This document shows, one piece after another, positions 1-45,802 of a stretch of 45,802 nucleotides of DNA. Numbering within the stretch: position 1 is the first letter of the stretch; each line of letters opens with the position of its first letter. The stretch comes from a virus (lineage: Duplodnaviria; Caudoviricetes), in the IMG/VR virus record IMGVR_UViG_3300023270_000003, positions 1-45,802 of that record; one strand, written 5' to 3'. The notes below the pieces were generated by a model. That model was not told the DNA's origin. It worked only from the letters and a program-made list of their open reading frames with translations, and ran no database searches. A program made the translations under genes and the position numbers.

Positions 1-133
1 GGATACAAGCAAAGGGTGCAATCTACTGCGCTCTCCCCTCGCCCGTCGGGTGTGTTTACTGAGCCTAGTGTCAACTTCTATAAGCTGGACTTTATCCCTA
101 AGCTCAGGGCCGGGCAAGCGGGGCGGGCTACCT
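1..133. repeat. Terminal direct repeat copy 1 (circular assembly overlap)
   Basis: Matches 45670-45802 except G127 vs A45796; lies inside a continuous ORF. Confidence 0.97.
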
Positions 134-1809
134 ACTTTGCGGGCGCTCAACTCTGGGCTTACGACGGGGCAGAGCTTGCTGAGGCTTGTTTCCATCAGGC
201 CCCAGAAGGCACCACTTACACGCCAGCAGGCGGCGGCTCTATGTCTGCCGGGACCTACCGCTACCGAATCGATTTGTGCCACAAGAACGCGCAGAACGAA
301 GAGGTGCGGAGTTGGTCCATCATCTCTAACGCCGTGATTTCTGGCGCCAGTGGGCAGGTCACTATCGTGGTCCCCACTATGCCCATGACCAGGCGCGAGG
401 ATGCGTATTTTCTGATTTACCGCACGCAAGCAAACGGGACCGTTTTTACTCTTTGCAATTCCAGAGACCCCTCGTCAGCTCTCTTTCTTCGCAACAATCA
501 GGCGAATGTGTCCGCCACACTGGTGGACCAAGCCTCGGATGCTACGATTTCGACGCAAGAGTATCATCCGGCAAATGCAGCGGGCAATTATCTTGACCCT
601 CTGCCTGCGCCAGCTTGCGAGGTGGTTGCGGGTGGGCGCGATCGCTTGTGGCTTGCCGGGGGCGAATTGGCTCCTGGCGAGCTTTCTCCATCGCGGCTTT
701 TTCAGCCTAAGGAGGCACCCGCGTTCTCCCCTGCGTTGAACATTCAAATTGACAGGAACGATGAACCTGTCACGGCTATAGGGTTTTTGAACAACATCGC
801 CGTCGTGTTCAGACGCACGGCTTCTTACATCATCGAATCTGACGGCCCCGACAACTCACTCAATGGTGCTTGGGTATCTCCGCGTAAGGCTATTTCAGAT
901 ACCGGGGCCATCGGACCTGAGGGGTTGGCTGTCACGACCGCGGGCTTGTGGTTTCAGGCTCCAATTGGGCTGCGTTTGATGACTAATGGGGGCAGCATGG
1001 ACCCGCAGGCGGGGCAGGATGTCGACCCGATTACCGCGGGTGCCAGCTACTCCGCTGCTGTTGTGGTGCCACAGTACACTCAAGTGCGCTGGTACTCTTC
1101 TGACCCCAGCAAGCCAACGGTGGTTGTTGATTACTCCAGCAATTCGTGGAGCACTTGGACGGGCCTCACTTGCGTGGGAGCTAATTTCTGGCCAATCACA
1201 GACCTTGCTGTGATTTCAAAGGGAGACGGCTACATTTGGCGCGAGGATTCGACCATTTACACTGACAACGGCCTCCCTTATGAGCATATCGTGCGCACGG
1301 CTTGGCTGCGTGGAGCACAGTTGGGTGATTTTCAGCGCTTTCGTCGATTTGCTCTTTTTGGCAACTCGGCGGCCCCTGTTAGTTTGAGGTGCCGCATCTT
1401 CTACGACGAGCGACCATTCCACGATGAGGAATTTGTTCTGGATTTTCCCCTGGCAGACGGCCTTACCGAGTCAATTTTCAACACCAGCATTTGGGGCGGC
1501 AGTAGCCTAGCCACACCTTCGCCAGTTTGGGGAAACTTTTCTGTGTGGGGCGATTCAATTGGGCAGACACAAGAGGTCGGTGTTCCGCTATACTTTAATG
1601 ACGGAGTTTTCAAATTCCGCCATCGGCCTGCCCGTCAGAAGTGCTCAGTGTTTTCTATTGAGTTTTCTGACCTCGGGGCGCCCAACTCTAGCTTTGAGCC
1701 TGTTGTTTTGGCACTAGAAATTGCCAAGAAGAAGGGGCTTGATAGAATCCCCAGCGGCAACTATGGGGGCAATAGTGTGTTCAATGGGGCTGGGGGCGGG
1801 GGAACCTAA
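1..1809 (+). CDS. Tail nozzle / DNA stabilization protein, 3' part (gene starts at 44122 across the junction, ~1118 aa)
   Basis: In frame with 44122 via the overlap; beta-rich with W/D motifs; position between adaptor and ejection genes as for P22 gp10/T7 gp12. Confidence 0.7.
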   Translation, partial: GYKQRVQSTALSPRPSGVFTEPSVNFYKLDFIPKLRAGQAGRATYFAGAQLWAYDGAELAEACFHQAPEGTTYTPAGGGSMSAGTYRYRIDLCHKNAQNEEVRSWSIISNAVISGASGQVTIVVPTMPMTRREDAYFLIYRTQANGTVFTLCNSRDPSSALFLRNNQANVSATLVDQASDATISTQEYHPANAAGNYLDPLPAPACEVVAGGRDRLWLAGGELAPGELSPSRLFQPKEAPAFSPALNIQIDRNDEPVTAIGFLNNIAVVFRRTASYIIESDGPDNSLNGAWVSPRKAISDTGAIGPEGLAVTTAGLWFQAPIGLRLMTNGGSMDPQAGQDVDPITAGASYSAAVVVPQYTQVRWYSSDPSKPTVVVDYSSNSWSTWTGLTCVGANFWPITDLAVISKGDGYIWREDSTIYTDNGLPYEHIVRTAWLRGAQLGDFQRFRRFALFGNSAAPVSLRCRIFYDERPFHDEEFVLDFPLADGLTESIFNTSIWGGSSLATPSPVWGNFSVWGDSIGQTQEVGVPLYFNDGVFKFRHRPARQKCSVFSIEFSDLGAPNSSFEPVVLALEIAKKKGLDRIPSGNYGGNSVFNGAGGGGT

Positions 1810-1832
1810 CATCTCTCAGTAAAGGACTAATC

Positions 1833-2594
1833 ATGGGTAAAGGTGGAGATACCGCTAAGGGCGCAGCAGGCGGCGCCGCAACTGGTGCCGCAATTGGGGG
1901 GCCATGGGGGGCCGCAATCGGTGGGGTGGCGGGTGGGCTTCTTGGCTACTTTGGCTCTGGTGACAACGACCAGAACAAGCAGCTTGCCGAGGAGTACCGT
2001 AAGCAGGTGGCCGCTCGTGAGGCTCCGCAAATCAATCCAAGCCAGGTGGGGCAGGCTGCAACCTCCGGCTTTCGTGCTAACCAGCAGGGGCTCATCAATC
2101 GCCTTGAGGCCATGTCAGCCGGCCGAGGACCTAGCGTTGCTGGTGAGCAGCTGAAAATGGCCACGGACAGAAATACGGCCACTCAGCAAAGCATTGCGCA
2201 ATCTGGGCGCGGGAACGCAACGTTGGCTAATATTGTGGCCGCTAACAACAGCAACAATTTTGGGCAGGGGGCAGCTCAACAGGCCGCACTAGCTCGTATT
2301 TCTGAGCAGCAGATGGCACTTGGGCAACTTGGCCAGGCTACCTCTAGCGCACGCGGTATGGACGAGCAGACCGCTCAATTCAACGCGCAGCAGACTAACT
2401 TCGCCAATCAGGCCAACCTTGAGGCTAAGCTCCGCACCATGGGGCTGAATGATGCCGCTATTTTGAACGTGATGAATCAGGTCAATGGCATGAATCTGCA
2501 GCCTAGCATGGGCGACCAAATACTGGCAGGCGGTGTCGGGGCGCTTGGTACTTGGGCAGGCAATCGCAACGCTAGCGCCGCAGCAAAGGCTTAA
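1833..2594 (+). CDS. Putative DNA ejection/pilot protein
   Basis: N-terminal glycine zipper GAAGGAATGAAIGGPWGAAIGG, Q/N/A-rich helical body, position after nozzle. Confidence 0.6.
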   Translation: MGKGGDTAKGAAGGAATGAAIGGPWGAAIGGVAGGLLGYFGSGDNDQNKQLAEEYRKQVAAREAPQINPSQVGQAATSGFRANQQGLINRLEAMSAGRGPSVAGEQLKMATDRNTATQQSIAQSGRGNATLANIVAANNSNNFGQGAAQQAALARISEQQMALGQLGQATSSARGMDEQTAQFNAQQTNFANQANLEAKLRTMGLNDAAILNVMNQVNGMNLQPSMGDQILAGGVGALGTWAGNRNASAAAKA

Positions 2595-2596
2595 TC

Positions 2597-4906
2597 ATGG
2601 CTCTTGACCTCAATGACCCCAGCCAGCTTGCGGCTCTTGTGGGGGCAGCTAATTCAGGGCAGCAACTTGCGGCTCCTGATTATGCGGCCCTTCTTGGCTA
2701 TGCCCAGCCGACACCACAAGCCCAGCCACAGGAATTTAGCACGCCGGTGTTGCCTGACCCCAACAGCCAGGGTTCGGCAGTGGCCTCACCAGTAACGCTT
2801 CCCTCACAAGCTCCTGCTGGTCCAGCTAACGAACCTGCGACGACTGACTTGCCTGCTCCTAGTGTCGCGCCGCAAGCTCCTGACCCTAACTTGTCGGCTC
2901 CTGCACCTGGTCTCAGTCCTGGCCAAGCAGTCGGGGGTGGTTACTCGGTCTCTGGTTTCAACCCCAACGCCTTCAACGCCATCCAGGCAGGGCCGGCTAA
3001 GGGGGTCCGAGGTCAGATTGCGGGCGAGAAGGCTCAAGCTAACGCCGAGTTTGCTCCAATCCTTGCAGATTCGCATGCAGCCACGCAGGCGGCAATTGAT
3101 GCCACCACCAAGCAGGGCGAGATTGAGGCACAAAGGATTGCTGCTTTGGGCGAGGGCAAGGCTCAAATTGCTCAAGCTCAGCAGGGCTTTATCGACAAGG
3201 AGAGTGCCGCTATCGCCGAATCCCAGGCGGCTGCTAAGGGGGCACAGGCTGACTATCGGGCCGCGCTTGCTGATTGGGCTGGTAGCAAGGTGAACCCGGC
3301 GCAGCTTTGGGATGCAGGCGGCAAGGTGGGGCAGTTTGCCATGGTGGCTACGGCCTTCGGCCATGACTTTCTCGGCGCCCGGGGCATCAAGACTAGCGGC
3401 ATGGATAGCATCAACAAAGCTATCCAGAACAACATTAATGCACAGCTGGCTAATATCGAGAAAAAGGGCCAGGTTGCTGCAGGGTTCAAGAACCTGTGGG
3501 ACATGCAGCGCCAGCAGTCAGCCAGTGATTCTGAGGCCAGGGAGCGGATGCGCGGCTTCTATCTCGAGGGCATAAAGAATCAGATTGATGCTAATCTCTC
3601 TGGGTACGACTCAGAGTTGGCGCGCGCTAAGGCTCAGGCCGCTAAGGCAGAGCTTGTCAAGGAGCAGGTCAAAAACGACTTGCTGGTAAAGCAGCACATC
3701 GACAAGGCTTTCAATGACCGGGCACAGCAGCGCATCGAGCTTTACAAGGCCGACCTGAGCGCTTCCTCGGCTCGCTACTCTGCAGATGCGCATCTCAAAG
3801 CGGCGCAAATTGCCGCAGGGGCCAAGGATAAGTCGCACCCGCTTGATGGCGTGATTTTTGACACCAGCACGTCTGGTAAGAATCTTGCCGATAGGCGCTT
3901 CTTGCCAGGCACTCCGCCTGCTACCCAAGCTACTTTGAGAGAGCAGAACGCCAAGGTTTTGAATACGTCAGAGAAAATTCAAGAGCTTATCCAGCTTCAA
4001 GAGGCTGCAGGGCGAGTTCCCCCGACAGACTTCGGGCCAGCAAAGAAGCTTCAGGGCGAAGCCAAGCGGGCCGCAGAGCAGGTTAGAACGCTTGTCCGAA
4101 CTAGCCTTCTTTATGACTCCACCGGTAAAGCCATCAATGAGAAGGAGATGGAAATCTTCGACGAGATTGTCGGCAAGAAAGACTGGTGGCTTAATGGAGA
4201 TAACACCCGTGCCCTTTCTATCTTGGCCAAGAGCAATCTTGACAAACAGAAGGCTATCATGAGCGGTGTGTCGACTAAGATTGGGCCAGGTGACCCGGTG
4301 TTCGGCTACTCTTCGGGGCCGAATACTACGGCACCAGGTGAGTCGACCCTGTTTGATATTCAAAGTCAGCCGGGGTCAGGTAAGCCGGGCGAGAGTGAGG
4401 TTGACAAGTACCAGAAGTGGGCAGCGTCTCCTAATGCTCTGGAAGCCTACGATATCAAAAAGGTACCGAAAGAGGGGCCAGGCAATCAAGCTACCGTTTC
4501 TCGTGACTGGTCTACTTTCCTAGAAGAAAACCCTAACTTCAACTTGAAAGACACCAAGATTCAGGCCAAGCGCACAGGAGATACTTCCATTCTTGGCGGG
4601 TTTGACTCCGCGCACGAAACGGCTAGGTCCGAGAAGAATCCTGACCGCGCCTTCATTCAGCTTGAGCGACTTGCTGACCTTGCGCTGTCTGGCGACAAGT
4701 CCGCAGAGAACGTGATTCATGCGCTGGCAGATGGCGAGTTGCTGCGCCCTGAAGGCGAGGGCGACCAGAAAAAGGTAAAGTTCAAGAAGTCGGGGTCGGA
4801 ATCTCAGTCAGACCAGGACGCAATTTTGAGCATGTACGCGAAGTGGGAAGAAGCGCGACTGGCTGGCAAAAAGGTGCCTGGGCAAGAGAACGCTACTGAG
4901 GAATAA
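2597..4906 (+). CDS. Putative internal virion/ejection protein
   Basis: 769 aa, Pro-rich N-terminus then Ala/Gln/Lys coiled coil; podovirus synteny. Confidence 0.55.
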   Translation: MALDLNDPSQLAALVGAANSGQQLAAPDYAALLGYAQPTPQAQPQEFSTPVLPDPNSQGSAVASPVTLPSQAPAGPANEPATTDLPAPSVAPQAPDPNLSAPAPGLSPGQAVGGGYSVSGFNPNAFNAIQAGPAKGVRGQIAGEKAQANAEFAPILADSHAATQAAIDATTKQGEIEAQRIAALGEGKAQIAQAQQGFIDKESAAIAESQAAAKGAQADYRAALADWAGSKVNPAQLWDAGGKVGQFAMVATAFGHDFLGARGIKTSGMDSINKAIQNNINAQLANIEKKGQVAAGFKNLWDMQRQQSASDSEARERMRGFYLEGIKNQIDANLSGYDSELARAKAQAAKAELVKEQVKNDLLVKQHIDKAFNDRAQQRIELYKADLSASSARYSADAHLKAAQIAAGAKDKSHPLDGVIFDTSTSGKNLADRRFLPGTPPATQATLREQNAKVLNTSEKIQELIQLQEAAGRVPPTDFGPAKKLQGEAKRAAEQVRTLVRTSLLYDSTGKAINEKEMEIFDEIVGKKDWWLNGDNTRALSILAKSNLDKQKAIMSGVSTKIGPGDPVFGYSSGPNTTAPGESTLFDIQSQPGSGKPGESEVDKYQKWAASPNALEAYDIKKVPKEGPGNQATVSRDWSTFLEENPNFNLKDTKIQAKRTGDTSILGGFDSAHETARSEKNPDRAFIQLERLADLALSGDKSAENVIHALADGELLRPEGEGDQKKVKFKKSGSESQSDQDAILSMYAKWEEARLAGKKVPGQENATEE

Positions 4907-7324
4907 ATGCCGGAAAAGGTAATTCTCGTACGGGGGGATGGCACTAAGCTTGAGGCTACGCCCGAGCAGGCTGAGCGTCTTGCTATTCTCGGCTATCAGC
5001 AAGAGACATCTGACCAACACATTAGGGATGTTCAGCAGGGGGCTGAGCGAGACTATTACGAGTCTGGCTCCCAGCGGCTTAGAGGGCTAGGGGAGGCTGT
5101 TGGCGCCGGGCTTAGCTTTGGGGCCAGCGACTTCTTTGGTGACCGCGAAGGGACGGCCAAGCGCGCTGAGTACAATCCTGGCACCCGCATCACTGGCGAG
5201 ATTCTGGGTGCCGTTGCGCCTCTAATCTTGTCAGGCGGCAAGTCTGCGGAAGCATCTGCGGCCCGAGTCGGTGAGGCGGCTGCGGGCGCTGCTGAGGGCG
5301 CTACTGCCATCAAGGAGGCGTCTGCCCTCTCTAAGGTGGCGAGTAAGGCACCAACCTCGCTGCTTTCTGATGCTGCTAGAGCGCTGGCGCCCGGGGCTGA
5401 ACGTTCACTCACCAAAGCAATCTCTGCGGGCGTTCTCGAAGGTTCTGTCTACGGAATTACCGGCACTGTTGACCATTCTTACCTGGACGGCACTCCCCTA
5501 ACTTCCGAGGCAGTGCTGCACGGAGTCGGCTGGGGGGCATTCCTTGGCGGCGCTTTGGCTGGAGTTGGGCACGGTATCGAGAAGATTGGCGCTGAGGCTC
5601 AGGCTGCGATTGATAGGCCCGCCGTTGAGGCCGCTAAATACACGAAGGCAGTTAAAGAGGCTGAGGTCGCTGAGGCGGCGCGAGTTCTTAAGGCTAAGGA
5701 ACCCCCTGTGCCAAGGGGGGCACTTGAAGGCACGGCTGGCGCGGAGTACAAGGCTTTCAAGGGCGAGACCAAGAACCTGGTTAACTCTTTCAAGGAGGCT
5801 GTTAACGAGGTCGATAACTCGATTGTCGGCGCCTTTGAGCAGGCTAAGTCCAGCGTCCCTGCCATGCACTTCCCCATAATTGACCAGGGAATTTCTGAGG
5901 CCCGCACTCTTTTCCAGAAAGCTCTCAAGACGGCAGAGTCCGGCAAGTTTGAGGCGGCACAAGAAGCTGTCTCTGAGTACGCGTCCAAGACTCGCGAAAT
6001 TGGCAAGATTCTGGACATCAACATCCCCTCGCCAATCAAGCCTTTTAACGATTTCCTGGCTATGAAGGCTGTGGGGGCCGAATTGCAGCGCTTGCCAAAT
6101 TCCGTCGAGGCGTTTGCCACCATGAGCCCGGCCAGCTTTGAGCGCATCTCTGGCTCGCTGGAAAAGATGCAGTCTCTAGGAGTTGGGGGCACGGATATTG
6201 TGAAGGAGGCGGCCACCAACTTCAGCAAGGCACTTGGTATCGAGGCAGACGATTTGCGCTCTGCTTGGCGCGCGGCTAAGGAAATCTATAAGAATGAGGG
6301 CAAGCCTGGTAAAGTGAACATGGCGGAGCGTATCAAGCCTCCCGAAAAGCCCGGGCTCCTGAAGGGCGGCAAAGAAGCTGAGACAGAGTCCAGCGGCCCC
6401 CCAAGCTTTCTTCGGCATTTGCTTGGATATGCAGCGGGCGGCAAGGCTTACGTGGCGGCAAGGGCGGCAGGACTCGGGCGCGTGGGCGGGTATGCGGCCT
6501 ATCGTGGCGTGCGTGATGCGGTTGTTAACGGCACCAAGCATCTTTCTGAGGTGCGGGCGGCGGCGATTAGCAAGGTGCGGGATGCAACGGCTGCCTTTGC
6601 TCCTGGCACGGGGAGGGCTGTCCGTTATGCTGCTGGCTCCGCGGCATCAGGGCTTGGTACCACGCTGTATGGCGAGAAAGACACCAGCACTAAGGACCCT
6701 CAGCAACTGGCGATGAACCGCATCAAGGAGATTAATGAGTTTGCTCCTACTGCCTCTAACAGCCTATTCAAGGTTGTGGAACCGCTTGGTACTGTTCAGC
6801 CTGAGTTGGCTAAGGGCATTCACGCTTCTGGGCTAGAAGCTTTTAAGGCCCTGTACGAGATGACGCCTAAGGACCCTGGGGCCATCTCCAAGCTTAAGGG
6901 GATTTGGAAGCCCAGCGATGTTGCAGCCTTGACGCTCTCTAAGCAGCTTGCTGTATTTCACGCCCCGCTGGCCGAGGCTGTGGATATGATGAAGACCAAC
7001 AACTTTGACCCCATCAAGTGTGAGGCACTGCGCAAGTTCGCCCCCGCCGTGTGGCAAGAGATGCGGGTGGGCATGCTTGAGAAGATTTCGCAGCCTGGTG
7101 TCATGGACAAGATGACGTATGGCGACCAAATCGGCCTCAGCGTAATGCTCGACCTTCCAATTCACAGCAGCATGGAGCCAGGTTACATCGCCACCAGCCA
7201 GCAGCTGTTTGTTGACAGAAACCAACCCCTCGCAGCAAATCCGCGCATCGGCCAGAACGGCGGTGCCCCGAATCCAGCCGATAACGCTAACGCAACCTCA
7301 GCTCAGAAAACGGAGAACCACTAA
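4907..7324 (+). CDS. Putative large internal virion/ejection protein
   Basis: 805 aa Ala/Gly-rich with hydrophobic GxxxG segments; synteny. Confidence 0.55.
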   Translation: MPEKVILVRGDGTKLEATPEQAERLAILGYQQETSDQHIRDVQQGAERDYYESGSQRLRGLGEAVGAGLSFGASDFFGDREGTAKRAEYNPGTRITGEILGAVAPLILSGGKSAEASAARVGEAAAGAAEGATAIKEASALSKVASKAPTSLLSDAARALAPGAERSLTKAISAGVLEGSVYGITGTVDHSYLDGTPLTSEAVLHGVGWGAFLGGALAGVGHGIEKIGAEAQAAIDRPAVEAAKYTKAVKEAEVAEAARVLKAKEPPVPRGALEGTAGAEYKAFKGETKNLVNSFKEAVNEVDNSIVGAFEQAKSSVPAMHFPIIDQGISEARTLFQKALKTAESGKFEAAQEAVSEYASKTREIGKILDINIPSPIKPFNDFLAMKAVGAELQRLPNSVEAFATMSPASFERISGSLEKMQSLGVGGTDIVKEAATNFSKALGIEADDLRSAWRAAKEIYKNEGKPGKVNMAERIKPPEKPGLLKGGKEAETESSGPPSFLRHLLGYAAGGKAYVAARAAGLGRVGGYAAYRGVRDAVVNGTKHLSEVRAAAISKVRDATAAFAPGTGRAVRYAAGSAASGLGTTLYGEKDTSTKDPQQLAMNRIKEINEFAPTASNSLFKVVEPLGTVQPELAKGIHASGLEAFKALYEMTPKDPGAISKLKGIWKPSDVAALTLSKQLAVFHAPLAEAVDMMKTNNFDPIKCEALRKFAPAVWQEMRVGMLEKISQPGVMDKMTYGDQIGLSVMLDLPIHSSMEPGYIATSQQLFVDRNQPLAANPRIGQNGGAPNPADNANATSAQKTENH

Positions 7325-7722
7325 TGGCCGCACCATTCAGCATTTTTAACTTCCGCAGCGCGACTGACCCGGGCGCCCCAACCGTTAACTCGGTGGCAAT
7401 CAGCGGCACTCCGACTGTCTACTCAGATATTTGGACTGGCGAGGATTCCGACGGCTCGGGCCTGACGGTGTACACTACTGGAACGCTTACGGGCACCTTT
7501 ACGCGCTGGGGGACCGATAAGCCATTCCCTGACCTCACCACGGATAACGACTGGATTCAGGACACGGTCTTTGCGCCCACCAATCCTGCCGGCGCCCCTG
7601 TCAAGTTTCGAGATGACACGGGCAACGATAAGGCTCGATGGAAGCGGCTCAAGTACGTCGGGGCGAGCGGCACGGGCAACATTCAGGGCTTTGTAAACGT
7701 CACCAAAACTCGTGGCGCGTAA
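7324..7722 (+). CDS. Putative virion structural protein
   Basis: 132 aa beta-rich, TAATG-coupled to upstream gene. Confidence 0.45.
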   Translation: MAAPFSIFNFRSATDPGAPTVNSVAISGTPTVYSDIWTGEDSDGSGLTVYTTGTLTGTFTRWGTDKPFPDLTTDNDWIQDTVFAPTNPAGAPVKFRDDTGNDKARWKRLKYVGASGTGNIQGFVNVTKTRGA

Positions 7723-7737
7723 TATTCAGGACTGGCA

Positions 7738-8544
7738 ATGGCCCACGGAATTATTCACAACTCTCGGCACGGCTCAGTGCATGGCGCGCGGCATTTTGGC
7801 CTGCCTCTAGACAATCCTGGCATCCCTGGCATTACCCGAGATGCAGCCAGCGGCGTGTATTGCCCGGCTAATAATGCTGAGTGGACGCTCATGATGGCAG
7901 CGGCGGGTGTGGGCTCAGGTAACCCAGCCTCTGTCTACAACTGTCAGGAGATGTCAGGTACCCTTGGTGACTCTGTGGGCGCCGTTACTCTTCCTGCTGC
8001 AGGGGCTGGGCATCTATATCAACAAACTGTGGGCGGGTGGCAAAGGCGGGCGGTGGCAACTATCGACGGGACGGCTAATCAGCGATGGGTGAACGGAACT
8101 ACGGCTCCCAATCCATCACTCACCAGCACCATGTTCATGGTGTTTGTGTCTTTGCCAGCCTCCCCGCCTGGTGTCATTCGCGACGTATGCGCGGAGGCCA
8201 CCAACGCCGATATTCGCCTGAACACTGACGGGCGTCTTAGGGCCATCTTTGGGGCGCAGTCCAATACCGTTAATGTGCATACAGGGATTGTTACACCTGT
8301 CATCATGCAAATTAACAACACTGCCACCACCAGCACTCTCTACACTCGGCTAGAGAAGCTAGTGGGCACTTACGTTCTGCCAACCAACGCCATCTTGCTG
8401 GCTCTCGGTGGGCAAACTACCGCGGCTGGTGACATCAAGCACCTATATGCGTGCCAATTTACTGGCGCGGCAGCAGAGATGACTTCAGGCGACCTTAAAA
8501 CCCTTCTGCAAACCATGGGCTGGGGCACGATTCCCTGGTCTTAG
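7738..8544 (+). CDS. Putative tail/receptor-binding protein (possibly lectin-like)
   Basis: 268 aa G/T/A-rich beta protein with His-Gly-rich N-terminus; late module. Confidence 0.4.
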   Translation: MAHGIIHNSRHGSVHGARHFGLPLDNPGIPGITRDAASGVYCPANNAEWTLMMAAAGVGSGNPASVYNCQEMSGTLGDSVGAVTLPAAGAGHLYQQTVGGWQRRAVATIDGTANQRWVNGTTAPNPSLTSTMFMVFVSLPASPPGVIRDVCAEATNADIRLNTDGRLRAIFGAQSNTVNVHTGIVTPVIMQINNTATTSTLYTRLEKLVGTYVLPTNAILLALGGQTTAAGDIKHLYACQFTGAAAEMTSGDLKTLLQTMGWGTIPWS

Positions 8545-8553
8545 TTAGGGCTC

Positions 8554-9933
8554 ATGAAAATTCTAAGCTACTTCTTCGCGCTCTTCTTGGCAGTATCCGG
8601 CGTCACTACTCTAACCACCTCTCACGCGCACGCGGCCTGCGTAAATCCTGTCGATTTTGGCGCAGTTGCTAACGACGGGCTTTCGGACCGAGTTGCTTTC
8701 CAGGCGGCTCTTAACTCGGTGGCTGCAGGGGGTGATATCTGTGTGCCCTCTGGCCGCTACGACTTTGAGCGAGCCCCTGTAAGCTCCTACAATCGCTTCG
8801 CTGCTCTGGCTACCCACGGCCACGACATTATGTTTCGCTGTGACCCCGGCGCTGAGCTTTATCTGACCGGAGACCAGGGAGCTAAGGCGACTATTCTTTT
8901 CGCGCTTGACCCCAGTTCACGAAACATCACGCTTGATGGGTGCCGCTGGGCTAGCGATGCCACGAATACTGACGAGCAGACTCATCTAATTGCCACGACT
9001 GGAAATTGTGGCGTGAGCATTGGGACCTGTAACCCAATCGACAATATCAGCATTCAGAACAACATTTTTGACCACCCCCGCGCTACTCCTACTACGCGTC
9101 GAGGCGACTCCGTGCGGCTTCTTGGCAACGGGCTTACAACTTTGGTGAGGGGCGTTAACGTTTACAACAACGTCTTTCTTAATGCTGGGCGTTCTGCTGT
9201 GGAGCTTCAGCGAGGGCTCACGGACGTTAGTATTGTAAACAACGTCATTTACTGCTTCGACTGTGACCAGGCGATTGACGGTGAGGCCACGGGCGTTAGC
9301 CCAGGACTAGAAGTCTACAACACCAAGATTTATGGCAATGTCGTGACTCTTGGTCCAGGGGCGCAGGGTGACTATGATATCGCGCTGACTTCTGGCATCG
9401 GGGCCGAGATTGGGGGCAACGAAATCACCCGCGGCATTGCGCTGGTTCGCAGCAAGAATGTCAAGATTGTAGACCAGGAGATTCTGGCCGACATGCACCA
9501 GGCGGGCGGCGTGATTGAGGTCACTAACGTGTGTGAGGCGCTGGAAATCTCTGGGGTGCGAATTGTTCGCAGCGGTATTGCCGGCCCGGTTGTGCGCGTG
9601 GTGCCGACTGAAAATGGGCACTGCACAAGCTTCAAGGCGACCAAGAGCGAGTTTGTCCAGCGCACCGCGTCATTCGGCATCTTCTCGCGCAGCACTAACG
9701 CCGAGATTGTTGACAATCTCTTTGTGTTTCAGGTCCCCGGCTCTGCAGCTATCTACGGCGGGGCAAATGTAGCGCCCATTACAAGCTTTGTTGCCATCCA
9801 GAATGTTGTGGTCGGCCAACTTGAAGCTGTTTTGTCCTTGCAATCTGAGCCACTTTCTGTGTCAGGTGTGGTACACTCAAATAAGAGCGTTTCAAGCCCT
9901 GCTAACGTAATGTGCGTTGGGCCGGGGTGCTAA
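8554..9933 (+). CDS. Parallel beta-helix (pectate lyase 3-like) protein with Sec signal peptide
   Basis: MKILSYFFALFLAVSG...AHA signal; VNPVDFGAVANDG..D..AFQAAL..VPSGRY motif; repeated IxNN stacks. Confidence 0.8.
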   Translation: MKILSYFFALFLAVSGVTTLTTSHAHAACVNPVDFGAVANDGLSDRVAFQAALNSVAAGGDICVPSGRYDFERAPVSSYNRFAALATHGHDIMFRCDPGAELYLTGDQGAKATILFALDPSSRNITLDGCRWASDATNTDEQTHLIATTGNCGVSIGTCNPIDNISIQNNIFDHPRATPTTRRGDSVRLLGNGLTTLVRGVNVYNNVFLNAGRSAVELQRGLTDVSIVNNVIYCFDCDQAIDGEATGVSPGLEVYNTKIYGNVVTLGPGAQGDYDIALTSGIGAEIGGNEITRGIALVRSKNVKIVDQEILADMHQAGGVIEVTNVCEALEISGVRIVRSGIAGPVVRVVPTENGHCTSFKATKSEFVQRTASFGIFSRSTNAEIVDNLFVFQVPGSAAIYGGANVAPITSFVAIQNVVVGQLEAVLSLQSEPLSVSGVVHSNKSVSSPANVMCVGPGC

Positions 9934-10005
9934 AGCGCTGCTAGGCTCGGCAAAGCAGTAAACCCAACAGGCGGGCGGGTTGGAGGGGCACCTTCAGGAT
10001 GATTT

Positions 10006-10206
10006 GTGGAGATTCCAACCGACATTAAGACCTTTGCTGACATCGGCCTCGGGGCAATTAGTCTCATGCTCTGGCTGAGGCAAGGGAAGATTAACGCTAG
10101 CCAGGAGCGGGCCACTAAGGACCTGACCACCATGGTGAAAGACCATGACCTGCGCATTAGTAGCCTTGAGACTCAGCGCCGGCCAGGTAAAAAGAAGGCT
10201 CGTTAG
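10006..10206 (+). CDS. Putative holin
   Basis: 66 aa, one TM segment, basic C-terminus, precedes spanins. Confidence 0.5.
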   Translation: MEIPTDIKTFADIGLGAISLMLWLRQGKINASQERATKDLTTMVKDHDLRISSLETQRRPGKKKAR

Positions 10207-10217
10207 GAGGCTTCGCA

Positions 10218-10514
10218 ATGGCTACGTTAATTGCAGTCCTAGCCTCTGTGGCGCTCCTGGCGGGAATCGGGGCCGCTATTTGGCTCAAGGTGCGGCAGGC
10301 TGGGGAGTGGGCAAGTTTGCAGGAAGTTCAAGTGAAAGCCCAAGAACTTGAGGCACGTGAGAAAGCCGCTCTGCAGGCACAGATTGAAGCAGACCGTAAG
10401 GCTAAGCAAGAGGAGTTGAAGCATGAAGCAGATGAAATCTTGGCTGAGAACGACCCGTCAGTGCGTCAACTTCGCGCTCTTGAGCTGCTTGCTAAGCTGC
10501 GGGGTGTTCACTAA
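10218..10514 (+). CDS. Inner-membrane spanin (Rz-like)
   Basis: N-terminal TM helix followed by coiled coil; AGGAGG RBS. Confidence 0.7.
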   Translation: MATLIAVLASVALLAGIGAAIWLKVRQAGEWASLQEVQVKAQELEAREKAALQAQIEADRKAKQEELKHEADEILAENDPSVRQLRALELLAKLRGVH

Positions 10515-10686
10515 AGAGGTCAAGGTCCCTGTGACTCCTGAGCCTTGCGTCATCCCTAGCTTCCACACGCAATCCAATTGCCGGGACGAAGTCCCCTGCC
10601 TGCTCACGGAGTTTGCTCTCACGTTGCAAGCTGAGCACGCTGTGGCAGACGCTTTGAAAGCCTGCCCGGGCGTGAGGAGCCAATAA
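10423..10686 (+). CDS. Outer-membrane spanin lipoprotein (Rz1-like)
   Basis: Overlaps i-spanin 3' end in another frame; lipobox LLSC; Pro/Cys mature part; start may be 10432. Confidence 0.7.
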   Translation: MKQMKSWLRTTRQCVNFALLSCLLSCGVFTKEVKVPVTPEPCVIPSFHTQSNCRDEVPCLLTEFALTLQAEHAVADALKACPGVRSQ

Positions 10687-11216
10687 TGGCCTGGGGCCGA
10701 GGTAATCCGCTCCTAGGCTACTGGCTTAGGATGACGATGAACCCCACAAAGGCGGAGGCGGCTCTTGAACCTGCCATCGCTGCCCTGGAGGAGCCGTACC
10801 GATTCCAGTACCCTTTCATGGACATCAAGTACTTCGCCGACTTCGCGCTACTTGACTCCAAGATTATCGTAGAGGTGGATGGGGCCTCTCACGATAGGCC
10901 GGACCAAATGGAAAAGGACCTGCTCCATGAGATACAGGTCCTGAAAAAGGGGTGGCGTGTAACTCGCACCACCAACGAGCAGGCACTTAGAAGCCCGGAA
11001 GTCGCAGTTGCGCAGGCTCTGGCTGAGAAGCACTTGTCTCTTGATACAGAGACTCGAGTTGAGCAACTGACGGCCCTTCTGTCCCGGCTTCACTCAGATT
11101 ACCCGCATCTGCTTGTTGCTGCCGCCAAGAAAGCCAAGCACCGTGCACAGCGGGCGAAAGTCGGTGCTGATACTCGGGGCCGCGCGCGTAATCGATCAAC
11201 TTCTCCCCAGGCTTAG
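10686..11216 (+). CDS. DUF559/Vsr-like endonuclease
   Basis: FQYP..YFADF...IIVEVDG.SH...GWRV.R.TN motif. Confidence 0.8.
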   Translation: MAWGRGNPLLGYWLRMTMNPTKAEAALEPAIAALEEPYRFQYPFMDIKYFADFALLDSKIIVEVDGASHDRPDQMEKDLLHEIQVLKKGWRVTRTTNEQALRSPEVAVAQALAEKHLSLDTETRVEQLTALLSRLHSDYPHLLVAAAKKAKHRAQRAKVGADTRGRARNRSTSPQA

Positions 11217-11484
11217 TCTTGCCGGGGTTAAAGACTTGCATCGGCGTGCTGAAGTCTGCTGGCATTGGCACAGGGGCCGGAGCAACCGAGGGCATCCAAA
11301 TACTGACCGGATAGGCCCATGCCGCAACGTTGTCTAGCTTACCTAAATGCGCCACCCTCTTATCGGCCTTCTCCTTACTCCAATAAGCCTGATTCTCCAC
11401 AACTGGCATATCGTCTTCATATTCGCCGCCTAGCTTAGCCACGACCCAAATCGTTGTATTTTCACTAGAAGGATTGCTACTCAT
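10987..11484 (-). CDS. Hypothetical protein (3' end antisense to DUF559 gene)
   Basis: IWVV..GGEYED...AYWSKEKA resembles common small phage domains; AGGAG upstream of ATG 11484. Confidence 0.5.
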   Translation of the reverse strand: MSSNPSSENTTIWVVAKLGGEYEDDMPVVENQAYWSKEKADKRVAHLGKLDNVAAWAYPVSIWMPSVAPAPVPMPADFSTPMQVFNPGKTKPGEKLIDYARGPEYQHRLSPAVHGAWLSWRQQQADAGNLSEAGTEGPSVAQLESLYQETSASQPEPAQLRLPGF

Positions 11485-11686
11485 GCTGACTGATATTCTC
11501 CTGTACGTAGGTCTGGTTCTAGGCGGCGGTGTTGCTGCGCTGAAGTTTATTGCGCCCCGCACCAAGACCAAGGTTGATGACGAAGTGTTGCACTATGGCG
11601 AGGTGGCACTAGAGGTTCTCGAAGGGCTCGGGGTCAAGGTACCCGAGGGCGTCGAGATTAAGGCCGTAGCGGTGTCTGTTAAGTAG
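11483..11686 (+). CDS. Small membrane protein, holin-like
   Basis: TM helix plus IAPRTKTKVDD motif; AAGGA RBS. Confidence 0.55.
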   Translation: MLTDILLYVGLVLGGGVAALKFIAPRTKTKVDDEVLHYGEVALEVLEGLGVKVPEGVEIKAVAVSVK

Positions 11687-11861
11687 TTAGCCCAACACAC
11701 CGGTAACAATCGCAAAGAGGCGACTCCTTCACTGGGGTCGCCTTTTCTTTTGCCCAATAACTAAGCTCTCCAGTTGGGCTCATGCTCTTCAGAATCTCCT
11801 CAAGAGCAGACACCTTTTTGCTAAGATTGTACAATTGCAGTCTTACCCCAGGATCGCTCAT
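11679..11861 (-). CDS. Hypothetical protein
   Basis: Coupled ORF, C-terminal CxCxxC. Confidence 0.5.
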   Translation of the reverse strand: MSDPGVRLQLYNLSKKVSALEEILKSMSPTGELSYWAKEKATPVKESPLCDCYRCVGLTT

Positions 11862-12043
11862 TTCTGCCCCTTATAAAATGGCTTGTGGTCTGCAAATGGC
11901 ACAATCGTGAAGTAGTAAGTCTCCTGAAACGGAGTCTTGTTCACGAAGTTGTTGCCATCGTACTGAAGCTCGAAGTCAAAGCGCCCCAAAACTTCCCTCA
12001 GCGCTTCCTCAAACTCTGGCATGGTGCGGCGAGTTAATTTCAT
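11858..12043 (-). CDS. Hypothetical protein
   Basis: ATGA-coupled ORF in operon. Confidence 0.55.
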   Translation of the reverse strand: MKLTRRTMPEFEEALREVLGRFDFELQYDGNNFVNKTPFQETYYFTIVPFADHKPFYKGQK

Positions 12044-12576
12044 GCGCCCCTCACTCTAATCAACTTACTGCGGTGCTGCTCTTTTGGCCACGTTCGGTCA
12101 TGTACATCAAAGTGGCTTGCGCTGCCGATAATGATGCCTGGTTTGCGGCCATTAGGGCCTCTGCACTCGATGACCCCAAGCTCTGCCCACCTGCTGAGGT
12201 GCCAATCCCACTCGGCGGGGACTGTGTGCACCAGAACGACGTGCCCAATGAACTTCTTGCCTTGCGAGATGAAGGTAGGGTAGGTGAGAAGGTCCCCAGG
12301 CTTGGGGTGGTCCAGGACTTGTTCGAAAACTTCGCGCTTGTGCTGCGAGTCTTCGATGGCTGAATTGCAGTTGATGTCGTCCGAGACCGTGGCCCAACTA
12401 CCAACATTGAAGCCAGGGCGATGCCTCCGAAGGCCATAACATTTGCTAATAGCAAAACCAGCGCAGTCATATTGCCCGTCATCTTTCGTGTCACAGTCGC
12501 CGGTGCCGAGGACATAGATGCCCTTGCCCACTAGCGACTCCGCGATTTCAATTGCGCGCTTAGCTGAGTTTGCCAT
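12040..12576 (-). CDS. NlpC/P60-CHAP-type peptidoglycan hydrolase, probable endolysin
   Basis: Y.LG...YDCAGF, PGDLL, GHV motifs. Confidence 0.75.
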   Translation of the reverse strand: MANSAKRAIEIAESLVGKGIYVLGTGDCDTKDDGQYDCAGFAISKCYGLRRHRPGFNVGSWATVSDDINCNSAIEDSQHKREVFEQVLDHPKPGDLLTYPTFISQGKKFIGHVVLVHTVPAEWDWHLSRWAELGVIECRGPNGRKPGIIIGSASHFDVHDRTWPKEQHRSKLIRVRGA

Positions 12577-12820
12577 GAGAGGGCACTTTCTTTAGCTTGG
12601 AGTAGTCAATTTTGCCGTACGGCTCCTTCAAAATAATATTTAGCCCTAGTCCATCTGTAGGAAATCCGTAGGAAAAGACACCTTGGTACTCTCGCACCCA
12701 AACTGGCTTCTCCTTGGCTTCTGCCTTAGTCCGTTTCTCTGGCGGAAGGTCGCACTCCCTTGGGCAGTACATCCCGCTAAAGAGTGGCTTCATCTCACCC
12801 TTGCAATCAGGACACTGCAT
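12560..12820 (-). CDS. Hypothetical zinc-ribbon protein
   Basis: MQCPDC...YCPREC; RBS upstream of 12820. Confidence 0.55.
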   Translation of the reverse strand: MQCPDCKGEMKPLFSGMYCPRECDLPPEKRTKAEAKEKPVWVREYQGVFSYGFPTDGLGLNIILKEPYGKIDYSKLKKVPSHGKLS

Positions 12821-13490
12821 CTTTCTCCCCTCGCCAAGCAGCAACGATGGTTGGGTAAATCGGCTCAATTAGGCTTAGCATGGCTTTAGCGTATTGCTGA
12901 GTCTCCCACTGCGCGTGCTCCTCCAGGCGAAGCCCCAGGAAGTGCAGTGTGTTGTGCAGGTCGTTCTGCCAGTAGAACTCGGTGAAGGTGCCCAGGGGCA
13001 GCACGGTGCGAGCAATCTCGGGTGCCAGACCTTGCAGTAGCAACTTCTCGTAAGCGTCAAAAGCTTTGTTACCTGCCCTGGCGATGTAATAGGCGCAATC
13101 GGTAGTATTTTCTACAAGCTCTGCGGATGACCCCTGCTTCTTATCTTCCGAAGCTTTCTGCATGCGCTCAAGGGGAGGGACATAGAACTCGCGCGCCGCC
13201 TTTACATACCGGTAGCTAATCTTGTTAATACTCGCGGTGCGGTGCCTCAATATCTGTTCGCCCACAAACATCGGGCACTTGATGTAAAAGCGCACCTGGC
13301 AGAACTCAAGCGGCGTTGTATGTTTGTGCTTCACCAGGTAGCGGGTAAGCCGCGCATCCTGCTCCTCGGTCCGCTCCTGGCTGGCGTTGTTGAAGCTGGT
13401 TCGGGCACACTGAGCCGGGGTCCTATCGGTGCCCATGTGGTCCGTTAGAGCGACGAAGCCGGGGCCTAGGATGCCGGTAACTTGGCTCAT
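12807..13490 (-). CDS. thyX: Flavin-dependent thymidylate synthase
   Basis: H.TPLEF, QILRHRTASINKISYRY signature, PEIAR.VLP, HAQWE. Confidence 0.95.
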   Translation of the reverse strand: MSQVTGILGPGFVALTDHMGTDRTPAQCARTSFNNASQERTEEQDARLTRYLVKHKHTTPLEFCQVRFYIKCPMFVGEQILRHRTASINKISYRYVKAAREFYVPPLERMQKASEDKKQGSSAELVENTTDCAYYIARAGNKAFDAYEKLLLQGLAPEIARTVLPLGTFTEFYWQNDLHNTLHFLGLRLEEHAQWETQQYAKAMLSLIEPIYPTIVAAWRGEKDAVS

Positions 13491-13699
13491 CCGATTCCTC
13501 CTACTGTCGGCCCCACGTACTTGCCTTCAGGGGGCAGATGCCCAGGATTCGTATTGAACGGATAGGTTGTGAAAGCTAGCCGGTCGTAGTTTGAGTCCAG
13601 CAGGCACCACATGCCGTCATCCTCGTACAACTTGAGACCATGCTTAGCTAAGACTTGTTGTAGGTCCTTTTTCAGACCTGGATACCTTTCTTTGCTCAT
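13487..13699 (-). CDS. Hypothetical protein
   Basis: ATGA-coupled ORF. Confidence 0.55.
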   Translation of the reverse strand: MSKERYPGLKKDLQQVLAKHGLKLYEDDGMWCLLDSNYDRLAFTTYPFNTNPGHLPPEGKYVGPTVGGIG

Positions 13700-13851
13700 A
13701 GGCTTTTAGCGTACTCCAGGCATGCTTCATCTGCGGCTTCTTCAGTTTTATAGGGACCGTGTTGCCACGACCAAGTCTCGTCCCAAAACCACCACCTACC
13801 CTGCCCGTCTTGATGCACAGGGTCGCTGGAGTTTCTTGGGCGCTTGCTCAT
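13696..13851 (-). CDS. Hypothetical protein (51 aa, not in ORF track)
   Basis: MSKRPRNSSDPVHQDGQGRWWFWDETWSWQHGPYKTEEAA...; coupled at both ends. Confidence 0.6.
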   Translation of the reverse strand: MSKRPRNSSDPVHQDGQGRWWFWDETWSWQHGPYKTEEAADEACLEYAKSL

Positions 13852-14057
13852 TCTGGCACCTCCTCATAAATGTAAGACAGCTTACCAGGTTCTCGAAGGG
13901 AGCACGAATTTATTTTGGTCAGCTTGTAATGGCTCTTGGTGTCTCGCTCGTAGAATATGTGCCAAACGAGAGACGACTTCATTGTGGTGCCATCAAGCGG
14001 CCCACCAGAGAAGTGCATTACGTACTCCTCTTCTGGCTCACGACATCCGAACCCCAT
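13848..14057 (-). CDS. Hypothetical protein
   Basis: FSGGPLDG motif common in small phage proteins. Confidence 0.55.
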   Translation of the reverse strand: MGFGCREPEEEYVMHFSGGPLDGTTMKSSLVWHIFYERDTKSHYKLTKINSCSLREPGKLSYIYEEVPE

Positions 14058-14440
14058 TATTCCCCCACGAAGCTAAGGTCAGGCGGGCTGTAATTCGGCC
14101 CCTTCATAATCTTGCCGTCCGCCCTCTTGTGCCCCGGCTCCTTGGTCATGTTGCTGCGGTGAATCTCGGCAAACACTCGGTCAATGTCGATGCACCAGAT
14201 ATCAGCGGCGCCTAGGACCACGTACAGGATATCTCCTAAAGCATCTGCAACTGCCTGACGATTAGCCGGGCGGTCTTGGCCACCTACTGCGCCTACAAGC
14301 TCTTTGTACTCCTCCAAAATTAGCCGAAGACGCAAATCAATAGAGGCTTGGTCTTCTATCTCAAGGTCATGCTCTATGCCCATTTTGTTGTGAAATTCGC
14401 ATACCATATCAAACATGTCCGACATAGGAATATAAGTCAC
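14057..14440 (-). CDS. MazG-like NTP pyrophosphohydrolase (DR2231/dUTPase-like)
   Basis: LILEEYKEL, DALGDILYV, IHRSNMTK, DGKIMKG...PPDL. Confidence 0.88.
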   Translation of the reverse strand: MTYIPMSDMFDMVCEFHNKMGIEHDLEIEDQASIDLRLRLILEEYKELVGAVGGQDRPANRQAVADALGDILYVVLGAADIWCIDIDRVFAEIHRSNMTKEPGHKRADGKIMKGPNYSPPDLSFVGE

Positions 14441-15903
14441 TTACAAGCTTCCCAATTCTTGCCGATACCGCCGGCAGTTCTCAAATTCTTTAACGGAAAC
14501 GCAGCGCACATAATTTCGTCAGCGAGCGCAGCGACCCTCTCAGCATTACCTTCAGGACAGCGCCACCCTAGCTCATCGTGCACCTGTTTCTCAAGCACCG
14601 CGCCCAGTTTCTGCATCTCAGGAGAATTCAGTGCATCAGCCATGGCGCACCCGATTACATGAGCCCCAGTTCCTTGCATTGGCAGATTCTGTGCCCCTCG
14701 ACATGCTGAGGCGAATGCCCAGTCCGTGTCGTCTTTTCTGCCGTTGCCTCTGGCGATGAGTTGGGAGTAGTCAACGTATCTCCCGTCAAGCGCGCAAATG
14801 CCTCCGTCTCGTCGAAGAAGGCTAGCGACGAGAGACTGCCATTTAGGTACGCTTGGCACTGCTTCATAAAGTGCGCCAACAATTTCTTCTGCTCGCTGTT
14901 TTCCAACTGGTTCTCCTTGCTGGTCTCTGAGGGAGGTCGCAAAACCGTGGACAGTCCCGCCGTACTGCAACTTGTACCAGACGGCTTTGATTGCGTCTCG
15001 GTACCAGGCGAGTTCGGGGTCTGACTTAAACTCCGAAAGCTCTGACACGTCTCGTATAGGCCGACCACTAGCAGTGCGCCAATTGAGAAAAGTCCCAAAT
15101 ACACGATGAGCGTTGTAAGCATGGATATCCTGGCCTGGGGCCGTCAACTCCAGAAGTAGCGTGTCGTTAAAAAGCCACTCACACATGTTGGCCATGATTA
15201 CAACTTCTAGGGCCGTGTAATCCTTGACCACCAGCAGCATGCCGGGCGGAGCAATGAAGCCCTTGCGGATGCCGTACAGGTCTTTGCGCTTGTCACGAGG
15301 GATTTGCTGCCCCTCGGGATTTTTCATTCCAAAACGGCCAGTAATCGCCCCGACACGGTCATCCTCGTCTCCGGCTGGCCCGCAGACCGGATGCACAAAT
15401 CCATCAGGTCCGACATACTTAGGGAGTTTGGCAAGATATTTAAGCCCAGCGCTAATTCGCCGCAGCCCCATAACGCCTTCAACAATTCGTCTTTCCGGGC
15501 TGTTACTACGAGTACGGCCGAGAACCCACTCGAGGGCTGTGCGGTCGAGCTTGACTTCTCCGTCATCTATCTTAACCCTTCCCTTGAACCAGTATGGACT
15601 CTTGGGCAGGCGAAGCTGGCCGTGTAGTAACTCAGCCATCTGCTTAGGAGAGGTCCAGATGTCGTCTGGCCGTGCATTAACCACGCCCAACTCTTGCAAC
15701 GTAGCCCGCAACTCAGCAAGGCACTTGGCCTGGTCCTGTTCAGCCACACTGGCCTGCGCATTGAAATACGGTACATCAATGGCGAAACCAGCTGCTTCCA
15801 TCGCAATAGCGGCTTCTTCAATCTGTTGAATCCTCGCCGAGGCGTACAGGGCTTGCACTGGGATTTTTGTTGCTAAAATCGGCGATGACGAGTCCGGCAT
15901 CAA
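14437..15903 (-). CDS. polA: Family A DNA polymerase, polymerase domain (split gene)
   Basis: ME.AGF.ID, TGRF...NP..QQIP, motif A DYTALE, motif B R...K...Y...YG, motif C VHDEL. Confidence 0.93.
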   Translation of the reverse strand: MMPDSSSPILATKIPVQALYASARIQQIEEAAIAMEAAGFAIDVPYFNAQASVAEQDQAKCLAELRATLQELGVVNARPDDIWTSPKQMAELLHGQLRLPKSPYWFKGRVKIDDGEVKLDRTALEWVLGRTRSNSPERRIVEGVMGLRRISAGLKYLAKLPKYVGPDGFVHPVCGPAGDEDDRVGAITGRFGMKNPEGQQIPRDKRKDLYGIRKGFIAPPGMLLVVKDYTALEVVIMANMCEWLFNDTLLLELTAPGQDIHAYNAHRVFGTFLNWRTASGRPIRDVSELSEFKSDPELAWYRDAIKAVWYKLQYGGTVHGFATSLRDQQGEPVGKQRAEEIVGALYEAVPSVPKWQSLVASLLRRDGGICALDGRYVDYSQLIARGNGRKDDTDWAFASACRGAQNLPMQGTGAHVIGCAMADALNSPEMQKLGAVLEKQVHDELGWRCPEGNAERVAALADEIMCAAFPLKNLRTAGGIGKNWEACK

Positions 15904-16105
15904 ACCCCTTTTCCCAGCTCAGCTTGCTCATGGAGAGGATGCAGGCGACTACATCGAAGTTGTGGCCTAGACACCAAAAGCCAAAATCGCATTCCACAAA
16001 CCCAGAAGCAATTTCGGCCGTGTCTTGATTAAAGCTGCTAGTCAAACTTCGTTGCACTGTCAAGTGCCAGCTTAGCCACTCTAAACCTACAGTGAAATCT
16101 GCCAT
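15818..16105 (-). CDS. Hypothetical protein between the polymerase halves
   Basis: 95 aa, GGAGAGG RBS, overlaps both neighbours. Confidence 0.5.
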   Translation of the reverse strand: MADFTVGLEWLSWHLTVQRSLTSSFNQDTAEIASGFVECDFGFWCLGHNFDVVACILSMSKLSWEKGFDAGLVIADFSNKNPSASPVRLGEDSTD

Positions 16106-16866
16106 GGGTACGGCCTCTCCTGCTTCTCTCGCATCATTAACTCATAAATCCACAAGGCTAGGACCGCATCCCACGCCGCATAAGCCAAATAGCGAGCCCA
16201 CAAAGGATGGGAGGGGTTAAGGTCAGTAAGAGGAATGTGACGTCGGACACGGGCCTTCCATTCTGCCAGCACTTCCTCTGGCTCCTTAACATCGTGCGGC
16301 GGCTTCTTTTTCATACAACTTATGACACCGCAAGCACAGCGCTTTTTCCAGACTAGGTGCTCTCGGATTTCGACAGCGTCGTAACCAAGGAGTCCGTCGA
16401 AGCTTTCAGTTTTTCCAGCGCCGCAGTAATCGACGCCAAGTGAGTCAAGATCAAAGCCTTCACGTTTGGCTCGATGGGGCCACCAGAATCTGGCCATCGC
16501 CAAAGTGTTTTGCGCACCCTTGAGATGCACACCGTGGTTTCGGATAGTGTGGTGATCCACTGCCTGATTGTGGACGGCTTTTGTGAATCTTGCATCTTCT
16601 AACCAACTCTTGACACTTGGGCTCGCGAGCAGGGAACCTGCGACCACCCAAGATTGACTCTCGTGAAATCCTCTTGGTAGGAGCGGCCCGGAAGGAACGG
16701 CCACCGAAAAAACGTGACAAGTCGTGCGGCCAACCGGCGACTCCGTTCGGATATCGCAGCCGTAAAACTCTGTATCCAACCCTGCAATGCCATACTTGGT
16801 AACCTCTCTTATCATCTCCTGGGCTTCTGACTCTGTACACACATACTGTATGTGCTCAGTCATCAT
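16087..16866 (-). CDS. 3'-5' exonuclease domain of PolA (separate gene)
   Basis: ExoI LDTE, ExoII HNQAVD, ExoIII YAAWD. Confidence 0.9.
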   Translation of the reverse strand: MMTEHIQYVCTESEAQEMIREVTKYGIAGLDTEFYGCDIRTESPVGRTTCHVFSVAVPSGPLLPRGFHESQSWVVAGSLLASPSVKSWLEDARFTKAVHNQAVDHHTIRNHGVHLKGAQNTLAMARFWWPHRAKREGFDLDSLGVDYCGAGKTESFDGLLGYDAVEIREHLVWKKRCACGVISCMKKKPPHDVKEPEEVLAEWKARVRRHIPLTDLNPSHPLWARYLAYAAWDAVLALWIYELMMREKQERPYPWQISL

Positions 16867-17125
16867 ACTCTCTGTGAGGGATTTCGCCCCATCTGTAGTT
16901 GTAGGCTGAGTTGTACTGCACCTTACGACAGATTTCGCAGAACGGCATTAGCTCAGTGCGCCAACTCCCATATCCATTTGAACTGCTGTGGGTCCACTCG
17001 CTTCGATGCTCTTGAGGGTGGTCGCAATCCTTTGCCAACTTCTTTTTATAAGCTAGATAAGCGTTCTCTGCCTTGTTGGCCACATTTCTTAGCTGCTCAA
17101 GCCTGCGCAGCTTTGCCGGACTCAT
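16856..17125 (-). CDS. Hypothetical protein (CxH...CxxC)
   Basis: Operon-coupled 89 aa ORF. Confidence 0.55.
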   Translation of the reverse strand: MSPAKLRRLEQLRNVANKAENAYLAYKKKLAKDCDHPQEHRSEWTHSSSNGYGSWRTELMPFCEICRKVQYNSAYNYRWGEIPHREYDD

Positions 17126-17935
17126 TTACTTGTACACCTTTCCCCCAAAGCCAATCAAGGGCCGGTTGCGCCTATCTCGGTGAATCTCAATCAGACTGAC
17201 CGTGAATCTGGGCTTTCCATCCGCCTCCCACAAATCCACAATCGCGCCCCCTTGTTGCCAGTTCGGCATGCGCCCTGCGTAGTCTGAGTGCGCGTCCGGC
17301 AGCGATAAATGGCCGAGAGCAAAAGCAGCATGACTGCTGGGACGACCACTAGAATCGCCTGAAGTGTGGACTGCATAATCCATGTGGTGGAAGTGATTCA
17401 CTAAGGTTGTCTGAGTCGGGTAACGTCGGAGGATGCTAGCTGCAAGGTGTGTCCCTCCTGACGAGCGGCCCAAGGTGAGGTCACCGTGTTCCACCACAAG
17501 ACTTCCGATGCGGATTTGGTAGCCGTGTGGGAGTACCTGGAACTGTGGCCCGACAGGAAGGCCCAAAGCAGAAGCCACAGAAACAGTGCCCACAGTATTA
17601 CTATCAAGAGCGAGGTCATTAATCCAATCCTCATGGTTGCCCGTGCCATAAAGACAGGGGCGGGTGCGCATCCACTCAACAATCCAGCGACCTGTGGCAG
17701 CTTCCTCGGCTAGCTGTCCTGTATCTAGTATGCTCCTCTTGGCCTTGTTACCATGACGGGATACAGCAGCACAATCATGAATGTCGCCATTAGCAATAAT
17801 GCCATCAACTCCAGCCCCCTCGAAGCACTCGATGAGGCAACGCACTGCGGGAACATCATGGATGCCGATGTGAACATCACCGAACACCGCCAGTCTCTTG
17901 CTCTGCGCTAGCTTCCCCAATGTGTAGCTTGCCAT
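17126..17935 (-). CDS. Calcineurin-like metallophosphoesterase
   Basis: GDVH, NGDIHD, GNHE, HGD, HFH motifs. Confidence 0.88.
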   Translation of the reverse strand: MASYTLGKLAQSKRLAVFGDVHIGIHDVPAVRCLIECFEGAGVDGIIANGDIHDCAAVSRHGNKAKRSILDTGQLAEEAATGRWIVEWMRTRPCLYGTGNHEDWINDLALDSNTVGTVSVASALGLPVGPQFQVLPHGYQIRIGSLVVEHGDLTLGRSSGGTHLAASILRRYPTQTTLVNHFHHMDYAVHTSGDSSGRPSSHAAFALGHLSLPDAHSDYAGRMPNWQQGGAIVDLWEADGKPRFTVSLIEIHRDRRNRPLIGFGGKVYK

Positions 17936-18680
17936 CCACTAGACTCACTTTCTTGCAGAAGACTCGGGCATCGTGCGCTTGCCCAATCATTGCCCACATG
18001 TCAAGGAACTGCGGCCATTTGTCAGGCTTCGAAAACGCGTTAAGTGACACAGCGACTGGTTCAGCAGGAATCCAGTCAGTTACTAGCGCGGCAGGAATCC
18101 GGTCAGATGCCTCATCAAACCAGATTGGGGTCTGTAACTGCTGTAACTGAGCATTCGCCCACGACCTAACCCGCGCCTCAAAAACGTCATTGTCAGAGAA
18201 GTAAGGCCAGACAGTTGGTCCGGCTGTCCTTTGCATTTGCCTTAGTGAAGGTATGTTCCAGTTTCTGTTCCAGTCTGCTGCCTGTCGCGGCACAAACGCA
18301 TCAGGGTCAGTGCGGGTGGCTGGTACAGGCTCAACTCCTGACCAGTTCCACCTAAGCCGCTCTAATCCTTCGGTGTCAATGTAAGGCTCGGGGCTTCGCC
18401 AAGGAGGACAATCATTAGCACTTGCACGCATCGTAATCGTGCCAGTCGGGGCGTTTATGCCGCGAAATCCTTCTGCATTCTCAGGAAACCTGTCCTGTGC
18501 GCGCAAGTACATGGCGCCGGTCGGGGTGTTTATCTCGGCGACTTCTGCTGTGTCAGGCGTGTCAGAAGTAGCCGCACAAACCGTGCACCCGGGCGCGCAG
18601 GGATTTGAGCGAGTCCATGGCACACCACCTGGAGTGAATCTACGCACTTGCGAGCCAACTGGGCTTTCCTCGGATGGCAT
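17877..18680 (-). CDS. Hypothetical protein
   Basis: Likely start ATG 18680 with AAGGGAG RBS; Pro/Trp-rich; short internal repeat INxPTG. Confidence 0.5.
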   Translation of the reverse strand: MPSEESPVGSQVRRFTPGGVPWTRSNPCAPGCTVCAATSDTPDTAEVAEINTPTGAMYLRAQDRFPENAEGFRGINAPTGTITMRASANDCPPWRSPEPYIDTEGLERLRWNWSGVEPVPATRTDPDAFVPRQAADWNRNWNIPSLRQMQRTAGPTVWPYFSDNDVFEARVRSWANAQLQQLQTPIWFDEASDRIPAALVTDWIPAEPVAVSLNAFSKPDKWPQFLDMWAMIGQAHDARVFCKKVSLVDGKLHIGEASAEQETGGVR

Positions 18681-19119
18681 TAATCTCCCTTGTGAGGTAG
18701 TTGCGGGCTTTGATAAGGTCGTCCAAAGAGTCAGTACCTGGTTTGCGGCCGTGTCGAGCGACGTACTTAACCACATTGGCGAGCCTGAAGTTGAGGCCCC
18801 AGGCTTCGATGACATCAATTGGCTCCGGGGATAAGGCAGTGTAGTGCGCACTATCCGTCAGTGCTGGCTTAGGGGAGGCGGTGAGGTCGAGGTCTTCCTG
18901 GGGCTTATCTGTGAGCTGGTAAAATTCTTTAGATGGGACAGGACTAGGCTCAATCAACACTACCTCCTCTTCTTGATTCAAGAAAGAGGATTCTGGGCTA
19001 GAACTGCCAAACCCGAGGTCTGCTGGGCAATTTGGCCTAACTACTTGGAATTTCGTGTCTTTGAGGTGATTTGTGACGTACCTAAACTTGTCGCCAACCT
19101 TCAAATCCTTACGCCTCAT
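18640..19119 (-). CDS. DUF3310 domain protein (T7 gp1.7-like)
   Basis: HY...EPIDVIE....F.LANVVKYV.R.G.K....DL.KA..YL.REI. Confidence 0.85.
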   Translation of the reverse strand: MRRKDLKVGDKFRYVTNHLKDTKFQVVRPNCPADLGFGSSSPESSFLNQEEEVVLIEPSPVPSKEFYQLTDKPQEDLDLTASPKPALTDSAHYTALSPEPIDVIEAWGLNFRLANVVKYVARHGRKPGTDSLDDLIKARNYLTREINAIRGKPSWLASA

Positions 19120-19508
19120 GCCTGCTCCTTTAAATTCTTGATGATGAGGCTCCACCGCCCCTTGGTCCTACGCGGTGGCTTCACCACTCTATCTGCGCCG
19201 TACTTCTGGCTGTAGTGCTCGATGGCCTTGTAGATGCTCTGGAAATAGCGTCCAGGCCCCCACCCACCTACAATCGGCCCTGACAGCATGGCGTCCCTTG
19301 GCCCCCGCAGCGCCTCCGTATAAAACACATCCCCATCCCTAAACGCCTCGTCGGGGGTGTCGATAGTTGGCCGCACCTCTGGCTTGCTGATTTCAGGGCT
19401 TCTCTCGCCCCCCAGCATGTCATCAAAGTGAGGTAGGGACTCTAGCAACTCGGCCGCAGTTAAGTTAGCTTCGATAAACTCCGCGGCAACTACATCCTTC
19501 TCATTCAT
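19116..19508 (-). CDS. Hypothetical protein
   Basis: Coupled to helicase stop. Confidence 0.55.
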   Translation of the reverse strand: MNEKDVVAAEFIEANLTAAELLESLPHFDDMLGGERSPEISKPEVRPTIDTPDEAFRDGDVFYTEALRGPRDAMLSGPIVGGWGPGRYFQSIYKAIEHYSQKYGADRVVKPPRRTKGRWSLIIKNLKEQA

Positions 19509-20463
19509 AAATCCTGCCAGTCGGCCCGTCAAATTTAAGCTCTAGCAGACCAGAATTGCCAAAGTTTACCTTGGCCCACCGAATCCACAATCGGTCATCC
19601 ATTGCGCCAGGTTTTCCCAGCATTCGCTCGTAGTATCCGGGTCGGAAGATGTATCCGACAGCGCGTCCGCGTTGCCCAAAAGCGCTTGCCCAAGCCAAAT
19701 CCTGAGTACCGGGGCCAGGCATGAAGCCCGATACATCCCAGGACTCCGCGTCTCTACGCTTAGAGGCCCAAAATACACCGTGCCCTCTGGCACTGATTTC
19801 TGGCTTAACCTGTGAAAAAGCAACGAAACCGCAGTTCCATTTCTGAGCAAACTTGTTCGCATCCCACGCGAAGTGGCGGATGACACTTTCTAACCCTTTC
19901 TCTGACTCGGGGAAAGCTTGCGCATAATCCAGCAGTACGAGCGAGAGAGCCTCACCCTGAGCCTCCAGAGAATTAGCCAAGCCTTCAAGCGCTTCCATGG
20001 CGTCAGATACGTCCACGAGCCCTGCGTGATAATGTACAAACTGTCCCCAATCCTCGGTGGCAGCGCTGGCGGCATAAATTTTATCCATGTCCATAACATC
20101 GAAGGTAGCCAGATTCAGTTTGCGGCTATCGATGCCGGTTAGGTTACTGATGGAGCGATTGGCCGTCTGCTCTTTAGGGTCCTCAAAGACCAGTTGGGCT
20201 ACATGGAGCCTCCGCCGCCCCGCCGACTGCGCAAGGTGGTTGCTGACGAAGGATTTACCCTGCCCGTCAACACCACCAAGCACAGTCAGAACACCGCGAG
20301 TAATGCCACCATTCGAATCCCAGCGCTTCAGCCCTGTAGGGATGTACAAATCCTCGGGCTTAAGGGTGCCTTCGATTCGGCGGATGGCAAGTTGCTCAAG
20401 GTGCGCGGCCTGACCCTTAATTACATCGGACCATTTCTCCCATATAACGCCTGATTCACTCAA
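19501..20463 (-). CDS. DnaB-like (SF4) replicative helicase, ATPase domain only
   Basis: IPTG, Walker A GQGKS, FED, Walker B LLDYAQ, FSQ. Confidence 0.85.
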   Translation of the reverse strand: MSESGVIWEKWSDVIKGQAAHLEQLAIRRIEGTLKPEDLYIPTGLKRWDSNGGITRGVLTVLGGVDGQGKSFVSNHLAQSAGRRRLHVAQLVFEDPKEQTANRSISNLTGIDSRKLNLATFDVMDMDKIYAASAATEDWGQFVHYHAGLVDVSDAMEALEGLANSLEAQGEALSLVLLDYAQAFPESEKGLESVIRHFAWDANKFAQKWNCGFVAFSQVKPEISARGHGVFWASKRRDAESWDVSGFMPGPGTQDLAWASAFGQRGRAVGYIFRPGYYERMLGKPGAMDDRLWIRWAKVNFGNSGLLELKFDGPTGRIYE

Positions 20464-20469
20464 TTTACC

Positions 20470-20934
20470 TCATTCTTCTGGTAACTCAGGTCCCATAGCA
20501 CCCGGCTTCTCGGCTGGTCGGCGCTGTGCGTCAAACTCGCCTGCAAGAATCCGCAGCTGCTGGGCAATCAAGAAATCCAGCGAGATGCTCGGCCCCTTGA
20601 GATTATTCTTAGCGTACTGTGCCAGTGTCTTTATGCTGAAGTCGTCGTTCCCGTGCCGCTTGAGCTGCGTGTTGATGCGCACGTACCAAGTCTGGTCAGG
20701 AAAGGGCGGCATTCTCACATTCCCCTCGCCCCACACCTCCTTGACAACTCGCAAAGCATCCTGCCAGGTGTAGCGCGTGGCCACTTTCAGCGTGGGGGTG
20801 CGACCAAACTCCTTCATCACCTTGCTCTGGGCTACGCGGTCCAGGATTAGCTGATGAGCACCGGCTAGCTCGTCAGGGCTCTTGGCACGCTCAATCAGCC
20901 TCAGGTCATTGGCGCTTAACTTAACTAGCAGCAT
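20470..20934 (-). CDS. Hypothetical protein, possible replication initiator/helicase loader
   Basis: Position between SSB and helicase only. Confidence 0.45.
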   Translation of the reverse strand: MLLVKLSANDLRLIERAKSPDELAGAHQLILDRVAQSKVMKEFGRTPTLKVATRYTWQDALRVVKEVWGEGNVRMPPFPDQTWYVRINTQLKRHGNDDFSIKTLAQYAKNNLKGPSISLDFLIAQQLRILAGEFDAQRRPAEKPGAMGPELPEE

Positions 20935-20942
20935 TTAGGTGG

Positions 20943-21380
20943 TTACTCCGAGAATGGGTCAGCGTCGTCCTCAACCTCACGCTCGGGGCCACCATGCCCA
21001 GCAAACCTCTTAGCAGCCCGGCGAGGCTTGCTCACAGGCGCGGGCTCAGGCTCGGCAGCATCGGCCTTCTTATCCAGCAGCACAATCTGAGTGACGATAA
21101 TCTCAGTGCTGTACTTGGTCACCCCCTCCTTATCCTCCCACTTCCGCGTCTCGATGCGCCCCTCCACGTAAATCTTTGAGCCCTTCTTGGTGTACTTTCC
21201 CAAAAGCTCCGCCTGCTTATCCCAAGCCACCAAGCGATGCCACTCGGTCTTCTCCGAGTCGCCAGTTCCGAAGCTAGTCGCGAGGCTGACGTTAGCCACA
21301 GCCTTGCCAGAAGTGGTGTACTTCAGCTCGGGGTCCTGGCCGAGGTTACCGATAAGCTGAACCTTATTGAGACTTGCCAT
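20943..21380 (-). CDS. ssb: Single-stranded DNA-binding protein
   Basis: LNKVQLIGNLGQDPE, TEWHR, KGSKIYVEG, acidic tail DDADPF. Confidence 0.97.
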   Translation of the reverse strand: MASLNKVQLIGNLGQDPELKYTTSGKAVANVSLATSFGTGDSEKTEWHRLVAWDKQAELLGKYTKKGSKIYVEGRIETRKWEDKEGVTKYSTEIIVTQIVLLDKKADAAEPEPAPVSKPRRAAKRFAGHGGPEREVEDDADPFSE

Positions 21381-21568
21381 TACTTTTGCTCCTTTGCATA
21401 CTTGATTTCCGTAACGTAGATATCGCCGTCTACTTGCTTCTCTCTCCAGACGAGAGTGTCATAAACATCCCACACCCTCTCCTTGGCGTCATCAGGATGT
21501 TCCGCCTCTACAACTACTTCTGCGTACTTGTTCACTCTCTTGGTAATATCAACCTGATACTTAGGCAT
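21380..21568 (-). CDS. Hypothetical protein (DpnD/PcfM-like pattern)
   Basis: MPKYQVDI...VVVEAE..DDA. Confidence 0.55.
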   Translation of the reverse strand: MPKYQVDITKRVNKYAEVVVEAEHPDDAKERVWDVYDTLVWREKQVDGDIYVTEIKYAKEQK

Positions 21569-22374
21569 CAGAACTCCTCCTGCGCCACCAAACAAACCGC
21601 GCGTGCTGGGCAGAACCGACAATGGTCGCCCGGTGTCAATGTCATACTACTCTCGGTCTGATTGGCCTTGTGGGTCGCGTACATGACCTCCAAGTCGCTC
21701 CAGTGCTGCATCAAATCAGCATGTCCCCACCGGTGCCATAACCGAGTCGGGGGAGCGTGGCGGTAGATAAGAGGCAGGCGAGGCCAGTGTGTGACGCTAA
21801 TCCAGACATCACCCTTGTACTCTTCTAGCTCAGAGATTGCAAGCGCGTATGTCTTCAGCTGGGCGCTTTTTGGGTCCTGGGGGAAGCGGTTCTCTCCCAC
21901 ATCGAGGTCAGGGTTCCAGCCTTGCGAGCCTGGCAGGGGGTTCGGGTAATACTTGCCCGTTTTCAAATCGTCAATCCAAAGTTCCCCATCGAGAAACCAG
22001 TGCTGGTAGTCGTAGTGGCCGGTGACCCACCCCTCCTGCTTGACAGCTTTCCGCGTCACAACAGGCCAAGTGCTTAGCCGCGAATTGCCGACCATGCCGC
22101 CCACAAAGACCGACACCTCGCCCTCATGAGACCCGCCCTCAGGCCAAAACTCCAGCCTCCGATTGCGCATGCCGGATAGGTCCAGCGCCTTCTCAAAGAG
22201 ATTGCACAGCCGCTTAGGCCCCCGGACAAGTCCAGTCTGCACCCATGTATGAAGCAAAGTGCCCCAAGTCGCCCCCTTTTCCGCGTTCTCTGACTTAGTG
22301 TAGTCGCAGGGCAAGGTTAGGGAGCCTGTGCACTTCATGAGTAGAGGCAGACTACTTGCGCGAAGCTCGCTCAT
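21568..22374 (-). CDS. Cas4/RecB-like PD-(D/E)XK exonuclease
   Basis: RASS..C, GT.LH, DDLKTG, QL..YA, CRFCP...C. Confidence 0.85.
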   Translation of the reverse strand: MSELRASSLPLLMKCTGSLTLPCDYTKSENAEKGATWGTLLHTWVQTGLVRGPKRLCNLFEKALDLSGMRNRRLEFWPEGGSHEGEVSVFVGGMVGNSRLSTWPVVTRKAVKQEGWVTGHYDYQHWFLDGELWIDDLKTGKYYPNPLPGSQGWNPDLDVGENRFPQDPKSAQLKTYALAISELEEYKGDVWISVTHWPRLPLIYRHAPPTRLWHRWGHADLMQHWSDLEVMYATHKANQTESSMTLTPGDHCRFCPARAVCLVAQEEF

Positions 22375-22377
22375 GCA

Positions 22378-23184
22378 TTAGACGTTCCCTTCCTTAAGCT
22401 CCTTGGACCTCTTAACAAAGGCACTAGAAGCGCGCAGCTTGTCAGCCCCTGCCAGTGCAATAGCCCCTGACTTGATTTCGTCCTTGATTGCCTCAAGGTC
22501 TGCAAATGTAGCGATGGCGATGCGATTCAGGGTCGCCTCCAGAGCGCTGCTTGACTCGGGGGTTTCGCGCTTGAGGGGAGTCGGCTCAGTCAGCTTAGCA
22601 ATGACCTTATCAGCCGTCAGAGGCTTGGAGGGCTTGGCTCGCTCCGCCACTTCTGCAGGTTGCTCATCATCGGTGTCAATCATGTCCTGCTCCGGGATGC
22701 AAAGCCCCTTGAGAACAGCGGCCTTCCATGCGTAGGTGTCCGCCTTACCGCCCGCCTTGTCCTCGCCATCACCTCCGTGTCCTGAGCCCTCCACAGCCAC
22801 GAAGGAGCCATCCTCCGCCCCAATGTGCACCGTGCTCTTGACGTGAGTCAGCGTGCGAAAAACAGGCTTCCCGCTCGACGTCTGATTCTGCGGAATCTTG
22901 TCGGTGTCGATGTGCGTCACAACTTGGGAGTGAACATGAGCCACCATGTTCAAATCTACCAGCGCTTGGGCCAACTTCTGCGCCAATTCCTTAGCTCCGC
23001 GCACCGGGAACATCGGCCCACCTTGCTGTTTCTTGGCTGCGATGCCACCAACCTCCAAGCGAAGTTGCCGCAGCTTGTCGTGAATCATTGGCGGAGTCTG
23101 GGAGCGAGTCACACCGCCCCAGTATGCGGGAAACACGTACTCGGTGCCAGGGGTGTTTGCAGGTAGCGAAATTTGCTCAGTCAT
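22378..23184 (-). CDS. ERF-family single-strand annealing protein
   Basis: G.G.D..DKA..KA.TYA.K motif; adjacent to exonuclease and SSB. Confidence 0.82.
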   Translation of the reverse strand: MTEQISLPANTPGTEYVFPAYWGGVTRSQTPPMIHDKLRQLRLEVGGIAAKKQQGGPMFPVRGAKELAQKLAQALVDLNMVAHVHSQVVTHIDTDKIPQNQTSSGKPVFRTLTHVKSTVHIGAEDGSFVAVEGSGHGGDGEDKAGGKADTYAWKAAVLKGLCIPEQDMIDTDDEQPAEVAERAKPSKPLTADKVIAKLTEPTPLKRETPESSSALEATLNRIAIATFADLEAIKDEIKSGAIALAGADKLRASSAFVKRSKELKEGNV

Positions 23185-23192
23185 TGCTCTCC

Positions 23193-23366
23193 TTAGTTAT
23201 TGTAGAACGCGCCGTAAATGACCATCACCAGCCAGAACAAGCAGGCAGCAGAGTGTGTAACAAAAAGAATCTTTTTGCTTTCCAGGTAGGCTTTGCCTGC
23301 ATGAACCACGTTGTTCAGAAACGCCGCAATACAAAACAAAACTGCTACCAAATTAACGTAAGCCAT
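23193..23366 (-). CDS. Small two-TM membrane protein (57 aa, not in track)
   Basis: MAYVNLVAVLFCIAAFL...ACLFWLVMVIYGAF; AAGGAG RBS. Confidence 0.55.
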   Translation of the reverse strand: MAYVNLVAVLFCIAAFLNNVVHAGKAYLESKKILFVTHSAACLFWLVMVIYGAFYNN

Positions 23367-23764
23367 TAGTAACTCTCCTTTGAAATGTCAATCCACGGTC
23401 CACGTCGCCAGGCTCTCATGTGAAGCCTGCTCTTGTTAAACTGATTGCCCTCGTGCAGAAGCCCCATCGGCACTGGTGGGAACATGCCCAGCTTGAAATC
23501 CTCAGCTGGACCTTGCCACACTGGCTCCACGATTGCAAGCCGATTCACCCGTGCCGCGATGCGTACCTTCCACCACTTGACAGGCTTCCCATCTGCAGCA
23601 ATGACATCAATCGCCACCCCATCCATCGCATACAGGGTGCCACCGAATTCTGCTGGGTACTCCTGCATAACCGAGCCGAGCTGGGGCAGGTATGCGACCA
23701 TTAAGCCCTCGTCTCGGGCAATCCCACAGGCCAGGGCTATGTGCTCTCTACTCGTGTCAGTCAT
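23366..23764 (-). CDS. Hypothetical protein
   Basis: 132 aa, GAGGAG RBS. Confidence 0.55.
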   Translation of the reverse strand: MTDTSREHIALACGIARDEGLMVAYLPQLGSVMQEYPAEFGGTLYAMDGVAIDVIAADGKPVKWWKVRIAARVNRLAIVEPVWQGPAEDFKLGMFPPVPMGLLHEGNQFNKSRLHMRAWRRGPWIDISKESY

Positions 23765-23771
23765 GGGCTCC

Positions 23772-24218
23772 TCATAAAATTATTGCGTAAAATGGCTTGG
23801 CATAGTCGCTCCGCCACCTCTCAGCCAGTTTCTGCGCGCGGTAGTGCAAGACAAGCTCTTGGTCGTCACTGTCCGCAACATGGAACACAGGGTCCGCCTC
23901 GCCCAGGATGCCGAAACTAACGACCCAATGCTCCCCATTATCCACCAACAGAATGCCCACAGAGCCAGCTCGGTGCGCCGCCAGTAGTCTGAGTAGGGCT
24001 ACGTCATCTCGTCGCTCTGAGAGCACGCCAGGTATCAAACCAGGGCTGTCTTTGGCCACTAGAAGCGCCGCCCGCATCAAGCCTCGGGGTGTGGTGCCCT
24101 GATTGCTGCACCCGGAGAGGCGGATTAACTCGTCCTCACTGCGGGTGATGCCCCTGGCTAGTAGCGCCGTTCGCAGGCTTGCAGGGCCGCAGCTAGCTTG
24201 CGTTGATTGGAAACGCAT
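23772..24218 (-). CDS. Stand-alone C39-like cysteine peptidase
   Basis: Q....SCGPASL, GTT, HWVV, VADS (Cys-His-Asp triad). Confidence 0.85.
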   Translation of the reverse strand: MRFQSTQASCGPASLRTALLARGITRSEDELIRLSGCSNQGTTPRGLMRAALLVAKDSPGLIPGVLSERRDDVALLRLLAAHRAGSVGILLVDNGEHWVVSFGILGEADPVFHVADSDDQELVLHYRAQKLAERWRSDYAKPFYAIIL

Positions 24219-24352
24219 ATCTCCTTTAGTTCTTCTAGCACAAGCTTATAAGCTTGACGCATGCCCAAGCTGTAGTCGGTTTCTCCATTGCCTTCCTCCC
24301 AATTTATCTCGCGCTTGCACATATCTATCAGACCTTGTAAGTCTTCAATCAT
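24158..24352 (-). CDS. Hypothetical protein (paralog pair, copy 2)
   Basis: AAGGAG RBS; G...AY..VL..LKEI. Confidence 0.55.
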   Translation of the reverse strand: MIEDLQGLIDMCKREINWEEGNGETDYSLGMRQAYKLVLEELKEICVSNQRKLAAALQACERRY

Positions 24353-24500
24353 GTATCTCCTTCTCGCGTATCTCCTTTAATCGATAAAGAACCCAATTGT
24401 AAGCCTCAATCGCTCCACTAGTGTCCTCATATCTGTATTTGCACAACTCGCTAACTTCCCTCTGTATGTCTTTCATCAAGACTTCAATACCTTCGTCCAT
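24345..24500 (-). CDS. Hypothetical protein (51 aa, paralog pair, copy 1)
   Basis: TAAGGAG RBS; MDEGIEVL...GAIEAYNWVLYRLKEI. Confidence 0.6.
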   Translation of the reverse strand: MDEGIEVLMKDIQREVSELCKYRYEDTSGAIEAYNWVLYRLKEIREKEIHD

Positions 24501-24519
24501 TAGACTCCTTATCAGATTT

Positions 24520-24740
24520 TAGGCATACGGAGGCCAGTCTCTCCCTTCCTCAGGGCTCTTGGCTTCATGGCCTGCCCCTTGGTCTGGTCCTAGCCTGCTC
24601 TAGGATGCATCCATGCAAGTCATGGAAACTGTCAAATGCTCTGTTCAGGGTCCGACCGGTTGTGACCGTGGGAGTTTAAAGACCCTTCTATTGAGCTTTC
24701 TCGCCCAGTGCACCTTCCTGGCCCCTCCGTAGTGGCCTAG
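24520..24740 (-). ncRNA. Candidate ~220-nt structured RNA / leader
   Basis: Ends pair (UAGGC..UACGGAGG..CCAG with CUGG-CCUCCGUA-U-GCCUA) around at least 5 hairpins; no ORF in the track. Confidence 0.6.
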
Positions 24741-24742
24741 GT

Positions 24743-24771
24743 CCTTAACCAGCAAACTGGCAAGGTGTCAA
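24743..24771 (-). promoter_or_regulatory. Putative sigma70-type promoter
   Basis: Perfect TTGACA at 24771-24766; weak -10 (TTAAGG/TAAGGA); start would fall near 5' end of the structured RNA. Confidence 0.4.
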
Positions 24772-24777
24772 TGGGTT

Positions 24778-24870
24778 AGCTGTCTTTCCAGCTGTCTGCA
24801 GTTCCCTCTATGGCGAGGCCAGGGTCCCTTTGGGCCTGGGTGGGAGTCGCGCTCCTGACGAACAGCAGAA
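24778..24870 (-). promoter_or_regulatory. Structured RNA element ending in GACAG-CUGGAAAGACAG hairpin
   Basis: Closing helix plus three hairpins; motif shared with 33939-33993. Confidence 0.45.
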
Positions 24871-24872
24871 GG

Positions 24873-25070
24873 TTACCACAACGAGAACGGAGCGTCAATA
24901 GCCTTGCCGGCCGAGTATCCCTCCGTGTAGCCATCATGATAGCCCTGTGCCCACGCCCAGTGCATGGCCCCGGCTATCGCACAGTTGCGAAAAAAGATGC
25001 GCATCGAGGCACGGAGGGAGCCAGGGTCGCGGAAGTCATTCCATCGCTTTGTAAAAGCTTCTGGGGGCAT
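24873..25070 (-). CDS. Hypothetical protein
   Basis: GYHDGYTEGYSAG repeat; RBS present. Confidence 0.55.
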   Translation of the reverse strand: MPPEAFTKRWNDFRDPGSLRASMRIFFRNCAIAGAMHWAWAQGYHDGYTEGYSAGKAIDAPFSLW

Positions 25071-25079
25071 GTCCTGGCC

Positions 25080-25382
25080 TCACTGCTTCTCGGCTTGCTG
25101 CTCACAAATCCACGCACGATGCTCGCTTGGGCTGCACCAATACTTCGTACCTCGCCAGTCGCAAGATTGACCATTCTCCTGATTGCCCTCGTAACGCTTC
25201 AGGGGCACCTCCGTACACTTGCCTTCCTTCATGGGCGACGGCTTGTAACGGCCCTTCTCGTAAGAATTGCACTTGATGCCACCGTGCACAATCATCGAAA
25301 GAGCTATCAGGAAAAGAAACACGTACCACACGCACTGAGTAGCTACGCTGACCCATTCTGGCATATCAGCTTTAACTCTCAT
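25080..25382 (-). CDS. Hypothetical membrane protein, Cys-rich
   Basis: TM segment then several Cys. Confidence 0.55.
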   Translation of the reverse strand: MRVKADMPEWVSVATQCVWYVFLFLIALSMIVHGGIKCNSYEKGRYKPSPMKEGKCTEVPLKRYEGNQENGQSCDWRGTKYWCSPSEHRAWICEQQAEKQ

Positions 25383-25558
25383 GGCTCGCTCTTTCTCTCA
25401 CCCACAATAAGCTTCGCTGCGTTAATCAGAACCTCGCGCAACTCCAAAAGCTCCTCTGCCATAGCGCGAGCTTCATCGAAAATCTCGGTGTTGCAACCAG
25501 AACACAAGCAAGCTCCGCTGGTGATTTCCTGCAGTCTCTCGTCAGTGAGTTTCTCCAT
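25379..25558 (-). CDS. Hypothetical protein (59 aa, Eaa/Ead-like pattern)
   Basis: LTDERLQEI...MAEELLELR. Confidence 0.55.
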   Translation of the reverse strand: MEKLTDERLQEITSGACLCSGCNTEIFDEARAMAEELLELREVLINAAKLIVGERKSEP

Positions 25559-25567
25559 GACTCCCTC

Positions 25568-25768
25568 TCAGAGCGGCCGAATCCATGTCACACCCACACC
25601 CTTGCCAAGCGTGAGGCCAGGGCACGGGCACTTTTCCCATCGGCCGTTGCTGCTGCTGTACATGTCAGACTCCTGCAGGATTTCCCCAGGCTGAACAGCT
25701 CGCACCATGATTTGCTCACCGTTGATAGTGCGGCTGATATACACAGACTTATCGTTCTCCATAATCAT
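25568..25768 (-). CDS. Hypothetical protein
   Basis: AAGGAG RBS before 25768. Confidence 0.5.
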   Translation of the reverse strand: MIMENDKSVYISRTINGEQIMVRAVQPGEILQESDMYSSSNGRWEKCPCPGLTLGKGVGVTWIRPL

Positions 25769-26000
25769 TTCTCCTTGGCAATCCGAACACCGCCAGACCG
25801 CAGCCCACAAAGAACACCCATGCAGGCAATAAGCACAGCACAAGCCAAAACCACCTAGGCATCGACACCGTTATCATGGCTAACTCCTCGCATTGCCTTC
25901 ATAAGGTCCTTGCACGCCAGGCTGTGACGCCAGAACTCTGGAGGCGGAATGTTGTATGCGGCCATGAACAAGATACCGGCGATGAAGTGTGTGAGGTTAA

Positions 26001-26237
26001 TCACAGGTCCATCTCCAGGAAGGCTTGGTGCTGCGCAAGAGCTACTTTAGCGTATGACATCGGGATTGGGGAACCTGGGCAGTGTTGATACCCGAGGACG
26101 CCGAATGCTACATGTGTCACCGGCTGTGGCGAAGCTATGAATGCTACATGTGTCACCGGCTGTGGTGAGGCTATGAGCGGGCTTGCGGGTACCTCCCTGC
26201 TGCAGAATTGGCACTCGACCATATTAGTCACGGGCAC
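26001..26237 (-). CDS. Hypothetical protein containing a 12-aa duplication
   Basis: CxxC...HxxxC; IASPQPVTHVAF x2. Confidence 0.5.
   Translation of the reverse strand: MPVTNMVECQFCSREVPASPLIASPQPVTHVAFIASPQPVTHVAFGVLGYQHCPGSPIPMSYAKVALAQHQAFLEMDL
26103..26176. repeat. 36-bp tandem duplication
   Basis: Units start 26103 and 26139, 2 mismatches. Confidence 0.9.
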
Positions 26238-26413
26238 AATCCCGGCTCGCAGGAAATGTCTAGATAAACTTTGTCTAGATAAACTTTAGCCGGCTTGCTG
26301 TTTAGCTCGTGTAGAGCGCGCCAGTTCTGCAAAACCTTTACCTGCGCCCGCAGCAGCATCACCTCGTCCTCAAGGTCAGTGCGGGTCATGACTTTGATGT
26401 CAGGGTCTTTCAT
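26228..26413 (-). CDS. Hypothetical protein
   Basis: Coupled ORF; contains 15-bp duplication KVYLD x2. Confidence 0.5.
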   Translation of the reverse strand: MKDPDIKVMTRTDLEDEVMLLRAQVKVLQNWRALHELNSKPAKVYLDKVYLDISCEPGLCP

Positions 26414-26565
26414 TTTTGCTCATCCTCGTATCCGCTGTTCAGGGTCTCAATAAGATTGAGGACGTCGTAGCAACCCATGGTTGGGCATGGGACGTCTCGC
26501 TTGCTTAGCGCAATCTTTTTGAGAACCGCAACTTCCTTCAGAGTTAGCCGTCTGCCATGCCTCAT
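26410..26565 (-). CDS. Hypothetical protein (51 aa)
   Basis: ATGA-coupled at both ends. Confidence 0.5.
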   Translation of the reverse strand: MRHGRRLTLKEVAVLKKIALSKRDVPCPTMGCYDVLNLIETLNSGYEDEQK

Positions 26566-27506
26566 GCCACACACCGAATCCTTTGCTTGGTCTGGTCGGC
26601 CAGGAATTCATTCACGGTGTCGAAATCATCGCTGGGCTCGGGTGGCACATCATCCAGAAAGCCCTGAATCTGGGCATCCCAGGGGTTCTCCTCGTCGTTC
26701 AGTTCACGCCTCAGTTCTGCCGCTTCCATTTGCTCCATGGTAACGGAGTCTCGCTTGACCTCGGCCAGCACGTCGTCGCCATACCGAGCCCGGATGTAAT
26801 CCTCCCAATCGGTGTCTTGAGATACTGGTCGCGTCAGAAGCTCTCCTGAATCTGTGTATTCGACATCCTCGCCCCACTGCCACCCCGCTGAGGACCTGCT
26901 TCGCGGCGTTTGTGCCAGCCAAGCCTTCACGTCAAGTTGACCCCGTGCCCTTGGAATCCAGCTGAGATTCGAGTACAGGTTTCCTTGATGCTCCTCCCAG
27001 CACAGCCCAAACTGCTGCACTTGCAAGGTGCCATCCGCCCCCAGCGAGCCAATCGCAACGGCCCACGGCATCTCCTCTGGCAATTCGGGAAGCCAGTGCG
27101 TCAGGTACGCCGCTATCGCGGTGTCGCTGGCCTTGTTGATTAGGTCAGGGTCGGCATCCACAAGCTCCAAATAGTCTTTGTAGCCGTGCCACACCCCGTT
27201 ATGAATCATGACCTTGTCGGCGTGTCCGTCCAACTCGCCCAATAGAGCACGGGGGCCAAGGGGGAACGGGTGCGTCATTTCCATCGTTTTTGAGCCGTGA
27301 GTTGCCCAGCGGAAGTGCAACATGTATGGAAAGGTAAGCCACCCTGCCTCCTGCAACTCAAAGATTTCCTTGGCGGTAAGGCCCTTGGAAAAGAAAAGTT
27401 GCCCATCATCTGCCCATGCGACTCCTGCGCCGTGTGGGTTGTCGTATTCCATTTGCTGAAGTTGAGTGAGGGTCACTGGCTTGCTGATAATTGCTGCTAC
27501 ACACAT
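26562..27506 (-). CDS. Class II (Ntn) glutamine amidotransferase
   Basis: N-terminal MC, NPHGAG, HFRWATHG, HPF, HNG, SDT; acidic C-terminal extension. Confidence 0.9.
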   Translation of the reverse strand: MCVAAIISKPVTLTQLQQMEYDNPHGAGVAWADDGQLFFSKGLTAKEIFELQEAGWLTFPYMLHFRWATHGSKTMEMTHPFPLGPRALLGELDGHADKVMIHNGVWHGYKDYLELVDADPDLINKASDTAIAAYLTHWLPELPEEMPWAVAIGSLGADGTLQVQQFGLCWEEHQGNLYSNLSWIPRARGQLDVKAWLAQTPRSRSSAGWQWGEDVEYTDSGELLTRPVSQDTDWEDYIRARYGDDVLAEVKRDSVTMEQMEAAELRRELNDEENPWDAQIQGFLDDVPPEPSDDFDTVNEFLADQTKQRIRCVA

Positions 27507-27514
27507 AGGGGTCC

Positions 27515-28876
27515 TTAGGCGGCAAGAGCCGGGCCAACGCCGAGAATCGCAAGTGCATCTCTATTTGAGAGGTTTAAGAAAACTCTACGTGAGCCTTCTT
27601 CTGGAGGTGGGGGCATGTTCAGGTCAATGTAAGAGGGTTCGTGCAAAGGCACGCCATCAAGCAACTCATCATCCACCACATATTGCTCAACATCTGGCAC
27701 GACGCTAAGAGTTGGAACCTCCAAAGCTGCATATGGAAGACTTGGAGCTAGTGAATCGCAGTCAGTGTTGAGCCAATCATGGAAAATCTGCAGGAGATAG
27801 ACCACAGCCTCCACTGCCAGCGCAGACTCACGAAACATCGGTAAAAGCCGGCACTCGACGGTCTTGTGCTCTCCCCATGCCAAGAAATTCAGCTGCATGT
27901 ACCTGTCTTCGTGATTGAAAGGGGAGAATTCGGTTCCCAAGTCATCACGCAAGTAATTGGCCGGTCGCTCCACGTTCTGATGGCAATAGTCGTTCTCTCC
28001 AGCCAACCTTCGTCGGAGACTGTGCCACACAGGAAGGCCCTTAGCGTCCGCCCAAGCCAGCCACTTGGCACGGAAGTACTCGAAGAAAGCCTGGCTATAA
28101 AGCTGCGAGATGTGGGTGTCGCTCAGGAACGACACATGCACATGCATGCCGCAAGAGTAGTCGGTGGAGTCTGGGTAAAACTTCACTAACTGGCGCAGGG
28201 CCTCGATAACCGTGCCTGGCTTGGTCTGCACCTCGCGGGCTCCGCAGTAAGGCTCCGACGTCCAGTGGCCACGGATACTGCCATCGCCGCAAGATGTGGC
28301 ACCCGCAGCCCGCACTTCGCGAATTAGAGCGTCCGTGTCAGAAAACCGCCCCTCAATCTCGATGCCAACCTTATCGTAGACCCTGTTTATTTCGCAGGTC
28401 CTACTATTATGACCTGGAAACCCACACAACTTGCAGCCGTAGGCGGTGTATGGGGATTGAGTGGTGCGAGTACAGAGGACCCCGTTCTCTGTGTGAGCGA
28501 TGTTCACCATGTAGCTTTCTTTGGGGAATTCCCCATTAAGCACAACGCAGCTTCGTGCGGCGGTAGGGTGCGCGGCGCGTAGTTCTGCAGGGCTATCGTA
28601 ACTTTGCAGAGAAATTACGTTTCCGTTGCTATCACAGGGAAAGTATTTTCCTGCAATGGTATAGCCAGGAGGCAGCGAAATCCTATCAAAATTGAACCTA
28701 GCTCTGGTCGAACTAAATAGACCGCGGTTCCTGCAGAATGCATCCACTTCCTCCAAAGTAGCAGAATCGGGGCAGTACAGGGCAAGCTCCCCCTCACTGC
28801 TGAAGTATTCGTTGGGCTCAATATGTGAGTTATTCCCGCCCATGAAGTTGTGTTGCGAAACAAGAAATATCTTCAT
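27515..28876 (-). CDS. Amidoligase (COOH-NH2 ligase type 2) with CCHC zinc knuckle
   Basis: GIEIE, DGSI, EV, CGMHVHV, RY..LN, TVECR; CKLCGFPGHNSRTC. Confidence 0.88.
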   Translation of the reverse strand: MKIFLVSQHNFMGGNNSHIEPNEYFSSEGELALYCPDSATLEEVDAFCRNRGLFSSTRARFNFDRISLPPGYTIAGKYFPCDSNGNVISLQSYDSPAELRAAHPTAARSCVVLNGEFPKESYMVNIAHTENGVLCTRTTQSPYTAYGCKLCGFPGHNSRTCEINRVYDKVGIEIEGRFSDTDALIREVRAAGATSCGDGSIRGHWTSEPYCGAREVQTKPGTVIEALRQLVKFYPDSTDYSCGMHVHVSFLSDTHISQLYSQAFFEYFRAKWLAWADAKGLPVWHSLRRRLAGENDYCHQNVERPANYLRDDLGTEFSPFNHEDRYMQLNFLAWGEHKTVECRLLPMFRESALAVEAVVYLLQIFHDWLNTDCDSLAPSLPYAALEVPTLSVVPDVEQYVVDDELLDGVPLHEPSYIDLNMPPPPEEGSRRVFLNLSNRDALAILGVGPALAA

Positions 28877-28888
28877 GACTCAGTCTAC

Positions 28889-29917
28889 CTATCCCGCCAC
28901 GCGCTTATGAATGCTCACTCGGATATCCACCGGCTGGTAATGTTCCAGCACGCGACGGACTGCGTCATGTGCCGTACGGCAAAGAGAGGTAAGTCTGGTA
29001 CGAGTGGGGGGAGTGTTGAAAACCCCCGTCAGGTCAATCCGCAGCGGGTACTCGCGTCGCAGGAAAGGGCTCGTGCTGAGAACGTTACCCGAGAGCACGC
29101 GGTTGGTTTCCGGCTGGTCCTGATAGACGCCGCCAGTGTGTGGGACGCCGATAAGGTCCAAGTGGTCATGCAGTGCCTTTGCATTGATGACCAGTTCCAG
29201 TCTATTCGTTGGCTTGCTTCGGCTGATTCCCACGTCAACGAGAAGGTTGGGGGCTTGCGGGGCCGGTTCCGGGGCAAAAACAGCGGGAACGGTATTAATT
29301 TCGTTGGGCACAGTGACCTCGGGAGTGGGTGAAGCGGGTGAAGCGGGTGAAAGAATCTCTGGAGAGAGAATGTAGGTGGAGAGTCGATAATTGGCAAGAA
29401 TTTCCTGCCTGGCCTTGTAGCTTTCGACGGTTCTGCGACATAACCTACACACTGAGCAGTTGCAGTTTTCCGCAATTTCTGCAATCGCAGCCTGATAATC
29501 TTGCTCTGTAATCTCGTGCGCTGGACCGCCGGAGACTGTGTGCGAGTAACCTGGGGCGTACTCATAGATACCATCGCAGCTCATACTACGGTAATTTCCA
29601 TGGGCCTGTGGAGGGTAAAACTGAATCACCTCTGTGAGGGAGCCGTAAGTTGACGTCGTCCACTCATTTATCGCTGAAGACCAATACTGCACAACGGCAG
29701 GGCTTGAGCGAAATGCCGGGCCATCGCCCGCGGGATTAGCACAATATCCAGGAAGGTACCTCACAATACCGGAATTGCTAATAATCCTGTATCGGTTCTC
29801 CTCGTATGATTCGATATTAACCTCCGAGGAGACAGTACGAGTTGATGGAACCCAGTATCCGTCGCCAAAGGTTACCCAGTATTCCAGTACTTCCCCCGGT
29901 TCAATTCTAACCAGCAT
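28889..29917 (-). CDS. Hypothetical multidomain protein upstream of amidoligase
   Basis: GGAGG RBS before 29917; two internal repeats, CxCxxCxxC, possible internal GTG start at 29311. Confidence 0.55.
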   Translation of the reverse strand: MLVRIEPGEVLEYWVTFGDGYWVPSTRTVSSEVNIESYEENRYRIISNSGIVRYLPGYCANPAGDGPAFRSSPAVVQYWSSAINEWTTSTYGSLTEVIQFYPPQAHGNYRSMSCDGIYEYAPGYSHTVSGGPAHEITEQDYQAAIAEIAENCNCSVCRLCRRTVESYKARQEILANYRLSTYILSPEILSPASPASPTPEVTVPNEINTVPAVFAPEPAPQAPNLLVDVGISRSKPTNRLELVINAKALHDHLDLIGVPHTGGVYQDQPETNRVLSGNVLSTSPFLRREYPLRIDLTGVFNTPPTRTRLTSLCRTAHDAVRRVLEHYQPVDIRVSIHKRVAG

Positions 29918-30392
29918 CTTGCCCCTCCTGACCCCCCTGACCCTCCTGACCCTCTTGTTGCTCCTTGGGCACAAAAATGAACCGGCTATTGTCCATGCTC
30001 ATAAAGCTATCGCCCATGTTGCGCTCATGCTCGTCAAGCGCCGCCAGGTCAAGAGCCAGAAACGGGGCAAGGGTGAAGCCATCATAATTGGCCGCGGTTT
30101 GCAGGTGACCGTAGCAAATCAAGTCAAAGCGGTTCATAGGCCAGAAGTCTTTGACACTAATCCAGTCATGAGGCACCCGGGCCAACGCGTCATAAATCTC
30201 CCCCTCGTAGTTGAGAATGTCGCATCGGTCCATGTCACCAGGCCCGAAGTTGGGCGTTGACACAGGCCACCCCATCTCGGTAACCCGCATCGTTTTGAGG
30301 GTGCCATCGGGCTGCACCGCCTTGTGCACACGGACAGGGGTTACTTTATCCCCAACTCGCTCGTATCGAACGAAGGCAGAAGAATACGGCAT
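29907..30392 (-). CDS. Hypothetical protein with QEG-repeat tail
   Basis: GAGGAG RBS before 30392; ends EQQEGQEGQGGQEGQDAG. Confidence 0.6.
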   Translation of the reverse strand: MPYSSAFVRYERVGDKVTPVRVHKAVQPDGTLKTMRVTEMGWPVSTPNFGPGDMDRCDILNYEGEIYDALARVPHDWISVKDFWPMNRFDLICYGHLQTAANYDGFTLAPFLALDLAALDEHERNMGDSFMSMDNSRFIFVPKEQQEGQEGQGGQEGQDAG

Positions 30393-30393
30393 G

Positions 30394-30750
30394 TTACTTG
30401 CTCCTCTTGGTCTTAGGAATCTTCGGGAAAATTGGGGTAAGAACATACCCCATACGCGGCCAGCCCTCACGAATCATCTGTGCCGCTTTTGCCCATGAAT
30501 AGGCTTGCTCGTAGTCGTAGCCGGCCGAGAAGAACATTGAGTCGGCCAAATGGGCGGCAGTCTCTGAGTCATCCGTGTGTAGGATGTAGTCTCCAAGCGG
30601 ATGAGTTTTGCCAAAAAGATGCAACCCAACCCCCCAGGCGTCTTCTGCCCAGCCGTCGGTATCACCGTGCAGCGCCACAGTACAAGCCATCACATCACAG
30701 ATACGTGCAGCCATTTGCCGCACTTTCTTACTATAGACAGCTCTCGCCAT
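30394..30750 (-). CDS. Hypothetical early protein
   Basis: Start MARAVYSK follows upstream stop. Confidence 0.55.
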   Translation of the reverse strand: MARAVYSKKVRQMAARICDVMACTVALHGDTDGWAEDAWGVGLHLFGKTHPLGDYILHTDDSETAAHLADSMFFSAGYDYEQAYSWAKAAQMIREGWPRMGYVLTPIFPKIPKTKRSK

Positions 30751-30751
30751 G

Positions 30752-30976
30752 TTACTTGACCCCCCGAACAGTAAGCTCGGTGTCAATCTCCTGTCGGAGG
30801 GCCAGCAAGGCTGAGTTGGACATCGGATGCTCGCCACCTCTGATAGATTTGATTGCGAATCCCGTTCCGTCTACAACGTAGAATTCTCCATCAGGAAGCT
30901 CCGGGCATCCTACGAAATCTTCGTACGGAATGCCCAAATTCTTACTTTCGCACAACAGCATCAAAAACCTACGCAT
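30752..30976 (-). CDS. Hypothetical early protein
   Basis: GAGG RBS. Confidence 0.5.
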   Translation of the reverse strand: MRRFLMLLCESKNLGIPYEDFVGCPELPDGEFYVVDGTGFAIKSIRGGEHPMSNSALLALRQEIDTELTVRGVK

Positions 30977-31126
30977 GTATCCTCACCAGAAGCCCTTGCG
31001 GGCGAAAATCGAAGCAAAATTGCTCCATGAGGCTTCACAAACTCGGCCACCTAACCCCCGGTACCAACGCCCCGCGCACTTATGTGGAGCCCTAGCAACA
31101 TCTTTGCCACCCTACAACTCCTTTTC

Positions 31127-31199
31127 TCCTAGTGGAAAGTAAGAGACCAGCCGACCCTCTCCCCCGAGCGGTCTCTTGGTCCCTCACCCGCCACTAAGA
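31127..31199 (-). promoter_or_regulatory. Long irregular intergenic hairpin (RNase III-like processing site?)
   Basis: UCUUAGUGG/CCACUAGGA and GUGAGGGACCA/UGGUCUCUUAC helices. Confidence 0.45.
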
Positions 31200-31206
31200 A
31201 CTAGAA

Positions 31207-31654
31207 CTAGGTATGATTGTGATTACTTATGCCATTTTGCCCGACCGGCAACTTAGGGACCGGTGCCGGTAACAGGCCGAGCAACTCTCGCATGTAGCGG
31301 ATGGTGCTGTCAATAGCTTGTCTACTACTGGCCGGCTGCACGAGGCCACCTTTCTCGCTCCCCAGCACACCAACCAAGCTGAGGTTAGTGCGCCGCCAAT
31401 CCACCGTCCGCAGCGCATCCAGACGCAGTGCCCGAGCTTCAGGACTCAGCTCAGAGTGATACAGGTCATGCCCCACCACACTCAGCGCCGCCAGCACCAC
31501 TGAGGTGCGCGTCAAGAATTCATCTCGAGTCGCCTCACGCCAAGGTAGCAAACCCGCCAGCATCGTGATGTACTCCCACAGCCCGGCTTTCGCGGCAGGT
31601 TCGATGGCGCTTGATGCCCTTGCGGACGTTCGTGTGGTACTTGGAAGTGTTCAT
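31207..31654 (-). pseudogene. DndB/DGQHR-family gene lacking its core (frameshifted/deleted)
   Basis: C-terminus VVLAAL..VG..L...L..VDW.R.N...I....Y.R.LLGL resembles DndB family; RBS-backed ATG 31654 is out of frame. Confidence 0.6.
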
Positions 31655-31759
31655 GTTCCGTTCCTTATTGTCTTGCTAGATTTGCCCAGCACCGACATGG
31701 TGTGGGGCCAACACAGCAGTACAACTTCAAAATCAACTATTCAGTTGTCATCTTATCTC

Positions 31760-31915
31760 TTACCTGTCTAACTCGTCTATCCTTACCCAAGACATCCAAA
31801 AACGTTGAATCACCGCAGTGACGAACAGCTTAGGACATTTTAAGCAAGACGACCGACATGGGCAGGTTGAGTAGGTTTCTACTCTAGCGCGAACAGTTCC
31901 AAGCCGCGTTATCAT
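31760..31915 (-). CDS. Hypothetical protein (51 aa, Cys-rich)
   Basis: GAGG RBS; MITRLGTVRARVETYSTCPCRSSCLKC... Confidence 0.45.
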   Translation of the reverse strand: MITRLGTVRARVETYSTCPCRSSCLKCPKLFVTAVIQRFWMSWVRIDELDR

Positions 31916-31945
31916 GGTGCCTCGACTTAGCCTAGCGCCGTCAGG

Positions 31946-32227
31946 CTACCGACGATAATCCACGTACACCACTGAATCCCAGTAGGTGCCTGGCCCCTGC
32001 GTTGCCGAACCAACCTCGACCCTGTAGCCCAGCCCATAAATGCGCTGCGCCATGACAGTAGCCAGCTCGAAGGCTGCAGAAGCGGTTTGGCCCGAGAACT
32101 CCAGCGTGATGCCATTCATCTCAACGTTGGCAGAGAAGTTGGTCTTTCCAACCATGGCGCAGATGGCGCGAGTGTAGGCGGCGAAGTTGACGGGGTGGAC
32201 TCGGTCGGTGTCAATCAGGCTCGTCAT
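31946..32227 (-). CDS. Hypothetical early protein
   Basis: 3' part of track ORF; upstream part overlaps another gene and the ribozyme. Confidence 0.55.
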   Translation of the reverse strand: MTSLIDTDRVHPVNFAAYTRAICAMVGKTNFSANVEMNGITLEFSGQTASAAFELATVMAQRIYGLGYRVEVGSATQGPGTYWDSVVYVDYRR

Positions 32228-32265
32228 GAGATTCAACCTAGCAGCTCTGGAGGTTGGGGTCAAGC

Positions 32266-32442
32266 TCAGATGGCAGCGAGGAGAGCGCGGGCGTTGTAGG
32301 CCAGAGCCGGGTTCTGCATCCTGCATGCCATGTCCAGCGCCATCACAGCGCACTTGCGGGCCAGGGCGGGCTTGCGCATCGCGTAGAGGCAGGCAAACTC
32401 CATCTCGGCGCGATAGGACAGGGTCATCATTGCGTGCGACAT
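32266..32442 (-). CDS. Hypothetical early protein
   Basis: GGAG RBS before 32442. Confidence 0.55.
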   Translation of the reverse strand: MSHAMMTLSYRAEMEFACLYAMRKPALARKCAVMALDMACRMQNPALAYNARALLAAI

Positions 32443-32482
32443 GTTGGGCTCCAGGAAGCCTCTTGCGAGGCGGTTGCAGCGT

Positions 32483-32533
32483 GGTCTCGTCAGTGCTGGC
32501 GTCACCAGCAGACCCCAAGGTGGGGTTTCGACC
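32483..32533 (-). ncRNA. Type II hammerhead ribozyme
   Basis: GGUC-GAAA-CCCC accuu GGGG-UC^-UGCUGG ugacg CCAGCA-CUGACGA-GACC; complete core and three paired stems; cut between 32511 and 32510. Confidence 0.92.
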
Positions 32534-32540
32534 TATCGGC

Positions 32541-32822
32541 TCAGTCCTCGGTGGCCGTATCGTTCATCTTGTGCCAGGTGTCCACCATGACGTTCCAGCT
32601 GTGGGTAGACCAGGTGCTGCTGGGCAGTTCGGCGGGGCATGGGCGGATGTCGTTCCAGAGGTTGTCCAAGTCGGCGCCCGACTTAAATGCCAGTTCGGCA
32701 CAGATTTTGGCGGCAGTCGCACACGCCTCACCGTTGCCGATGGCTTCCTCGCTCACGGCCAAGTACCCCGCCTTCAGCGCCTTCATGTACACGGCAGTCT
32801 CGATGCGGTTCATGCTGGTCAT
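32541..32822 (-). CDS. Hypothetical protein, probable first early gene
   Basis: GAGG RBS before 32822. Confidence 0.6.
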   Translation of the reverse strand: MTSMNRIETAVYMKALKAGYLAVSEEAIGNGEACATAAKICAELAFKSGADLDNLWNDIRPCPAELPSSTWSTHSWNVMVDTWHKMNDTATED

Positions 32823-32854
32823 GGTGTCTGTCCTCGCCTCCTGACTGGGAGTAG

Positions 32855-32870
32855 TGCACAGTCGAGGCCA
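32855..32870 (-). promoter_or_regulatory. Candidate sigma54 promoter of first early gene
   Basis: TGGCCTCGACTGTGCA (GG-N10-GC), suitably placed upstream of RBS. Confidence 0.35.
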
Positions 32871-33116
32871 GATTTGGGTCACCAGGATTCGGGCGCTTGC
32901 GAGGCTGGCGAGGCTGCACTGGCGTTCAGTAGTGTGCGCGTGGGCACGGTGACTGTACGCAAGCCCACAATTCGAGCTGCAAGTGCATGAGATTGTTCAG
33001 GGTCTGCCGCACTGCGTTGAAGTGTGCGCTGGGGCTCGGTGGGCGCTGGCGCACAGTGGGGTGTTGAGTTACAGTGAGGCTGGATGACCCTCGCTCAGTC
33101 GCCGCTGGGCTATTCT

Positions 33117-33285
33117 TGCAAGAATTGAGCCAGGAGATGTGGCACGAACTGTGCTTGATTAGCCTCAGCTCTATGCAAATCTCATGCCAACAATTTCCTT
33201 GCAAAATTCATGCCACTAACATCTCCTTGCAAGAATTGTGCCAAGAAGGGTGTGTTCCCTTTGGGAAGTTGGCACGGGACTTGCC
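33117..33285. repeat. Array of six sigma54-type -24/-12 boxes (TGGC-N9-GC)
   Basis: Minus: 33117-32, 33174-89, 33200-15, 33228-43; plus: 33140-55, 33270-85. Confidence 0.75.
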
Positions 33286-33896
33286 TTACCTATCCCACAC
33301 TGGAATAAATTTTTGAAATCTTCCTACGCACTGCGTCAATATTAGCCTATCCACTTCGATTTGGCACATTAGAGAAGTGGAATCAGCACTTAGCGAGATT
33401 TATCGAGCATACTGACCTAATAGCGAGCGAAGCGAGCCTATACCCCCATTAGCGAACGAATGTGAGCATACAGACAGCCTGTGCGGCTGGGAAGGCAGAG
33501 GGCAGAAGCTTTTTAGAAATGTATAAGACTTACTCTGCGAATGAAACTTTTCGAAGAAAAATTCATGAGCGCGAGAGCCGAACACTAATCTTGTCTAGCC
33601 TCAATCTCATTCGGCGATCGCAATCTGCGTTGAAGGTAGTCTAGAGAGCGAAGCTTAGAAATCGTATGCGCGATGTCGATTTCCTGTCAAAAAGTTGCAT
33701 TAATAAGATTGCGTGTGGTACACTAAGAACGTAGAACAGAGACGGAGGGCAGAAGCGCTTCAACTTCGTTTCAGCGTGCAAATGTCTATCGCATTTGCTC
33801 ACAGTAAGTGAGGAATGAATGCAGAGAGGCAGAGCGGAGTTCTTGTTCCGGGGAGGACTTGTACCTACATCTCCTGAATTAAATTCTGTATTCTGC

Positions 33897-33924
33897 TTGA
33901 CACTTTGTGCTAAGTGGCTATACT
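33897..33924 (+). promoter_or_regulatory. sigma70-type late promoter
   Basis: TTGACA-N16-TATACT upstream of packaging operon. Confidence 0.7.
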
Positions 33925-33938
33925 TAAACTTGGTAGGA

Positions 33939-33993
33939 ACGACGCCCCAAACGCACAAGCATAACCTAGTCGTGACAGGCCGGAGAGACGGTC
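33939..33993 (+). promoter_or_regulatory. Structured late leader ending in GACAG-GCCGGAGAGACGGUC hairpin
   Basis: ACGAC/GUCGU helix then motif shared with 24778-24796. Confidence 0.45.
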
Positions 33994-34052
33994 TTTATTA
34001 AATTTAGAGTCCTGAGTTAGCCCTCCCTAACAAGGTTAGAAGGCACCTCGCT

Positions 34053-34445
34053 ATGAAAGTGGCTGAGGCAGGATTCGCCGAAAGGCTCCTAATGGCTGGT
34101 AAGAACGAAGTCTTCGTTAAGCTTAAGGACGAGCTTGACAAGACGATTAAGCTAGTAGTCCATGCCCGTGAGTCGCTTGATAACGAGCTTGACTCCGAAT
34201 GGGCACAGAAGAAGCTCTCAGTGGACAAGGCATTCCTTGCCAAGCTGAAGGAGCTAACATCTTCTTTCAATAGCCTCACAGAGAGTAAGATTCGTCTCGA
34301 CAAGGCTGAGAAGGCTATCGAGGCTGAGTTGACTCCTGCTGAGGAGCGAGATGCCGTAAAGCGGTACCTAATGGATATGGTGCCGAGCGACATGGTGCAG
34401 CTTGTCAAGGAGGCGCGTGAGGCGAGGGGAGTGGTAGAGCATTAA
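34053..34445 (+). CDS. Putative terminase small subunit
   Basis: Helical protein, first late gene upstream of TerL; alternative start 34092. Confidence 0.5.
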   Translation: MKVAEAGFAERLLMAGKNEVFVKLKDELDKTIKLVVHARESLDNELDSEWAQKKLSVDKAFLAKLKELTSSFNSLTESKIRLDKAEKAIEAELTPAEERDAVKRYLMDMVPSDMVQLVKEAREARGVVEH

Positions 34446-34446
34446 C

Positions 34447-34875
34447 ATGCCTTCGGCTAGCAAATTTACTATCCGTCCTGCTGAGGCCGGTGACATAAAG
34501 TTCATTATGTCTTCCTGGAAGCAGTCATGGCGTGTATCTCCTTGGGCCGGATGTGTGCGGAATGATGAGTACTTTGACTCCATCTCCAGCACCATTGAGG
34601 GCCTAATTGCACGCGGTGCCACATTACAGGTAGCGTGTCCCGAGTCCTCACCTGACCGAATTGCAGGGTGGATTTGCAGCGAGCAACTTCCTGACGGCCT
34701 CTGCTGTGTCCATTACCTGTACGTGAAAGACCCCTTTCTGGGGATGAAGATTGGAGACTCTCTTGTCGAAGCAGCTTCCGGCAAAAAGCCAGGACTCTAT
34801 ACTTTCCGATTCCGCCAAGTTGCAGAAGCCTGTCAAGGCTGGCGCCACGCCCCCGAAGTTGCCAGACGAAAGTAG
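34447..34875 (+). CDS. GNAT-family acetyltransferase
   Basis: IRPAEAGDI, IAGW, VHYLYVKDPFLGMKIG..L acetyl-CoA motif A. Confidence 0.75.
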   Translation: MPSASKFTIRPAEAGDIKFIMSSWKQSWRVSPWAGCVRNDEYFDSISSTIEGLIARGATLQVACPESSPDRIAGWICSEQLPDGLCCVHYLYVKDPFLGMKIGDSLVEAASGKKPGLYTFRFRQVAEACQGWRHAPEVARRK

Positions 34876-35104
34876 CGTTGGCCGCGAACCAGACAAGGCA
34901 ATCCCTGTCAAGGCGCTGCACTTCAAGACCTCTGTCAAGTGGCCTGAGAAAGCCGGCGCCGGTACTTGCCTCACCGTGGGTACTCCCGGCATGTCTCGCA
35001 GCAACTCGGTCGTGTATTGCGACTCCATCTTCCTGTACCGCAATGAGTTTTGCATTGACGGTCGCTGGTGGCTTAGTAAGGCCGATGTTATTTGGGAATT
35101 CTAA
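34859..35104 (+). CDS. Hypothetical protein
   Basis: Fills gap before TerL; start uncertain. Confidence 0.45.
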   Translation: MPDESSVGREPDKAIPVKALHFKTSVKWPEKAGAGTCLTVGTPGMSRSNSVVYCDSIFLYRNEFCIDGRWWLSKADVIWEF

Positions 35105-35111
35105 GTGAGAC

Positions 35112-36803
35112 GTGACTCTAGGTCTACGCAACATAGCACGCCGCCAAGCATCTGCTGCTCAAGCCAAGGAGAGGCAGGTCGACAAGGCCACCCTCATCCT
35201 GGAAGGAGCCAGCGAGAAGCAGCGAGCTTTGATTCTAGACCCGCATCTATATCTTGGCGCCCGTTGCCCTCGCCGTTCTGGCAAAACCTACGGGGTGACC
35301 TCAAAGGCATTGCATCTTGGCGAGTCGCGCCCGGGCTCTCGAATTTTGATCATCTCTTTGACCCTGAAGAGTACCGTTGAAAACTACTGGTCAGGAGCCC
35401 CAGGCGGACTGTGGAGTCAAAATGCGCGCTACGACCTTGGTCTCAAATTCAACACGACTCAGCACACCTGGGTTCATCCTAATGGCTCCAGAGGCCTCCT
35501 CGCGGGGGCAGAGACTAAAGCTGATATTGAACGACTTCGAGGTGCGGCGGCAGAGGCAGACCTCGTCATTCTGGACGAGTGTAAGTCTTTTGCTCCTGCC
35601 CACCTAGACGACCTAATCGAGAATGTGATTGAGCCGGGTCTCATGACTCGGAACGGTCAGTTGCTCATGGTTGGCACCCCAGGGAGCATCCCCATTGGAC
35701 AGTTCTACTCTGCCACCTGCCTACTTAGCCGCCTTGCTTCGCCCACCCCCGACGATCCGCAGCGCACTATTCCGACCTGCATCGCCTACGAGGAGTTGGA
35801 TAGCCCAGGGCCTGCTTATCGCGGGCTTACCGATGACGAGCGAAGCGACTTGTTCGTGTTGCACACCTGGACCATCCAGGACAACACAGCCGTGCCTGGA
35901 CAGTGGCTCCGTGCTCTCTCAATCAAGCGACGAAAAGGATACGGAGACGACCATCCAGTTTGGCGACGAGAGTACCTGGGTGAGTGGGTCTCTGATGCGT
36001 CTGACCTTGTCTACTCATTTGCCAAATACCGGGCTGAGGGCAAGTGTGCCTGGACGCCAGACCTCGACCTAAACCCTCTCACAGGGCTTAACGAGAAGGA
36101 GGGGCCGTGGCACTTGCTGCTTGGCCTCGACCTGGGTTTCGTAGACGACTCGGCCATGGTGCTGGTTGCCTACTCCGAGACCCTCCAGGAGTTGCGACAC
36201 ATTTACGATTTCAAAGCTCCGGGCATGGATGCTCAGGCTTTCACCGAAGAGGTGCTTGGTATCATCGCAACCTATGGCCAGCCAGAGATGATTGTGGCTG
36301 ACGTGGGCGGCGGTGGCGCTAAGATGATTATCGAGATGCTCAACCAGCGGTTTGGGTTGGCGATTCAGCCTGCATCCAAGCGCGATAAGCAGGACCACAT
36401 TGAACTCATCAATGGCGACTTTGCCCAGGACCGCATCAAGATTATCCCCAACTCAGACTTGGACCACGAGTTGTGCGGCCTGCAGTGGGACCTCTCGAAC
36501 GACTCTAAAGTTATTCTCTCGAGAACAGGTCGCCTGCGCGAAGACCCCTCGTGCCCTAATCACCTTTGTGACGCATTGCTCTACGTGTGGCGCTTCTCGT
36601 ACCACTACTACGCTACCGCTAGAGTAGACGGCCCCGAACAAGGCACCCCTGATTGGTGGCGGGTGCAAGAGGAGAAAGAAATTGAGCGAGCAATTGCACG
36701 ACGTCGAGCAGGCAATTCACGAGCACTTGGCGGATTCTTTGGCTCCGGCGACAGAGGTAATGTCCTCGGAGGATTCGGACCAGGGTTTTCAGTCTCCGGA
36801 TGA
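35112..36803 (+). CDS. terL: Terminase large subunit
   Basis: Walker A RRSGKT, Walker B VILDE, GTP motif, nuclease GLDLG..D, H..DA..Y. Confidence 0.95.
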   Translation: MTLGLRNIARRQASAAQAKERQVDKATLILEGASEKQRALILDPHLYLGARCPRRSGKTYGVTSKALHLGESRPGSRILIISLTLKSTVENYWSGAPGGLWSQNARYDLGLKFNTTQHTWVHPNGSRGLLAGAETKADIERLRGAAAEADLVILDECKSFAPAHLDDLIENVIEPGLMTRNGQLLMVGTPGSIPIGQFYSATCLLSRLASPTPDDPQRTIPTCIAYEELDSPGPAYRGLTDDERSDLFVLHTWTIQDNTAVPGQWLRALSIKRRKGYGDDHPVWRREYLGEWVSDASDLVYSFAKYRAEGKCAWTPDLDLNPLTGLNEKEGPWHLLLGLDLGFVDDSAMVLVAYSETLQELRHIYDFKAPGMDAQAFTEEVLGIIATYGQPEMIVADVGGGGAKMIIEMLNQRFGLAIQPASKRDKQDHIELINGDFAQDRIKIIPNSDLDHELCGLQWDLSNDSKVILSRTGRLREDPSCPNHLCDALLYVWRFSYHYYATARVDGPEQGTPDWWRVQEEKEIERAIARRRAGNSRALGGFFGSGDRGNVLGGFGPGFSVSG

Positions 36804-37107
36804 GGTCCATGCTATCGACCTTGCTCATCTTCGCGACTTGCTTAGTCTTCTCAAAGACATGGATGTCGCAGCGTTCTCAGCTGGCGGGGTTAATGTCGCT
36901 TTCCGAGTCCCTGAGCCAGGTGAGGTGCGAGTCCCCCTTGCAGGCAGAAAACTTGCCCAGGTTCTCCAAGATGAAGATGCTTCAACCTCGTCTCGCCCAG
37001 TGTCTGGCTTCAATAGTCTAGAAGCTAGAGATGGCTTTAAGAACCCTAACTTGTGGCCTGGTCAAGGTGGCCGGGTGCTTAGATTTGATGGCTCCTTCGA
37101 GCCTTAA
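36760..37107 (+). CDS. Hypothetical protein
   Basis: GAGG RBS before ATG 36760; between TerL and portal. Confidence 0.5.
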   Translation: MSSEDSDQGFQSPDEVHAIDLAHLRDLLSLLKDMDVAAFSAGGVNVAFRVPEPGEVRVPLAGRKLAQVLQDEDASTSSRPVSGFNSLEARDGFKNPNLWPGQGGRVLRFDGSFEP

Positions 37108-37116
37108 AGGTAGCTA

Positions 37117-39156
37117 ATGGGCACCCTGACGTATCTCGATAAGCTTTTCCCCTCTGCTGTGGCCGAGGATGCGCGCTACGTTTGGTGGCACGAGCCGGCT
37201 AAGGTTAGCAAGGGTGAAGAGGAGTACGTCGAGCACGCGCGGGCCAGTAGTCTGATTGCTTGTGCTCAGGTGCTTGAGGCCGAGCAGAACGAGATTCACC
37301 AACAGAATCTTTGGTCTGCTCAGCTTTACTCCAACCGCGAGCTAGCTGCATTTGATTGGGGCACTGGGCAACTCTACAAGGCCAGCCTGGCACCTATCAC
37401 CCGCACAGGTGAGAACATTACGGTGCGCGTTATCGACACCCTTGTTTCTCAGATTGCCAAGAACAAGCCGAAGCCAAAGCCCACTGCTCGTGGTGCCGCG
37501 TTTAGTTCTCGAGAGCAGATTCGCCTCTACGACAAATTCCTATTTGGCGAGTTCCAGCGAAATGATACTTACTCTCTAGGTAAGCAGACGTTTCGTGATG
37601 CCTGTATCTTCGGGTTTGGCTGTGTCAAGGTTGCCATGGAGGAGGATTCGGAGCACGGGGCACAGGTTTGCTATTCGCGTGTATTCCCGGACGAGGTTCT
37701 TGTTGACCAGATGGAGTACGTGGCTTGTGGCAAGATTAGGCACTTCTATCACCGTCAGGTCCTGCCTATCGAGGTGATTGCTAGCACCTACGGTCTTGAT
37801 GAGGAAGAGGTGGCAGAGATTTCCGCCTCCCAGGAAAGCTTTTCTTACCTCGAAAACAGGCCAGTCGGCAAAGGTTGGGCAGTTGTAGTCACTGGCTACC
37901 AGCTTGGGTGCAAGGATGCGCCAGGCCGCTGGATGGTGGCTACCAACAAGTGCGTGCTTGATGAGGGCGAGTGGCCGCACGACTGGCTGCCTTACGTGTT
38001 TTATCACTGGCAGACCCCTGTGTCGGGCTTTTACTCGGCTGGTGCAGTGGAGCAGGCCCTTCCCTATCAGATTCGCCTGAACGAAATTAACGAGGTTATT
38101 CGCGACGCCCAAGACATCATGGGCCGCCCGCGTATCCTAGTTGCTGAAGGCTCTCGAGTCAATCCCTACGAGGTGGACAACGTTATTGGCCGCTTCGTCA
38201 AGTACACCGGGGTTAAGCCTGAGGCCATCGTCTGGCCAGCTATCAACGCAGAGCTTTACAACGAACGAGACCGGCTAGTAAGGACGTGCCTTGAGCATTT
38301 TGGACTCTCCAACCTGGCAACTACTGTTACTCCTCCGCCCGGCGCCCGGTTCGATTCTTCGCCGGCGCTTAGAGAATTCAATGCAATTCAAGACGATCGT
38401 CTGTCCGACCCCGCGGAGCGCCTAGAGAAGTTCTACAAGACACTGGCAATCCGCACGGCTCAGGTTATTGAGGCTTCAGGGGCGAATCCCAAGACCACTT
38501 GGTACTCGGGTTACAAGAACAGCAAGGCTGAGGTTATTGAGTGGGCGGATTTCAGCGAAGTTCTCAACGATTACATCATGAGCATGGAGGCTACTAGCAT
38601 CTACTCCATGAGTCCTGCCGCCGCGCGTGATGAGCTTGAGAAGCAGCTTGCCATGGGGCTTATTACCCCTGAGCAGTACCGGCTTGAGCTTTGTGACCCC
38701 GATGAGGAGTCCGAGTACACAATTCAGGCCGCTGCTGCAGCCGACCTTACGCGCGTGCAGGAGTTGCTTGAGAAGGGCGAGTTTGAGCAGCCCATTCCTG
38801 AGCAGGACCTTGTTAATGGCGTGCAGAGGATGACTCTCGCACTGTTGAACCTCAACAAATACAAGGATGACGGCAAGGGGCGTGTGTCTCTTGCTGAAAT
38901 CAAGATGAATTTTATCAACTGGATTACCTTGGCCAAAGCTATTTTGGCTAAGGCCCAAGAGCCTACCGCTGCCACTGCTGCAAGTGTGCCGCCTGAGGGT
39001 GAGCCTACGCTGATGCCTGCTGAGGCTGAGGCCCAAGCAATGATGCAGGGCGGTGGCTTGCCGCCAGGTGGCTTAGCTGGCCCTGCTGCAACACCTGTCC
39101 CCGAAGCCATGGGTTTGGCACCTGCCGGCCCTGGTCCCATGCCTAACATCGCCTAA
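37117..39156 (+). CDS. Portal protein
   Basis: 679 aa after TerL; D..IFG.G..KV motif; Pro/Ala-rich tail. Confidence 0.8.
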   Translation: MGTLTYLDKLFPSAVAEDARYVWWHEPAKVSKGEEEYVEHARASSLIACAQVLEAEQNEIHQQNLWSAQLYSNRELAAFDWGTGQLYKASLAPITRTGENITVRVIDTLVSQIAKNKPKPKPTARGAAFSSREQIRLYDKFLFGEFQRNDTYSLGKQTFRDACIFGFGCVKVAMEEDSEHGAQVCYSRVFPDEVLVDQMEYVACGKIRHFYHRQVLPIEVIASTYGLDEEEVAEISASQESFSYLENRPVGKGWAVVVTGYQLGCKDAPGRWMVATNKCVLDEGEWPHDWLPYVFYHWQTPVSGFYSAGAVEQALPYQIRLNEINEVIRDAQDIMGRPRILVAEGSRVNPYEVDNVIGRFVKYTGVKPEAIVWPAINAELYNERDRLVRTCLEHFGLSNLATTVTPPPGARFDSSPALREFNAIQDDRLSDPAERLEKFYKTLAIRTAQVIEASGANPKTTWYSGYKNSKAEVIEWADFSEVLNDYIMSMEATSIYSMSPAAARDELEKQLAMGLITPEQYRLELCDPDEESEYTIQAAAAADLTRVQELLEKGEFEQPIPEQDLVNGVQRMTLALLNLNKYKDDGKGRVSLAEIKMNFINWITLAKAILAKAQEPTAATAASVPPEGEPTLMPAEAEAQAMMQGGGLPPGGLAGPAATPVPEAMGLAPAGPGPMPNIA

Positions 39157-39169
39157 TAGAGGAGCCTGA

Positions 39170-40255
39170 ATGTCGAACCCTTCCGCCCCAGTTCTCAACG
39201 CCCAGTCTAATCTCACGTACACGCCTCCGCCGGAGACTCCCATCGAGGAGCACCAGGAATTTGCTGATACCTTGAAGGATGCCATCTCCAGCATTGGGGC
39301 CGAGTTTGAGGCTGAGCGAGACCCTGCACCTCTTGATGTCGGAGATGATGTTCCAGAGGCTGAGGCGCCTGAGGAGCCGCAGGAGCAACCTGAAGGTGAG
39401 CCTGAGGAGCCAGAAGATGCGGAAGATGACGTCGCAGTCAAGCGTGGGCTAGACCGGCTTGTTGCCCGCGAAGTTGCCCTCCAGCAGAAGGAGGCCGCTT
39501 TCCAGGCACAGCAGTCGCAGTATCAGGCCGTTGTTGCCGAGTTGCAGGCTCTCAAGGCATCCGCACCCCCTCAGGATGTGGTGCAGCTTTTTGATGTTTC
39601 TCCTAGCGAGGCTCTGAAGTCTCTTGGGCACGACCCTGAAACCGTCGTTCAGTTGCTTATTGCAGAGCAGCTGCGCGCGCGAGGTAAAGAAGTTCCGCCT
39701 GAACTCCAGAAGGCTACGGAGAAGGCCGCATACGACAAGAGGATTCGCTCGCTGGAATCCAAACTAGCACAAACGCAGAAGGCGCAGGAAGCAGCCGCGT
39801 ACATCAACGCCGTGGGGCTTGGAGCGCATGAGTATGTCAAGGGGCTCACTGACCCTAAGACGCAAGCAAAAGTTGGCAAGGTAATGCCGACCCTGGCCGG
39901 AATCGCTAAGACTTCACCCGACCGTGTGCACCGTGAAATCATGGAGGAAATCACGCGTGATGCGCAGTCTCGTGCAGCAGCGGAGCCGAACGGCCAGCCA
40001 CTGACTTATGAGGAGGCAGCTAAGAGAGTTGAGTCTCGGCTGTCTGATTACAAGTCGCTTTTCGCCCCGCTTCAGAACGATGGCACCACAAAGCAAGTAG
40101 TTGGAGCCAAAGGTACTCCTCCCCAACAGAAACCGCCGACTAAGCCCTTGACCACGAAACCGTGGGAAAAGAAGGGTGATGACCTGATTAAGTCGGGCAT
40201 TGATGAAGCTATTCGTGAGTTCCAAAAGCACGAGTTGGCTAATCGGCGGAGATAA
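39170..40255 (+). CDS. Scaffolding protein
   Basis: Acidic disordered N-terminus plus coiled coil, between portal and capsid. Confidence 0.7.
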   Translation: MSNPSAPVLNAQSNLTYTPPPETPIEEHQEFADTLKDAISSIGAEFEAERDPAPLDVGDDVPEAEAPEEPQEQPEGEPEEPEDAEDDVAVKRGLDRLVAREVALQQKEAAFQAQQSQYQAVVAELQALKASAPPQDVVQLFDVSPSEALKSLGHDPETVVQLLIAEQLRARGKEVPPELQKATEKAAYDKRIRSLESKLAQTQKAQEAAAYINAVGLGAHEYVKGLTDPKTQAKVGKVMPTLAGIAKTSPDRVHREIMEEITRDAQSRAAAEPNGQPLTYEEAAKRVESRLSDYKSLFAPLQNDGTTKQVVGAKGTPPQQKPPTKPLTTKPWEKKGDDLIKSGIDEAIREFQKHELANRRR

Positions 40256-40293
40256 GCGGCTAAATGCCGCATAGACAAGAATAGGAGGCTTCA

Positions 40294-41538
40294 ATGGCCT
40301 CGGCTTCAACTATCGCAGCACTTCAGAAGATGTACAAGACGGTTTACATGAACCGTGACCTGGCTAACCAGGCGAAGCGGAAGACCCCCGCATATGACTC
40401 CGTTCAGAAGTTTGATGACTTCGACGGCGCAAACCTGACCTTCCCGTTCAACTTTGCGGTGCCCACTTCGGTGGCTACTACGCTTCCGGTTGCACAGGCG
40501 GGCGCTTCTTCGTCCAGCTTTGATAACTGGGTGATGTCGGTCCGTAAGAAGCTTTACGGCGTTCTCACCATCGATGCTGAGTCGATGCGTGCGGCCCGTA
40601 AGGACATTGGTGCATTCCTTCGCCTCCGTGCCAAGGAAACCAATGAGCTTATGGCCTACATGAAGATGATTCTTGGTGGGCACGCGTTCTGGGGTGACGG
40701 CGCTGGTAACCTTGCGCAGGTGACGGCGGTCGCTGGCTCCAACCCGGCCACGAGCTTCACGGTCTCTGCCTTCGATGTGATTAAGTTCCATCTCAAGCAG
40801 ATTCTGGTGTTCAACGCCACTCGGACGGGGTCGGCTGGTACCATCAAGGCTTCGACCTTCCAGGTTACTGGCCTCAACCGCACCACGGGCGTGATTACGG
40901 TCACTCGACTCACTGGCGCTGGCGCTGGCGTTGACCCCGCGGTTAACGACTTCGTGTATCAGGTTGGTACTTACGACAGCTTCCCGCTTGGCATCGATGC
41001 GTTCATCCCTGCCTTTGACCCGGGCACCAACGGTGTTCCGGCTGCGCTTCTGGGCATGACCCGGACTGACGACCCCACTATGAAGTCGGGTTGGCGCGTG
41101 GCTTGGCAGGGCTCGATTGAGGAAACCATCAAGTTCCTGGCTGCTACGATGGGCCAGTATCTTGACCAGGAGAACTCGGTCTGCTGGGTTAGCCGCTTCA
41201 ACTGGTTCCGTCTGGACCAGGAGCTTACCGCCCAGAACCGCAAGGTGATGGATACGCGGGCTACGCAGGTGTTCGGTTCGCCGGCCCTGCTGCTTATCAC
41301 GCCTGAGGGTAACATCCCGGTTGTGGCGGACCCGTATCTGCCCAATGACCGTGGTTACATTCTCGAGATGAGCCAGATTGAGACTCACCACCTCGACGGC
41401 CTTATCCACGTGGCTGATGACGATGGTCTGGGCGCGATTCGCCAGGCGGCTGATGACGGTATCGAAATCCGGCTGCGGTCGTGGGGCGAGAATATCGTCC
41501 AGCGTCCGTTCCAGTGCGGGCGATTCCCTATCATCTAA
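40294..41538 (+). CDS. Major capsid protein
   Basis: 414 aa, AGGAGG RBS, strong codon bias, synteny. Confidence 0.8.
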   Translation: MASASTIAALQKMYKTVYMNRDLANQAKRKTPAYDSVQKFDDFDGANLTFPFNFAVPTSVATTLPVAQAGASSSSFDNWVMSVRKKLYGVLTIDAESMRAARKDIGAFLRLRAKETNELMAYMKMILGGHAFWGDGAGNLAQVTAVAGSNPATSFTVSAFDVIKFHLKQILVFNATRTGSAGTIKASTFQVTGLNRTTGVITVTRLTGAGAGVDPAVNDFVYQVGTYDSFPLGIDAFIPAFDPGTNGVPAALLGMTRTDDPTMKSGWRVAWQGSIEETIKFLAATMGQYLDQENSVCWVSRFNWFRLDQELTAQNRKVMDTRATQVFGSPALLLITPEGNIPVVADPYLPNDRGYILEMSQIETHHLDGLIHVADDDGLGAIRQAADDGIEIRLRSWGENIVQRPFQCGRFPII

Positions 41539-41556
41539 GTCACTGAGTAGCTAATT

Positions 41557-41631
41557 GGGCTTTGGCGTTGCACGCCTTATAAGTCGCTGGAAGGCCGTGT
41601 TACCACGGCACAACAGTAACCCTTTTTCTTT
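41557..41631 (+). terminator. Structured element/terminator after capsid gene
   Basis: GGCGT/ACGCC and GCCGTG/CACGGC hairpins followed by CCCTTTTTCTTT. Confidence 0.45.
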
Positions 41632-41642
41632 AAGGAGTCTCC

Positions 41643-42041
41643 ATGGGTCACATGCATCAACACGGCATGAATACGTCGTCTCGAGGGATGTTCGTCGATA
41701 GCGTGCGCGTCACCGGTCTCAACGTTGCCAACGGCCAGCTTTGCACGATTGCAGAAGATGGCAAGTCTGGGTTCGTTGCCTCAGTCACGCATACCGCTAC
41801 CGGCGTCTACACCTTCCAGCTGACGGTGCCGTATCCGCCTCGCCACATTATCATCCAGCCTAGCATGAGTGCCACGGCTGCAACCTCTGCAAATCTCGTC
41901 CCTCGCTACCAGACTGCTAGCTATAACGCCACCACCGGCCAGTTCATTATCAACGTGAACAACGCGGGGGCGGCGGCTGATGGCGGGGCAACTGACGAGC
42001 TTCACGTGGACTTCCGGCTCGTTCATTACACCCGGAGCTAA
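41643..42041 (+). CDS. Putative capsid decoration / virion protein
   Basis: 132 aa beta-rich, TAAGGAG RBS, follows MCP. Confidence 0.45.
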   Translation: MGHMHQHGMNTSSRGMFVDSVRVTGLNVANGQLCTIAEDGKSGFVASVTHTATGVYTFQLTVPYPPRHIIIQPSMSATAATSANLVPRYQTASYNATTGQFIINVNNAGAAADGGATDELHVDFRLVHYTRS

Positions 42042-42047
42042 CTAGCA

Positions 42048-42752
42048 ATGCCTGTCTTTACAGTGCAGCAACTGGTCGACCGTGCGGCCGCAATTTCGGA
42101 CATGCACGACGATTTTGTAACACCCCAGCAGTGGCTTGCTTGGTACAACACTGAGAGGCAGGCATTTTCTCTTGCGATGGCTCGTAACGGGGCCGCTTTG
42201 CAAGACATTCAAATTTCTGTTACGCCAGCCACGGCGCAGTTTTCTATTTCAGGCCCGGTTCTGGCTATTGTAGGCGTGTGGGAACAATACCCTGACGAGC
42301 GCCTGCGCCCTCTTAAAATTCTAAATTTCGCTGACAATTTTAGGAGTGGGCTGAACACGGGGCCGGCGCAGTACGTGGTTATTACTGAGGACTCCACGGT
42401 TACCACAAACTCCACAGACTTCCGCTTTTTCCCTACTCCCACCTCTGGCAATTACATGATTGTCACGTTGCGTGCTCCTGATGTTGCCACCACCCTGGCA
42501 GACACCACGAGCATCGCGCTTGGTCTCGAGGAGCGGATTGTGCTTGGGATGGCGCGCAGAGCACTTATCAAAGAGGAGTCTGACGTCACCGACATCTCCA
42601 AGCTAATCATCGACCAGGACCAACTCATTGAGGAGTTTGGGTGGAAGCGGACGTTCGCTCAAATGCCTGGAGTGCGCAACGTTGATGCCCTGCAACGGGG
42701 GTGGGTTACGGACGTGATGCAGATTGACCCTAACGCCTGGTACTGGATGTAG
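42048..42752 (+). CDS. Head-tail adaptor protein
   Basis: TVQQLVDRA....DM...FV....L...N, F.PTP pattern; synteny. Confidence 0.65.
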   Translation: MPVFTVQQLVDRAAAISDMHDDFVTPQQWLAWYNTERQAFSLAMARNGAALQDIQISVTPATAQFSISGPVLAIVGVWEQYPDERLRPLKILNFADNFRSGLNTGPAQYVVITEDSTVTTNSTDFRFFPTPTSGNYMIVTLRAPDVATTLADTTSIALGLEERIVLGMARRALIKEESDVTDISKLIIDQDQLIEEFGWKRTFAQMPGVRNVDALQRGWVTDVMQIDPNAWYWM

Positions 42753-42754
42753 TC

Positions 42755-43060
42755 ATGGCGCTCACTCCTGTAAGATTGCCGACGGTTCTAGATACCAAGG
42801 ACCAGTTTCAGCGCGAGGTCCGAGACGCGCTTAAGACGTTGGATGAGCGAGGGGTCCGTAAGCTCACAATTACTGGTGTGGCACTAACGACTGCTACCAC
42901 GCTAGTTGCTCATCAACTTGGCCGAAAGCCGGTGGGGTGGCTTGTTATTGATAAGACCGCACAAGCCGATGTGTGGCGCGATGCCACTGTCGAAGTTAGT
43001 GCTGACAAAATCCCGCTTAGAGCGAGCGCTAGTGTGACCGTCGATATTCAGTTTTGGTAA
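42755..43060 (+). CDS. Putative tail protein
   Basis: VAHQLGRKPVGW motif. Confidence 0.5.
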   Translation: MALTPVRLPTVLDTKDQFQREVRDALKTLDERGVRKLTITGVALTTATTLVAHQLGRKPVGWLVIDKTAQADVWRDATVEVSADKIPLRASASVTVDIQFW

Positions 43061-43072
43061 GGAGACACAAAC

Positions 43073-44107
43073 ATGGCAATTGGTGACGTATTTCCTTACA
43101 CGGTGCCGCCAGTCGGTACGGCAGGCCCGTCCTTCGCTACTTCAGTCAATAATATTCTGACTGAGACGATTGCAAGACTGTCAACTAAGGTCCCTCTCGC
43201 TAGCATCGACTTTAATTCGGTGGGTAATCTGGCAGGGTCTCCACTTTTGGATGCAGGCTATATCACCCTGACCAACACACTTACTACTCCTGCAGCTAGC
43301 CCTGTTAATAGGCTTACCGCATTTGGTGGTGACTTTTGGTACGTGAGTCCGTCTGGACCGATTCAGATTACCTCTGGCTCCACGCTTAATGCTGCAGGAG
43401 TTGGTGGCATTACGGGTGACTACGGGGGCGGAAATCCTGCGCAGTTTCGCTTTGTAGATGCAGACCAGCGATACGACGCCTACGACAACTTTGGCACCTC
43501 TACTTTTGCTTACATCAGAGCAAGAGGGTTTGATGTAGCTGGCGGAGCGGTCTCGGCTGTGTTTGCTAGGTTGCAGTATGCGGGGGCTTCTTCTAGAACG
43601 TTCACCCTGCCTCCTGACCCTGCCTCTACAGCGAATCCTCAGCCTCTGTACATGGACAATAGCGGCAACATTACGGTAGGCCACACCAACAACAAGAGTT
43701 TCACGTATTCTGCCATTGGGTGCCGTCCCTCCAATGCCCCAGGAGGTTACGGTGACCTCAATATGAGCCTTGTCGAGGGGTCAGTGGCTCTTAATTCCGT
43801 TGCAGGGCAGAGGCTAATTAAGGGGGTAGATTACTTGCCTGGCGGGTTTGTAATCACCTCTGTGGTGCTACAATTGGCCAAGCTTAACACTACCTCAACC
43901 GGATTTAGCTTTTGCAGGTCGCTGAACGGCGGGTCTTTTGTGTCGCTTGGCGGAGTTACTTCCGTTGTTGCGGGCCCTCAGGCGCTGACAATTGCGCTTT
44001 CGCACACCGTCGACCCTACATTTAACTACAGCGTTTTTGCTGATTTGGTTGGAAACACCAACGACAGGTGGAGCGGGTTTACCATTAACGGATTCATGCC
44101 TAGATAG
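43073..44107 (+). CDS. Putative tail fibre/structural protein
   Basis: 344 aa G/T/S-rich; in tail module. Confidence 0.5.
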   Translation: MAIGDVFPYTVPPVGTAGPSFATSVNNILTETIARLSTKVPLASIDFNSVGNLAGSPLLDAGYITLTNTLTTPAASPVNRLTAFGGDFWYVSPSGPIQITSGSTLNAAGVGGITGDYGGGNPAQFRFVDADQRYDAYDNFGTSTFAYIRARGFDVAGGAVSAVFARLQYAGASSRTFTLPPDPASTANPQPLYMDNSGNITVGHTNNKSFTYSAIGCRPSNAPGGYGDLNMSLVEGSVALNSVAGQRLIKGVDYLPGGFVITSVVLQLAKLNTTSTGFSFCRSLNGGSFVSLGGVTSVVAGPQALTIALSHTVDPTFNYSVFADLVGNTNDRWSGFTINGFMPR

Positions 44108-44121
44108 GCAGAACAAGCAAC

Positions 44122-45802
44122 ATGTCTCTAGTTAAAGACACAGTAGCGATTTCCTTCTCCTCTGGTATTCAGCCTAGCCAGAGAGAGCGGCTGCTTCCTC
44201 CAGAGAAGCTTCTTGTTGCTCAAAACTGCTCGTTTATTCGAGATGAGGGGCCGCAGAAGCGCAACGGGCACGTTAGCAGAGTGATTAGGACTTCTGCTGA
44301 CTATGTCGGGATGGGAGGTATTCCGAGCCCAACGGCCATGCCAGGCAGGCAAATTTACTCCACGGCGAATCCTAACATCTCGCCTAACTGGCTTCTGGGG
44401 TGGGGAATTCGCGGCACAGAACTAGCCACCTCTACGAGCCCGTTCGAAGTTTCCCCACAAGCTAATGCTGGGCAGGTTCTTGGGCAAGCTTCAAGAGACG
44501 ACGAAATCATTTCTTGGGACGGCTTTCGAGCTTTTGTATACGCGCCACTGCAAACCGCAAAGTTTGGTGAGCCTCAAAATAGTGTGTCACCTGGGGCCTC
44601 TATACGTGGTCCGTGGGTGATGCCAACCATGCGTGTGGAACCTGTCGCAAAGATTTCAGATTCCCAGCTTTTTCCGGATGCAGCAGACAACGGTGTCCTG
44701 AGGGTCGTGGCTTGGATTAACTCTGACCTCACCAGCATTGGCTATTCGGTTTACGACAGCTCTAACGGCGCGTGTCTGGTCTTTAATCAGCGGTTTACCG
44801 GCGGGTCCGCCAAGTCAGTGAGGTGTATCACTGTTGGGACGTGGTTTCACATCCTGGTGTCAGACTCCAACTCTAATACCCTCACCATGCGGAGTTTTCA
44901 GCAGGATTCGCCCACCAGCGTCACCACGAGGTCACTAGGGCCTGTTGATAACCAGTTTGACTGCAAGAAAATCGACGAGCATGGGTTTGTCGTTATTCGC
45001 TCCAAAGCCTCTGTGATTACGGCCATTGTCCTGAATCAAGATGGGAGCACTAACCTAACATTCACTCCAAACCTTTTTGGTAACCCGGCCAACACGAACA
45101 ATGCCATTGCGTGCGCAGTCGATTTTGACAAGAACATCGGCATTGCTTGGCAATCTGGGGCAGGACCCGTAACCACCTTTTTTGCCGTGTATTCACCTGG
45201 TGGCGCCCCTATTAACGTCTCCAGTCCTGCAACGGTTACCACCAGCACAGCAAGACGGCTTACTTTGGCTCCTAGGGCTGTTGGGACAAATATCTCTGGC
45301 GTGCTTTGGGATGTTTTTATTGAGGATTTGGTCTCAGGACAGGTCCAGACTCGGTGTGTTACCGTGCAAGCTGCTGCTACTTCAGGCACAGCCACCGCCA
45401 CACGGCATCGAGTGACCATTGCTAGCCACGCGTTTCAGGTCGGTAACAGGACATTCCTGTGGTGCTCCTCCCCTAATCCAGGCACCGTTTCTGGCCTCCA
45501 AACGTCTTGGTATCTTTGTGATGCTAGCCTGCAGCCAGTGGGCAAAATGTCTTACGGGACCGCGAATGCTGATTTTGGTACTACTCTGAATACGTTGCCT
45601 AGCGTCAATTGGCATACGGATGACGACATGCATCCGGGCAAGGACCGAATCGTTTTCCATGGGGCGCTTGGATACAAGCAAAGGGTGCAATCTACTGCGC
45701 TCTCCCCTCGCCCGTCGGGTGTGTTTACTGAGCCTAGTGTCAACTTCTATAAGCTGGACTTTATCCCTAAGCTCAGGGCCGGGCAAGCGGGGCGGACTAC
45801 CT
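44122..45802 (+). CDS. Tail nozzle / DNA stabilization protein, 5' part (continues at position 1)
   Basis: MSLVKDTVAISFSSGIQ...AQN....KRNGH; runs into the terminal overlap in frame with 16-1809; absent from track because the contig ends. Confidence 0.7.
   Translation, partial: MSLVKDTVAISFSSGIQPSQRERLLPPEKLLVAQNCSFIRDEGPQKRNGHVSRVIRTSADYVGMGGIPSPTAMPGRQIYSTANPNISPNWLLGWGIRGTELATSTSPFEVSPQANAGQVLGQASRDDEIISWDGFRAFVYAPLQTAKFGEPQNSVSPGASIRGPWVMPTMRVEPVAKISDSQLFPDAADNGVLRVVAWINSDLTSIGYSVYDSSNGACLVFNQRFTGGSAKSVRCITVGTWFHILVSDSNSNTLTMRSFQQDSPTSVTTRSLGPVDNQFDCKKIDEHGFVVIRSKASVITAIVLNQDGSTNLTFTPNLFGNPANTNNAIACAVDFDKNIGIAWQSGAGPVTTFFAVYSPGGAPINVSSPATVTTSTARRLTLAPRAVGTNISGVLWDVFIEDLVSGQVQTRCVTVQAAATSGTATATRHRVTIASHAFQVGNRTFLWCSSPNPGTVSGLQTSWYLCDASLQPVGKMSYGTANADFGTTLNTLPSVNWHTDDDMHPGKDRIVFHGALGYKQRVQSTALSPRPSGVFTEPSVNFYKLDFIPKLRAGQAGRTT
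45670..45802. repeat. Terminal direct repeat copy 2 (circular assembly overlap)
   Basis: Matches 1-133; circular genome length about 45669 bp. Confidence 0.97.

Follow-up and report, generated by a model that had tools for sequence, protein, structure and literature searches.

What, if anything, does a 372-nt stretch without genes do at the head of the recombination and replication genes of a phage? The window, by which we mean the whole stretch of DNA that was analyzed, is the 45,802-nt record of an uncultured soil phage whose genes for terminase, portal, and capsid are all encoded on the plus strand. The minus strand, read from ~33,600 down to 11,700, carries early genes followed by genes for ERF, an exonuclease, SSB, a DnaB-like helicase, a DNA polymerase, and thymidylate synthase. 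The gap occupies 24501–24872 and is bounded upstream by a 65-aa ORF (24873–25070, minus strand) and downstream by a 51-aa ORF, whose ribosome-binding site AAGGAG and ATG lie at 24500–24510 (minus strand) and which heads the block leading to a C39-like protein, ERF, the exonuclease, SSB, and the helicase. At 372 nt, the gap is long for so dense a block of ERF, exonuclease, SSB, and helicase genes. Stop codons occur in all three of its sense frames, and the short frames between them have no visible ribosome-binding site. On the plus strand, a 294-aa ORF starting at 24810 overlaps the minus-strand genes and has no family match, and we regard it as a shadow frame.

The record carries the labels linear and 90% complete despite a 133-nt terminal direct repeat that is 99% identical (1–133 and 45670–45802); because the repeat is present at both ends, the record is probably complete. 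Near-identical DNA occurs in sequencing runs from soil, litter, and rhizosphere, none of them recorded as RNA. The phage family is large, with 78 ERF and 227 capsid homologues, many on contigs of 45–51 kb; none of 50,697 phage records matches it. A host search using SSB was not discriminating; the leader-peptide-like short ORFs and the lipoprotein-like ORF of loci L005 (2167–2346) and L006 (2562–3130) are of a kind that we take to be typical of myxobacteria, which is a weak hint at the host. Elsewhere in the window, DNA polymerase A is split into two ORFs (14437–16866, minus strand), an exonuclease part of 259 aa and a polymerase part of 488 aa, and a 78-aa ORF contains a 36-nt tandem duplication (26103–26174).

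Predicted structure and class of the element

Within the gap, the minus strand at 24520–24741 is predicted to form a multi-branched, closed RNA domain, and its 3′ end falls 10 nt before the AAGGAG. The initial annotation, made from the letters alone, had drawn this 222-nt element with a five-way junction, a ~17-bp interrupted helix joining its ends and stopping just before the ribosome-binding site of the recombination and replication genes, and a set of inner helices. We find all of the named helices in the sequence, and the end-to-end helix has 17 bp, is predicted to be stable, and stops where it was said to; two of the helices, however, both use G 24706. The closing helix (5+6+6 bp) pairs 24739–24718 with 24537–24520 and is interrupted by a 2-nt bulge and a 3×1 loop, with 12 bp broken only by the 2-nt bulge. 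Its 5′ arm (24718–24739) contains an SD-like GGAGG and its 3′ arm (24520–24537) a CCUCC.

Enclosed by this helix, a branched domain at 24636–24713 is predicted to consist of GUGC/GCAU (24713/24636), a GGGC/GCUC hairpin (24706/24693), AGGGUC/GACCCU (24686/24647), and a CGGU/ACCG hairpin, and it competes with an alternative fold of about equal energy. Two short hairpins follow at 24588–24629, UCCAUG/CAUGGA (24626/24610) and UCCUAG/CUAGGA (24605/24588), with pair probabilities of 0.98 and 0.97, and then a 3′ hairpin with purine-rich internal loops (24548–24582), built from GGGGC/GCCCU (24578/24552) and GGC/GCC (24572/24561). A pseudoknot had also been proposed between CUCCC (24670–24674) and GGGAG (24541–24545). 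The two are indeed complementary, but the free minimum pairs them as an ordinary helix and drops AGGGUC/GACCCU; as a nested helix, CUCCC/GGGAG has a mean pair probability of 0.40. In these models CUCCC/GGGAG may take the place of AGGGUC/GACCCU or may cross it in a pseudoknot. When the closing helix is imposed, a fold with the inner helices as first drawn reaches −86.6 kcal/mol vs. a minimum of −87.0 kcal/mol over 24485–24745 (pseudoknot not counted), and a hand-built version of that fold reaches −68.2 vs. −75.2 on 24526–24731. The element is also poor in U (15.8% vs. 21.9% for the early strand), and 14 of 434 overlapping segments, some of them the element itself, are as low.

How far does this fold exceed chance? 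Against shuffled sequences, z is −2.08 (6 of 200 shuffles as good) and, in a repeat, −2.16 (8 of 300), so that the shuffle comparison put forward in the initial annotation does favor folding, though modestly (z about −2.2). The opposite strand scores −2.3, and folding therefore does not fix the strand. Among 205 sense-strand tiles of the genome, the element's tile ranks 13th, and 23 tiles reach z ≤ −2. Better-folding tiles at 30737–30958, 30071–30292, and 28517–28738 (minus strand) and at 34067–34288 (plus strand), with z from −3.6 to −4.75 (20 shuffles each), lie largely inside ORFs and form long hairpins that could be processing sites. The end-to-end duplex of the element is worth −25.6 kcal/mol, a value equaled from 25 of 3796 genome start positions sampled on a coarse grid, which undercounts them. 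The two 6-bp parts of the closing helix have pairing probabilities of 0.93–0.95 and 0.71–0.76 in 9 of 10 contexts, and when folding begins at the predicted transcript start at 37 °C these drop to 0.57 and 0.46.

That the element belongs to no recognized RNA class, as the initial annotation had held, agrees with the covariance-model search it had recommended: with Rfam 15 there is no match at gathering level anywhere in the window and none at E ≤ 10 in 24300–25000. ARAGORN found no tRNA or tmRNA genes. For RNase P RNA, two consensus words are absent and there is no Rfam match; SRP words and group I were rejected as well, and for the raiA/ornate class we have one candidate relative, to which no significant likeness was found. 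A CsrA/RsmA sponge was rejected on the count of GGA (12 vs. 10.7 ± 2.2 in shuffles), and a retron or other RT-linked RNA, a bridge RNA, or an omega RNA was rejected because no partner reverse transcriptase, recombinase, or nuclease family was found in PHROGs (67 ORFs) or Pfam (26 window ORFs). Our literature searches returned no description of the element, and six of its 14–15-letter words have no match in the searched part of the supplements to a catalogue of viral structured RNAs (PMC10690425).

Transcription of the gap

The element had been credited with its own promoter on the strength of TTGACA at 24771–24766 (minus strand). This hexamer has no −10 element that passes a promoter scan, and TTGACA occurs 39 times in the window, one of them inside the element, vs. 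22.5 expected. We conclude that it is a poor promoter and that the assignment is probably wrong, although, depending on the host, it may still serve as a weak one. A better candidate is found by a weighted scan at 24898–24870 (minus strand), 130 nt upstream of the element, where a sigma70-type TTGACG, a 17-nt spacer, and a TG-extended TAACCT overlap the stop codon of the upstream ORF. This site is joint third of 14,658 scored placements, a rank that rests on weights which we set ourselves, and a stricter promoter scan does not list it. A second site of the same TTGACG-17-TG-TAACCT form is present at 32263.

Host RNA polymerase would transcribe from 24898–24870, starting near 24863, which would give a leader of ~340 nt. 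The first part of this region (24795–24869, minus strand) is predicted to fold into a 75-nt four-way junction that is the size of a tRNA and has no tRNA motifs. It is followed by two hairpins at about 24793–24779 and 24765–24744 (minus strand), and together these predicted folds probably form the 5′ half of the element's leader. A scan found no terminator-like site on the minus strand between 23000 and 27000. Because the better promoter lies further up and no terminator follows, the element more probably makes up the 3′ half of an untranslated leader of ~340 nt than a gene of its own, and on the same grounds the discrete ncRNA with its own promoter that was originally proposed is the less likely reading.

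Several other RNA and promoter features lie in the early region. At the early/late switch, near-consensus sigma70 promoters stand back to back (33661–33690, minus strand; 33897–33924, plus strand). Using the sigma54 −24/−12 consensus given in PMC12316311, we found a cluster of sigma54-type boxes at 33117–33243, with four on the minus strand and a looser one on the plus strand; four such boxes in 161 nt compare with none in 300 shuffles. A relative with a capsid 64% identical (L020) has four sigma54-type boxes in 130 nt in the matching place (40–117). Between the boxes of the window and the first early ORF is a 286-nt stretch that is C-rich and U-poor (15.4%; 32830–33115, minus strand). A type II hammerhead with GAAA, GUC, CUGACGA, and three stems lies between two early ORFs (32480–32533, minus strand); it scores 23.5 bits (E 0.16), which is below the Rfam gathering score of 37, and it is the only core-scan match in the window and 19 loci.

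The same slot in strains and relatives

Searches for homologues of the element returned little. BLASTN gave 10 phage records with 20–31-nt matches at E 1–4 and no match among plasmids. Viral contigs probed with ERF, helicase, C39, and capsid yielded five family loci, none of which covers the slot, and a C39 pattern gave two matches there (L017 is not a family member); genome contigs gave no ERF or capsid match. A covariance model built from the window only (R1) reached at best a partial 12.2 bits across 16 loci and found nothing on the L006 element; a hairpin model (R2) run over 12 loci had no match on that element either, and a reciprocal model (R3) did not match the window element. Motif scans from both hairpins matched 0, 82, and 9 loci, none of the 91 had an outer stem or a full model match, and these loci look chance-like. 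In two distant relatives (ERF 38% identical), tRNA genes lie 1.2–1.6 kb upstream of ERF, which may be a loose positional parallel.

Strain contigs have low depth and cover the element only in part. In one strain run (X3), 24524–24732 is unchanged, as is 24920–25300, and the gene for the C39-like protein carries 7 changes in one contig. Contigs of X2 and X3 have 20 extra letters at 24518–24523, and these change the closing helix at its outer end. In X6, one letter is missing at 24754, and of its three listed changes in the 5′ half, two fall in predicted loops. Outside the element, 151 nt flanked by 11-nt repeats (24217–24369) are missing from two strain runs, and most of a 64-aa ORF is lost with them.

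Metagenome searches gave 13 loci, among them the window's own record, and L006 is the only other one that spans the slot; the 760 nt before the gene for the C39-like protein in L008 contain ORFs, and the record then ends. L006 is syntenic with the window: ERF is 59% identical, the C39-like protein 67%, and an amidotransferase-like protein 40%, and among the small ORFs the 61-aa ORF is 56% identical over 39 residues and the upstream ORF 43% over 28 (12 of 28 residues, E 6e-6 pairwise). The homologue of the upstream ORF bounds a gap of 398 nt in the matching slot. When 2376 placements were scored over the two strands, a promoter-like site at 3428 came out best on the sense strand, and ~140 nt past it is a 183-nt domain closed by an 8-bp helix, with z −3.74 (1 of 200 shuffles). 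This domain has an 8-bp complement between a loop and its 3′ part. Its last hairpin resembles the last hairpin of the window element by eye, a likeness that is not significant, and its 3′ arm has no anti-SD. A further 120-nt fold lies upstream in L006 (3080–3199, z −3.8), and an ORF with a C-terminal HTH and, by eye, an HNH-like start is found between the folded gap and the gene for the C39-like protein (4095–4550). The single Rfam match in L006 3050–3850 is at E 3.4.

The two elements show no detectable resemblance in their letters. Local alignment gives p of 0.44–0.97 for the cores and 0.07–0.99 for the whole gaps, 31 of 100 shuffles and 14 of 100 segments of phage DNA score as well in a structure-profile alignment, and a covariance model built on either sequence alone does not find the other element. 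Such models are weak, and the two elements may still be homologous. The view that the element is an uncatalogued, non-coding, folded RNA draws support from the lack of genes in the gap, a closing helix predicted to be stable, the absence of Rfam matches, and the folded element in the slot of a relative.

Candidate roles and known systems

The gap is real, its predicted fold is plausible and not in the catalogues, and one relative has a counterpart in the matching position; we favor, tentatively and with less than even confidence, a role in cis. The element would be the 3′ half of a ~340-nt leader of the recombination and replication genes, and its 17-bp helix would serve as a processing and protecting stem. 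A host RNase III-type double-strand ribonuclease would cut the closing helix, the cut would free a folded piece of ~190–200 nt, and the short structured 5′ end left before the first gene would stabilize the long downstream message. Selection would then keep the RNA paired and U-poor without keeping particular letters, so that relatives would hold a fold in the slot without sequence likeness; that the slot fold is kept without shared letters suggests selection on pairing and not on a precise three-dimensional core. RNase III needs a minimum of ~11 bp, and such sites are found on most T7 transcripts (PMC3867540). The closing helix, at 17 bp in three parts, exceeds this length, and it is for this reason, together with the T7 precedent, the low U content, and the slot fold, that we rank the cis-acting leader first. 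The hammerhead core on the early strand makes it appear that this phage uses RNA-level processing. The modest folding signal (rank 13 of 205) and the weakening of the helix from the predicted start at 37 °C count against the leader, and the branched interior and possible pseudoknot exceed the needs of a processing stem. Among the functions first suggested (a decoy, a cis-regulator, or a replication primer), a cis role fits best, a decoy may apply, and the primer is without support. Should the element prove to be a processing leader and nothing more, it adds a further case of RNA-level control of phage early genes.

The surplus of structure is what a trans-acting RNA would account for. The main alternative, serious but doubtful, is that the element is stable ncRNA cargo, cut from the early transcript like tRNAs, and as a decoy draws off a host defense protein that binds or senses RNA, in which case the slot would swap RNAs between relatives. 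The self-contained closed domain with its branched interior and possible pseudoknot agrees with this, as does L006, where a separate closed fold has a loop complementary over 8 bp to its 3′ part, similarly placed. The tRNA genes of the two distant relatives sit at about the element's distance from ERF, although by eye other genes lie between them and ERF, and the strain run in which the core is unchanged and 20 letters are added at the 3′ edge could be read the same way, except that the invariance is not specific to the core. Weighing against cargo, no fixed letters are detectable between the window and L006, though the neighboring proteins are 40–67% identical. Ornate RNA classes, by contrast, retain many fixed letters, and raiA has 51 highly conserved positions (PMC10861870). 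We consider it unlikely that the element founds a new class of pseudoknotted ~200-nt phage RNA, excised from early transcripts and occupying a slot for interchangeable stable RNAs (tRNAs in the distant relatives, another closed fold in L006), that would serve as a decoy for an RNA-binding or defense protein of the host, in a widespread uncultured family that would also use a hammerhead and sigma54-site arrays; relatives that turned out to share a conserved pseudoknotted core would make the element a new class of ornate RNA or an RNA decoy, with covariation to be sought in dozens of genomes. There is likewise only a small chance that this is an ordinary promoter-bearing gap with an incidental fold. 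That would agree with the 12 of 205 tiles that fold better and the 23 with z ≤ −2, with the at least 25 equally strong end-to-end duplexes in the genome, and with the lack of a homologue in BLAST (phages and plasmids), pattern scans, and covariance models, but it leaves a gap that is long for its block, filled by a helix that stops just before the ribosome-binding site, and a matching L006 gap with a stronger fold.

The position behind a promoter and at the head of a long operon would also suit an antiterminator that, as RNA alone or with the help of a protein, modifies the RNA polymerase of the host for the ~13-kb replication operon in the manner of HK022 put or lambda nut, and 24557–24543 matches 14 of the first 15 letters of an annotated lambda nutL site (13 of 15 to either boxB is reached by 7 of 2000 shuffles). 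We hold this to be improbable, because the boxB-like stem has a predicted probability of 0.003, boxA matches at most 6 of 9, L006 has no such hairpin, and an equally good nutR match lies at 10938; moreover, PHROGs shows no N-like protein among 67 scanned ORFs of at least 60 aa, and terminator-like sites downstream are no commoner than in shuffles (11 vs. 13.4). According to PMC9378689, putR lies ~270 nt behind its start and acts over 10 kb, and put RNAs are only ~70 nt with two stem-loops, whereas the element has 222 nt and, as first drawn, a five-way junction. A self-cleaving ribozyme of an undescribed class, cutting the early transcript before the replication genes, has very little to recommend it: the type II hammerhead core on the same strand and a CUGANGA word at 24553 speak for it, and the hammerheads of phages are found beside genes, where they may serve to process long transcripts (PMC3088659), but there is no Rfam ribozyme match at E ≤ 10 and no core conserved with L006, and the hammerhead scan matches only the site near 32500. 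Just as remote are a translational switch among the GGAGG of the 5′ arm, the CCUCC of the 3′ arm, and the true ribosome-binding site, and a replication primer. The 3′ arm could pair with the ribosome-binding site once the closing helix is lost, but the closing helix wins by ~17 kcal/mol, predicted access to the ribosome-binding site is low in both states with little change, and the 3′ arm in L006 has no anti-SD. The primer had been suggested because no primase was recognized, and a 324-aa ORF gave nothing at 0.9 or above in an atlas search for primase; phages that encode a DnaB-type helicase but lack a primase commonly rely on that of the host, which removes this support. For three unpaired stretches of the element, the strongest duplexes with other parts of the genome (−14 to −20.5 kcal/mol, a range without a control) include no strong partner.

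Among known systems, the element resembles the ornate RNAs raiA, GOLLD, ROOL, and OLE in its length of ~200 nt (as in raiA), its paired ends, its several branches, and its possible pseudoknot, and differs from them in having no Rfam match at E ≤ 10, no detectable conserved letters, and a single phage instance. With HK022 put and lambda nut it has in common one boxB-like 15-mer and the placing of a structured RNA after a promoter of host type, where a long early operon begins, yet it is three times the length of put, has no boxA and no predicted boxB stem, and has no N-like protein that we could find. Like the viral candidates in PMC10690425, it is an uncharacterized intergenic fold of an IMG/VR phage just upstream of a gene; those candidates rest on covariation, whereas the element is put forward by fold prediction. 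It has no complete hammerhead core (CUGANGA, GAAA, and UH joined by three stems), unlike the type II phage hammerheads described in PMC3088659, with which it has in common a hammerhead in the same genome and strand and, potentially, RNA-level processing of early transcripts. The element may work like a leader processed at RNase III stems, such as those in T7 early transcripts and those that flank pre-rRNA. T7 RNase III sites are local hairpins, whereas the element's stem closes a branched interior of ~180 nt and its cleavage is a prediction. As with the T7 stems (PMC3867540), the element would place a double-stranded stem longer than the ~11-bp minimum on a polycistronic phage transcript, before a gene.

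Follow-up and report, generated by a model that had tools for sequence, protein, structure and literature searches.

A dense array of six sigma-54 (RpoN) boxes lies in the gap between the early and late arms of this phage genome, and 11 of 33 terminase relatives keep the architecture of the array while the sequence flanking it differs. The boxes are very probably genuine sigma-54 sites, judging from their sequence. In the relatives, they crowd beside a conserved TTTCCC(C) motif and mostly point away from it, and this link of sigma-54 arrays to a terminus-like motif with outward polarity is what the present locus adds. Our preferred reading, to which we give a probability of about 0.45, is that host sigma-54 holoenzyme would park on the array as a non-firing cap or anchor of the entering DNA end.

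Six sigma-54 boxes in the gap between two gene arms

The window, by which we mean the whole stretch of 45,802 nucleotides analysed, is an entire phage genome in circularly permuted form, whose first 133 bases recur as its last 133 with a single mismatch. Its minus-strand (early) arm encodes an amidoligase, an amidotransferase, an Erf-like protein, SSB, a helicase, a split DNA polymerase A and ThyX, and its plus-strand (late) arm encodes the terminase large subunit (TerL), portal, capsid, adaptor and tail genes. The two arms diverge from a gene-free gap of 1.17 kb (~32880-34050), and the array lies inside this gap. The first early-arm ORF (32541..32822, minus strand) encodes 93 amino acids without a family match. 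The first late-arm gene (34053..34445, plus strand) encodes a conserved 130-aa helical protein, a candidate small terminase by position only, which has 41 distinct homologues among the fetched loci and for which searches named no family or fold. TerL follows at 35112..36803 (plus strand; phrog_2, E 1e-30).

Several other genes deserve mention. Between the first late gene and TerL lies a conserved 142-aa gene (34447-34875, plus strand), also present in L003 and L004, whose product looks GNAT-like by eye and has no family match; as a query, it found no extra relatives. DNA polymerase A (14437-16866, minus strand) is split into a 3'-5' exonuclease ORF (16087-16866) and a polymerase ORF (14437-15903). 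The early arm also holds a 118-aa ORF (31207-31563, minus strand) matching the C-terminal part of DndB (PF14072, E 5e-8), a regulator of DNA phosphorothioation, and a stand-alone C39 peptidase-like ORF (23772-24218, minus strand) whose match is below the cut-off.

The layout is Bruynoghevirus/Kuravirus-like: two arms, the terminase beside the gap, an early-arm amidoligase and amidotransferase, and an SU10-type adaptor, features that presumably typify podoviruses of this kind. Terminase and capsid homology to this group is not close (TerL is 18% identical to that of LUZ24; the capsid has no match). No close cultured relative was found, TerL giving one weak GenBank match and the capsid none.

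A sequence-only reading of this region had picked out six 16-mers at 33117-33285, and all six are present where it placed them and on the strands it gave. Scored against a 12-position consensus in which GG and GC are obligatory, box 5 matches at 12 positions and the other boxes at 11. All six fit the sigma-54 -24/-12 consensus, given as TGGCAC-N5-7-TTGCT in the available text of PMC12316311, at the exact GG-N10-GC spacing, as do those in the TerL-found relatives. Box 1 (33117..33132, minus strand) points into the early arm. Box 2 (33140..33155, plus strand) stands back-to-back with box 1 and head-to-head with box 3 (33174..33189, minus strand), which is followed after 26 bp by box 4 (33200..33215, minus strand) and after a further 28 bp by box 5 (33228..33243, minus strand), the last box left of the TTTCCC(C) motif. 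Box 6 (33270..33285, plus strand) lies 16 bp after this motif and points to the terminase arm. Start-to-start distances along the array are 23, 34, 26, 28 and 42 bp.

Scoring the whole window against the RpoN consensus, a check that the same reading had proposed, gives seven sites of at least 11, six of which are the array boxes. The seventh is a lone box (31094..31109, minus strand, 11/12) between genes of the early arm, ~120 bp upstream of ORF 30752-30976. At a score of at least 10, the gap holds six sites, compared to at most three in 2000 dinucleotide shuffles of the gap, and the densest 200-bp cluster over 60 whole-window shuffles held two sites. The strict pattern TGGC-N7-TTGC matches 12 times in the window (2.96 expected), with five matches inside the array. 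Chance and plain tandem repetition were ruled out as the origin of the array, because the box cores vary while GG and GC stay constant, and because two control patterns in IMG/VR (N5, with one extra spacer base, and a permuted motif) gave one match each, both in tandem repeats.

Among metagenome runs with the window sequence, a leaf-litter run was best and may be the origin of the sequence, and strains were found in two soil runs from other studies. The soil-run strains carry one-base insertions after 33193 and 33226, in spacers only, and in a third run the DNA left of 33169 is replaced by new sequence with another box (single low-depth contigs in each case). The segment directly left of the array (32377-33084) is strain-variable, and sequence right of 33084 is ~97% kept in one strain. 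In one strain, a tRNA-like start follows at 33996, where L129, L130 and L138 have tRNA genes; there are none at ~33996 in the window. A 26-bp inverted repeat pair (81%; 31671-31696 and 33098-33123) spans 1.4 kb; box 1 and a GC-rich hairpin (33093-33110) both overlap its right arm.

Arrays and a terminus-like motif in terminase relatives

Relatives were collected through TerL, so the set carries no bias for the box motif. It comprises 33 other loci with 34-78% TerL identity and at least 1.5 kb upstream. A cluster of at least three boxes is present in 11 of these 33 loci, and one (L004) has 12 boxes; several of the other 22 begin too far right to cover the gap. In eight TerL-found loci, including our own, the distance between the TGG(C/T) and TGC halves is N10 in 40 cases and N8, N9 or N11 in none. 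The GG-N10-GC spacing is thus kept in related phages, where the earlier reading had suggested that it be sought.

Aligning the right edges of the arrays reveals a common order: a [G/A]TT(T)CCC(C) motif (33254..33260 in the window, plus strand), a box, and then, at a fixed distance from the motif, a CCC(A)CA element with an A/T tract (33293..33320, plus strand), both the motif and the element with its tract being family-conserved. The candidate motif is present in 25 of 31 family loci, and a right-pointing box begins 10-18 bp past it in nine of the 31, compared to 0.96 expected for random positions. In L253 and L256 the right-hand box next to the motif is the sole box; L254, L259, L138 and L136 have no nearby boxes, yet keep the motif and the A/T tract. 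Many family members have the motif but no box, so the array would be dispensable or host-dependent.

Box polarity was counted over 22 loci, with the caveat that ~9 of them had several candidate motifs, one being picked by eye, and that related loci are non-independent: among boxes up to 500 bp to the left of the motif, 44 of 53 point left, and among those up to 60 bp to its right, nine of ten point right. A box occurs within these 60 bp in 10 of the 22 loci. Over the same 22 loci, box density is 6.2 per kb near the motif, compared to 0.14 per kb in TerL and downstream DNA.

The TTTCCC(C) motif is probably a packaging or terminus signal. We read it in this way because it is constant, is kept in box-free relatives, precedes both TerL and the first late gene, and resembles a feature of LUZ24 (Bruynoghevirus). 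In LUZ24, the two arms likewise diverge from a gap that contains sigma-70 promoters, with the small and large terminase genes beside this gap; the terminal repeat of LUZ24 lies there, and a T/poly-C run similar to the motif in the window opens its right end. However, the two TerL proteins are only 18% identical over 90 residues, and LUZ24 has no box array. Its layout is a guide to the end position by analogy, not a mapping. Contigs start 70-670 bp left of the motif in several family loci and never exactly on it, and contig starts therefore do not fix the genome end. One contig starting at 33084 has a depth of 16, compared to 13.5-13.8 elsewhere; contig depth is flat, and the run may itself have supplied the window, for which reasons depth was not used for terminus placement.

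The fixed distance of 10-18 bp between box and motif could also mean that parked holoenzyme serves as a landmark for packaging or insulation, by marking the cut site, aiding duplication of the terminal repeat on concatemers, or stopping cross-arm transcription. In T7 and T4, packaging is tied to RNA polymerase or a sigma factor. The array lies upstream of TerL in every locus where TerL was found, and a weak sigma-70-type promoter match (33661..33690, minus strand, 10/12) faces the array, which would suit such a role. On the other side, the motif is kept in box-free relatives, and small inverted-repeat and phi29-like genomes, in which no concatemer has to be cut, have arrays at their ends too. 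We consider a landmark function quite unlikely.

Arrays in unrelated phages

A collection search for three exact boxes lying 22-52 bp from one another indicates ~350 IMG/VR stretches with triple-box arrays (estimated from 22 of 64 parts; 120 were fetched). GTDB genomes (596 Gb) yielded 16 stretches on 12 contigs, of which four are plain tandem repeats and eight are variable-core arrays on MAG contigs, phage-derived or not. The GTDB array contigs are binned with Bacteroidota, Desulfovibrionaceae, Methylococcaceae, Gemmatimonadota and one Deltaproteobacteria bin. A Myxococcota host, which the sequence-only reading had suggested, finds no support in these bins, and Mx8 and Mx9 have no array. A homology search with SSB named no useful organism, and no CRISPR or prophage link to a host was found.

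None of 21 GenBank phage records scanned whole has such an array. Thirteen of these were scanned by pattern (ICBM1, ICBM2, MEP401, VP41s3, CRP-5, Mx9, Mx8, ICP2, MW202697, PQ867845, LUZ24, phiEco32 and YuA), and the remaining eight are small inverted-repeat phages. Since none carries an array, we have no array phage with both a mapped end and a known host. DU_PP_III has one box ~335 bp from an end, and K58 g2 has a near-box inside its repeat. A blastn search of two arrays against GenBank phages returned chance matches only, plus L241.

The 80 loci with flanks reduced to 42 after dereplication, and 113 ORFs of at least 250 aa were searched. TerL proteins of several PHROG families lie near 23 of the 42 arrays, downstream of the array in all 23 and within 3 kb in 21. 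The boxes themselves keep no consistent direction relative to TerL in unrelated phages (81 toward, 56 away).

The boxes lie where terminases bind, and a phage protein such as the small terminase might recognize them, in which case they would merely resemble sigma-54 sites. We think this very improbable. The same 12-position consensus, including its Y, R and W degeneracy, occurs beside terminases of several PHROG families and also in terminase-free small phages, and close relatives with the same first late gene have no boxes. A sigma-54 DNA-binding domain (PF04552) is absent from all five array records, our own included.

Some arrays sit at the ends of contigs. L086 and L087 are the two ends of a single contig of 11,897 bp, whose inverted terminal repeats measure at least 530 bp, and each end has at least five identical inward sigma-54 boxes, the first 58 bp from the end. 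L241 has one inward box per end, 19 and 42 bp from the ends, and a phi29-like contig (L063) has an array at its end with boxes pointing inward. In total, 23 of the 120 arrays are no more than 300 bp from a contig end, compared to 6.6 expected in this set, which is not dereplicated, and these 23 show inward as well as outward patterns. This enrichment may arise from a hypervariable early region that breaks assemblies, as in the window's own region. G5/C5 runs flank 47 of 60 arrays versus 177 of 648 background windows, and the true ends of LUZ24 and astrithrviruses also begin with poly-C.

The near absence of arrays from bacterial chromosomes, where harm would be expected, bears on the idea that the boxes are a sponge. 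By titrating the host's sigma-54 holoenzyme, which is scarce, they would shut down stress or defence operons that depend on sigma-54 (psp, rtc, some cas genes), chiefly after phage DNA amplification. The boxes are near-perfect, numerous and of mixed orientation, with a packing that allows joint occupancy, and the available text of PMC3844500 places a sigma-54 promoter upstream of cas1 in Salmonella. However, an incoming genome would bring six boxes against at least 70 chromosomal sites in Salmonella (PMC3844500, same text), and the arrays keep a fixed place and polarity, neither of which a sponge needs. We therefore regard a sponge as rather improbable. The sequence-only reading had offered a sponge, a roadblock or an anchor near the end; the free sponge fares poorly with the fixed position and polarity, and the anchor near the end fits best, given the motif link, TerL downstream in 23 of 23 arrays and the inverted-repeat ends; a pure insulator is also conceivable.

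Box packing and the proposed state of a bound polymerase

Box packing was compared across 77 independent arrays, counting each spacing once per array; the search pattern had confined three boxes per array to 22-52 bp and left the phase free. Among 152 tandem spacings of 22-63 bp, 74 are 25-29 bp, seven are 31-35 bp, 28 are 36-40 bp and none are 22-24 bp. Tandem spacings of at least 33 bp (n = 72) show a 10.5-11 bp period (Rayleigh p 0.012-0.005). In head-to-head pairs, the distance is 17-21 bp in 35 of 49 cases, leaving 1-5 bp between boxes, and in back-to-back pairs it is 21-26 bp in 27 of 46. The tandem spacings in the window, 26 and 28 bp, fall on the main peak of 25-29 bp. The close packing remarked on earlier is both real and patterned across arrays. 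Spacings of ~2.5 and ~3.5 helical turns would put neighbouring boxes on opposite helix faces, as expected if a bulky protein fills adjacent boxes together.

How would a holoenzyme behave on such boxes? According to the available texts of PMC3844500 and PMC4551910, the closed complex that sigma-54 holoenzyme forms is stable even when no activator is present, and binding alone can repress. The former adds that closed complexes are reversible, and the latter that activator-free firing is rare in vivo and that the -12 GC makes a repressive contact. A closed complex of this kind can also obstruct other proteins on the DNA. In bacterial sigma-54 promoters such as glnAp2 and pspA, the two elements, the GG-N10-GC spacing and the degenerate positions are the same as in our boxes. 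However, promoters of this type are single sites that use an activator and an enhancer 80-150 bp upstream, whereas the phage arrays have 3-13 boxes 17-50 bp apart in both directions, no phage activator and, for most boxes, no gene directly behind. By sequence, the boxes answer to the definition of sigma-54 sites, but the array is not classifiable as a promoter.

A doubtful but realistic possibility is that the array is nevertheless an inward battery of early promoters, in which pre-loaded sigma-54 holoenzymes would be fired by host activators, from solution or from unrecognised enhancers. Such a battery would give early transcription, and perhaps transcription-driven entry like the T7-type A promoters, possibly coupled to the state of the host. 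The orientation of the boxes, mostly from the motif toward either arm and, at inverted-repeat ends, toward the interior, is what this reading expects. A degenerate GG-N10-GC box (32855..32870, minus strand, 9/12), whose predicted +1 immediately precedes the AGGAGG of the first early ORF, is a candidate for a genuine sigma-54 promoter of that ORF. The good box at 31094 and a lone box preceding an early ORF in L003 point the same way, as does the stretch from the array to the first early ORF, in which no sigma-70 match is clear. IHF-like sites occur in 12 of 77 arrays versus 70 of 1540 shuffles. A host-encoded activator is possible, and activators without a DNA-binding domain exist (PMC3844500, available text).

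The geometry speaks against promoters. Head-to-head gaps of 1-5 bp and tandems of 25-29 bp place start sites inside the next box; for boxes 4 and 5 in the window, the predicted start (~12 nt downstream) falls in or against the next box, and the nearest early ORF starts ~295 bp from box 1. As the earlier reading had stated, no enhancer-binding protein is encoded: PF00158 is absent from the genome (Pfam scan, 74 ORFs) and from all five array records, our own included, with the control positive in 14 of 14. The mixed direction relative to TerL and the rarity of unaided firing also count against this reading.

Promoters of sigma-70 type may already serve the flanking genes. A match at 33897..33924 (plus strand, 11/12) lies ahead of the packaging genes, with similar promoters at the equivalent place in L003, L004, L128 and L130, although the three matches in the region compare to 3.2 expected in shuffles and are weak. 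No sigma-70 match lies inside the array. A CACTACT motif occurs twice in the gap (32850-32856 and 32928-32934, minus strand) and once in L004 (681-687, minus strand), where it immediately precedes the ribosome-binding site of an early ORF, with similar AGTCA and GGAGG after it; it is possibly another promoter element.

Promoters at phage ends offer a partial likeness. T7 A1-A3 are tandem early promoters at the first-entering end. The T7-type early promoters of LUZ19 (P002-P006; PMC10914365, available text), five strong promoters at the left end, are likewise several host-polymerase sites near an end, pointing inward. They are of sigma-70 type, need no activator to fire, share one orientation and are well spaced, whereas the window has -24/-12 boxes of which four of six are co-oriented. 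Within the part of that source available, Pseudomonas phage YuA has one sigma-54-like promoter, P015, the sole phage precedent that we found, and the YuA record contains no cluster.

In the reading that we prefer, the boxes flanking the motif would each take up host sigma-54 RNA polymerase, so that several molecules sit idle in closed complexes, with the TTTCCC(C) motif placed at the physical genome end. The boxes would be occupied jointly, the tandem boxes 25-29 and 36-40 bp apart lying on alternate helix faces. The parked enzymes may hinder host end-loading nucleases or end sensors, and may ratchet or hold the DNA in the cell; occasional firing of boxes into the early arm could also occur. 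Since the bound enzymes need no phage gene expression, they would act in the first minutes.

The density of boxes near the motif, their polarity away from it, the inward boxes at inverted-repeat ends and the constant downstream position of TerL all favour this cap. So do a packing unlike that of ordinary promoters, the mixed direction relative to TerL and the sigma-70-type promoters already ahead of genes. The arrays are also virus-specific, and none of the five array records encodes an activator. Against it, a passive cap does not need strong polarity, which promoters fit equally well. Moreover, where a genome carries terminal proteins its 5' ends are protected already, and bound proteins can be displaced by RecBCD.

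Two known systems resemble parts of the proposed cap. At repressive or silent sigma-54 sites in E. coli and Salmonella, holoenzyme acts as an obstacle with the -12 GC intact; as far as the available texts go (PMC4551910, PMC3844500), these are scattered single chromosomal sites that compete with sigma-70 promoters and are not arrayed, viral or tied to an end. The injection-stop region of phage T5 (bioRxiv 10.1101/866236, available text) is non-coding and terminal, with eight ordered DnaA boxes and a proposed role in entry. It differs in using another host protein (DnaA), 10-kb repeats and two-step injection, and the T5 model is itself a proposal; the array in the window also lies in a non-coding gap, its terminal position being likely rather than mapped, and this gap has no DnaA boxes. 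In its working, the array would most resemble this T5 region or the tandem left-end promoters of LUZ19, while belonging to neither type.

More tentatively, many unrelated phages may have converged on phased sigma-54 box arrays at their ends as an instant, expression-free cap, which would shield the DNA from nucleases and end-sensing defences and ratchet it in. If so, this would be a counter-defence made of DNA only and a non-transcriptional use of a sigma factor. How an unprotected linear end survives and enters before gene expression is an open question for most tailed phages, and recruitment of a stable host complex by a DNA element in cis would be a new solution. Whether read as cap, promoter or sponge, the arrays are an undescribed phage use of sigma-54, on hundreds of contigs and nearly absent from host chromosomes; searches covering mainly the openly accessible literature found no description of them. 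The arrays may mark genome ends and rpoN-positive hosts in uncultured phages.

Other elements accompany individual arrays. Sites resembling parS occur in one of 77 arrays, and at least two DnaA boxes in four of 77, versus none of 818 background windows; both are too rare to be part of a general array design. Two parS-like palindromes lie beyond the inward boxes of L086/L087, and DnaA boxes lie among or beside sigma-54 boxes in L036 (seven), L023, L081 and L098, and also in L056 and L091. L214 (a 383-kb MAG contig) and L033 have several separate box clusters within 5-12 kb (18 and 32 boxes) and are possibly large phages with many arrays. PurZ, which serves 2-aminoadenine DNA synthesis, is encoded on the array-bearing contigs L010 and L065.
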